Shown here in pieces: positions 1 through 64,000 of a DNA stretch of 64,000 nucleotides. Both the position numbers and the translations under genes were made by a program. The notes under the pieces are model-generated. The model searched no databases. It saw only the letters and a list, made by a program, of their open reading frames with translations, and was not told the DNA's origin. The number at the start of each line of letters is the position of its first letter. Positions within the stretch are counted from its first letter, which is position 1. Origin of the DNA: Heterodontus francisci (taxonomy: Eukaryota). The DNA lies in NCBI RefSeq assembly GCF_036365525.1, contig NC_090399.1, positions 15,251,558-15,315,557 of the forward strand. Reading direction: 5' to 3'.

Positions 1-274
1 GCGGTTTTATATTTAGACTGTAGATTCCATGTCCCTAAATTGCATATTGCTCAGTGATCATGGTCTTGAAGTTGAATAAAGGGGACGAAAGCAGCCACTA
101 GTTAGATTACAGACGTGACCCGAAGTTTCCATTCAGCTCATCGTGGGTCGGTGATTTCAGCACCGATGTTGCCGAGATAATGCTAATAGTTTCCTATTGG
201 GGCCAGTTACCCCCATGTGCCAGCAGTTAACATCTACACAACAACCCAGCTCCTGTACAGGTTTGCAGAACTCT

Positions 275-579
275 GGTAATTGTGTCAGCATCCTTGCCTC
301 TAAATCAGGAGGTTGTGCGTTCCAGTTACACTTCAGCAGACTTAAGTACAAAAATCTGATGTTAATGCTGATTCACTGTCGGAGGTGCTGTCCGTCGGAC
401 CAGCAATTAAATCGAGGCCCCGCCTGCCCCTCCTCAGGTGGACATTACAGATCCTACGGCACTAGTCTGAGCAAAGGAAGTGGCATGGTGCCCTAGCCAA
501 TATTTATACCTCAAGCAAAAACAGCTGATGTGGTCATTACCGCATTGCTGTTTGCGAAAGCGTACTGTGCTCAAATTGT
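275..579 (+). mobile_element. DeuSINE-type SINE, degenerate
   Basis: Deu-domain-like core cactgtcggaggtgc...gaggccccgcctgccc...caggtggac...gccaatatttat...cattgctgtttg. Confidence 0.7.
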
Positions 580-2470
580 CATACGAACACACGAACATAG
601 AAATCAGGAGCAGGAGTAGGCTGCTCGGCCCCTCGAGCCTGCTCTGCCATTCAATAAGATCATGGCTGATGTGGATTGTAACCTCAACTCCACATTCCCG
701 CCTACCTCCAATACCCTTTCATCCCCGTGCTTATCAAGAATCTATCTACCTCTGCCTTAAAAATATTCAAAGATTCTGCTTCCATTGCCTTTTGAGGAAG
801 CGAGTTCCAAAGACTCATGACCCTCTGAGAGAAAAAAATTCTCCTCATCTCTGTCTTAAATTGGCGACCGCTTATTTTTAAATAGTGACCCCTAGTTCTA
901 GATTCTCCCGCAATGGGAAACATCCTTTCCACATCCACCCTGTCCAGACCCCTCAGGATCTTATATGTTTCAATCAAGTCGCCTCTTACTTTTCTAAACT
1001 CCAGCAGATATAAGTCTAATCTGTTCAACCTTTCCTCATAAGACAAACTGCCCATTCCAGGTATTAGTCTAGTAAACCTTCGCTGAACTGCTTCCAATGC
1101 ATATACATCCTTCCTTAAGTATGGAGACCAACACTGTACACAGTACTCCAGATATGGTCTCACCTACTTTTATATTCAATTCCCCTTGCAATAAACGATA
1201 AACTTATATTAGCTTTCCTAATTACTTGCTGTACCTGCATACTGCCCTTTTTGACATTCATGCACTAGGACACCCAGATCGCTCTGCCTCTCAGATCACT
1301 TCTATCTATCACCATTTAGATAATATGCTTCTTTTTTATTCTTACTGCCAAAATAGACAATTTCACATTTTTCCACATTATACTCCATTTGCCAGATCTT
1401 TGCCCACTCACTTAGCCTATCTAGATCCCTTTGTAATCTCCTTATGTCCTCTTTGCCACTTACTTTCCTACCTATCTTTGTGTCATCAGCAAATTTACCA
1501 ACTATACTTTCGGTCCTTTCACCCAAGTCATTTATATAAATTGTAAAAATTTGAGGCCCCGGCACACCACTCGTTACATATTTCCAAACAGAAAATGGTC
1601 CATTTATGCCTATTCTCTGTTTTCTGTTAGCTAGTCAATCTTCTATCCATGCCAATATGCTACCCCCTACACCATGAGCTTTTATTTTCCACAATAACCT
1701 TTGATGTGGCACCTTATCAAATGCCTTCTGGAAATCTAACTACAGTACGTCCACGGGTTCCCCTTTATCCACAGCATATTTTACGTCTCCAAAGAACTCC
1801 ATTAAATGGTTAAACATGATTTCCCTTTCACAAAACCATGTTGACTCTGCCTGATCACCTTGAATTTTTCTAAATGTCCTGCTATAACCTCTTTAATAAT
1901 AGTTTCTAACATTTTCCCTATGACAGATGATAAGTGAATTGGCCTGTAGTTTCCCACTTTCTATCTCCCTCCCTTTTTTAATAAAGGAGTTACACTGGCT
2001 ACTTTCCAGCCTAATGGGACCTTCCCCGAATCTAGAGAATTTTGAAAAATTAAAACCGACGCATCAACGATCTCTCTAGCCATTTCTTTTAAAGACCTTA
2101 GGATGAAGTTCGTCTGGGCCCGGGGACTTGTCAGCCCACAGCACCAACAATTTGCTCAGTACCACTTCCCTGGTGATTGAAATGTTCTTGAGTTCCTCCT
2201 TTTCATTTTCTGATTGACAGCTATTTCTGGGATGTTACTTGTATCCTCTATAGTGAAGACAGATGCAAAATAACTGTTCAATTCATCTGCCATCTCCTTA
2301 TTTTCCCTTATTCATTCCACAGACTCACTTTCTATAGGACCAACGCTCACTTTATTTTAAATATCTACAGAATCTCTTACTATTTGCTTTTATATTTCTA
2401 ATTAGCTTTCTCTCGTACTCTAATTTTCCCTCCTTATCAATCTTTTCGTCATTCTTTGCTGTTCTCTCTA
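580..2470 (-). mobile_element. 5'-truncated CR1 LINE (RT and 3' UTR)
   Basis: ORF fragments KFADDTK, RPYLEYCVQCWSP, FFSQRVMSLWNSLP; short tandem 3' tail at ~581-600. Confidence 0.92.
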
Positions 2471-2880
2471 TTCTGTCCACTGATGCACTGATGACGTCTG
2501 CGATCGCTCTGCGCGTGCTCTGCGTTCTCAGGACATTGTAATGAGCAATCAGAACCGGAAGAATATTGTTTTGGGATATAATATTGAGACCGACTGAAGT
2601 TTGAAGTTTCCGTAATAAATTTTTAATTCCTTGCTTTACAGTAGAAAATAACAACATTTCGGCAGCACCGACGTAATAATGCATCATCAGATGAATTGAA
2701 TTATGTGACTTTGTGTTTTTATACATGCTTTATGAGTTAATATTAATAAACAACAGCAGGTTAATAAACTGGCCGGTTTATATTGTCAGATGAAGGAAAT
2801 TGATTCCCTAATTGTACGTCAGCAGGGTTTCAAATGTGCAACTGCACGTAAAATCCATCAGTGCATATTGTACTCAGCGG

Positions 2881-2883
<3 letters not shown>

Positions 2884-2913
<30 letters not shown>
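2884..2913. repeat. (AT)n microsatellite
   Basis: Direct inspection. Confidence 0.95.
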
Positions 2914-2915
<2 letters not shown>

Positions 2916-3244
2916 CACTATAGGTAAAAAGAAAAACCTGAAACACTGAAACAGAACCAAAAAAAAACGTTGCAAACAAACAACAGACCAGTGTCAGGGT
3001 GTGAAATGCAGCTTCAGTGGGAGTGAAAAATGGTGATAGTGGATTGGGCGCCGAGTATACTCCCCGCGGGATTGTCCTTTGCCATACCCAGTAAGCAAGA
3101 TGAAAATCTACCCAAATAAATGGATGGATCGAATCTTTATCATCAAGAACACTAGGTTGCCCTTACAAAACTGCTAATGCTATTGTTATAATTACATAAC
3201 ACATGATGTTAGTTCTTACTGGTTCTTTGATCATTATTTATAAA

Positions 3245-3480
3245 GGACTGTCTAATAGAAGCTGTCAATTTGTTTGATGTGTTTCTAGATATATGTTCAA
3301 TTATATACTTCCAGGCTTTCTTGGCTAACAAAATAAGTTCATCAAAAAGTTAGTGACAAGTTATTTGAATGGAAATTTGTTCATTTTTTTAAAGGATTCT
3401 AGCTGGAAGATCTGGATACGTACAATGAACTGGAGAGGGATCACCCTGAACAAGTCCACAGCTCGTCAATTGCACACTGA
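3245..3480 (+). pseudogene. Relic of the two ITAM exons of another paralog
   Basis: Nucleotide similarity to 19255-19437 including intron ends; donor GT mutated to TT, indels, in-frame TAG; still reads LEDLDTYNEL. Confidence 0.75.
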
Positions 3481-6182
3481 GTAAATAAATGACTATACCA
3501 ACAAAAGTTCCATTTACAATTGCAGCGAGCAATTGTGTCTGCATTTATCGCTCCCTGTGGCAATGTATTCCACGCACCAAGAACTTCCGCATAAGAAAAT
3601 TGCTTCTAAACTCTCTCCTCAAGGTCTTGGTAAAAATACTGAATAGACGAGCCTTCATCATGGACGCTACAACCAGTGGGAAAAATCATTTCCTGTTTAC
3701 CCTATCAGTACTCTACATGTTTTTAAAACTTCTCTTAAATCGATTCCTAATCTTGTCATGTCTTGACTACATGACTTGTTATTTACTATAGCCAATTTAA
3801 TTTACTCCATTGAATGGTGAATTAATGTTCACTTGTAATCTTTCACTGTGTGTACAATAATTTACCCACACTAGATGAACAGTAAGGACTGCACACGTTG
3901 AAAGTCTGAACTAATGTTAGCTAGATTCTCATATTTTGTAAAAATATCTTCACACTTTAATTGCTATAATATCGATAAACTCGTGCAGACCACAATGAAT
4001 TATAGTTGATCAGCTACAATAGAGGTTTGTTGAAAATAAACATGGCCTGCACACCGTGATTAAAATAAATCGACATACGCTGTTCTTTAATCACTTATTC
4101 ACTGGATGATTGTACGTGAATTCAATCGAGTGAGTAGCTGCTTCCATAAAATAATCACGGCCGCTTCGCTGCCTGGATTTTCGGGGGATGTGAGTTTTGT
4201 TATTGGATTGCCATCTCCCAATTCACTATCAGCGATCCACCAGTTCCTACAATTACATCAGAAATAGTGACCATTTATCATTATTAGATATTCTCTTTGA
4301 AAATGGTAAGCAAAAATGTTAGGCGAGCTTATCCACGTTTAAACAGCAACTGGCTAGTCGGTGGACTGTGTACACACTAGGCAATCGTGTCGAACCAGTA
4401 AAGGGGAACGGGAGATGATTGCAATTGCAGGAACTAATTGTAACTATTTCCAACTTGGTGGTATTAAATTAATAGAGAGGTTCCAGAAACATTAGGGAGC
4501 GTTCAAATGTTAATGGCGAGATTGTTGATTTCGCAGGAAGCAAAGGCAAACTACAAAACATGTCTTTCACAAGAACCTGCAACGGAGGGCGAGCTGAGCT
4601 TTTTGGATGTGGTGTAACTTTTAAGTAACTTCAGATGCGACGCGAAAATGTACCACATTCTGCATGCCTGCACACAAAGCGCCGTTTAAATTTGGATTTG
4701 GATGACAGAATTAGTACAACACGGGTGTTCGGGTGAATTGTATCCGTGACATTTCTTTTAAATTTAAAATTGAGAAAATGTAGGCCCAAGTAAGAGTTTT
4801 TCCCAAGTACAGTCTGTTGCAGTCAGCAGCCTGAAAGAGAAAGCTCAGTATTTCGAGTGGGGCCGTTGACCTAATTGGCGTTAACATGGCCTTGCATAGT
4901 TTTACTTTAAATTGGTGTTCATGGGCACTGCTATGTTTGAACAACATTCCGGATTGCTTCTTGCTGCCCATTAGACTTTTTGGGCTCCTAGTAATTAACC
5001 AAGGCTAGCTGAATTGGAATAACAATAAAATTGCATTGTCAGGAAATCGTGAACGATTGAATATTGATCAATTCTGTTTATTAATATTCTTACATACCTG
5101 ATTAGCTGCCCCACTTCTAACGTTGAAACAGGAGGTCAAGGAGAGCGAGGTCTAACTAACTAATCACTGACATGACCACAATCCATCAATCGAGATTCTG
5201 CCATCTATCAGCGATTCTCTGAAATCGGCAAAGATATACTGAAACAAACAATAACAAATTGCTGCATGGAATTGATCGTCTCGTTTTTAACTGAACCCTG
5301 GCCTTTACCCACCCAGTAGTAATATACCGGAAATGAGCTCGATGCGGACTCTGATTCATGGCAGGCCGAGAAGAGAAATGCGAGAAAGTCTTATGCGAAA
5401 ATATAGACCCGCAGGCGTGTTGGGAAGTCAAGCAAGATTCAGGCAACTTTTTTAAGTATACAATGCCCAAGTGTGCTATTTCACAATATGATTTAACATT
5501 GTTAAATATTGTGCACCATTTATTTATGCAGCTTCTATTAGTTCTTTCACGGAACATTACATCAATGGCTAATGGTATTTATTAAAGACTAGCGGACCTC
5601 TCAAGGCGCGGTTCCATAGGTAGGTAGCGTCAAATACATGTTTAGGGACTTGAGCATTATGTAATGAACAACGACTTATTTTTTTTCTGCTAAAAAGGCA
5701 TCCATGTCTAAAATGGTCAGTCCTTTTAAACCCACCAGCTGCAATCAACCTGCCTCCTGGGTCAGTTTCAGGCGAGTTGTTCTTCATCAGATCCTTTCGT
5801 CAGACCGATTTCCTCTTTTTCCTTGTTGTTAATGTAGCGTCTGCACGAACTGAATGGGTTCTTTGCTATTTTGCATATGCTTTTTTAAGGGGCATCATTG
5901 TCCCATCATTGTTGGCAGGTCTTTAAGCAGCCTTCGTCCTGCTCTCCGGACTGCTCGACCACTTTGCTGAATAAATTGTTCACTTTTTCATTTCATTTCC
6001 TAAAATCAGTTTGAATTTATGAGCTCCGTGAGCAGGATTGTTATACAGTTACAGAAAGCAGTAGTAAATAGTGCGAGTAACTGCTTCTTGGTATTATTAC
6101 CTCAGCTAAGTGTGATTAGGGATCGATACTCCAAGATCAAATAAAATACAACAGATGTGCAGATATCTGATTTTTATTTTAG

Positions 6183-6500
6183 GTCAATCACAATGGGTTG
6201 TTTACGGTGGCGGTTTATCGTCTCAGGAAATTGTGTTGTCTTATACCAAGAACATTAGCATACACGTGTTGAAATAATCCCAATATGAAGATATGGACCG
6301 CTTGGTGAATTGTACTACTTCAATCTGACAAGTGGTTAGTCCTTACATTGGCACTGAAGGACAATAAAGCATTCAAAGACCCGAATGTTAATTGAAATTT
6401 TAAAAACTTTGTAAAAATTACCGAACTCAAGTCACAGGACGCAATTCATTAAAGCAGTAAACTAATTTAATCGAAGATTCTGGGAGCCAATATCAAAATC
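6183..6500 (+). pseudogene. Heavily decayed Ig V-like exon
   Basis: Strong acceptor ttttattttag|; with frameshifts reads KNISIH, VN(W)YYF, LKDNKAFKD, FVKITELKSQDA (E-F strands); many stops. Possible decayed leader ending AATG|GTAAGC at ~4264-4305. Confidence 0.45.
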
Positions 6501-6548
6501 AGACCGATTTGGGAATCTTTCCGCATATCCAGACATAGATCATTGGTG

Positions 6549-6681
6549 TAATAAAAGCAAAATACTGCGGATGCTGGAAATCTGAAATAAAAACAAGAAA
6601 TACTGGAACCACTCAGCAGGTCTGGCAGCATCTGTGGAAAGAGAAGCAGAGTTAACGTTTCGGGTCAGTGACCCTTCATCG
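6549..6681 (-). mobile_element. Short Penelope-like terminal fragment with 11-bp flanking duplication
   Basis: Near-identical to ends at 29890, 49540-49695 and 52363; flanked by gatcattggtg on both sides. Confidence 0.8.
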
Positions 6682-7979
6682 GATCATTGGTGGCCAGCTG
6701 AGGGGTTCTATTTGGCGGAGGATTAGGTAACCGGACTCAATCGCACATCTTGTAAAGATCTATAGCCTTTCAATGTAAGACGTGGCTGTGCGTCAGCACA
6801 TGTGCCCGTGTGTTTGTCCTTGTCTCTGTGCGTGTGTGTGTGGTCTCTGTGCTGCTTGTGTGTATTTGTAGGAAATGTATCGATATGGTTACAATGGATC
6901 CTTTAAAGAATGCTTCAATTCTCAATGCTGTACCGCCTCGGGAGGCAAGAGATGCGATTTGATGCAATTCAAATTGAATCAGAAATTGTGGCCTACGGGG
7001 ATATGACTTCCAAGGAAATATAAGCTATCTTGCTCATTTAGCGTCTCACTGATAGAATGGTTTCAACTGGGTTGTAAGACCATAGTGACACATTAAAGTT
7101 TCTTATCCGTGGCTGCTGTTATACAGATTGCACCGAACGTTGAAATGTGTATTCTGCAATAACGGTTTCTTAAAAGCGGTTATCAAGTAAGTAAGTTTTA
7201 AGAATGAATTAATGAACATTTTTAGACATTCAGCTTCGGTGCAATTAATAGGAATCGGCCCCACCCGTCATGCGTCGAAGTAGAGGCGGCTGAACGTGCT
7301 ATACAAAGTTTATTAAAGCTCAACAGTTTCTACTAGGCTTTCTCTAGTTATTAATAGAATGAGTGGCAGGTGCAAAGCCCATATTTGGTGAAAAATATTA
7401 AGTTATGTATGATCCTATAGTCCTGGTGTTGGCTGGTTTTGATTATAATGTATGCGGAGTCACGTTGTGGGCCAGATATTGACACATACTGTTACCAAGT
7501 CTATTTCCAACACTTCCGGCTGCAGTTAAGCTAAGAACAGTTGTGCAAGTAAAGCGGTTTAAACATCTCCAACTTTTCAATTCAGTTAATTCTCTGTTGA
7601 ACAATATTGGTGTGCAGATTATCTTTAGTCCGTATGTATTGTGTAATTGCCGTCGAGTGCTGACAAGCTTTCGGCACAGTGATTAAGATGGAATTCCATG
7701 TTTTTAATCATGCTTTTCACATAGGCATCCACTCTGTGAAACCATTGCACATGGGCTCCATTTCCTCCGTGATTTCATCCTCAAAATCTGGATCTCACCG
7801 ACACCGTCGTCCGCCCTTTAAGGAGCCGGTCTGATTTCCATTGCATGAATATCAATAGAATGTAAATCAGGCGAGTGCTATAAAGGTCGGTCGGTGTTCT
7901 CGGTCAGATTAACACCCTAGCTGGTAAAGACAAAATTCATTCTCCTAGTACGTTTGCGGACGTGGCCATTGTTGACTCA

Positions 7980-8106
7980 GGGGCTGAAATTGGTTTTGGT
8001 CGATAATGCAAAGAGGAGTCCGTTTTACTTCCCGGTGGAGTGTAAAACAGGCTGCGGATTCGGTATTTCCAGATTCGCACCACAGTCCAAGACCAATTTC
8101 ACCCCC
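7980..8106. mobile_element. ~127-bp palindromic MITE-like element
   Basis: 20-bp terminal inverted repeats with 2 mismatches (ggggctgaaattggttttgg / ccaagaccaatttcaccccc). Confidence 0.6.
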
Positions 8107-9651
8107 TGTGTTAGTTGGGATTGCTGTGCAGACTCTGGCCACAACATACGTTTAAGTGAGGGGGTAATGCGTTTGGTTGTTCGCTGATTTGTGCGGGGGA
8201 GGGGGGGGGGGGGGGGTGGGGGTGGGAATCACAGTATGGAAATCTGTCCGTTATGTTCCATACACTACATCGCACTCGGGTGTATGTTGATTTCCGAATC
8301 CATGTTTTCATTCCATTACAGCGGATACACTCAGGTAAACACGATGAAAAAGTCTGCAATCAAAGGATATTGCAGCTATTGAAAGGATACATAAGAGAGC
8401 CACCAGAAAGACTAAGGATCGGGAAGGATTGAATTATGAGGAGCGATATGTAAATTGAAAATGTCAAGTTTGAGAGGGAATATCGTTGATTTTTTAAAAT
8501 ACTGCAGGGACTGGACAAATTAGACCATGACAAACTAGTCCATTTTGTCCAGAAGAGTAGAACCAGAGGGCATTGCCTGCGGTTGACGGGGATAAACTAG
8601 GAAAAGAAAATCAGTAAACGAATGGTTAGTCTATGAAACAGACTCCTTAAGAGATGGTGAAATAACAAATTCATGTAAATGCACATTCGATAGATTTCCT
8701 TCACAAAGTAACCTTCTGGGATTCATCATCTGTGGATATGACATACTTGGGCAGCACAATTTGATTTTGGGCCGAAGGCTCCCAAATCTCTCCAGCATTG
8801 GGGTCTTTCTCGTCTCATGTCTGGACCTGCTAGAGGCTAATGGATAGGCAAAACCTCCATTATTATTGTATCATGCGGCTACTAGGATGGTTGAAGGTGA
8901 ATTAGATGGGCCTTGGTCTCCTTTCGTTTAGCAATCCTTATGTTCCTAAGTGCTTCAGTGACTCTGGAAGAGCCATGATTTTCAGTAGTTTTCAATGGGA
9001 CCTCCCTAAATATTTCAGTTGAGATTAGAACTGGCCGGAAATCGCACCTAAGATTCTCCGTTCTTTATTGTTTAAGGGAACACCGGGCAATTCCTAAATA
9101 GGCAACTTTACAGCCTACTATGTGTTCATTGTAATTATTCCAACGTCGCTCTCAAGTTACTAACAACAGTCTAATACAGCAAAGTTAGAAAGTTGTGTAG
9201 TACATGTTACTTAACTTTTTAAACGGCAACAGTGTGAATAAGTGCTGCACCCTTGTATCCTTACCCAAGAACGAACCATTCTACTAAACCTTGCTGGCTC
9301 AGACTCAGCCGTTCTGGTGCTATGTTATAGTTCGTGACACCATTTAATTTGAAAGATGCAATTTAATATGCATTTATAGTGTAAGCTTAATTATCAACAC
9401 TCTTTGACTTAACTCAAGGATGGCTAAGTTGGAAGCTTTTACAGGAGGTCTAACAGTTTCATAACCTGGAGTGGTGTCTATTTTACAAGCACATAACAGG
9501 GAATACATCAGCATTGAGAGCCATTACTGACACGTCCAACATCCTTCATTATCCAGCTCCAAATTTAATACAACTTGTTCAATGATAAAAAAAAATGCGC
9601 TGAAAGTCAACACCCAATTCATTTCTACAAGAACGGAGTCTGCGCATACTG

Positions 9652-9657
9652 TGTGGT
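9652..9657 (+). promoter_or_regulatory. Candidate RUNX site TGTGGT ~110 bp upstream of gene A ATG
   Basis: Consensus match only; a TGCGGT next to GAGGAA lies just upstream of the gene B leader (~32435-32447). Confidence 0.25.
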
Positions 9658-9769
9658 CAGTGCAAAGCCCACAAATAACGTCACCGGTGGAGTCCACACT
9701 CAAAGCGTTGACAGTGGCACTCTGTGAACAACATCACATCTAATACCTCCTGCCGTGTGTTCATCGACC

Positions 9770-9827
9770 ATGGTTTTAATTCAGCAAATTTCTTTTATAC
9801 TGGTGGTTCTCGTTCAGCTAACCACGG
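9770..9827 (+). CDS. NCR3-like: Gene A exon 1: signal peptide MVLIQQISFILVVLVQLTT(G)
   Basis: Kozak-like gaccATGg, hydrophobic core, phase-1 donor G|GTTAGT matching the phase-1 V exon acceptor. Confidence 0.78.
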
Positions 9828-12800
9828 GTTAGTCAATTTATATTATTGGTTATATACTGACCTGCTTATCCCACTCGCTACCATATAACATCCCAGTTAA
9901 TTTAGGAGGCTCGCAGCAATATAATGTTCTAGTTAACTATGATCGTCGTTATAACACAAGATTGCGTCATTCCAAATATAATATTGAAATTAATTTAAAT
10001 TAAATGCTTTACACACAATTAGAATTTTGGTAAGGATCTCTCAGTGTGCGGATGGTGAATATATTGCTTCAGATGATGTAATTGTAAACGTGCCATTGGA
10101 TCCTATATTATTGGGATTTGCCAGTAACATATAAGTGTCAGGTTATTTCACAAAATGTAAAGTGATAGTGTCATTCTGCTTGGACAATTACTGGACTGTA
10201 ACTTATGGATTACCATATTCTGGATTTTCTCTTCGTATCATTTGCTTCACTTTGGAAAGATGTTTTCCTTTCTGCTTTGCGCTAACTCAGACTCAGTAAT
10301 CTCCAACGATAATCTTTGATTATTTTTTTACATTCTTTTTATATGGCACCTCATATCTGGGTATTGATCTGAATTGACTTAGTTCACTTTTCTAAATTTG
10401 TAGAGTGGGAATTATTCTGAACACTAGTTGTAAGCGAGGCGGTGAGTATATTCATGAAGGGTTTCTTTTACATTTTCCCTTCTATATAGAAATGCAGAAT
10501 GAAGAAAACCTTTCTGAATGCATTCAACCATGTCGTTACTATACATAATTCTTACCGCATTGTTAAGAAAGGTTTCAACTCTTCTCAGATGCATTTTAAA
10601 ATTCGGCCAGTTGTACCGTTCACTCATCTTAGACATCCGATGTATCGTTACGGGTAACTGAATTAACAGTACCGGCATTCACGAAAGTGTACAGAATTCA
10701 AAGAATATTCATGTTGCGGGTGATCCTTAGGTTAGGATTAAGTTCGTGTATATTCATTGCAAAGTAGCTGACGCGCAAATTGAAAAAGACACCTTAAATT
10801 CAGTCAGATTATAGACTTGAACAGTCACATAAACAATGCAGGTTTAATAAATAATATTTAGGTGAATATTCTAGGGATTCCTGGTTTGCCGCCTGACTGG
10901 ATCCCGAGTTCATCGGCCTCTCTGTTCCTGCACTCCCATTCAAATTTTTCCTTTAGTTCCTTTTGCCTCTCCTCGTTGTTCCTACCAAATTGTACCACTT
11001 TAAACCTCTCTCATACAGTCATGGATTCATACAGCACAGAAATAGGTACTTCGGCGCATCGTGTCTGTGCCGGCCATCAAGCACCGACCTATTCTAATCC
11101 CATTTTCCAGCACTTGGCCCATAGCCTTGTATGCTATGGCGTTTCAAGTGGTCATCTAAATACTTCTTAAATGGTGTGATGATTCCTGCCTCTACCATCT
11201 CATCAGGCAGTGCGTTCCAGATTCCAACCACCCTCTGGGTGAAAAAAGTTGTCCACAAATCCCCTCTAAATCTCCTGCCCCTTGCCTTAAATCTATGCCC
11301 CTTGGTTATTGACACCTCCACTAAGGGAAAAAGTTTCTCCCTATCTAATCTATCCATGTCCCTCATAATTTTGTATACCTCAATCATGTCCCCCCCCCCC
11401 CCCCCCCGCCCCCCCTCAGCCTTCTCTTCTCCAAGAAAAACAACCCTAGCCTTTTCAGTCTCTCTTCATAGCTGAAACGCTCCAGCTCAGGCAACATCCT
11501 GGTGAATCTCCTCTGCACCCTCTCCAGTGCCATCACATCCTTCCTATAGTGTGGTGACCAGAACGGTACACAGTATTCCAGCTGTGGTCTAACTAGTGTT
11601 TTATACACCTCCATCAAAACCTCCCTGCTCTTATATTCTATGCCTCGGCTAATAAAGGCAAGTATCCCACATGACTTCCTAACCACCTTATCTACCTGTG
11701 CTGTTGCCTTCAGTGATCTATGGACAAGTACACCAAGGTCCCTCTGACCTTCTGTACTTCCTAGGGTCCTACCATCCATTGTATATTTCCTTGCCTAGTT
11801 AGTCCTCCCAAAATGCATCACCTCACACTTCTCAGGATTAAATTCCATTTGCCACTGCTTTGCCCATCTTACCAGCCCATCTATATCGTCCTGTAATCTA
11901 AAGCTTTCCTCCTCACTATTTATAACATCACCAATTTTCGTGTCATCTGCAAACTTACTGGTCATACTTCCTATATTCATGTCTAAATCATTAATCTACA
12001 AACAGCAAGGGTTCCAGCACCAATCCCTGCGGTGCACCACTAGTCACAGACTTCCACTTACAGAAACACCCCTCGACCTTCAAGGAGAATTGGAAGAGTG
12101 AAGCCAGAGCCTGCACAATTTATACCCTTCCTTCCCTTTGTAACCACCAGGACCGATAAATTTGAGAACTGCCAACTGTTTAAGTACCTCCTCTTTATTT
12201 TTATCCTGTTGAATATCGTTACTGCCTCCATCTTTATCACTACCGTGGCAGCATCCAGTTCTCTAGTGAAGACATATGCAAAGTACGGATTTACTACTGC
12301 ACCCATATCTTCTGTCTTCACAAGAGGTCCATAATCAACCATTCCCTCCCTTTGACAAACCTTTTACTATTTATGCCTTTATAAAATACTATGAGGTCCC
12401 CTGTTTATGTTAGCCGTGAATCTATTCTCATCTTAATTTTTGCCGCACTTATTTCCTTTTACGTTTTGTATTTCCTTTTTCACTTTCTATACTTAACTTT
12501 GTTCTTTGCTGTTATTATAAACCTAACATTTGTCAAAGCCCTCCTTTGTCTGTCTCATTTTGGCCTCCATATTTTTTATTATCTAGGGGACCCCAACTTT
12601 GGATACCCTTCCTTTCCCATTCATGGGAAAGTCTCTCGTATTTCCTAAATACCTTGTTACTGGGCACATCAAGTTTGCAATCCTCCACTTCTTTGAGCCA
12701 AGTATCTGTTAATTTCGCTATATCATGTTTCAATGCGGCGACCTGTGCCTGTAGTTCACCAGCCTTATACACCACGCCACGTGCATTTTTACACATGCAC

Positions 12801-15800
12801 CACAAAGCTATCTTCCACAGCCTCACATTCCTTTCTTGTCTGATCCCTTCTATTTCTGAACTATTCTTTGTTCTCCTCGGCCTCTGTGCTCCTTGTTTCT
12901 CTTCCCTAATGTTTAACCCTGATGCCCACTCCCCTGTCAAACTAGTTTAAACCCTCCTTTCATTGCCTGAGTAATTCTGCTCATGTTGCTTGCTTCGAGA
13001 GGCAGCTGTGTATTAACAGACTGAGTTTTTAGGTTTCCTTTTTTATCTCAGTATTTATATAATGGCAACCACATTATTGCCTTTACGGCCAAAAATGCCG
13101 ATCAGCATGTTTTTTTAAAAAATTCTGTCAGGGGTTCGAGCATTTCTGGCTAGGTGAGCGTTTGTTGTGAATGGGGTGCCAATCAAGCAAGCTGCTTTGT
13201 CCTTTATGGTTTAGACCTTCTTGAGTGTTGGCGCTGCACCCGACCAGGCAATTGAAGAGTATTCCATTAGAATCCTGACTTGTGCCTTGTAGATGATGTA
13301 CAGGCATTGGGGAGTCAGGACGTGAGTTACTCGCTGCAGAATTTCTAGCCTCTGATCTGTTCTCGTAGCCACAGTATTTGGTGTGGCTGGTCCAGTTCAG
13401 TTTCTGGTCAGTGGTAATCCCCAGTGGGGAGTCAGCAATGGTAATGCCATTGAACATCCAGGGAAGATGGTTAGACTCGTTTTTGTTTGAGATAGTCATT
13501 GTCTGGCACTTTGTGTGTCGTGAATGTTACTTGCCACTTATCAGCCCAAGCCTGGATGTTGTCCAGGTCTTGTTGCATCTGGACACAGACTGCTTCAGGA
13601 TCTGAGGAGGTGCTAAACATTATGCAATCATTAGCGAACATCCCCACTTCAAACCTTATGATGGATGGAAGGTCATTGATAAAGCAGCTGAAGATGGTTG
13701 GGCCTGGGACACTACCCTGAGGAACTCCTGAAGTGATGTCCTGGAGCTGAGATGATTGAATTCCAACGACCACAACCATCTTCCTTTGTGCTAGATATCA
13801 CTCCAACCAGTGGAGCGTTTCCCCCCTGATTCTCATTGACTCCAGTTTTGCTACGGTTCCTTGACGCCATACTTAGTAAAATGATGCCTTGATGTCAAGG
13901 AAAAATGAGTGTTATAGAATTCAACATCACAGGTAATCGATCAGCAATTGTATTTTATCCGTTCAGCACTTAGTTCAGTCGATAATACAGTGAAACGTAG
14001 CAACAAAACTAAGTATTAACACCACCCCCCCCCCCCCCCCCACCCCCCGCCCGCAACCCCCCATTCTCTTTTAGACGCTGACTGATTTGTTAGATATTAA
14101 TAGCACTTTCTGGATTTATAGATTGTATCTGACGCTTCCGGTATCCTCTCTTTTGCGTTTTTTAAAAATCTCTCTATCTATGTAATATGAAATGATAGCT
14201 ACCTTTACCAACGAAAATATTCCGTTCGGGAGGAATGACGTTCACTATTCATCACTTTAAAGTTAAAATATTTCTATTCCGCAGGTGAGACGATAAATGT
14301 CACCGTTTTCCAGTTCCCTCCCTTTCTAACTGCAGCTGAGGGGGAGTCGGTGACACTGAACTGTGCTGTGACCTTCAAAGGAAACCTATCCCTGATCGGC
14401 ACAGCTCACTGGACACGGGGTAAACCAGATGGGTACAAACTGGACAAGAGTCCATTTTATGAAGGTCGGCTGGAGGAATCGAACAGTGATTCATTTACCA
14501 ACAACAGAATATTCATCAAAATCTCCGACTTGACTGAAAAAGACGCAGACACCTATTACTGTCGTGTAGACTTAATAGTAGTCGGATTGGGAGATGGAAA
14601 TGGCACCAAACTGGAAGTGAGAAGTAAGTAACAAGTAGAATCAGAGCTTCACAAAAACCTGTTCTAATTTTACACATGTAAGATTGGTGTGATCCCATTT
14701 TCTCCGTTTTAACTACAGTATAATTAGTTTACCACATACAATTGCAATGTTTATAATAATTAACAAACTAGTACAGGGTAGTGTTGCAGGTAACATAAGG
14801 GGTCGCCTATTTAAGACAGAGATGAGGAGAATTTTTTTTTCTCAGAGGGTCGTGAGTCCTTGGAATTTTCTTCCTCAAAAGGCGTTGGAAGCAGAGTATT
14901 TGAATATTTTTAAGGCAGAGGTAGATAGATTCTTGATAAGCAAGGGGGTGGAATATTATCGGGGGCAGTTGGAAATGTGGAGTGATCAGTTCAGCCACTA
15001 ACTTATTGAATGGCGGAGCAGGTTTCAAGAGGCCGAGTGGCCTACTCCTGCTCCTAATTCGTCTGTTCGTATGCTCGTAGGTGAGTGACAGAGGAAGCGA
15101 AACAGATGTTCCAGAACCAGAGAGTAAACTGTTAGTTTAATGCAATTGTTATATCGGGTTTAAATTATTGTAAATAAATGTCGGTACTTAAGTAAAGGGC
15201 AGAGGAATTTTATAGATAACTGGCATGGGCTGCCATTGCGTGATGTGGTTTAACCCAAAGAAAGTCAGTATGAGGGGAGTCTTCATTAAGTAAAATCATG
15301 CCTTTTCCTACATTATAGCTATATTTACAAACGCCTCAACATCGCCACTATAATGGGCATCACATGCTCGTTGACACATAGAAATGCATTTATTTAACAA
15401 GTATATTATGCTAGTCAAGTGCATGGTTTTAATGTTGCGATATTATTATCCTCCTGTCGCATATTTTCCGTCAGGCAAACATTTCTTGAAGCTCATTATT
15501 TCACGCGTTAAAAGTCTTTCCAAATGCGTGTGCGGCATTGAGTAATACTGAGCACGAAAATCCCACGTTCAACTGTTTTAAATGAGCTTATCTGTCAGTT
15601 GAGGCAGTGAAAATGTGGGTGGGGGCGAGTTCATGCATGATTCACAAACCTGGTCATAACCCAGTGTAAAGTGAAGCTGAGGACAGGATGGGCTAAAATG
15701 CTGTTCCCTACGCGAGGGGACAACCGCTCACTTAATGGATTGGTATTAGGAGAAATTTGATTGAAATCTCTAATGTGGTAGCAACAGTCTTAAAATACCT

Positions 15801-18800
15801 GAAACTGCTGCAATGACGCAATTGGGGAAATTATGAAAGGGATGGGAATGACACGAAACTATAAATGAGGTATGAAAAATAATGCTATTCAAAAACAAAC
15901 TACACCAATGTTACAGACATGTCTGTTAGTTACAATGTGATATTTCCTTTGAGCTGATCATTTTAATATTGTAGAGGATTAAAAAGGACAAATAACGCTT
16001 TATGTTTCTGCTCTTTCGAACTGAGATAACTGACAAATGAGCGCGCATAGGTGCGAGAAAGAATGCAAGTTAGAAGCCATTCCAAATATTTTTGCAATAT
16101 TTTGGATGTCACAAAATATTCTAACCATTGTGTTATCTGCACAAATTACAAACTTACAGCACTTTTAGCATATCGTGGATCTAGCACGTTGCTGTTTCTA
16201 CAAAGAGTTACTGAACCTTGTATACAGCCTTCTGTCGGACAGCCATTTTTATTCCTAAACATTAAACTGGTAATCGAAACAAAAACACTGAATTCATTTA
16301 ATCATTTCAGGAAGGATGAAAGAATCAACTTGCCTAAGCCGCAAGACTTCTTCAACAGCACTGTGGAGCGCACTAACCTTGCTGGTTATTATAATCCTGA
16401 TAATACTAGCATGTAAACTGAAATGGAAATGGAAATTCAATGGTATGTATCTTTGTAAATAGAATGTTACTCTTAAAACGTCACTCACTGGTAATGAGTT
16501 TAACTCATTGTCATGTGCAACAACAATACAAAGTTCCCATTATGTCCTTGACAATAATCTTAGTAGTTTGCCCACCACTGATGTTAGTCTATGTATATTT
16601 ATTTTGGATGTCACAAAGCATTATAACCAGAGTAACTGGATCTCCATTGTGTTATCTGTACAAATTACAAACTAACAGCACTTTTAGCATAACGCGGATC
16701 GAGCACGTTGCACATTGCTGTAAATAAATATTTGTTCACTCAAACAATTGAGAAAAAAACCCTTTCTCCAGGTCAGTGGAAGCGCAGGCGGTCATTAACG
16801 CAAATTGCTGGGTTTAAAGTTTATTTTTGAGAAATATTATCTTATATGTTATTGTTAACAGTCATTTAGGCTGTGTTTATCCACTGTAGCATGGGATTTT
16901 GCTCATGCCTTTTCCACTTATCTGGATCCCTTGCTGTTCTCGCCCATGTGGTTCCTAGTTATGATATGTTGTCATCTCTCCATCTTCTTTTCTGTCTATC
17001 CTTTCTTCTTTTTCCTGTTCTTAGCTGCCATTACATTAGTCTATTCGTCCACTTGTTATCATTTCTTCGAGCAACATACCCAGCCCATCGCCATTTGGCT
17101 TCTTTTATCTACTGTATGATGTCCTTAACCCTGGTTTTCTGGCGTGTTTCATTGCACCTGATTTTATTACGAATGCAGATATGTAACACTTGCCGTTCCA
17201 TTGCTCGCCACTGGCTGACAAAAACGGTCCTTTCTAACTGTCTGAGTGATCAAATATTTGCATATAGCTATGTGCTGGATTTACGATTGATAACGGTACG
17301 CTAAATGTGTTAACCCTCCGAACTTGTAGAATGAATAGAGAGAGAGATCGATGGATAGATATATAGATAGACAGCTGTAAGTGCCGGGTGGATGATCCAT
17401 CTCTGCCTCCTCCCTGAAAGGGTTCGTGGACAGTGCTATCAAGTGGCACTTGCTCAGTAATAACCAGCTCCAGTTCAGTTTCTGGCCAATAGAAACTGCC
17501 AGGATGTTGATAGTGGGGGGTTCCGCGATAATGGTAATGCCATTGACTGTTAAGGGGAGATAGTTAGATTCTCTCCTGTTTGATATGGTCATTTCCTGGC
17601 ACTTGTGTGGTACAAATGTTACATGTAATACGACCGCGGTTGGAGCAACACACTGTTAATTCAGTCCCGTCACTCCACAGGTCACAGCATATTTATTTAA
17701 GATATCCAACTCGGAAAAAAACAGCCAAATTAAGCACGCTAGTGTCCCCAGAATGAAGCAGACTAAAGCAGGTATCTTTACTCAACAACAAATTAACTCT
17801 TTATTGAAAACAACTAACTCTTAAACACTTTTAAGATAAACCTATGTCTAAAAATCTTATGATTTCTATTTAAAAATATAACCGCATTCGTTTACATATA
17901 CTCAAAATTAACAGTGGTTACATTTTTTTAAATGTAGTTTTCAAGAATTAGCTGTCTCTCAGGAATAAAACAAATAAACAAGTCTTTGTAGGTTATGTTC
18001 CTGGTAAATGAAGTCATCCAATGTAAAATAGTCAAAGGTCACTTGAAGTCTTCACAGGGGTCCGATGGGGAAAAGGTCCTTCAAAGTTAAGCTTTCAGCA
18101 GTTCTGCTGTTGTAGCATTAATCTGTCCCTTTAGTGATGAACACAGCAAATACCAATGATTTGTTGGAAAAGAAAAGCTTTTCTTATTTTCTAGCTTGCG
18201 GCTTTGTAGAATTTTGAGATAGAAATAACAGAGCTTCTTTCCTTCAGTTCAACTCGCCTCACAGATCTCTCAGCTCAAAATCAGTCTCTGTCACTTAGTT
18301 TAAACAGTCAAAACTGCAATGTTGAATCATGTGACCTCTCTCTCTCTCTCCTGCTGCTGTTGCAGGTGCACTGATCTTTTACAGGCTTAAAGGCTCACAG
18401 AATATTTCTAAGGAGAAAAAAAAGAAGACCATGATACGTGCACCTTATCACGCAAATGCTTCGGCTACAAGAACAGGTCAGAGGCTGGGAATCCTACGGC
18501 GAGTAACTCACCTCCTGATCCTCAATACCTTTCCACCATCTGCAAGGCACAAGTCAGGGGTGTGATGGAATATTCTACACTTGCCTGGATGGGTGCGGCT
18601 CCAACAACACTCAAGAAGCTCGACACCATCCAGGACAAAGCAGCTTGCTTGATTGTTACCCCATTCACAATCTTCAACATTCACTCCCTCCACCACCAAC
18701 GTACAGTGGCAGCAGTGTGTACCATCTACAAGATGCATTGCAGCAACTCACCAAGGCTCCTTCGACAGCACCTTTCAAACCCACGACCTCTGCCACTTAG

Positions 18801-19437
18801 AAGGACAAGGGCAGTAGATGCGTGGGAGTACCACTACCTGCAAGTTTCCCTCCAAGCCACACACCATCCTGACTTGGAATGATATCACCGTTCCTTCACT
18901 GTTGCAGGGTCAAAGTCCTGGAACTCCCCTCCTAACAGTACAGTTGATGTACCTATACCAGAGGGACTGCAGAAGTTCAATAACGCAGCTCACCACCATC
19001 TTCTCAAGGGTAATTCGGGATGGGCAATACATGCTGGCACAGCCAGCAACGCCCACACCACTCGAATGAATCATTTAATAAGTGTATAGATAACTCGACA
19101 GATGGATAGAGAACAGACAGTTAGATCATACGTACATATTTATGAAGTAGATTTAGCTGCAACATTATAAAATTTGCTGGTGTAAGTATATTCTTTATAC
19201 ATTTAATTATTCAAAGTTATTTCGTGTCATTATTTCACTACAGTTGTCTCACAGAATGAAGTTGGCAATCACTCTGATCTGTATTCTACATACATGGTAA
19301 AATACATTTCCAGAATATCCTGAATAAATTAAAACAAAACTTTACTGCCTAAAGAGTTTGAAATGACACAAATCTTCCATTTTTCAAAGGGTTTGGAACT
19401 GGAAGATGTGGACACTTACAGTGAGTTGCACAGGTAA
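9770..19437 (+). CDS. NCR3-like: Gene A (span of 5 exons): NKp30/NCR3-like VJ-type Ig receptor with intrinsic ITAM, 209 aa
   Basis: Exons of 58+339+132+53+48 = 630 nt join in frame through GT-AG introns (phases 1,1,1,0) with no internal stop: MVLIQQISFILVVLVQLTTG-ETINVTVFQFPPFLTAAEGESVTLNC...HWTR...DADTYYCRVDLIVVGLGDGNGTKLEVR-RRMKESTCLSRKTSSTALWSALTLLVIIILIILACKLKWKWKFN-VVSQNEVGNHSDLYSTYM-GLELEDVDTYSELHR*. Family assignment is by recalled similarity to mammalian NKp30 (CRVEVLGLGVGTGNGT), not by a search. Confidence 0.88.
11010..12960 (-). mobile_element. CR1 LINE fragments in gene A intron 1
   Basis: RT C-terminal ORFs 11094-11980 and endonuclease-start remnant 12533-12940. Confidence 0.9.
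13160..13900 (-). mobile_element. CR1-group LINE RT fragment, second family
   Basis: SGVPQGSVPGPTIFSCFINDL, MFANDC, WADKWQVTF. Confidence 0.85.
14285..14623 (+). CDS. NCR3-like: Gene A exon 2: germline-joined VJ-type Ig V domain
   Basis: Acceptor tttctattccgcag|, donor A|GTAAGT; B-strand Cys (VTLNC), C-strand Trp, D-x-x-x-Y-Y-C and J-like GxGT (GNGTKLEV) in one exon. Confidence 0.95.
14790..15078 (+). mobile_element. CR1 3' end fragment
   Basis: FKTEMRRIFFSQRVVSPWNFLP; similar to the reverse complement of 580-870. Confidence 0.85.
16311..16442 (+). CDS. NCR3-like: Gene A exon 3: Cys-containing stalk and uncharged TM segment
   Basis: atcatttcag| acceptor, G|GTATGT donor, phase 1-1; ALWSALTLLVIIILIILAC followed by basic KLKWKWK; starts RMKE like the gene B TM exon. 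Confidence 0.9.
17461..19075 (+). mobile_element. LINE 3' fragment with inverted 5' piece, interrupted by an ~810-bp unclassified (solo-LTR-like) insert at ~17624-18437
   Basis: Minus-strand MTISNRRESN...QKLNWS then plus-strand continuation MEYSTLAWMGAAPTTLKKLDTIQDKAA. Confidence 0.75.
19244..19296 (+). CDS. NCR3-like: Gene A exon 4: cytoplasmic, first half of ITAM (...DLYSTYM)
   Basis: tatttcactacag| acceptor (phase 1), ATG|GTAAAA donor (phase 0); decayed homologue at ~3250-3295. Confidence 0.82.
19390..19437 (+). CDS. NCR3-like: Gene A exon 5: second half of ITAM, GLELEDVDTYSELHR*
   Basis: ccatttttcaaag| acceptor after a 93-nt intron; completes YMGL-x7-YSEL; TAA at 19435-19437. Confidence 0.85.
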   Translation, partial: GLELEDVDTYSELHR

Positions 19438-19949
19438 GATGTGGCACAACTCCACAAGCAAGCAAATATCTACCATAAAAAGCAAGGTGCTTCGCCACAC
19501 CATGCTTGTTTCAACTAATGCTCCGAGGGGGGTGGAGTATGAGCTAAAGTGATGTGTTTTAAATGCAGACAGCCTAAAAGCTGAGAGTAATTTGCTAACT
19601 TATTATTTCCATAATATGTAAGTACGGAATGCAGTTTAATATTCCCTGGTACCCAGTAACAGTATGGACGAGGTAGGAGGGCTGGTGGACACTAATTTTT
19701 AAGCAAAAAAAAATCATCTTTTTTATCACGCACAACTTCAAGTTTAGTAAAATCTCTTCGATCCGATTTCCCAGTTCATCCGTTTCTTGCTGTCTCTTTT
19801 TCAGTGATACTGGTTAAACGGAGCTAAATGTATTGCAGGAACATTAAAATACACGGTCTGAAATCACTAACAATTGTCTGGGCTTCAATTCTCTTTAGTA
19901 AAATTGTTGGAAACTAATCACATTCTCACTTTTCATTTTCCAACAGTAA

Positions 19950-20207
19950 ATGAGATGAGATGAGGAGAAATTTCTTCACTCAGAGGGTGGTGAACCTGTA
20001 GAGTTCTCTGCCACAGAAGGCAGTGGAAGCCAAGTCTTCATATATATTCAAGAAGGAGATAGATATATTTTCTAATACCAATGGGATCAAGGAATATGGG
20101 GAGAAAGCGTGAACAAGGTACTGAATTAGACGATCAGCCATGGTCTTTTTTGAATGGCGGAGCAGGCCCGAATGGCCTACTCCTGCTCCTATTTTCTATG
20201 TTTCTAT
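19950..20207 (+). mobile_element. CR1 3' end fragment
   Basis: gagatgaggagaaatttcttcactcagagggtggtgaac and tail ttctatgtttctat. Confidence 0.8.
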
Positions 20208-20989
20208 ACTTGCTGCTTGTTATTGACTTGCTACGAATATGACGGAATGAATGCGTGTCTCCACAGCAGACGGATCAACACTGAATCAGTCAACAATGCG
20301 ATAATCTTTGAAATCAGTAAATGTTTCTGCAAACTAACATTAAAGCGTTGCTATCTTCATTGAATGAGTAGATGTCATCATTCCTGTTTAAAGATAAAAT
20401 GCGCCCAGTGGTAATCGGGGCTGCAAAGCGTTCAAAATCAGATGGAAACAAAAGAGGTGTGAGGGATTGTCAACACCTTCCATAATATTTTAGCTTTAAA
20501 AATTATCTCCTGAACTGGAAGACGAGGCTGCCTTGGCTGCCACGCAACCTCTAGGTGGCGCAGTACTGACACTTGCGCAGATGCAGCCTCAACGACTGGA
20601 ACGTCACTGTCTGCAACGTCTCAGTGAGCTGCCAGTAATAAAGATGGCGCCACGCAATTGACACCAAAAAGGAATTGAACACAAACCCCTTTACCCCGCA
20701 ATAGTCGTGACTGCCGCCTCCGCACCGTGCCCCCCCCCCCCCCCCCCAATACTACCCCGCACATACCCATGATGTCCGCTTCCCTTTGCTGGTCCATCCT
20801 GCCTCCCAATTGCTCTCCGCTCCATCCCACATCCCGACTGCTCACCGCTCCATTCCACCTCCGGACTGCTCGCTGCTCCCAACTGCTCGCCGCTCGCTTC
20901 CCACCTTGCCGCTCTCCCCTCATCATTTCCCCCCACTTCGCCGCTCTCATCCTACTCGCCCCCAATCCCCGCTGCTTCTCCAGGTGGCG

Positions 20990-21352
20990 AGAAGGGAGCA
21001 AGCAGCAGGATGAATCGGCAAGCAGACGGGAGCAGCAGGATAGAGTGGCAAGCAGACAGAAGTGGTGGGATTGAGCGGTGAGCAGGCAGGAGTGGCGGGA
21101 TGGAGTGGTGAGCAGACAGAAGCAGTGGGATGGAGCAGCAAGCAGACAGGAGCAGCGGGATGGAGCGGCGAGCAGACAGGAGCAGCAGGATGGAGCGGCG
21201 AGGAGACATGAGTGGCAAGATGGAGCAGCAAGCAGACAGGAGCAGAGGGATGGAGCGGCGATCAGACAGGAGCAGCAGGATGGAGCAGCGAGCAGACATG
21301 AGCGGCGGGATGGAGCAGCAAGCAGACAGGAGTGGCGGGATGGAGTAGCGAG
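20990..21352. repeat. 30-bp minisatellite (~12 units) inside a GC-rich unclassified insert (~20530-21640)
   Basis: Unit approximately agcagacaggagcagcgggatggagcagca; produces spurious 10-aa-period ORFs in several frames. Confidence 0.92.
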
Positions 21353-21779
21353 TAGTCGGGAGGTGGAAGGGGGATGTGCGGGGAATCGGCAATCATAGGA
21401 GTGAGCAGGGAAGCCAAGCAGCGATTGAGGCAGCAATTGCAGGAAGGAGCGGGGTACTGTTGGTGGGGGAACGGAGGCCGTGATCATGGCCACATGGTGA
21501 GGCAACACTCGGACATCATTATGTCTGACCTGATTACGTGGTGGTCACCACGCACATGCGTGGATCCAAACTGGCAAGCTGACAAATGTTCGAATGCATT
21601 GATGACATCGACGATCGCTCTGTGCATACTCTGCACTGTCAGGAGACACTCCGAACAAACTATTTCCAATTTAACTTAAAACTGCATTTTGAAAGTCCCA
21701 CCTATCTAACCTTTGGCCCTTCAATCGCCACAATATTTCTGCAGCCACTGATTTGCTCAACAGCGCGCTCACATTCACC

Positions 21780-22822
21780 TTTGATGCCCTAGTCCCCACA
21801 AAAGCCATTACTATCTCTCACCCTGCCATTCCCTCTGGCACGGCACTATTCTCCACTTCCTTAAATTCAAGGGATGCAAAGCTTGAAAGAATAAAGTGGG
21901 TAATTTGTTTAACCATCCACCGCCAGATCTGGCAGGACTACTTAAAACATTTTTGGGTCTTGCTCTCATCTGCTAAAACTGTTCATTATTCCAGGATCAT
22001 TCTGGAATGCAAATATAATCCCTAGCTTCTTTTCTCAACTGCAAACCATATTATTAAATCCCTCTCACCATCCGCTCACCCTCACCTCTAACAATAAGTG
22101 CAAAGAGCTCACGGATGTCTTTGTCTCTAAGATTCCACCATCCTGTCGACTGGCTCTGCCGCATCCTTCCTTTCCACTATCCCACCTGGCCAAACTTCCT
22201 ATAATGCTCCCCTCTGCTGGAGCATTTAACTTGCATATTTCTCTAGTTTCTCTCCTATCTCTCCTCATGCTCTCTCTGAGCTCATCTTGTCCATGAGATC
22301 CATCTCCTGTGCCCTCGATTATTCCCACTAAACTGCTGATCACCCAACTTCCCCTCTTGGTCCCCATCTTAGCTGATATTGTAAACGGTTCTCTCGCTTC
22401 AGGTGTTGCCCTTCTCTACTTCAAATCTTCCTTCATCACCCCTCTCAGAAAAAAACCCTTGACCTCACTGTCCTTGCAAACTACTGTCCAATCTCCAGTC
22501 TTTCATTCTTCTCCAAAGTCCTTGAAAGTGTCGTCGCCTCTCAAATCCATTCCTTTCTTTCCTGGAATTTCATGTTTGAATCCACCCAATCAGGTTTCCA
22601 CACCTGCCACAGTACAGGTACAGCTCTTAGCAAAATCACAAATTACATCCTCTGTGACTGTAAACTTTCCCTCGTCGTCCTTCTCGAGCTGTCTGGCGCT
22701 TTTGACATGGTTGACCACACCATCCTCCTTCAACGCCTCTCCACTGTCGTCCAGTGGGATTGCTCTTATCTGCTTCCATTCTTATCTATCTAATCAGACC
22801 TAATGAATCACTTGCAATGGCT
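21780..22822 (+). mobile_element. L2-like LINE RT fragment, decayed
   Basis: IVNGSLASG, FESTQSGF..HSTGTAL, LLELSGAFDMVDHTILLQRL. Confidence 0.8.
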
Positions 22823-25800
22823 TCTCTTGATTGGAGTATAAGAGTAAAAGAATTCTTACTACATTTATACAGGGCATTGGTGAAGCCACATCTGGAGTAC
22901 TGTGTGCAGTTTTGGTCTCCTTACCGAAGGAGATACTTGACCTAGAGAGACTGCAATGGAGGTTCACTAGACTGGTTCCTAGGATGAGTGCATTTACCTT
23001 TGAGGAGGGATTAAGTAGGTTAGACCTATATTCCCTGGAGTTTAGAATAATGTAAGGTGCTCTATTGGGAACATATAAAATTATTAATGGATTTGACAGG
23101 TTAGATGCTACACAAACGTTTCCCCTGTCTGGGGAATCTGGAATACGGGGTCGCAGTCTCAGAAGAAGGAGTCCATTTAGGACTGAAGAAAGAATTTCGT
23201 TCACACAAAAGTTTGTAAATCTTTAGAATTCTCTACCCGAGAGAGAGAGCCATAGATTCTCAGTCGTTGAGTATATTACAAAATAAATTTTGGGGTACTT
23301 AGGGAATTAAGGGATATGGCAGTAGAGGTAGAAAATCAGACATGATCTTGTTGAATTTTGGAACCGTCTTGAACGGTCAAATGATCGAACCCAGTTCCTA
23401 TTTCTTATGCTCCTATGTACACTTTAAATCTGTGTCCTCTGGTTCTTGACCCTTCCACCAATGGGAAAAATGTATCTCTATCTACTCAGTCTATCCGCTC
23501 ATGATTTTGAACACCTCTATCAAATCTCCTCTCAACCTTCCCTTATCTAAGGAAAACCGAGCTTCCAAAATCAATCCACATGACAGAAGTCCCTCATTTC
23601 TTGAACCATTCTCGTAAATCTATTTCTGCACCCTCCCTAATGCCTTCATATCCTTGCAAAGGTGCAGTGCTAGAATTGGGCACGATACTCCAGTTGAGGC
23701 TGAACCAATGTTTTATAAATGTTCATCATAAATTCCTTGCTTTTGTACTCTATGCCTGTACTTTTAAACCCCAGTATCCAGAATGCCTTTTCGATCACTT
23801 CCTCAACCTATCCTGACATCTTCAACAATTTGTGCACATCTAGCTCCAGCTTCGTCAACTCCTTTTAGAATTCTACTTATTATTTTATATTGCCTCCCCT
23901 CGTTCTTCCTACCAAAATGTATCACTTCGCACGTCTCTGTGTCGAATTTCATGTACCATGTGTCTAGTCATCCCTCCAGCCTGTCTGCATCCTCTTGATG
24001 TTTATCACTATCTTCCTCACAGTTCACTATTTTTCTAAGTTTTGTGTCATCTACAAATTTTGAAATTGTGCCCTGCACACCCAAATCTGGGTTATTAACA
24101 TACATCACGAAAAGCAGTGGTCCAGTACCAACCCTATGGAACACCACTGTGTACCTTCCTCCAGTCTGAAAAACAATGGGTCACCACTACTCTCTGTTTC
24201 CTGCCCCTCGGCTAATTTTATATGCATGATGCCACTGTCCATTTTATTCCATGGACTATAATTTTGCTGACAAGACTGTTATGTGGCACTTTATTAAACG
24301 CTTTTTGGAATTCCACATACACCACATCAACCACATTAGCCTCTGTTACCTCAACCAAAAACTCAATCAACTTAATTAAACACGATTTATTTTTCACAAA
24401 TACATGCTGGCTTTCCTTAATTAATCCACATTTGTCCAAGTGACTGTTAATTTTGCCCCGGTCTATCATTATCATTTTAAAAAGCTTTCCCACCACTGAG
24501 GCTAATCTGACTGGCCTGTAGTTGCTGGGGTTTTTATACACCCTGTCATGAAAAAGGTTTAATATTTGTAATTCTCCAGTCATCTGACACCATCCCTGTA
24601 TCTAAGGAGGATTGGAGGACTATGGCCAGGTTCTCCACAATTTCCACCCTTATTTCCATCCGCCGCTACAGATGCATCCTATCCAGTCCTGGTGACTTAT
24701 CAACTTTAAGTGCAGCTAGCCTTTCTAGCACCGCTAAATAAACCTTTACCTCGTCCAGTATCTCAACTTTTATTTTATCTTTCACTATGACTTTAACAGC
24801 ATCTTCTTCCTTAGTAAAGACATATGCATAGTGCTCAATTAGTACCTCATCCATGCCCTTTGCCCCCATGTGTAGGCCTCCTTTTTGTTCCTTAACTCGC
24901 CCCACCCCTCCTCTTACTACCATGTTTACTATTTGCACGGAGACGTCGCTACGTCCACGTTCATGCACCACCCTGACTTGAATATACATCATCGTTCTTC
25001 AACATCAAGGGATCCTGGAGATCCCTGCTTAGCAGCTCTGTTCGAGCTCCTTCTGCATAGAAACAGCAGCCATTTAAGAAGGTTCACCACCACCTTCAAA
25101 AGGAAATAAGGATCGAAAATAAATGCTGGCCATGCCAATGACCCCCAAACGCCAAGAATAAATATAGAAAGAATAAATTACACACTAAGCGATCTTAGAT
25201 TCACATGACATACAACAATTTCTACACTTACATTCCTATTACATCTACAACAACGGGTGGTAATGTGAGAGGGGAAAAATTTAGGGGGGATATGCGTGGA
25301 AGGTTCTTTACGCAGAGGGTCGTGGGTGCCTGGAATGCATTGCCAGCGGAGGTGGTAGACGCGGGCATGATAACGTCTTTTAAGATGTATCTAGACAGAT
25401 ACATGAATGGGCATGAAGCAAAGAGATACAGACCCTTAGAAAATAGGCGACAGGTTTAGATTTAGGATCTGGATCGGCGCAGGCTTGGAGGGCCGAAGGG
25501 CCTGTTCCTGTGCTGTAATTTTCTTTGTCCTTTGTTCTTTGACGTGGAAGTCGCTGCCTGTGAGGGTGGTCGGAACAGAGATGATGAATGATTTTAACAG
25601 AAATTTGGAAGGGCACTTGAGAATAAACTGACAGGGCTATGGAGATAGAGCCGGGGAATGAGACTGATTGGATTGCTCTGTAGAGAGCCAGGATGGTCTA
25701 GATGGGCTGAAAGGCCACCTTCTGTGCCGTCATAACTCAATGACTCTATTAACTTTGGTTCAGTTAGCGCCTTTAACATAGTAAAACGTCCCAAGTCTCT

Positions 25801-26210
25801 TCACAGGAGCATTATAAGGCACAATTTGAAACCAAGATACATCAGGAGATATAAGGGCAAATGATCAAAAGCTTGGTCAAAGGGATGGTTAAATGAGGAA
25901 AGAGAGTGAAAGGGGTGGAGGAGATTTCACAGAATCATAGAATTATTACAGCACAGAAGAACGCCATTTGGTCCATTATGTCTGCACCGGCTTGCTGAAT
26001 GAGCAATTCACTTAGTGTCATTGCCCTGCCTTCGCCTCGTAACCCTGCAGATTCTTCCTTTTCATATAACAGTCTTGTTTCGATGGAACCTGCCTCCACC
26101 ACGCTGGCAGACAGTGCATTCCAGACCTTAATAACTCGCTGTATGAAAAAGCTTTTCCTCATGTTGCCGTTGCTTCTTTTGCCAATTACTTTAAATCAGT
26201 GCCCTCTTGG
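22823..26210. mobile_element. Patchwork of CR1 fragments on both strands
   Basis: KPHLEYCVQFWSP (+, ~22880), NYRPVRLASVVGK and DKSPGLD (-, 24218-24900), FFTQRVVGAWNALP (+, ~25300), FFIQRVIKVWNAL (-, ~26000). Confidence 0.85.
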
Positions 26211-26959
26211 TCTTTATCGGATATCGGGTTACAAGAGAGCCACCTCCAGCTTAATACACAGCTACAGTTAATGGCTTAGTACAAAGAGGAGGAAACTCAG
26301 TCCTTTCTTTAACTATCAATTTACTTTATTCACGTTGTTGTACAATGTAAGAATAAGGCTTATACACTTAGTTAGACAAAAGCATGCAACTCAAATTGTG
26401 TTATACAGTTAATAACAAAGCTAGCTAAAATTGATAAGCACACCCACTAGGTTCCTCTGACCTTTCCCTGACGTGTTCACAGAAAACAAAGGATAATACC
26501 CGAAAAAGGGAGAGTTGATGCTGGCCAGGCGTTCCGTTCTCTCTCTCTTTTACGTTGTCACTGCGTTGCTCACGCAGGGTCTTCCACTTCCACGATTGTT
26601 GATCTCCGGAGTTTATCGATGGCTCTATGCCCAAAAAGGTATATTCTTATTCTCCTTTTCATCTCTCCAGAACTGAGCTGTCTCTTTCCGGTTGGTTTAA
26701 GCCTGCTCACCTCGTTCGTATCTTCTCCTAATTGGCCCAGGCCCAAAGACCCCGGTTTCACACCGTGTCCAAATAAGGCTCTTTTCCTGTGATCACTCCT
26801 TTGTCTCATCACACAAACCAACCAGTTCAAACTGGTATCCACCAGCACAGGCCAGCGTCCGAGCCTGCAGGCCATCACAAACAATCCCAGCAGTTTGTAA
26901 CTGATTCTGTATTTCTTGCAGCCCCTGGCCAACATTCAGACAGCTTTTGAAAAGGTCCC

Positions 26960-27872
26960 ACACAAGAGGTTAGTAAACAAAAACAGAATAAATGGGATTG
27001 GGCGGAATATACTGGCATGGATTGAGAACTGGTAATGGACAGGAAACAGAGTTTAGTTTAGTTTAGAGATCCAGCACTGAAACAGGCCCTTCGGCCCACC
27101 GAATCTGTGCCGACCATCAACCACCCATTTTTTACTAATCCTGCACTAATCCCATGTTCCTACCACATCCCCACCTGTCCCTATATTTCCCTACCACCTA
27201 CCTATACTAGGGGCAGTTTATAATGGCCAATTTACCTACCAACCTGCAAGTCTTTTGGTTTGTGGGAGGAAACCGGAGCACCCGGAGGAAACCCACGCAG
27301 ACACAGGGAGAACTTGCAAACTCCACACAGGCAGTACCCAGAATTGAACCCGAGTCGCTGGACCTGTGAGGCTGCAGTGCTAACCAGTGCGCCACTGTGC
27401 CGCCCCAAGAGAGTAGGAATAAATGGGTCATTCTCCGGTCGGCAGGCTGTGACTAGTGGGGTACCGCAAGGATCAGTGCTTGGGCCCCAGCTATTCACAA
27501 TCTATAGCAATGATTTGGATATGGGGATTAGATGTATTATTTCCAAGTTTACAGATGACACAAAGTGGAAGTGTGAGTTATGAGGAGGATGCAAAGACGC
27601 TTCAAGGGGATTTGGCGAGGCTCCGCGAGTGGGAAAATATTTGGTAAATGGAATACAATGTGGATAAATGTGAGGTTATCTACTTTGATAGGAAAAACAG
27701 AAATATTTCTTAAATAGTGAGAGGCTGAGAAGTGTTGAACTTCAAAGGGACGTGGGTGTCCTTGTTCATGAGTCACTGCAAGATAACATGCAGGTATAGC
27801 AAGCAATTAAGAAGGCAAATGGTATGTTGGCATTCATCACAAGAAGATTTGAGTATAGGAATAAAGATGTCA
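26960..27872 (+). mobile_element. CR1 RT fragment hosting a SINE
   Basis: VTSGVPQGSVLGPQLFTIY, SKFTDDTK. Confidence 0.85.
27052..27406 (-). mobile_element. tRNA-derived V-SINE (HE1-like)
   Basis: Minus strand: A/B-box head, V-domain tgtgtggagtttgc...gggtttcctccgggtgctccggtttcctcccaca, CR1-like tail, (taaac)n end; second copy at 45611-45922. Confidence 0.85.
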
Positions 27873-27874
27873 TA

Positions 27875-28295
27875 CTTCCCAATATTTAATTAGAGGATTC
27901 TGCTTATCCAGTACTGGATATCGGACAATCAGTCTTACAATTCAGAGACAGGGAAGAGTCAAGCGTGGGTGGTAAGGTAGAGATGGATATCGGCAGCATA
28001 CATGTGAGAACTGATGCTGTTTTTTTCCAATGACATTGCCAAGGCGCAATGCGAAATTGGAGGGAGCCAAGGATAGATCCTTGGGGGATACCAGCGGTGC
28101 TGTTGTGGGAGCTGGAATAAAAGCCATCGCATTAGATTCTCTGGCTATGAATAGATAGATAACATTGGAACCGGGCGAGTTCAGTCCACTCTGCCGGATG
28201 ACGGCGGAGAGGCATTGGAGGAAGATGGTGTGTTCAGTCGTGTCAAAGACTGCAGATAGGTCGTGAAGGACGAGGAGGGATTGTTTGTCCACGAG
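27875..28295 (-). mobile_element. L2-like RT fragment
   Basis: SLLVLHDLSAVFDTTEHTIFLQCLS. Confidence 0.7.
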
Positions 28296-29210
28296 GATTT
28301 CAAATTTATAATCCCATGCTTGGAAACAGAGTAAACATGCAAACAACTGTGCATAGGTTGCGGTTGTATGAAATGGACTGTGCATGCTTGATATGCTCAA
28401 GTTCATGGTTCATACTGTAGCGCTTACAACATTCAGATTGTGATTTTATTTAACAAACGACGTGCACATGATTTGAAAATTGGCACCTAAAATGATTATT
28501 TTACCTCTCCAAATGACACACTTGAACTCAGTGATAATCTACTTTTCATATGACAGCGGCAACTGCCATGGCTCTGAATTAACCAAACACCAACGCAGGT
28601 TTATAGCTACAGGGATGCAATTCATAATTGCACAAGCAGGGAGATTCCCTCAAGCCAAACGTTGTTTTCAGACGCCCGAATGCCATCGGTGAACTACAGT
28701 GATTGTGTTTACTCCAATGTTCGCATCTAGTTCAGGGAAATATGTTATCACGTGGACATTTTTTAAAACTTGACATATGTTTCAACCACACCAGGCACAA
28801 ACAAATGCTTTTCCTTTGCTAATTGGGTCACTGTGGCGCAAAACAAAATCTAAATAAAGCTTTGCTTCAACATTTCTCACGCATGCGGTTGAACTTGTGC
28901 ACTTTAGAATGCTGTGGGAGGGAATTAGGCCTCCTTTCACCAGGTTATATTTAAGGCACCTAGCTATTTCTATCAAATGTGTGCGTGCAGAGTGGGCGAT
29001 ATTTGCGTTGGGTCTATTGACGAGCGTGCGCCACTGACACCCGCTTCTACCACATCTTCAGAATGTGGTTTTCCGCCCACTGGTGCACGAATTTGCTGGA
29101 ATTCGTTGTCGGCACGCAATTTGTTGGATTATATATTGATGAGGACAGCTTTTGCACTGGAACCTTCCCTCTATTTTTGAACTCCCAAATACGCCTCAAA
29201 GAGTGTTTTA

Positions 29211-29342
29211 CCTGATGAAAGGTTGCTGACCTGAAACGTTAACTATTACCCCCTCCACAGATACTGCCAGACCTGCTGAATATTTCCAGCATTTTCTGCT
29301 CTTATTTCAGATTTCCAGCATCCGCAGTATTTTGTTTTTGTT
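29211..29342 (+). mobile_element. Older Penelope-like terminal fragment
   Basis: Diverged reverse complement of the 6549 element; CTGATGA...GAAAC motif. Confidence 0.7.
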
Positions 29343-29374
29343 GTTATCGGCACTGGAGTTGATCTTCATACCTG

Positions 29375-29700
29375 ACAGACTAGTAATCCAGAGCCTAGGC
29401 TAATGCTCTAGGGGGCGGGTTCGAATCCCACCAGGGCACCTAGTGAAATATGAATTCAATTCATTAAAAAAATCTGGAATTAAAAGCTAGTCTAATGAAA
29501 CTATTGTCGATTGTTTTTAAAACCCAATCTGGCTCACTAATGTCCTTCAGGGAAGGAAATCTGTGTCCTGACCTGGTCTGGCCCACATGTGACTCCAGAT
29601 CCACAGCAATGTGGTCGACTCTTGACTGCCCTCTGAAATGGCCTCGCAAGCCACTCAGTTCAAGGGCAATCAATGCTGGCCTTTTCAGCGATCTTCCCAC
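29375..29700 (+). mobile_element. tRNA-derived SINE; related copy on minus strand at ~36820-37185
   Basis: B-box ggttcgaatccc; 3' end resembles that of the second LINE family. Confidence 0.7.
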
Positions 29701-29887
29701 CTCTCCGTCCCCCACCCCCATCCCACCAAAAAACGAATTAAAAAAGGGCCTGAGGTCGGGCGCTTTCACTTCAGCTCGGACAGAGGAGCTTTGTGTACTC
29801 AAATAGAGAGACCGCAAGTAGTTCCATTCACACCCACTTACATTGAGACTGTTCATTTGGGAGTTGCTCCACATCGTACATATCTTT

Positions 29888-31015
29888 AACAAAAGCAAAA
29901 TACTGCGGATGCTGGAAATCTGAAACAAAAACAAGAAATGCTGGAATCACTCAGCAGGTCTGGCAGCATCTGTGCAAAAAGAAGCAGAGTTAACGTTTCG
30001 GGTCAGTGACCCTTCTTCGGAACTGACAAATATTAGAAAAGTCACAGATTATAAACAAGTGAGGTGGGGGTTGGGCAAGAGATAACAAAGGAGAAGGTGC
30101 AGATTGGACCAGGCCACATAGCTGACCAAAAGGTCACGGAGCAAAGGCAAACAATATGTTAATGGTGTGTTGAAAGACAAAGCATTAGTACAGATTAGGT
30201 GTGAATACACTGAATATTGAACAGCAGCAAGTGCAAACCTGAAGAAAAACAACCTGAAAAAAACAGTGGGTAAGCAAACTGAACAAACTAAGATGAAATG
30301 AAATAAATGCAAAAAAAATTGTAAAAAATGTAAAAAGGAATGTAAAAAAAAGGAAGAAAAAATAACTAAAAATGAAAGTAAAATGGGGGGCTGTCATGCT
30401 CTGAAATTATTGAACTCAATGTTCAGTCTGGCAGGCTGTAGTGTGCCTAATCGGTAGATGAGATGCTGTTCCTCGAGCTTGCGTTGATGTTCACTGGAAC
30501 ACTGCAGCAATCCCAGGACAGAGATGTGAGCATGAGAGCAGGGGGGAGTGTTGAAATGTGCATTTCATTTTTAGTTATTTTTTCTTCCTTTTTTTTACAT
30601 TCCTTTTTACATTTTTTACAATTTTTTTTGCATTTATTTCATTTCATCTTAGTTTGTTCAGTTTGCTTACCCACTGTTTTTTTCAGGTTGTTTTTCTTCA
30701 GGTTTGCACTTGCTGCTGTTCAATATTCAGTATATTCACACCCAATCTGTACTAATGCTTTGTCTTTCAACACACCATTAACATATTGTTTGCCTTTGCT
30801 CCGTGACCTTTTGGTCAGCTATGTGGCCTGGTCCAATCTGCACCTTCTCCTTTGTTATCTCTTGCCCAACCCCCACCTCACTTGTTTATAATCTGTGACT
30901 TTTCTAATATTTGTCAGTTCCGAAGAAGGGTCACTGACCCGAAACGTTAACTCTGCTTCTTTTTCCACAAATGCTGCCAGACCTGCTGAGTGATTCCAGC
31001 ATTTCTTGTTTTTGT
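29888..31015 (-). mobile_element. Penelope-like element 3' portion with inverted pseudo-LTR copy
   Basis: Minus strand 30561-30394 encodes GIY-YIG C-terminus HFNTPPCSHAHISVLGLLQCSSEHQRKLEEQHLIYRLGTLQPARLNIEFNNFRA*; arms ~29926-30377 and ~30563-31015 are near-identical inverted repeats. Confidence 0.9.
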
Positions 31016-32473
31016 GTCGTACATATCTTTACCGTGTGCATACAGAAGATGCTGCTCATCCAGCGAATTGCCTTTGTGCAACTGATTCCCATTGCACTAT
31101 GCACTGGTGAGTGAACTTCTTTTCCTGAGCTATTATTACAGAATGCAGCGAATATCGGCATAAATTCCAATTTGATGTTTTAACAACTTGAGAATCGTTG
31201 AAGTCACCAACGTTAAAGTTAAGATGACTTTTGCCATTTTCTGCAAAACTTCAGATTTAAGCTTAATAGATTTAATATGATGTGCCAACCATGAAAATAT
31301 GTGCTCCCACTGCGGATTTATCATCAATAAATTGACATTCCATAAATCATTCGGCAGTAAGTCCGGTTATTGATTTCTGATTAAACTGTGCCACGTCTAT
31401 GATTTCATTGTGCTTAAGATGCAGGAGATACTATCGTCATTGCTAACATGAATATTTTTAAAGAAACATGCGCAGCAGTATATAGTTAGAAATCCGCAAT
31501 GAATGAATCAAAAAACCATAGAATGGTTACAGCACAAAAGGAAGCCATTCGGCCTGTCGTGTCCATGCCGGCTCGCTGCAAGAGCAATTCACCGAGTCCC
31601 ACTCCCCTGCCTTTTCATTTGTATCATTTGAGTAGCCCCTCCACCCGAGACTGCTGTCGGGTGAAATGGGGACTAAACACAAAATAAATGAGGCAAAAGA
31701 TGACATATGCCGAATATTTAGTTTTTTTTTTCTGAAATCAGCAACTGTAATTAGCTGTAAATTCAACCGGAATCGTTCTAAGCCGATTTCTGGTCCAGCA
31801 AAATACCAACGCAGAAAATATTCAAAACCAATCCTCAGTAGAGAGTTCCAGGTATGATTAATTCTGTTTGGAAATTGATAAGCACGAACAGGGAAGGACG
31901 ATCAAAACCTTTCACTCCTACATCTATTTTAGAGATCTGAGCGGAATATTTTGACCGCCACTTTCGGGGTCTCACACTCACTAGGTAGTGATTATTAAAA
32001 TAGTGCGAATACTGCCCCTGATATTCTGTATACTGACATTAGCGTTAGGAATACCTCGACAGATACAGCCCGGATTTGCCGATTAGCCACCGCTGCTTCA
32101 AGGAATCCGCTTTGGGTAGCCGCATGAAAACTTTTCCTTAGAGGCTTCTGCATTTAGTGCTTAAAGAGACAAAGGCCCACGATTTTAGCATTCAACAAAC
32201 GAATCCTAATAATGAATGTGTTGGGTTCTTTTCTGGATTGTACGTAGAGGTTCAGTTTTGAATAGCTGTCTCCAATCTACTCACGTCTGCTGATGGTTGA
32301 TTGCATCCTTCACTTGTCGCTTCAGGGGGCTGTAGGCTGCAAAAAAATCATTTGCACTCTGGTACTGACCGGGGAAAGCTAACTGCATGTTTTCTGAGAG
32401 CCAGGATATATTGTTCATAATAACACTAAGTAGCTGCGGTGAGGAATGCCGAGAAAATGATTATAAAAATAAG

Positions 32474-32519
32474 ATGTCCACAATATGTATTGTGTTATTA
32501 TATGTATTATTTCACCCAG
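32474..32519 (+). CDS. Gene B candidate signal-peptide exon MSTICIVLLYVLFHP, donor apparently defective
   Basis: Hydrophobic 15-codon leader ending FHP (compare NKp30 leader ending VHPG); junction reads CCA GTCCGC, one G short of a phase-1 donor. Confidence 0.55.
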
Positions 32520-34577
32520 TCCGCGTCTCTGACATGCATATGTCATGCTGGGTGTTTGTCCTGAGACAGAGTCTGTTGACAATGTCAGAGAGATTCACCC
32601 GTGCATTGAAGCCTACGAGGTTAGTTTTGTTTGGTGTTGTGTGTGGGGAGCGGGAGACCTGACATGAATCTGAGCGATATGAGGAACCAGCGCTTTAAGT
32701 GTGTCATTCCTCAGTCCGCTGTTTTAAAGGAGACATCTTATTAACCATTGAACCGCCAGACGCGAATAGCAAAAACATTAATCTATATTTTGTAATAAGC
32801 AGTTCTCAAAGGCTTCCCCACGTCGAATTTCCAGCAATATTGTAAAACTTATGAACTAAGAGACAGGAGGAAATCATTCACAAAATGTCCTACACTGTGA
32901 TGTGTAGTTCAGGAGTTTGAAACTGTAAATGTCACTCCTTGCAATGACCATGTTCTTGTTGGGCTGGCTGGAATCAATGTACGATAGACAGTAACCAGTT
33001 TCCAATTATGTATATCTTGTATTTTGTTATACTTGGAGCTTTAAATGGCCTTGGCTGTGATTAAAACCAGAGCCATTATCATGAACGCTATTTACCATTT
33101 CAAAGTGTTTTGCGGGATTTGCTCTTGCCTCTTGTAAATTAAATAACAAACAAATAAACAAAAAAAGAAAGCTCCTGTTGCCTGGAATAAGGAATGTCTC
33201 CCATTGCATCACAGATGTTGGAGATAATCCTTCACTTCCCAATCACCAAATTATTACTGAAAATCAGAGAGCTGTTTGAGAGGTGTGAGGCGAAAGACTG
33301 CAGTACGGAACATCATGGGACGGCGTTGGGTAAAGAAGATAAATGATAACTAATGATCTAGTGATGCCATCCTTGGAGTATCACAGTCCGTGATACGCTG
33401 GAATATCACCGTTTAATTCCGGGTGAAACAATGAGTAAGAGCGGCTGAAAATCATATCAACTCTCAGTTGATGCGGATAAGAGGAAGGGCTTAAGACGTA
33501 TAACTATCACAGCAATCAAATATGTAGGTAAATTCGACTCAGTTAGCCAATGGGATGTCATTTCAACATTTGATTTAAGCGGTTCTCGTACTTGCAGCTC
33601 TATTGAGTAGATCCGATTATTTCTCTGTTCGAAATAGCACGCAGCGTCGCAGGTGAACCTGTCAGTAATTATTTACTCCGCCAAGGTGCTTATAGATTAG
33701 AGGGTGTTTCGTGATGTTGTTTAAGCGTAATCTGGACTCTGGAGCATAGCTGAGATGCCTAATGCCAAGATGGAGATGCAATTTACATTTCTGTTTCTGT
33801 AGGACATTTGTATTCGTTCTTGGGATGTGAGCGTCTCAGATAGGGCCAGCATTTGTTAGCCATTGAGAAAACGGTGGTGTACTGGGACCAGGCACTTCAA
33901 TTATGTGGATGGAGGAGGTGCAAGCAGGTGCAATAGTAACTTTCAAAAGGAAAACCTATAACTATGTGAACGGGAAGCAGTTGCAGGTCTACGGGTAAAG
34001 AGAAGTGAGTGGGGCTAGTTGGATAACTGTTTCAAAGAGCCAGCACAGGCAAGATGGGCCGAATGGCGTCCTTCTGTGCCCTGTCATTCCATGATTCCAG
34101 TGGTCTGACTAGCCACATCCAGTAAATTGTTGTTAACATCAGAGGGCAATGCATGGCCAATTCCAAAGTAAAATTGGTTGATAAGATTGCTTCGTTTTGG
34201 CAACAAAATATGAGGGATGGTTCCGAGGTTTTTACTTTAACACCTCGCTGTTCGATAGATAATGGTGAAGTCCTTCAGCCAATCAAATTGTGAAAAGTAA
34301 CAGACTAATGATACAAAATGTCTGGATTGCGCCAGCCGTCCTGAACATGACAGACCAGGAAGAGCCAATCTTTAATCAATCATTATCAAACTAGCTTTTA
34401 TATATGTAATATATAACTATTAGACCTGCGTTTATAGATTATAGATACATAATTTTCTACTGTTTATATATAATATGGAGAATGGTGACTAGCAGAATCA
34501 ACTTTCTCCACTCCCCATGTGATAGATATATAATTAGCTTGTCTAAATGATAGATATAGCAAAACTTAACATTGAAG

Positions 34578-34900
34578 TTCATATAAATCCATTTTTCAAT
34601 TCTCTCCCTTTTTAACTGCAGCAGGGAGCCAGTCCGTAATATTGAATTGCTCCGTGCATTTTGAGAGAAATTACTCATTATTCAACATAACGCAATGGGC
34701 ACGATCTCAATCGATTGGCGAAAATATGGACAAAGATCCAATATACATCGGGCTTTTGAAGAAAGCAGACCAGGTGACGTTTGGCAATGAAAGAATTTGC
34801 AATAAATTGTTTGGCTTGACGGAGAGAGACTCAGACACCTATTACTGCCACATAAGAAATAGGCACAGCGTCGGCAAGAGCAACACAGTGGGAATTAAAT
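34578..34900 (+). pseudogene. NCR3-like: Gene B V exon: divergent, damaged paralog of the gene A VJ domain
   Basis: IFQFSPFLTAAGSQSVILNCSVHFERNYSLFNITQWAR...LTERDSDTYYCHIRNRHSVGKSNT aligns with gene A V; core frame open, but indels relative to gene A at both ends; possible phase-1 sites at 34622 (acceptor) and 34900 (T|GTAAGT). Confidence 0.8.
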
Positions 34901-35299
34901 GTAAGTAGTAATTTAAAACAATGATTAAAAAATGCATAATTAAAGTTAACAAGTAATTTTCTCACGAAAATAAAACACACAAAAAAGCTGCAAACACCCA
35001 GGAGGTTTGTTACCCTCTGTAAAGAATGCTGGATAGCATTTTACCTATAGCCGCTGAAAATTGAATGATGATCAAGTCGTTTAACAGCACAGTGCAAAAG
35101 GAAGGGAGTGAAGAAATATCTCAACAGCAGAGGTGTTAATCGTGACAAATATAAGAGGTTGAAACAGCTCTTGATGTTCGCACATGCTCTTATCCCTTCA
35201 CCCCTTCACTTTCTGTTAAACATATCTTTCCTTTTAATTTCACTCCCGTAAGACCGCTGCTTGCCAGGTTTTGACCGTTCCATTTGACGTCGTTCTTTC

Positions 35300-35960
35300 T
35301 GATCCGGATCCCGATCCACTTTAATGAATTCCAAGCTGGACCTGATGTTGATAGTTTCTTTCGCTGCAGTACTATTTTTGAACTGGAGGATCTCTTTTGT
35401 CCATTCTCCCATGTCTCTTTCTATGCCGCTTGGCTTTCTCTCGATCTCTTCATCGATTACTATCACAGAGAAATCGGAGGTTTATATCTCCACAGTCCCC
35501 TTAGGCATTTTCATCCAACCCCTCTCTGAAATGATATCTCTATGTTGTCTCCGTTTTTACCCAGAGGATTAACGCCGACCCTATTTCTTATTGTTCTGCT
35601 ACCATCCCCTGTTCCTGCTTTCACAACATTTCTAGGGCACCCCTTGTCCTAACCTTCCATATCACCAAACTCCCCATTGACAAGATTACTCTTTGACATT
35701 TCTGGCACCTACCACATGAACCCATCACCAAAAACTCCTTCCCTCTCTGAATTTCTGGGAGGTATGTGTGTTCTCAAATAGCTTCGCTCATTGCCGTTCA
35801 GTTGGTACTTTGTCAATGCACCAGTAGATGTAACCCCTGTTTATTAATTTCTCTGGCAACATTGCTCAGAGTCACAAACACCCGTTCTATATTAGACATC
35901 TGTGGAATTGCCTCCTACGATTTACAATACTGTAGAGTAGATATTTCTGTTTGTGAGACA
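35300..35960 (+). mobile_element. Decayed Penelope-like ORF fragment in gene B intron
   Basis: PLVLTFHITKLPIDKITL*HFWHLPHEPITKNSFP resembles the PLE RT-EN linker. Confidence 0.5.
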
Positions 35961-36626
35961 TAGTGCATGCGACTATTTAAGCACATTGGTGTTACCTTTA
36001 ATTTTGGGCGAGTGTAAATCGGCGCGAATTTCGATATCACCCGTTTTAGCATGTCGCTCAAAGTTAAAGTGACTCCTCCTCACTAGGGAAAAATGAAGTG
36101 TGGAAGAGTGCACACAGGCAAGAGACAGAGCGCCTAGTCATGGGTAGAAAATCTGGCGTAAAATCGAGTGGGGCGGCGGAGGTGCCGCACCTCCATGTAG
36201 AATTCCAGCTATCTGACTCATCCCACTTTGAATTCAGCGTCTTTTAAATACGCATTCTTCCACGTTAGCCCAAGTTTCAGGAGCAGCTTCATCCTTCTGA
36301 TGCGACTCTGAAAGGCTATCTTCTGAACATTGGTTTTAGACACTGAGCCACCGTCCCCACCCCCCCCCCCCCCCAACACACACCAGTTTTCTTTATAGGT
36401 GATGATACTGTTGATGCAGTGAAGGCAGGCCAACGTCTGGAAGAAGGAAGGTGAGGGGCAATATTTTGTTGCTCGGGCACAGACCTGGTAGGAGTTTTTT
36501 GTTGTCATTCTTGTTCCACTGAGATGCGAACATTTTTATTTCTTACTCTAGAAACCGCTTCATTTCGGTGAGCTGTTTCACGTTCAATATCAATTAAAAC
36601 CTCTCTCTTCACTCGATTTATTTTAG

Positions 36627-36737
36627 GCCGCATGAAGGAAACAAGATCCGACATAACACCGGTTTTGCTGGGCGCACTGGCATTCATAACCGTGCTAATC
36701 GTGTTTCTGACAGTTCGATTGATGCGTGGGGAAACAA
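36627..36737 (+). CDS. NCR3-like: Gene B TM exon: RMKETRSDITPVLLGALAFITVLIVFLTVRLMRGET, uncharged TM core
   Basis: atttattttag| acceptor, phase 1-1, weak donor A|GTTTGT; homologous to gene A exon 3. Confidence 0.82.
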
Positions 36738-37884
36738 GTTTGTATTTGCTTATACCTAAATAAATAGTGTCCTGTTGTGAACAAGTTACCGTTCGTTGTC
36801 GGTATAGTGTATTTTTAAATTATTTGTTTGTGGGATGTGGGCGTCGCTGGTTAGGCCAGCGTTTATTTTCCATCCTTAATCGCACTTGAACTGAGTGGCT
36901 TGCTAGGCCATTTCAGAGGGCATTTTACGAGTCACTGTGGGTCTGGAGTCACATGTAGGTCAGCCCAGTAAAAGAGAGCAGATTTACTTCCCTAAAAGAC
37001 ATTCGTGAACCAGATGGGTTTTTGCAACAATCGACAATGGTCACCATGAAACTCGCTTTTTTTTTAAATGCCAAAATTGAAAGTCAAATGTTACCATCTG
37101 TTATGGTGGGAGCTGAATCCTCGTCCCGAGAGCAATAGCCTAGTCCATTAATCGCGCGACATGAGCACTGCGCTGCCGCCTCCGCTTGCTGCCAGGGTTG
37201 CATTTGTTTGGTAAAATGTCCAAGTGGCTATTTTCCATACGGGAGTCGTGAGAGGAAGGTTTTCGGGGTGTCTAACTATTCGAGACAGGCATCTACACGG
37301 GTGCAGTTTCTAACACACGGGCTGGGGTTTTTTTTTCCTGTTTCTAGGCGCAGGAGCCGTGAGGTCAATTGTCGCAACCACTCTGGTTCACATTTTGTTA
37401 AAAGTGGGAACGAGAGGGTACTTTAAATAACTCACCACACTCTTCACATAACGACCAGAGTAATTGCTGCTCACGATCACTAAGTGTTTAAAGATAAACT
37501 GTTGTTTAAAGCCTCGTTGAAAATAGATCGACAAGGAATTCTGATTGTTGGAGAATTTTTTACAAAATTGTTCCGACTTTCAAATGGTGATGATGTCCCT
37601 GGCTACGAGTTGTAATTGAGTTACAACAGTTTGTTACTGAATTGTAATAATATGGTGAAGCTGTCATTGATAGGGGAAGAAACAGCTTATTTATCTAGTT
37701 CATCGTTTCTTTTTTTGTGTGTTCGGAAGAATTTAAAAAGAAAGGAAATCACTTCAATTTTGTTACTGTTTTTATTTGGGATCCGAAATAAGTGTTCATG
37801 TTCATATTTGCATTAAAGTCCTATTATATGATGAACTTCATTTTTTAAGCATTATATAATTCTGGCATATTCTGATTACCACAG

Positions 37885-37913
37885 ATTCCAATGATATGCA
37901 AGCAACAAGACAA
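37885..37913 (+). CDS. Gene B cytoplasmic micro-exon NSNDMQATRQ
   Basis: ccacag| acceptor, CAA|GTAAGA donor; phase 1-0 exactly bridges the TM exon and the ITIM exon. Confidence 0.62.
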
Positions 37914-38284
37914 GTAAGAACTATGCGATGCTTTCCATGTCAAATGATAAATGGACGGTTCCAGGGATTTTTAAAAAATCATAATTATCTACAGCCTTCA
38001 TTCAATTTCCAGGTTACATAATTGGCAAAAGTACCAGTGTGGAGACAAGGCTTTTTTTTTAACGCAGCAGGCTGTTGAATGGATTGCACTGTCTGAATGG
38101 GTGCTGGAAGGAAAATTAATAAAATAACTTCCAGAAACAATTGGATAAATGCTTGAAGGAAAAACATTTGCAGGGCTCGAGGGAAAAAAGCAGCGGAATA
38201 GCATTATTCTCTTTGAAAGAACCAGCACAGGCACAATGGGCTGAATGGCTCTCGTGCGCTTTCTATGATTTCAAATAACTTTTT

Positions 38285-39360
38285 TCATTCATTCATGGGA
38301 TGTGAGCGTCGCTGGCAACGCCAGCATTTATTGCCCATTCCTACTTGCCCTTGAGAAGGTGGTGGTGAGCTGCTTTCTTGAATCACTGCAGTCCTTGAGG
38401 TGTAGGTACACCCGCAGTGCTGTTAGGAAGGGAGTTCCAGAATTTTGACCTAGTGACAGTGAAGGAACGGTGATATAGTTCCAAGTCAGGATGGTGTGTG
38501 GCTTGGCGGGGTGACTTGCAGGTGGTGCTGTTCCCATGCATCTGCTGCCTCTGTCCTTCCAGGAGGTATAGGTCACGGGTTCAAGCATTTATCCAATTGT
38601 TTCTGGAAGTTATTATTAATTCTGCTTCCAGCACCATTCAGGCAGCGCAATCCAGACTCCAACAGCCTGCTGCAGATTTGAAACGTGCTCTCGAAGGAGC
38701 CTTGGTGAGTTGCTGCAGTGCAGTTTGTACAGACTGCTCCCGCTGTGCGCCAGTGGTGAAGGGAGTGAATGTTGTAGGTCGTGGATGGGGTGCCAATCAA
38801 GTGGGCTGCTTTATCCTGGATGGTGTCAAGAAATTTGAGCTGAACCCATCCAGGCAAGTGAAGAGTATTCCATCACACGCTTGACTTGTGCCTTGTAGAT
38901 GGTGGAGGGGTATTGGTGAGTCAGGAGTTGAGTTATACACTGCAGAATGTTCAGTCTCTGACCTGTTGTTATAGCCACAGTATGTATGTGGCTGGTCCAA
39001 TTCAGTTTCTGGTCAATGGTAACCCCCAGGATGTTGATATTGGGGGATTCAGTGATAGTAATGCTATTGAACATCAAGGAGAGATGGTTAGATTCTCTCT
39101 TGTTTGAGACTGTCATTACCTGGCACTTATGTGGTGCGAATGTTATTTCCAACTATTCAGCCGAAGCCTGAATTTCGTCCAGATCTTTCTGCATCTGGAC
39201 ACGGCCTGTTTCAATATCTGAGGAGTCGCGAATGATGCTAAACATTGTGCAACCATCAGCGAACATCCCCACTTTAGACCTTATGATGGAGGGAAGATCA
39301 TTGATGAAGCAGCTGTAGATGGTTGGGCCTAGAACACTATCCTGAGGAACTCCTGCAGTA
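38285..39360 (-). mobile_element. CR1-group LINE 3' fragment, second family
   Basis: TFAPHKCQVMTVS, MEYSSLAWMG, LDTIQDKAAHLI. Confidence 0.85.
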
Positions 39361-40404
39361 ATGCAGCTGAATGATAGTCAATTCAAGCTGATGAAATGCG
39401 CATTATGCCACTCCCAGCACCCTCCGACTGCATTACGGCTTGAATTTCAACGAACTCAATCAAACGCGATGCACCTCTATGAGATCAAAGGGACCTTCGG
39501 CGGTAGCGAAAAACAGCACGTTTAAAAGTCAATGGAAAATTAGATTGGGCAAGGGGTAAGACAGGTGGCCGATCTGCTATCGCCCATTTTGCGCTACCGC
39601 CCAAGTCTAATAAACCCCAAAAGTTTCTTGATTGTAATTGTTCGCATCGAAACAGGGTTACTACATCCCAATCCAGTTCCTGGTATTTGTGTGCTTGGGT
39701 CAAAAAAATGGCGCTGAATTTGCATCGTACTCATGAGTTCAATTAGATCGCCACAATAATGGCTCCTGTGGACACTAGAAAAATGTTGCAATTTTAGAAC
39801 AGGAGGGTCTTATTGAATCCCCTGATACGGCCGATTTATAGCGACAAGGACACTTTACTTAATCCTCTGTTATACGCGACTATTGAATAGCCCATAGTCT
39901 CTCAAGGGGGAAATGTTCCTTACATCCGTAACCTTCTTAAACACAAAATGTTTATCGACATTACGCTCCCGATGACTGATAAACTGGATTGTTTTATACG
40001 GAATCGTGTTCTTGTCCCATATAAGCATTTTGATTGGCAGCAAATTTGTGGTATTGGGATTTTGAGAACTTCTTTGATTGAGACCTTGTAGAAGAGCAGC
40101 CTCCCCATCCTCATCGCCCCCTCTCCGCTCCCAATGTTGAAGTACTATTGTAATTGGATGATGCAAAGCGGAGCGCAGAAATCCTGAGGAAATCAGAGAA
40201 GGTTCAGTAACTCAAATAGTTTCACCAATCCAAGGCCCTGTAAAGTATGAGGTACATCAGGAGAAAACGCATGAGTCTTGATTTTAATATAGTGTGAATA
40301 CATGCAGAAAGATCGAAGGCGATTGAGCTCAAATCACAAAAAAGCTGTAATTCAATGATGAGAATTGCTGTTTATTGATCATCTTAATGCTTTAATCCTT
40401 TTAG

Positions 40405-40620
40405 GCGCTTCCTCATTATCGTGTTGCTGAAGAGGAGTCTTTGCATTACGCTCAGATGAATATACAGCAAGCGAGAAGGCAGGACAGAGTCAACAGAAAC
40501 GTAGCTGACATAGAATATGCCTCAATAAACTCACTGAGTTCCTGCATGTCCCACAAGCCTCGGCGACCTGAGCTGACATATGCCAATTCCGGAGACCTCA
40601 GGAGGCAAGATCAATTTTAA
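40405..40620 (+). CDS. NCR3-like: Gene B terminal exon with ITIM-type motifs
   Basis: tttaatccttttag| acceptor; ALPHYRVAEEESLHYAQMNIQQARRQDRVNRNVADIEYASINSLSSCMSHKPRRPELTYANSGDLRRQDQF*. Confidence 0.83.
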   Translation, partial: ALPHYRVAEEESLHYAQMNIQQARRQDRVNRNVADIEYASINSLSSCMSHKPRRPELTYANSGDLRRQDQF

Positions 40621-43600
40621 ACAGTGGGAAAAGACAGTGCGGGGGTGGGGGAGGGGGGGCGTGAAAATGGTCTTGGGTGGTCCAAAAAATGGCAGCCGAT
40701 ACTGCACTGTAGACAATTGACTTTAATGAAGTTGAATTTCGGACGGAACGTAAAGCGGGCTACAGATGTTCTATCGCCTGTTTTGTGCTATATCGGAAGA
40801 GCAATTTAATCTCCTCCCTAAACTACTGTACTCCACCAGTATAGGCGACGATCATCCAACCTGTGAACTATATGTAACCTGATAATTGGGGAAAGTAATG
40901 TGTGAGGCTAAAAGTATAAACAAGTCCACAGCAGGGAAGTAGGAATGTGCGGAGACAGCTATGTGGTGTAACTAAACTGTAAAGGGAAAGTGGATGTACC
41001 TGCAAGGTTTTATGAACCCATGTGTAAACTTATTGCTAAATTTGTAACAGACGCGCCATGTGAGTTGGTTGCTTGGAGACCGGTGGTCGGCGGAGTCAAG
41101 TAATGCCTTGTTATCAGATACGGGCTGGAGAACGGAGAACTAGCTATACAATGTGGTTGAAATTTGAGGGATGAGGCTAGCAAAAATAAGATGCCAAAAC
41201 CGGTGAAAGGTGAACCGACTGCGGCTGATGCAGCGCACCCGCGGCGTTAGCAACAGCTGACCGACCAATCGCCGTACATCGCGTAGTCAGGTCCAGCACA
41301 TCCCGAGCTGATCACGCAGGTAGCATGCACGAAACAGGAAACTGTGCTCCAAAGTGCTGGCTAGCTAGCTCAGGACTAAGTAGTCTGATCAACTACTTGG
41401 AGAATCGGAAGAGTGAGGACTGATCACATGCTCCGTTCCGACTCTCGGATGAGCCTAAGTAACCTAGCTTACGTGGATGCGTGAGTATAATCTCTGTTGA
41501 AGATAAGATTTTGAAATGCTGAATAAACGGGCTATGTCTGAGCAATAATTTGGTAGTCTGGAGACGTTGATACCCAGAGTAAACCTTCGGACCATTAGTA
41601 GGGATAGGCTACAGATTAATTGGCGAGCCATCCAGGAGGTTGAAGGTAAAGAAATGACTAGACTAACCATCGAGGCGTTAGTACAACGTTACTTAGGGAA
41701 AAAGGTACCGCTCAAGGAGCAATGGGTGCAGATCATCCTCCGAAGCGAGGACCTGGTACAGCAGGTGGTCGAGTGGACACAAGGCTCCACTCGGTTGTCG
41801 GCCATAGAAGGGTTCCTCTAGCTGATGGCTTAGCAGCTAACGGAGCAAAATGACTAGGAGAAGATGCAGAAGTTAAGACAGAAATTAGAAGAGAGAGAAA
41901 CGGCAGTGAATAGATTATTAAAAGAATTGGAAGAGGAGCGACAAGGTCACAAGGAGGATTTAGAAAAGCATGAAAAGGAAAAGTGGTGCAGCTGACTACA
42001 GTTTGTTGAGAGTCAGAGGGTGAACAATCAGTGCCAGAGTGACTCCTAGGCTGAGGAAGCACCCACTCAACGCTGCAGGGCGGAAGGGGCCGAGAGACAG
42101 TGTGTTGACCTGAAGGTTGCATGCCAGTGCCTGGTTAAGGAGAAACAGCCTAGTCAGTATCAAAAGGGAAATCATTGCAACCCCCAGTCACCGGGGATAG
42201 TGGAAAGCATGAACAGAACCATTAAAAACGCTTTGCAAAAAGAGTTGGAGGGAAGGTCCCAGCGATGGGGTGAAGTACTGCCCTTAGTCCGAATGCATAT
42301 CAGAGGGCAGAAGTCCAAAGGAACAGGGTATTCCCCCCATGGATTGGTGACGGGGAGGCCCATCCGTAACCACCGCCCCCGCCCCCCCCCCCCCCCCACC
42401 TGTTGAAACCCACACTGATGGAACAGCAGGCTCAGGAGGTACCTAAACATAAAATCACCCGAGATCAGTGGAACCAATGGCAATTGTTGCATGAAAGTGC
42501 AGCTAGTAATATCGAGATGAGGCATCGACAGAACAAACTACTCCTGATGCCGGGCAAGTCCCAAGAATGGGACATTGGGGACAAGGTCATGGTAAGAAAC
42601 TATGCAAGGGTGGGAGTATTTGAACCCATGAACAAAGGCCCATACTACATTGTGGACAAGGTCAGTCCTTTGGTTGAAGCCATCCAATTGCCCAAACATG
42701 TTAAATGGTTCCACATCAACCAAATGAAGAAGGTGCATCTGAAAACCCATGAAACGGGAAACGTGGCTAGTAGCACATCCCGAAAGGAACCCGACAGCTG
42801 CGTGGTGTAACTGAAATGTAAAGGGGAAGAGTTTGTACTAACACCCGCAAGGTTTGATGCAGACATTTCTAAACTCACTGCTAAATTTGTAACAGATGCG
42901 CCATGTGAGCTGGTTGCTTGGAGACCGGGGGTCGGCGGAGTGAAGTAATGTCTTGTTATCAGACAAGGGCTGGTGAACGGAGAATTAGCTATACAATGTC
43001 GTCGAAACATGAGGGATGAGGCTACCAAAAATAAGTCGATGTCAAAACCAATGAAAGTTTGACTGACTTACCTTTCGGGTGAGCAGCGGAGAGCAGTCCA
43101 GGCGCAGCGCAGTTTGAAAACAAAGTGAGCAGTGAAGTCACAGGAAGGCTGCAAGGTGAGTGGTTGGTGAGTAACTGCTGTCAGGGAATAACTCTAAATA
43201 GCTGGCTAAGTAACTAAAAGCAAAAGGAAAGGTCTACAAATTTTTTTTAATATAGTAGGTAGGTTTTTTTTAGGGAATCAAGGTCCCTGGTGTAAATTAT
43301 CTAATTTTTGGGAAATTTAAGGGAATAAATTAATGCTACGTCATGACAGGGCAGCTCAGCAGTGTGAAGTGTTCCTCCTGTGCAATGTGGGAAGTCAGAG
43401 GCACTTCCAGTGTCCAGGGCAAACACGTGTGCAGGAAGTGTCTCCACCTTCAGCGACTTGAAATTCATGTTTTGGATCTGGAGCAGTGGCTGGAGACACT
43501 GTGGAGCATCCGCGAGGCTGAGCTCATCGTGGATAGCATGTACAGGGAGGTGGTCAGCCTGCAGGTAAAGACAGCTAAGACAGAAAAGGAATCGGTGACC

Positions 43601-44409
43601 GCCAGGAAGAACTGCCAGGTAGTGCAGAAGTCCCCTGGGTACATCTCCCTTTCTAACAGATTTTCCACTTTGGATAATGTTGGGGGAGATAGTTTCTCAG
43701 GCGAATGCAGCAAGAGCCAAATCTGTGGCACCACGGGTGGCTCAGCTGCACAGGAGGGGAGGAAAAGGAATGGAGGAGCTGTTGTGATAGGGGATTCTAT
43801 CGTAACCAGTACAGATAGGCGTTTCTGTGGCCACAAACGTGACTCCAGGATGGTATGTTGCCTCCCTGCTGCTAGGGTCAAGGATGTCACGGAGTGGCTG
43901 CAGGACATTCTGATGTGGGAGGGTGAACAGTCAGAGGTTGTGGTACACATTGGTACCAACGACATAGATAGAAAGAGGGATGAGGTCCTGCAACCATAAT
44001 TTAGGGAGCTAGGTAGCAGATTAAAAAGCAGGACCTCAAAAGTTGTAATCTCTGGATTACTCCCAGTATCATGTGCTAGTGAGTATAGGAATAAGAGGAT
44101 AGAGCAGATCAGTGCGTGGATGAGGAAATGGTGCAGGAGGGAGGACTTTAGTTTCCTGGATCACTGGGTCTGTTTCTGTACAAGTTGGACGGGTTGCACC
44201 TGAACCGGAATGGGACCAACATCCTTGCTGGGAGGTTTGCTAGTGCTGTTGGGGGTGGTTTAAACTAATTTGGCAGGGGGATGGGATACAGAGTGGAGGT
44301 ACAGTAGGGGGTGATGCACGCCAAATATAGAAGAGAAACTAAGTCAGCCTGGAAGGCAGAGCAAATATAGATATTTGTTAAGGCACAAGTGAAAAATGCA
44401 AGGCTGGAT

Positions 44410-44815
44410 TAGAGGCCTGCTTTAGGTCGGGAAAACGAACCCGACCGAGCCCGATCTGGCCCCAATCCCTCCGATTTTGCCCCGAACCAGCCAATACGCA
44501 ACCCAAAACAAGCCTGACCCGACCATCCCTTTACTTAACCTTCCTGACACCAAAACTGCCGGAAGCTGCAGCGCATGTGCGATGATGTCATAATGACGCC
44601 AGTTGCTCTGCGCAGACTCAGTTTCATCCCTGACTCCCAGCTGAGGTAAGTTTTTTTTAAATTCTAGCAGAGCACTTATTGTGTGTGTCGGGCCCGACTC
44701 GACCCGGACTCAGCCCGACCCGACCCGAGCCCAAAAGCTGACTCCGGAGGATGGCCTGACCCGACCCGAATCTGACACATGTTGTCGTGTCCCGGGGTCG
44801 GGTAGCAGGCCTCTA
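44410..44815. mobile_element. Non-autonomous hAT-type MITE, 406 bp
   Basis: 12-bp perfect TIR tagaggcctgct/agcaggcctcta, 8-bp TSD ggctggat, subterminal cccga repeats. Confidence 0.9.
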
Positions 44816-45610
44816 GGCTGGATTGCATATACTTTAATGCAAGGAGTTTTACTAGTAAGACAGATAAATTGAGGGCGTTGATTAGCACATGGGATTTTGA
44901 TACTATTTCTATCACAGGGACATGGTTCAGGGAGGGACAGGACTGGCAGCTCAATATTCCAGGGTATAGAATCCTCAGGCGAGATAGGGAAGGGGAAAAA
45001 GAGGAGGTGGCATTGCACTGTTGATCAAGGAGTCAATTACTGTAGTAAGGAGGGATGATATCTTTGAAGGTTCCTGAAATGAGACCATATGGGTAGAACT
45101 TAAAAACAAAAAAGGGAACAATCACTTGGCTGGGCATGTACTACAGGCCTCCAAACAGTGAGGGAGAGATAGAGGAGCAGATACATCGGCAAATCTCAGA
45201 GAGGTACAAAAATAATAAGGTATTAATAGTAGGGGACTTCAACTTCCCCAATATCACATGGGATAGTCATAGTTCAAAAGGCTTAAAGGGGGCGGAATTC
45301 TTAAAATGCATACAGGAGAGCTTTTTGAGCCAGTACATAGAAAGTCCTACAAGAGAAGGGGCAGTACTGGACCTAATCCTAGAGAATGAAGCAAGAGAAG
45401 TGGTAGAAGTGTCGGTGGGGGAGCATTTCGGGGATAGTGACCATAACTCTTTAAGATTTAAGCTAGTTATGGAAAAGGACAAAGATGTACTAGAACTAAA
45501 GGTAATGAATTGGGGGAAGGCCGATTTCAATAATTATAAAACAGGATCTGACCAAAGTGGACTAGGAGCAGCTACTTGCAGGATAGTCTACATCAGACCA
45601 GTGGGAGTCA

Positions 45611-45922
45611 TTCATTTATTTATTTAGAGATACAGCACTGAAACAGGCCCTTCGGCCCACCGAGTCTGTGCCGACCAACATTTATACTAATCCTATATTC
45701 CCTACCACACCCCCACCATTCTCCTACCACTTACCTACACTAGCAGCAATTTACAATGGCCAATTTACCTATCAACCTGCAAATCTTTTGGAGGTGGGAG
45801 GAAACCGGAGCACCCGGCAGAAACAGGGAGAACATGCAAACTCCGCACAGGCAGTACCCAGAACTGAACCAGGGTTGCTGGAGCTGTGAGGCTGCAGTGC
45901 TAACCACTGCGCCACTGTGCCG
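45611..45922 (-). mobile_element. V-SINE (HE1-like) inserted in CR1 ORF2
   Basis: Same family as 27052-27406; interrupts ORF2 after the endonuclease domain. Confidence 0.85.
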
Positions 45923-48900
45923 TGTTAGTGAGAGCTCAGAGCCAACATGTACCCGTTAAGGTGAAGGGTAGGATCAACAAGTCCAGGGAACCCTGGATGT
46001 AAAGGGGTATAGAGGATTGGATCAGGAACAAAAAGGAGGCTTATGGCAGATTCGGAGCGTTGAAAGCAGCGGAGGCACTAGAGCAGTATAGAAAGTGTAG
46101 GGGGTACTTCAAAAAGTAATTAGGAGAGCAAAGAGGGGACATGAAAAAACATTGGCAGGCATTTTAAAGGAAAGTTCTAAGGCGTTTTATAAGTATATTA
46201 AGGGCAAGAGAATAACCCAGGAAAGCGTAGGGTTCATTAGGCACCTAAGTGGCAATCTGTGTGTGAAACTGGAGGACATAGGTGAGGTTTTAAGTGGTTA
46301 CTTTTCAACTGTGTTCATTGTGGAGAAGGCCGATGTAGGTGTAGAGTTCAGGGAGGGGGATTGTAATATACTTGAACATATTAGCATTGAAAGGGAGGAT
46401 GTATTAGCTGTTTTAGGGGGCTTAAAAGTGGATAAATCCCTAGGCCCAGATGAGATGTATCCCAGGCTGTTATGTGAGGCAAGGGAGGAGATAGCATGGA
46501 CTCTGCACAACTTTCCAAATCCTCTCTGGCCACAGGAGAGGTACCAGAAGATCAGAGGACAGCGAATGTGGTACCATTAATCGAGAAGGGTAGCAGGGAT
46601 AAACCAGGTGATTACAGGCCACTGCGTCTAACATCAGTGATTGGGAAACTATTGGAAAAAAAATATTAGGGACAAGATTAATCTTGGAGAGGCAGGGATT
46701 AATCAGGGATAGTCAGTATGGCTTTGTCAGGGGGAGATAGTGTCTAACTAACTTTTGATTGAATTTTTCGAAGCAGTGACTAGATGTGTAGATGAGGGTA
46801 AAGCAGTTGATGTCGTCTACATGGACTTCTGTAAGGCTTTTGATAATGGCCCGCATGGGAGATTGGTTAAGAAGGTAATAGCCCATGGGATCCAGGGCAA
46901 TTTATCAAATTGGATCCAAAATTGGCTTAGTGGGAGGAGGCAGAGGGTGATGATCGAGGGTTGTCTTTGCGATTGGAAGTCTTTGACCAATGGTGTACCA
47001 CAGGGATCGGTGCTGGGGCCTTTGCTGTTTGTAATGCACATTAATGATTTAGACGTGAATATAGGAGGTATGATCAGTAAGTTTGCAGATGACATGAAAA
47101 TTGATGGTGTCGTAAATAGTGAGGAGTATAGCCTTAGATTACAGGACGATATAAATGGGCTGGTAAGATGGTCAGAGCAGTGGCAAATGCAATTTAATCC
47201 TGAGAAGTGTGAGGTGATGCATTTTGGAAGGACTAACAGGGCAAGTGTATATACAATGGATGGTAGGACCCTAGGAAATACAAAGGATCAGAGGGACCTT
47301 GGTGTACTTGTCCATAGGTCACTGAAGGCAGCAGCACAAGTAGATAAGGTGGTTAAGAAGGCATGTGGGATACTTGCCGTTATTAGCTGAGGCATGGAAT
47401 ATAAGAGCAGGGAGGTTATGATGGAGCTGTATAAAACACTAGTTATGACACAGCTGGAGTATTGTGTACAGTTCTGATCACCACGCTATAGGAAGGATGT
47501 TATTGCACTGGAGAGGGTGCAGAGGAGATTCATCAGGATGTTGCCTGGGCTGGAACATTTCAGCTATGAATACAGACTGGACAGGCTGTGTTTGTTTTCC
47601 TTAGAGCAGAGAAGGTTTGAGGGTGGACCTGATTGACGTATACAAAATTATGAGGGGCATTGATAGGTTGGATAGGAAGAAACGTTTTCCCTTAGCGGAG
47701 GTGTCAATAACCAGGGGGCATAGATTTAAGGTAAGGGGCAGGAGGTTTAGAGGGGATTTGAGGAAACAAAATTCACTCAGAGGGTAGTTGGAATCTGGAA
47801 CGCACTGCCTGAAGAGGTGGTAGAGGCAGGAACCCTCACAACATTTAAGAAGTATTTAGATGAGCACGTGAAATGCCATAACATAAAAGGCTATGGGCCA
47901 AATGTTGGAAAATGGGATTAGAATAGTTAGGCATTGATGGCTGGCACAGACACGATGGACCGAAGTGCCTGTTTCTGTGCTGTATAACTCTATGACTCTA
48001 TGACTGTGGTTGATGTAGCGCCCCCATGGCATTAGCAACAGCTGACTGACCAATCACTGTACATCGGGTAGTCAGGTCCAGCCCATCCCAAGCTGATCAC
48101 GCAGGCAGCATGCACGAAACAGCGTATAAAAATTGTGTTCCAAAGTGATGGCTAACAAGCTTAGGACTAGGTAGTCTGATCAACTACTTGGAGAATCAAA
48201 AGGGGAGGACCTGCTCTGCTCTGCTCTGACTCTAAGTAACCTAACTTACGTTGACGTGTGAGTATAATTTCTGCTGAAGATAAGATTTTGAAACGCTGAA
48301 TAAACATGCGATGTGGGAGCAATAATTTGGTAGTCTGGAGTCGTTGACACCCAGAGTAAACCTCCAAGTGGAGATTAATCTTGCAGCACTTTTGTTTCTC
48401 TAAAATTGTGTTCCAGAGGATATCTCAGAATTCTGCTGATTACTTTTTTAAAAATGTGTATGACTTAATAATCCACTGACATTCTTCCCTTTTGTAACAA
48501 CTTTTAATGCTTAAAACGATTTGACAGCTTTTACTCAAAATATGAGGCATGTTTCCCCAGCAAGGGTAGGGCCATCCTAACGGCAATCGGATTTAAGCGC
48601 TGAAATGCGCTGATAGGTTTTAGGTCTAATTTTAACCTAAGCTAACTGGTTGGTCGCATGCAACGCTGGCTGTACACATTTACTCTTCCTTGAAGGCAAT
48701 GTAGAGTAATCTTGGCCAACGTGCAAAACTGCTGTTCCGTGCAATGTGGTGGATTCAGCACCCGTGCTGATTAACTCTCTAAACTGTTAATGATCTTTAA
48801 AATGCTCCAGGTGGTACCTTGATACACTGTTCTCATCCCTCTCTTGCCATGTGGTCATCAACCCTATTATGGGTGAATATTTCCAGGTTCAAGCGCATTT

Positions 48901-48970
48901 AGCAAGGTCTCTCATGATATATCAGGGATTCTCTGCTGTAGTGTTTCCCATTTTCACCCTTTAAACATGT

Positions 48971-50086
48971 GGACCAGAATTTTATGCCACTCCCCCCACA
49001 TTCCACCACCCCCTCCCCTCCCCCCCCCCCCCACCCCCGGTAACAAGATCGTAAAATTGAGTGGGAGGTGGGGGCTGCTGTTCCTGTCGCCTTCCCGCCC
49101 CGCTGCAATTTATGCGGAGCGGACATGGCAAGAAACAGTCCACCCGCCCAGGCCAATTACGGCTCTTAAGTGGCCAATTAACTGCCACTTAAGGGCCTCC
49201 TCCCGCCACCACTGGTATATTACCAGCAGCGGGCGGGTGGCTCAGGGCCCCCAGAAGGCTATCCAGTAGAACCTGTTACCCACTGTTTTTTTCAGGTTGT
49301 TTTTCTTCAGGTTTGCACTTGCTGCTGTTCAATATTCAGTATATTCACACCTAATCTGTACTAATGCTTTGTCTTTCAACACACCATTAACATATTGTTT
49401 GCCTTTGCTCCGTGACCTTTTGGTCAGCTATGTGGCCTGGTCCAATCTGCACCTTCTCCTTTGTTATCTCTTGCCCAACCCCCACCTCACTTGTTTATAA
49501 TCTGTGACTTTTCTAATATTTGTCAGTTCCGAAGAAGGGTCACTGACCCGAAACGTTAACTCTGCTTCTCTTTCCACAGATGCTGCCAGACCTGCTGAGT
49601 GAATCCAGCATTTCTTGTTCTGCCAGACCTGCTGAGTGAATCCAGCATTTCTTGTTTTTGTTTCAGATTTCCAGCATCCGCAGTATTTTGCTTTTATCCA
49701 GTAGAACCTAGTGGCCTCCTTGTGGGCTGGGGATGGGCACTTCTGATCAGGCAACCTGTGCCCCACAGAGGGCCACTACAGCCCAACCACCCCACTGCAC
49801 TATATTCGGCACCCCAACCTTGCCTCACAGGTGCACGGCTTGTTCCTCTCCCTGGATGCAGTTCCAGCAGTGGCCACCGCTCCCAGTGTGCTGCTGGGAC
49901 TGAACTGTGGGCCCACTGATTGACTGGCAGCTTTTAGAGGTGGGACTTCCTGCCTCAGCGGGGAGAAATCCCGCCTGAGGACAATGAAGGGCCTGGGCCT
50001 GGTAAAATCATAGCTTCGAGGCCCAGCGGAGATGGGCTCGCCCTCGACTTTTTGACTGGTTGGCGGGGCCTCCTAATATTCCGGCC
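48971..50086. mobile_element. GC-rich non-autonomous element with imperfect short TIRs
   Basis: ggaccagaatttta ... taatattccggcc; abrupt GC shift; hosts a Penelope fragment. Confidence 0.4.
49275..49694 (+). mobile_element. Penelope-like pseudo-LTR with 15-bp flanking duplication
   Basis: Near-identical to 30668-31013; flanked by tatccagtagaacct; internal ~36-bp tandem duplication. Confidence 0.88.
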
Positions 50087-50184
50087 GTGGTGTGGGCTCT
50101 TGGAAAACCTCTCCATATCACCAATTCGTTTAAAGCAAAACACTATTGATGTCCTTTCCACATTCATTTACATGAACTCCGTTT

Positions 50185-50985
50185 ATAAACATATAGAAAA
50201 TAGATGCAGTAGACCATGCAGCCTCTGCAGCCTGCTCTGTCATTCCGTAAGATCATGGCTGATCTCTGGCCTTAACTGAACTTAGAATTAGAATTAGAAT
50301 TAGAATTAGAACATTACAGCGCAGTACAGGCCCTTCGGCCCTCGATGTTGCGCCGACCTGTGAAACCATCTGACCTACACTATTCCATTTTCATCCATAT
50401 GTCTATCCAATGACCACTTAAATGCCCTTAAAGTTGGCGAGTCTACTACTGTTGCAGGCAGGGCGTTCCACGCCCCTACTACTCTCTGAGTAAAGAAACT
50501 ACCGCTGACATCTGTCCTATATCTATCACCCCTCAACTTAAAGCTATGTCCCCTCGTGTTTGCCATCACCATCCTTTCCTGATCCCGATATCCCTTGATT
50601 CCCTTAAATTACAAAAATATATCGATCTCAGTCTTGAATATATTCAATGACTGAGCATCGACAATTCTCTGGGAGAGAGAATTCCAAAGCTCCACAACCC
50701 TGAATGAAGAAATTTATCATCATCTCTGTTCTGCATGGTCAACCCCTTATCCTGTGAGTATGACCCCTAATTCTCGACTGTCCAGCCAGGGGAGACAGAC
50801 TCTGAGCATTTATCCTATCAAACTCTCTCAGGATCTTATTTGGTCCAGTGAGATCACCTCTCATTCTTATGAACAATAGCTTATAAACATATAAAATATA
50901 CAATATTTAAAATCCAGAAAGAAAAGGCCCATTTTACTCAAAGGACAACTCTCTCATCCCAGAAATCAATATAGTGAACCTAATT
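50185..50985 (-). mobile_element. Nested CR1 3' fragments; younger copy ~50282-50575 with (ttagaa)n tail
   Basis: TRGHSFKL, FFTQRVVGAWNALP. Confidence 0.82.
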
Positions 50986-51422
50986 TAATGCGTGCACTTT
51001 AACGTCCTTCAATCAACTCCCTAAGATCCTGAATGAACAGATCTCTAAATATCTTCATTGTTGTTCCCACTAGAAAAGTGACACCAGGCAGCCATGTCTG
51101 AGAAATTCCTGAAACCCAATTTCCCAAAACTTAGGGGTTTTTTTTTTCAATACTGTTTAACAGAGATTTACATTTCACTTCTTTTGCACTGGCGGCGAAG
51201 TAAGGAAGGGGATTAACTGACCACCGGGTTAGAGCATTGGACTGGGTTATCATTACCCTGCTGCCAGTATATGATCCCCAATCTGCATTATATCATTACA
51301 TTCCCTATTCCCTCTTTGTGGTTATGCTTTAGCTATCGTGGGGGATATGTGTGGGGTGGGAGGGGTGGGGGGTGGCAGGACATTAATGTACAAGTTTTCC
51401 AGAACACGGGTCAGATTACATG

Positions 51423-52150
51423 TGTATGTGACCACCATCCAACCCATGAACTTTATGTGACCTGTCACATTGGGAAATAATGTGGGTGCTAAAAGTATAA
51501 ACAAGTTTGCAACAGGGAAGTAGGAATGTGCTGAGACAACCATGTGGTGTAACTGAACTGTAAAGGGGAAATGGACGTATTAACACCTGCGAGGCTTGAT
51601 GAGAACATGTCTAAACTTGCTGCTAAATTTGTGAGCTGGTTGCTTGGAGATTGGGCCTGGACAGAGTGATCAGACAAGGGCTGGAGAACGGAGAACTAGC
51701 TATGCAATGTGGTTGAAACTTGAGGGATGAGGCTAGCAAAAATAAGTAGATGTCAAAACTGGTGAAAGGTTGACCGGCTGTGACTGACGTAGCGCACCCA
51801 CTACATCGGGTAGTCAGGCCCGGCCCATCCCAAGCTGATCACGCAGGTAGCAGGCAGGAAACAGGGTACAGGAAAGAACGCTCCAACGTGCTAGCCAGCT
51901 AACTCAGGACGAAGTAGTCTGATCAACTACTTGTAGAATTGGAAGAGGAGGACTGATCATCTGCTCCATTCCGACTCTCAGATAAACCTAAGTAACCTAG
52001 CTTACCTGGGCGCGAGTATAATCTCTGTTGAAGATAAGACTTTGAAACGTGGAATAAACATGCTGTGTGGAAGCATTAATTTGGTAGTCTTGAGTCGTTG
52101 ATACCCAGAGTAAACCTCCTGACCTGGACCACTAGTAGGAACAGGCTGCA
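51423..52150 (+). mobile_element. Solo LTR of the 40838 element family
   Basis: Colinear with 40838-41613; TGTA...TGCA ends; flanks catg/cgtg consistent with a 4-bp TSD. Confidence 0.85.
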
Positions 52151-52355
52151 CGTGGTATTTCAGCAATGCCAAGCGGAGGTCTGATGTCGCTGGTTCTGTT
52201 TGCAGCACAAACCACTTGGGCTTCACTCACACGGTTGTGTGTCTGCGCGCAGCGCACATAAAGGACACACTTAGCCAAAGAGTGGTAGCAGGTAGCAAAA
52301 GCCGTGCTAACTGATTATATTGTCAAGCAGGAGCAATCAAGCAGTGATTTTACAA

Positions 52356-52522
52356 TAATAATATAAAAGCAAAATACTGCGGATGCTGGAAATCTGAAAT
52401 AAAAACAAGAAATGCTGGAACCACTCAGCAGGTCTGGCAGCATCTGTGGAAAGAGAAGCAGAGTTAACGAAAGAGAAGCAGAGTTAACGTTTCGGGTCAG
52501 TGACCCTTCATCGGAACAGTAA
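52356..52522 (-). mobile_element. Short Penelope-like terminal fragment
   Basis: Same as 6549 element; flanked by agtgattttacaa; internal 20-bp duplication. Confidence 0.8.
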
Positions 52523-53859
52523 AGTGATTTTACAAGTCCATTTTAAGAAAGCATTTTTGCAACTACATTCGTGTTATTTGTGATAGATTCCCTTGTGTCT
52601 TTGAGAAACCCAAATATTCGCAAATGAATGCGCCGGGTCACAATTTACTGAAATAAACATGAATATTATTGAATCCGATGGTCTCGTTTTGTTCACCTCA
52701 CATTTAGACGATAGTTTCCTGCAAACTCACTTTTCTCTACTTGTTATCTTGAACAACAGGTTTGTGAGTGGGTGTGACAGATAGGAGTCGCAGGCTTTGT
52801 ATTGTGCGTTTACAAGGTTGAAGGTGCTATCTTGAAGTGATTACTCTGTCGGTCTGTGTTACAACCACCCAATTGTTCATTCCTTTTGATGCCATGGCGG
52901 CAACTTTACCTTGGATCCAGTCTTTTGACAATGCAGTAGGAACTTCTGAAGAGCTGCTTTTTCTTTTTGCTATGTTTACCGGGTCTTTTTTTTTGGCTGT
53001 TGCAAACTATTCCACTCGTTGACTCAGAATGCTAGGAATCAATTAAACTTAACGGACCTGAAATGCCGTGCGGTAACGCACAATGTCTTTGGGAGCGTAG
53101 AAACGAAATCCCCCTCCTTCCCACTTCGTGACATCTACTGAAAATCGAGGGTACGTCCATGGGAGGGAGTGCTTGCCCAACATTGGCTCTGATACCCACT
53201 CATCGAATAGCCTACCTGCTCTTTCAATTCATGGTGCAGTGATGTTGACACTTTATGTTCTTTTTAACGCAGACAGTGACATTATGATCAGCAGAAGATT
53301 CCAATAACTTAGAGGGTAATCGTGTCAGACACTCGGAGGAGATTATCTCCCGCCGTTTGAGAGCATCACGGGTATAGAACTGCGGTGTGGTGTTTCACCC
53401 CGCGTTAAAAGATGTAGTTCAGCCGAACTGCTTGCAATGCTTTGAGCGGATGCCCCTGCTCTCGAATTATTTAGCCCTTCGAGAACTCTAAGAAGGCTTG
53501 TGCATCAAACACATCCCAATGCTGAACAAACCATTTAGATGAACTACTACTAGGCGAGAGCTGGTTACGTTGCCATGGGGCTCATGCAAATACGATTATA
53601 ATTTTTATGATTTCGTTTTGTTTTAATTATGCAGTCAGAGTTTAACGAGTCGTTCTTAGCAATGTACAATATTTAGCGTCACACAATGAAGTGGCATCGA
53701 CTGCATTGCAGAATGCTTTACATCTACTCTCGTGGCTTATGCAACATCTAAAATATTTAGACTTATGTATTTCACCTCCAGTTGCATTAAAGGTCCAGCA
53801 CTAGAATTACATCACGCGACGTCAGTGTTATTCTACCAGAAGAATCTATTGCAATTGCC

Positions 53860-54243
53860 AAACATTCAAACATGGCAGCAGTGTGCACCATCTACAAGAC
53901 GAACTTCAGCAATGCACCAAGGCTCCTTAGACTGCACCTTCCAAACCCGCGACCTCCACCATCTAGAAGGACAAGGGCAGCAGATGCATGGGAACATCAC
54001 CACCTGCAAGTTCGCCTCCAAGCCACACATCATCCTGACTTGGAACTATATCACCGTTAGTCTGTCGCTGGGTCAAAATCCTGGATCTCCCTACCTAACA
54101 GCAGTGTGGGTGTACATACCCAACATGGACTGCAGCTGTTCAAGAAGGCAGTTCACCACCACCTTCTCATGGGCAATTAGGGATGGGCAATAAATGCGGG
54201 CCTGGCCAGCGACGCCCGCATCCCATGAAACAAATAAAAAAAT
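53860..54243 (+). mobile_element. LINE 3' end, second family
   Basis: AAVCTIYK...RTRAADAWEHHHLQV as at 18700-18880. Confidence 0.82.
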
Positions 54244-54249
54244 GCCAAT

Positions 54250-57200
54250 TCAGTGCAATTTTCCAAAGTGTAAGGGCGGAGTTCCAGAGCGGTGAGTATA
54301 TAAAAAAACTTACCTCGGGGATTCTCGGAGCAGACTCGGAGGGCGGAGTTCCGGAGCGGTGAGTTCACAGAGGAAGTTACCTCAGGTGGGAAAAAAACCC
54401 TGAAAAAGTGACGTCACAGGAAAGCGGTGACCTGATTGGCTGGTAGGGAATCTGTACCGAATTTGAAAATAAAACTGATAAAAATTGATTAAAACAATAA
54501 TGAACTAATTAATAAGTAGAGTAACTAAACCAGAGGGAGGAGATTACTGTATTTAGACAGCATTTAATATTTATTGTAGAAATCTAGCACTCGGGACCAC
54601 ATAGTGAAGTGTATCATAATTTAGTAAAGATTTAATAAGTATTTATTTATTTTATATCAATTAACTAATTAGTGCTAGAAATGACAGTTAGAGGGGTGAA
54701 GTGCTTCACCTGTGAGATATGGGAGGTCCGTGACGCTTCCAGCGTTCCGGGCGACTACATCTGCAGGAAGTGTACCCAGTTGCAGCTCCTCACAGACCGC
54801 ATGGATCGGTTGAAGCGGCAACTGGATGCACTAAGGAGAATTCAGGTGGCGGAAAGTGTCATAGACAGGAGTTTTAGAGAAGTGGTTACACCCAAGGTGC
54901 CGGCAGATAGATGGGTGACCGCTAGAAGGGGCAGGCAGTCAGTGCAGGACTCCCTTGTGGCTATCCCCCTCTCTAACAAGTATAACGTTTTGGATACTGT
55001 TGAGGTGAATTGCCTATCAGGGGAAAACAGCAGCAGCCAGAGCAGTGGCACCACGGCTGGCACTGTTGTTCAGCAGGGAGGGACAAAGCGCAGAAGAGCA
55101 ATAGTTATAGGGGACTCTCTAGTCAGGGGCACAGATAGGCTCTTCTGTGGACGTTAAAGAGACTCCAGGAAGGTATGTTGCCTCCCTGGTTCCAGGGTCA
55201 AGGATGTCTCTGAACGGACAGAGGGCATTCTGAAGGAGGAGGGTCAACAGCCAGAGGTTGTGGTACACATCGGTACCAACGACATAGGCAGGAAGAGTGA
55301 TGAGGTCCTGCAGGGGGAGTTTAGGGAGTTAGGTAGCAAGTTAAAAAACAGGACCTCTAGGGTTGTAATCTCTGGATTACTCCCTGTGCCACGTGCCAGT
55401 GAGGCTAGAAATAGGAAGATAGTGCCGCTGAACGCGTGGCTGAGCAGCTGGTGTACAAGAAAGGATTTCAGATATCTGGACCATTGGGCTCTCTTCAGGG
55501 ACCAATGGGACCTGTACAAGAAGGACGGGTTGCATCTAAACTGGAAGGGCATTGATATCCTGGCTGCAAGGTTTGCTAGCGTCACTCGGGAGGGTTTAAA
55601 CTAGTGTGGCAGGTGGGTGGGAACCAGAGCAGTAGGACAGCTAGTGAAGTAAATGAGGAGGACATAGTCAATAAGGCCAGTAGGACTAAGAGGAAGAGCA
55701 GGCAGGGAGATGTTGCTGAGCACAGCGGGGCTGGTGGTCTGAAGTGCATTTGTTTCAATGCGAGAAGTATAACAGGTAAGGCAGATGAACTTAGAGCTTG
55801 GATTAGGACTTGGAAATATGATGTTGTTGCGATTACAGAGACTTGGTTGAGGGAAGGGCAGGATTGGCAGCCAAATGTTCCAGGCTTTAGAAGCTTCAGG
55901 CAGGATAGAGGGGGATGTAAAAGGGGTGGGGGAGTTGCATTACTGGTTAAGGAGAACATCACAGCTGTACTGCGGGAGGACACCTCAGAGAGGTCATGCA
56001 GCGAGGCAATATGGGTGGAGCTCAGGAACAGGAAGGGTGCAGTCACGATGTTGGGGGTTTACTACAGGCCTCCCAACAGCCAGCGGAAGGTAGAGGAGCA
56101 GATATGTAGACAGATTTTGGAAAGATATAAAGGTAATAGGGTTGTAGTGGTGGGTGATTTTAACTTCCCCAATATTGACTGGGACTCACTTAGTGCTAGG
56201 GGCTTGGATGGGGCAGAATTTGTGAGGAGTATCCAGGAGGGCTTCTTGAAACAGTATGTAGATAGTCCAACTAGGGATGGGGCCATTCTGGACCTGGTAT
56301 TGGAGAATGAGCCCGGCCAGGTGGTCGAAGTTTCAGTGGGAGAGCATTTCGGGAGCAGTGACCATAATTCCATAAGTTTTATGGTACTTGTGGATAAGGA
56401 TAAGAGTAATCCTCGGGTGAAGGTGCTAAATTGGGGGAAGGCTAATTATAACAATATTAGGCAGGAACTGAAGAATTTAGATTGGGGGCGGCTGTTTGAG
56501 GGTAAATCAACATCTGACATGTGGGAGTCTTTCAAATGTCAGCTGATTAGAATCCAGGACCAGCATGTTCCTGTGAGGAAGAAAGACAAGTTTGGCAAGT
56601 TTCGGGAAGCTTGGATAACACGGGATATTGTGAGCCCAGTCAAAAAGAAATAGGAAGCATTTGTAAGGGCTGGAAGGCTAGGAACAGATGAAGCACTTGA
56701 GGAATATAAAGACAGTAGGAAGGAACTTAAGCAAGGAGTTAGGAGGGCTAAAAGAGGTCATGAAAAGTCATTGGCAAACAGGATTAGGGAAAATCCCAAG
56801 GTTTTTTATACATAAATAAAGAGCAAGAGGGTAACCAGGGAAAGAGTTGGCCCACTCAAGGACAGAGATGGGAATCTATGCGTGGAGCCAGAGGAAATGG
56901 TGAGGTGCTAAATGAGTACTTTGCATCAGTATTCACCAAGGAGAAGGACTTGGTGGATGATGAGCCTAGGGAAGGGAGTGCAGATAGTCTCAGTCATCTC
57001 ATTATCAAAAAGGAGGAGGTGTTGGCTGTCTTGCAAAGCATTAAGGTGGATAAGTCCCCAGGGCCTGATGGGATCTACCCTAGAATACTGAGGGAGGCAA
57101 GGGAAGAAATTGCTGGGGCCTTGACAGAAATCGTTGCATCCTCATTGGCTACAGGTGAGGTCCCAGAGGACTGGAGAATAGCCAATGTTGTTCCTTTGTA

Positions 57201-58625
57201 TAAGAAGGGTGGCAAGGATAGTCCAGGAAATTATAGGCTAGTGAGCCTTACATCAGTGGTAGGCAAACTATTAGAGAGGATTCTTCGGGACACGATTTAC
57301 TCCCATTTGGAAACAAACAAACTTATAAACGAGAGACAGCATGGTTTTGTGAAGGGGAGGTCGTGTCTTACTAATTTGATTGAGTTTTTTGAGGAAGTGA
57401 CGAAGATGATTGATGAGGGAAGTGCGGTGGATGTTGTCTATGTGGACTTTAGCAAAGCCTTTGACAAGGTTCCGCATGGCAGACTGGTGCAAAAGGCGAA
57501 GTCACACGGGATCAGAGGTGAGCCGGCAAGATGGATACAGAACTGGCTCAGTCACAGAAGACAGAGGGTAACAGTGGATGGGTGTTTTTCTGAATGGAGG
57601 GGTGTAACTAGTGGTGTTCCGCAAGGATCAGTGCTGGGACCTTTGCTGTTTGTAGTATATATAAATGACTTGGAGGAAAATGTAGCTGGTCTGATTAGTA
57701 AGTTTGCGGATGACACAAAGGTTGGTGGAGTTGCGGATAATGATGAGGATTGTCAGAGGATACAGCAGGATATAGATCGGTTGGAGACTTGGGCGGAGAA
57801 ATGTCAGATGGAGTTTAATCCGGACAAATGTGAGGTAATGCATTTTGGAAGGTCTAATGCAGGTGGGAGGTATACAGTAAATGGCAGAATCCTTAGGAAT
57901 ATTGACAGGCAGAGAGATCTGGGCGTACAGGTCCACAGGTCACTGAAAGTGGCAACGCAGGTGGATAAGGTAGTCAAGAAGGCATACGGCATGCTTGCCT
58001 TCATCGGTCAGGGCATAGAGTATAAAAATTGGCAAGTCATGTTGCAGCTGTACAGAACCTTAGTTAGGCCACACTTAGAATATTGCGTGCAATTCTGGTC
58101 TCCACACTACCAGAAGGACGTGGCGGCTTTGGAGAGGGTACAGAGGAGCTTTACCAGGATGTTGCCTGGTCTGGAGGGCATTAGCTATGAGGAGAGGTTG
58201 GAAAAACTCGGATTGTTTTCACTGGAACGACGGAGGTGGAGGGGCGACATGATGGAGGTTTACAAAGTTATGAGCGGCATGGACAGAGTGGATAGTCAGA
58301 AGCTTTATCCCAGGGTGGAAGAGTCAGTTACAAGGGGACATAGGTTTAAGGTGCGAGGGGCAAAGTTTAGAGGGGATGTGCGAGGCAATATTTTTGCACA
58401 GAGGGTGGTGAGTGCCTGGAACTTGCTGCCAGGGGAGGTGGTGGAAGCAGATACGATAGCGACGTTTAAGAGACATCTTGACAAATATATGAATAGGAAG
58501 GGAATAGAGGGATATGGGCTCCGGAAGTGCAGAAGGTGTTAGTTTAGGCAGGCATCAAGATCGGTGCAGGCTTGGAGGGCCGAATGGTCTGTTCCAGTGC
58601 TGTACTGTTCTTTGTTCTTTGTTCT
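54250..58625 (+). mobile_element. Full-length, relatively young CR1 LINE: ORF1 ~54672-55604, ORF2 ~55604-58542
   Basis: ORF1 Zn-finger, leucine zipper and SGNH esterase with one stop (55155); ORF2 APE+RT broken by stops and a frameshift at ~56650-56890; tail (tgttctt)n. Confidence 0.96.
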
Positions 58626-59227
58626 GCCTCATGACCTTCGAGGCGAGGGATGGGTACATTGAGGAACTGCAATACCGGCAAAATGCCAGCATGGAGCGCT
58701 GCTTTCTACAGAAAATGATCAGCTCAGTGCTGTTAAATTACTGCTGGTGATGTTAGCGTGAAGTATCATTTAAAACATTTTATCTGATACTCATCTGTAC
58801 CCCCATTTAAATGCAAGCGTTATCCCGTTCATTTTCAATGATTTCAAGCCTCCAACTACTTAAGACAGAGAGCAATGTTGTGCCATGTTGTAAATCTACA
58901 ATTGCTGATACAGCCAACAGTGGATCTTCGGTTGTGGTGAGAAAGACCAACGCCATAGTTCTGCTGGCATAAACAAGCAATACCTGAGCCGAAATTGCAT
59001 TGGACATCCTTTTCGTTACAGTTCCACAGACACCTTGTGAAGGTACAAGGTGAACATTCAGATAAAGCACATAAAATACTAACGTAATCAGGAGCACAGC
59101 AGGTCTGGTACTTTTTTGCAGCACGTAGAAATAATAGAGATGTGGATGGAAAAGCACAGCAACAAGGCAACATAAGTAAGCCATTCGGCCACTCAAAAGC
59201 TCTTTTCCATTCAATAAGATCGTGGCT

Positions 59228-62200
59228 TTTATTTATTTCCAAAATATACTTTATTCATAAAAATCTGTAAAAAAAAATTACAAAACAGTTCCAAAAAGCA
59301 CCAAGTCAAACAATACAAAGAGTACAAAGGAGATCAGCTTCCTTCAATACAGGAGTGAGTTGCCTCACAACCCTTCCATTTCATTTTACCTGCCATGTAC
59401 ATTTTACAACAGACAAATATTTTCTGGCTGCAGTTCGAGGGGTTTTCCATGCATCCAGCCCCTCAGTTCACCTTGGTGAGGGGACCTTATACAGTGGTCT
59501 TTCCCCATTCAGCCTTTGCCGCAGCTGCCCCAAGCTTTAGTGCGTCCCTCAGCACTTAGTCCTGGACCTTGGAATGTGCCAGTCTGCAACATTCGGTCGT
59601 GGGCAACTCTTTGCGCTGAAAGACCAGCAAGTTTCGGGCAGACCAAAGGACGTCTTTCACTGAATTGATAGTCCTCCAGCAGTAGTTGATGGTTATCTCT
59701 GAGTGCGTCCCTGAGAACAGACCATAGAGCACAGACTCCTGTGTTACAGAACTGCTTGGGATGAACCTCGACAAAAACCACTGCATCTCTTTCCACACCT
59801 GCTTTGCAAAGACACATTGCAGAAAGCGGTGGGCAACCGTCTCTTACCCACCACAGCCACCTCGAGGGCATTGTACAGAGGGTATGCAACTCTGGGCGTG
59901 CAGGAAGGATCTGACGGGGAGGGCCCTTCTCACCACCAGCCAAGCTATAATTTGATGCTTGTTTGAAAGTTCTGGTGATGAGGCATTCCGCCAAATGACT
60001 TTGGCAGTCTACTCGGGGAACCATCCGACAAAATCCACCATCTCCTTTTCCCGTAGGGCCTTGAGGACATTCCATGCAAATCACTGCCTGATGGATTGGT
60101 GGTCAAAGGTGTTTTTCCACAGAAACTTTTCCATGAAGGATAGGTGGTACAGCATGGTCCAACTGGATGGAGCGTTCCGCAGCAATTTGACCAGACCCAT
60201 CTTTCGCAACACCGGGGACAGGTAGAACCTCAGCACATTGTGACACTTGGAGTTTGCGTACTGGGGATTTACACACAGCTTGATGCAGCCGCACACGAAG
60301 GTGGTCATCAGGAGGAGGGCGGTGTTAGGTACATTTTTCCCGCCCTTATCGAGAGGTTTGAACATCGTGTCCCTCCGGACATGGTCCATTTTGCATCCCC
60401 ATGTGAAGCGGAAAATGGCTGTGCAGGAGTGGGGTATGGGCCAGACCTGCGCCACGTACAGCAACAACATGAACGCCTTGCATCTGATGACCAGGTTCTT
60501 ACCCACAATGGAAAGAGATCACTGCTCCCAAATGCTCAGCTTATGGTGTATGCTCGCTACTCACTCCTTCCAGGTTTTGGTGCCTGCCCCGGCCCCTCCA
60601 AACCATATCCCCAACACCTTCAGGTAGTCTGACCTGACAGTGAAGGGGATAAAGGATCGGTCAGCCCAGTTCCCAAAGAACATGGCCACGCTCTTTTGTG
60701 GTTAAGTTTGGCTCCCGAGGCCAGTTCAAACTGGTCGCAGATGCTCATCAGTCTGTGAACAGACAGCAGATCCGAGCAGAAGATGGCGACGGCGTCCATG
60801 TACAGGGAGGCTTTGACCTGAGTGCCTCCGCTGCCTGGGTTTGTCACTCCTGTTATGCTTGCATCCTTCCTAATGGACTCAGCAAAGGGTTCAATACAGC
60901 AAACAAACAACTCAGTGGAGAGAGGACAGCCCTGTCTGACTCCAGATTGAATCGGGAAACTTTCTGATTCCCATCCATTGATTGAGACTGTGCTACTGAT
61001 GTTTGTGTAGAGCAGTTGGATCCAATAGCGGATTCCCTCCCCAAACCCCATTTTGGAGAGCACGTCCATCATGTATGTGTGTGATATCCTGTCAAAAGCC
61101 TTCTCTTGGTCCAGGCTGGTGAGGCAGATGTCCACCGTCCTGTCCCGTACATAGGCGATCGTATCCCTGAGTAGCGCGAGACTATCAGAGACCTTACTGC
61201 CGGGTACAGTGCAGGTCTGGTCAGGGGGAATCACCAACTCCAGAGCAGACGTGACTCGACCGGCTATGACTTTGGACAGAATCTTGTAGTCTACATTGAG
61301 CAGTAAGATGGGCCGCCAATTTCTGATTTCTGTCCTCTCCCCCTTCCACTTGTAGATGAGGGTGATGATGCCTTTCCTCATGGATTCTGCCATGCTGCCA
61401 GCTATGAGCATACTCTCATATAGTTCCAGCAGGTCTGGGCCGACCCTGTCCCACAGGGCCGAATACAACTCAACCAGTAAGCCATTACTTCCAGGAGTTT
61501 TACTCATCTCAAAGGACCTGACAGCCTTTGTCAGCTCATCCAGGGTTAACTGCTTGTCCAGTCTCTCCCTCATGCTGTCATCTAAGACCTCTGTGATAGA
61601 TGATAGGCAGGACTGGGAGGCTCTGCTGTCTGTGGGTTTCACGTCATACAGCCCAGCATTAAAGAATTTGCTGATCCTTAGTATGTCAAACTGCAAAGAC
61701 GTTGCTGAGCCATCCTCTTCCTTCAGGATGCTGATCACAGAGCTCTATGTCTCTCTGTACCTTTGGAAGAAGTAACGTGAACACATCTCATCCTGCTCAA
61801 TGGAGCGGATTCTAGACCGGAAGTTGATCATGGAGGCCTCCGTGGCAAAGAGCGAGGCATGCTGGCTCTTCACCTCATGGAGATCCTCCTTGACCTCGAC
61901 CCCCATCGACTACAGCCGGAGCAGATTTTGCATAATTTTCGGGAGTTGGGACATTTGCCTCTGTCTCTCTCTCGCCCTCTGAACACCTTTGAAGATAAAG
62001 AACCTCTTGGTGTTCTCCTTGATCACCTCCCACCAGTGCACTGGAGACTCAAAGAGGGGTTTCACGGTTCCCCAACATTTGTAATCCCTTTTGAGTTCCT
62101 CAATGTTCTCTGGTGTTAGCAGTGTGGCATTGAGCTTCCATGTCCCCCTGCCAACCCACTGGTCATCCTGTAAGTGACAGTCCGCCAGTAAGAGGCAGTG

Positions 62201-64000
62201 GTCGGAGAAGAACACTGGTTTGACATTGGTGGATCTGACCGTGACAGCACAGGACACAACAGGAAGTCAATCCTGGAATGGGCAGACCTGTCCGATCTTG
62301 ACCAGGTGTATCGACGCTGTGCTCCGTCTGCAGGTTTGCTGAAGACGTCGTGCAGCTTGGCATCTTTTACTGTTTCTATTAGGAATCTGAACGTCGCGTC
62401 CAGTTTGCTGTCGTCACTGCCGGATCATCCAGCTGCATTGATGATGCAGTTGAAGTCACCGCCTAGGATGACCAACCCGGATGTTGCCAGCAGCAGTGGG
62501 AGCTGCTGGAAAACGATCAGCTGCTCACTGCAGTGAACTGGGGCGTACTCGATGATCAACCAGAGCAGAGCATTGTTCTACATTACATCTGCTACGAGGA
62601 CGTGACCGCCCACCACCTCCTTAACCTCGGAGATGATGAAGTTACCTCCCCGCAGCAGAATACCTAAGCCAGAGGAACGGGAATCATTACCCCCTGACCA
62701 AATCGATGGCCCGTGGGACCACAACCTCAACCATTGTCTGTAGGTGCTGAGGTGTGGTATTTCACACTCCTGCAGAAACAGTAGGTTGGCTTTGACCTTG
62801 GCGAGGTAGTCCAAGGTTGAAACACATCGCATAGTGGATTTAATGCTACACACGTTAATTGAAGCAATCCTTATACCCATTTTTAAGTTAGTTGTTGCTT
62901 CCCACACCATTTGTCCTTGCTAGACCCAGTCCTTTGGTATGTTCCTGCATACGCATAGTGTACGCATGCTGTTTCACGTTTGTTGGGCTCAGAAACACCT
63001 CCTGGTTTCTCATGCAGGGTTTGTTCCACTGGGGTGACATCGGGGGTGGGGGGGGCGGTCGTGTACATAGCAAGGATTGGGCTGTCCTCTGCTGTTGTTT
63101 CCTCCTCGAGAACATCACTGCTCCCAGCTTCCCGGAGCTGGAGCACACCAGATGTGTCATTGCTCTCGGTGTCCCGGAGCAGGGATACACTGGTCATGTT
63201 GCTAGATTTGGCGCTTTGGGTTTGAGGCGTGCTGGGCCCATGACAACTTTCAGTGCCCAGGGGCTGGGAGGCTTCATCTTCCAGCTCCTTTGAGTTATTC
63301 CGCTTCTTTTGTAGGTGTGGTCATTCCGACACGTCCTTGTCCAGTGAAGAGGAGCTGCTGTAGTCTTTCTCAGACGGTAGGCTCCTCTTGCCATTGGTTT
63401 GGGTGGTGACCTGTTCCGCTTTGGGCAGATTTTTCCTTGTGGTTTTCTTTTGTGCCACTTGCCACTGACCTGTTTGCCCATCTGCTGCCTCCTCCTCCAT
63501 TGATTCTGTCTGTGCAGGAGGGGTTTCTGGGCACAGGGTATGTGTTGGGTCGCTGGTTTCAGCTGCCTTCCCTTTCTTCTCCTTCTCAGGTAGGCTTTCC
63601 TTGCTACGGAGAGGATTGCTTGCCTCCTTCCCAGCACCAGACGCATTCATTGTTCTTTCTCCTGGCCTTTCCTTGGGCCTTGCCACCTGAGCATAGCTGA
63701 GGCAACTTTTGGGGCAGGTTTTCTAGAGTTGGCCTGCCTCACCACACAGGTTGCAGCACTTACTCTGTTACACTCTTTGGTCTGATGGCCTTCCTTCCAG
63801 CAGTTCATGCAGTCGACGGTACTGCAGTTTGCTGCCATGTGACCAGATTTGCCACAGGTGCAACAAACTCTGGGCTGCTCCGCACAGACTAAGAAGCCTC
63901 GATTTCCCCTGATAGTGAAGCTGGAGGGAGGGTGGATGATGGCTGCATTGGCATCGACCTTCAAGGTCACCTTGACCTGCCACGTACTTGTCCAAATCCC
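59228..64000 (-). mobile_element. Tx1/L1-clade LINE, decayed, running off the window end
   Basis: ORF1 CCHC knuckles (CCTCGKSGHMAANC), APE (IASINV, LFLQE, FFSDH), RT (NWRPILLLNVDYKIL, LDQEKAFD, GVRQGCPLS), AATAAA and A-rich 3' end at ~59230-59255. Confidence 0.93.

Follow-up and report, generated by a model that had tools for sequence, protein, structure and literature searches.

The 64,000-nt window analyzed here, from the horn shark Heterodontus francisci, contains a gene predicted to encode a receptor of the NKp30/NCR3 family with an uncharged transmembrane (TM) segment and a two-exon ITAM in its cytoplasmic tail. We consider it likely, at a probability of roughly 0.7, that such a receptor is encoded here and is the activating member of a cluster in which it stands beside head-to-head paralogs with predicted inhibitory, ITIM-type tails. 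NKp30 is an adaptor-dependent activating receptor. If a shark paralog that carries an ITAM of its own does stand beside ITIM-type twins, the NKp30 family would once have kept activation and inhibition in balance with no need of adaptors, as CEACAM pairs do. Such a paired arrangement usually indicates pathogen pressure on the inhibitory member, and the gene would provide a testable case for the spread of two-exon ITAM modules among receptors. The exon anatomy at the DNA level, the V-domain family, the arrangement of the genes, and the pattern of identity across exons were observed directly; the signaling steps and the history of the tail are proposed from them.

Table 1. Features of the predicted receptor gene and related remnants (window positions unless a contig is named; C29 is the contig that carries the window)
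Feature	Position	Strand	Description and basis
Leader exon	9770..9827	+	ATG, 19 codons plus 1 nt, phase 1; read from sequence
Homologous leader remnants	C29:15192227 and 15223546		Similarity to window leader
VJ-type Ig V exon, NCR3/NKp30-like	14285..14623	+	Pfam V-set, E 9.7e-10
Stalk/TM exon	16311..16442	+	Hydropathy scan; hydrophobic core without charged residue
Tentative first cytoplasmic exon	18366..18476	+	111 nt, phase 1-1; frame survives its skipping
ITAM exon 1	19244..19296	+	53 nt, phase 1-0, last residues Tyr-Met; read from sequence
Intron inside first YxxL	19297..19389	+	93 nt, GT-AG, phase 0, 3' end ...ttttcaaag; retention would give a stop
ITAM exon 2	19390..19437	+	Starts GGT TTG; GL-x7-YSEL, TAA at 19435-19437; sequence and split-ITAM detector
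Probable 3' UTR	19438..19870	+	ATTAAA near 19843
Decayed ITAM exon pair	3258..3430	+	Donor lost, in-frame stop

Joining the six exons in Table 1 gives one open frame of 246 predicted amino acids, which runs from a leader through a V domain and an uncharged TM segment into the tail. The intron phases are 1, 1, 1, 1, and then 0, and the V and TM exons further upstream fix the reading frame independently. An earlier note had placed a 93-nt intron exactly between TAC ATG and GGT TTG; it is present in the DNA, the frame agrees, and by sequence reading it divides the first YxxL as YM/GL (a slash within such motifs marks the splice junction). The exon in front of it has an acceptor ending in ...ctacag and runs to TAC ATG/gtaaaa. 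As a minor uncertainty, a donor at AG/GTAAGA (19433/4) could be used in place of the TAA stop. A second AG at 19253-19254 is a possible alternative acceptor that would give a 42-nt, phase 0-0 form of ITAM exon 1, a hint that the exon perhaps arrived as a 0-0 unit and then gained a new acceptor.

The predicted spliced motif, YMGL-x7-YSEL, fits the YxxL/I-x6-8-YxxL/I spacing of the classical two-exon ITAM, and the phase-0 intron separates Yx from xL in the first module, as in the classical form. The consensus D/E/N at Y-3 (PMC4536121) is absent: the window gene has a tyrosine at this position and an aspartate at Y-5, and the codon at Y-3 is TAT, versus GAT in a multi-VJ receptor on contig C13 that is discussed below. 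Split ITAMs were sought with a detector of the pattern 'Yx/GT..60-200 nt..AG/x[LI]x6-8Yxx[LI]', with 200 Markov shuffles as background. The background amounted to 0.115 matches per shuffled 64 kb (22 of 200 shuffles with a match), and the expectation for the 4 kb of sense strand behind the TM exon was ~0.004. Over the 1.26 Mb of fetched DNA, 3 matches were observed and ~2 were expected; therefore, the place and the frame of the motif carry the case, and the pattern alone does not. A stricter version requiring D/E at Y-1 to Y-4 did not recover the window ITAM because its Y-3 residue is tyrosine rather than D/E/N, with the aspartate at Y-5. With place and frame taken together, a split ITAM ending a predicted NCR3/NKp30-like receptor is confirmed at the DNA level.

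By its V domain the gene falls among shark proteins already named NCR3. The domain is 83% identical to a horn shark NCR3 record and 67% identical to a nurse shark NCR3 record, and its best single-domain PDB match is human NCR3 (E 9e-11). A horn shark record maps exactly onto a gene neighboring the window gene. Like mammalian NKp30, the gene places its TM exon after a single nonrearranging VJ-type V exon. PMC6514059 describes mammalian NKp30 as having a TM arginine and the partners CD3-zeta/FcR-gamma, without a signaling tail, whereas the window gene combines an uncharged TM with its own predicted ITAM. The arginine used for adaptor pairing in the mammalian form is absent from the window gene and from the TM core of ITIM-type shark paralogs; the acidic TM residue typical of dedicated adaptors is likewise absent from the uncharged core of the window gene. 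The closest known subtype is the ITIM-type shark NCR3 (nurse shark QTT61901, horn shark XP_067865596-600, and records from Mustelus, Heptranchias, and bamboo shark), with V domains 64-89% identical to that of the window gene and a related TM exon (52% amino acid identity over 25 residues against the TM of an ITIM-type paralog). The subtype differs in its leader and tail exons, which are unlike those of the window gene, the tails ending in an ITIM-like EYATI. Searches of the ESM Atlas returned nothing specific. Among the V-domain matches listed, 25 of 30 are on C29, where NCR3-like V exons form two clusters ~16 Mb apart, at 14.8-15.4 Mb and 31.0-32.0 Mb.

Within 120 kb upstream, the opposite strand carries three close paralogs, A, B, and C, the last of them directly head-to-head with the window gene. 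An ITIM-like EY(A/T)TI closes the tails of A and B; in C this terminal tyrosine is gone, and an upstream one is kept. All four records of the subtype from other sharks with full tails (nurse shark, whitespotted bamboo shark, Mustelus, and Heptranchias) end in EYATI. We call these tails ITIM-like by the usual consensus. The label also rests on definitions in PMC2832619. Compared with A, B, and C, the window gene is 89-91% identical in the DNA of the V exon and only 59-64% identical in both the leader and the TM exon. The V domains are 83-89% identical in amino acids and are joined to opposite tails, ITAM versus ITIM-like. On its upstream side, the V-exon homology continues in patches for ~400 nt of intron; on the other side, it ends at the V donor. 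At four-fold degenerate V sites, the window gene differs from A, B, and C at 4/40, 3/44, and 6/48 positions (7-12.5%), and A, B, and C diverge from one another in the same range. Duplicated noncoding blocks of the cluster are 71-87% identical. In a 13-row V tree, the window V joins that of its direct head-to-head neighbor C (93/96), and the node uniting all four paralogs is weak (81/70). High V identity beside low leader and TM identity, with the homogenization confined to the V exon of oppositely oriented genes, would be the signature of a paired receptor homogenized by gene conversion; a recent duplication of the V exon fits these data equally well. Gene conversion would keep the window V exon similar to those of its inhibitory neighbors. 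The leader and TM exons do not seem to derive from the plus-strand gene farther downstream, an idea that we rejected because the identities are just 62% and 51%. Paralog C occupies C29:15240446-15251255 on the minus strand, adjoining the window upstream, and contains a partial V-exon duplicate at 15248129-15248296.

Remnants of ITAM-type genes lie between the ITIM genes. We found two decayed exon pairs and two leader-bearing deletion remnants, which are 66-89% identical to the window gene, depending on the stretch. The decayed pair within the window is 77% identical over 1.5 kb to the second decayed copy, at C29:15172152, and the 3' UTR sequence of the window gene is 75% conserved as far as 19870 in a remnant at C29:15223822. 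Because the remnants recur between ITIM genes, the ITAM-type gene is older than these duplications; the window copy is the only intact one seen in the cluster.

The decay of these sister copies bears on whether the window gene is itself a recently silenced pseudogene, its anatomy intact and no protein made. We consider this unlikely. The frame is open and GT-AG sites are kept across all exons, and both ITAM tyrosines and leucines are retained, whereas the sister copies, decayed or deleted, lost theirs. A repeat has inserted over one donor, that of the tentative 111-nt exon, which sits within a repeat starting near 18454; this insertion favors silencing. No RNA contigs fell on positions 19150-19900 in three runs of one sample, which is no evidence either way. 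These runs yielded repeat contigs and a single paralog A contig (30 of 30 listed differences match A); that A is represented and the window gene is not would also suit a silenced gene, yet contigs from a single sample do not suffice to demonstrate absence. No protein record for the window gene was present among the database matches listed.

The arrangement of an intrinsic ITAM beside ITIM partners recalls the CEACAM receptors. In CEACAMs, too, receptor-intrinsic ITAMs are divided by this phase-0 split, which is termed typical or characteristic of them (PMC2110893, PMC2832619, PMC5112662), and PMC5112662 and PMC2832619 describe CEACAM pairs with opposite orientation and conversion restricted to the V exon. 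In the pairs so described (human CEACAM1/3, dog CEACAM1/28, and Xenopus Ceacam), as around the window gene, the receptor with the split ITAM has an oppositely oriented ITIM partner, with high identity only in the V exon. The window V domain differs in being of the NCR3/VJ type rather than a CEACAM N domain, and on this comparison the resemblance is one of design, by analogy, and not of family membership. The earlier note had read the split as a mark of dedicated signaling adaptors. Since CEACAM receptor ITAMs share it, the split does not single out adaptors, and the nearest relative that we found for the window ITAM is also a receptor ITAM.

The same note had held that adaptor ITAMs carry an intron at this very site, and they do. 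A phase-0 intron after Yx is published for all classical adaptor ITAMs (PMC4536121), and the last two introns of dogfish CD79A are reported as phase 0 in PMC4034164. All four adaptor ITAMs that we located in the genome are split after Yx in phase 0: the three of CD247 as YQ/PL, YS/KL, and YQ/GL and that of CD79A as YE/GL, with introns of 13585, 3770, 9148, and 5424 nt, respectively. Compared with this classical two-exon ITAM (CD3, CD79A/B, CD247, FcR-gamma, DAP12), the window ITAM has the same YxxL-x7-YxxL form and the same phase-0 intron after Yx (PMC4536121). It differs in lying on a receptor with a ligand-binding-type V domain and a TM without an acidic residue, in the phase of exon 1 (1-0, versus 0-0 in adaptors and in the C13 receptor), in an intron of 93 nt versus kilobases, and in lacking D/E/N at Y-3. 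CD79A occurs twice in the assembly (C39 and C2295) with an identical TM exon; its last exon was taken from the duplicate contig C2295, as C39 has a gap there. That exon (C2295:255879) also encodes a third tyrosine module, YQDV, seven residues past the ITAM. Pfam and pattern searches of the genome gave no usable gene for CD79B, FCER1G, DAP12/DAP10, or CD3; the three adaptors that the earlier note had named (FCER1G, CD79B, and TYROBP, the DAP12 gene) are among these. One match from these adaptor searches, on C36, we take by eye to be a cytokine-receptor Ig domain; matches on C12 and C35 had no convincing upstream exon within 1.5 kb, and further ones looked like repeats or carried a stop.

With three introns in a tail of ~239 nt, the chance of an exact match of the intron site is p ~0.013-0.038, which favors common descent over convergence without proving it. 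The motif could instead have arisen convergently across a preexisting phase-0 intron of an NCR3 tail, a reading that we regard as very improbable. In an ITIM-type paralog, too, the penultimate exon is of phase 1-0 and the last intron of phase 0, ITAM residues are constrained by SH2 binding, and an unsplit ITAM present in the genome indicates that the motif needs no intron. Against convergence, besides the site match, stand the absence of sequence similarity between the ITIM-type tail exons and the window tail and the similarity of the window ITAM to the C13 ITAM at nonconsensus positions and at the junction. A literature search for a proto-splice-site explanation of the intron position found nothing. 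The unsplit motif, at C3:122403303-122403353, is a complete ITAM (YEGL-x7-YSVL) that exceeds the Pfam PF02189 cutoff. It lies whole within what looks like a single terminal exon, whose phase-0 acceptor precedes the first tyrosine by one codon, and it would break the two-exon rule. Its gene was not identified in the 90 kb upstream. An unsplit ITAM-like motif, YVTL-x7-YETI, also occurs in the second NCR3-like cluster (C29:31136454, minus strand) and may be due to chance.

The closest match to the window ITAM lies in a nonrearranging multi-VJ IgSF receptor on C13, with a bamboo shark counterpart (XP_043552676). Both the C13 receptor and the window gene have an uncharged TM and the form STYM/xL-x7-YSEL, with the junction TACATG/gtaa and an intron of ~100 nt; in the C13 receptor these read YM/AL-x7-YSEL, TACATG/gtaaga, and 102 nt. 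The two ITAMs agree at 10/21 amino acids, 6/17 nonconsensus positions (shuffle p 0.0009), and 35/63 nt. The joined exons scored above 500 of 500 shuffles; the intron core was not significant, as 49 of 500 shuffles reached its score. When the genome was scanned with a pattern combining both loci, no third locus matched. The C13 receptor differs in its contig, in V domains that resemble those of antigen receptors (the bamboo shark record has several of them in tandem), and in an ITAM exon 1 of 36 nt in phase 0-0. A bamboo shark multi-V receptor record, P0148, has the same tail as the C13 receptor and is one of two ITAM-like tails among 155 proteins. The multi-VJ family, with its antigen-receptor-like V domains, is found at C13:120.24-120.44 Mb and also on C439, C650, and C1995, with a split intrinsic ITAM in at least one member.

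Over the same 21 aligned residues, the window ITAM shares 6, 3, and 7 identities with the first, second, and third ITAMs of CD247 and 7 with CD79A; the comparison was ungapped, and the second CD247 value (3/21) is lowered by its 8-residue spacer. The best adaptor similarity is 7/21 amino acids, 4/17 nonconsensus positions (p 0.023), and 28/63 nt. The window tail is no closer to an adaptor than adaptors are to one another (3-7/21 versus 4-7/21, the latter from 2 adaptor genes). These values bear on whether the two exons were captured straight from a dedicated adaptor gene (of the CD79, CD247, FcR-gamma, DAP12, or CD3 type) by exon shuffling. The intron site and phase agree with adaptors, the window ITAM has GL-x5-[DS]TY in common with CD79A and the third CD247 ITAM (7/21, shuffle p 0.02-0.03), and the window tail has no similarity to ITIM-type NCR3 tails. 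Weighing against capture, a similarity no greater than that between adaptors is joined by the closer C13 receptor, with which an intron of ~100 nt is shared, as opposed to adaptor introns of 3770-13585 nt, and by the lack of any DNA match of the exon pair elsewhere in the genome. Direct capture from an adaptor is improbable on this balance. The earlier note had inferred homology with the adaptor ITAM module. Common descent from an ancient two-exon module is indeed likely, given the site match; an adaptor source is not indicated by the 3-7/21 identities. Among the genes compared (CD247, CD79A, and the C13 receptor), the receptor-type ITAM of C13 is the best lead to kinship that the sequences provide.

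Taken as an activating receptor, the window gene product would recognize much the same ligand as its inhibitory neighbors, as the V identity suggests. By established ITAM biology, ligand binding would lead to phosphorylation of both ITAM tyrosines by Src-family kinases, and the phosphorylated tail would recruit Syk/ZAP-70 directly, without a CD3-zeta/FcR-gamma adaptor. The ITAM exon pair would descend from an ancient two-exon module common to adaptors and receptors, most likely by way of a receptor-type lineage, with the C13 multi-VJ receptor as the closest match found. A broader proposal is tentative, and we hold it to be possible rather than probable: that sharks run NKp30 as self-signaling ITAM/ITIM pairs and that the two ITAM exons form a mobile cassette of receptors, which moved between nonrearranging VJ receptors that are unrelated and lie on different chromosomes (NCR3 and the C13 multi-VJ family). 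An ITAM intrinsic to a VJ-domain receptor may represent the state that preceded adaptor-dependent signaling by NKp30 and antigen receptors.

A regular-expression search of 155 proteins for ITAM-type NCR3 in other species found none, neither of the two ITAM-like tails belonging to an NCR3, and inspection by eye of 12 of 15 further proteins also found none; these included few shark records, two of them V-only. Within 10-60 kb of ~16 other NCR3-like V exons on C29, no convincing split ITAM was seen, and a weak match at C29:31015004 was treated as chance. A literature search, which did not extend to the main shark NCR3 paper and its supplements, found no report of an ITAM-bearing shark NCR3. The intron position is an architecture already in print, and the new element, its novelty uncertain, is an NCR3 paralog that carries an ITAM within a paired cluster.

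A second NCR3-like gene occupies positions 31049-40600 of the window on the plus strand, with a leader at 31049, a V exon at ~34576-34905, a TM exon at 36627, and an ITIM-type last exon near 40405. It groups with Heptranchias P0170 (99/98) and is probably a pseudogene, as the end of its V exon and its TM donor look damaged. From 41700 to 64000, the window consists mainly of what by eye appear to be LINE and retroelement remnants, including a reverse-transcriptase-like ORF of 584 codons at 56788-58542, likewise labeled by eye.
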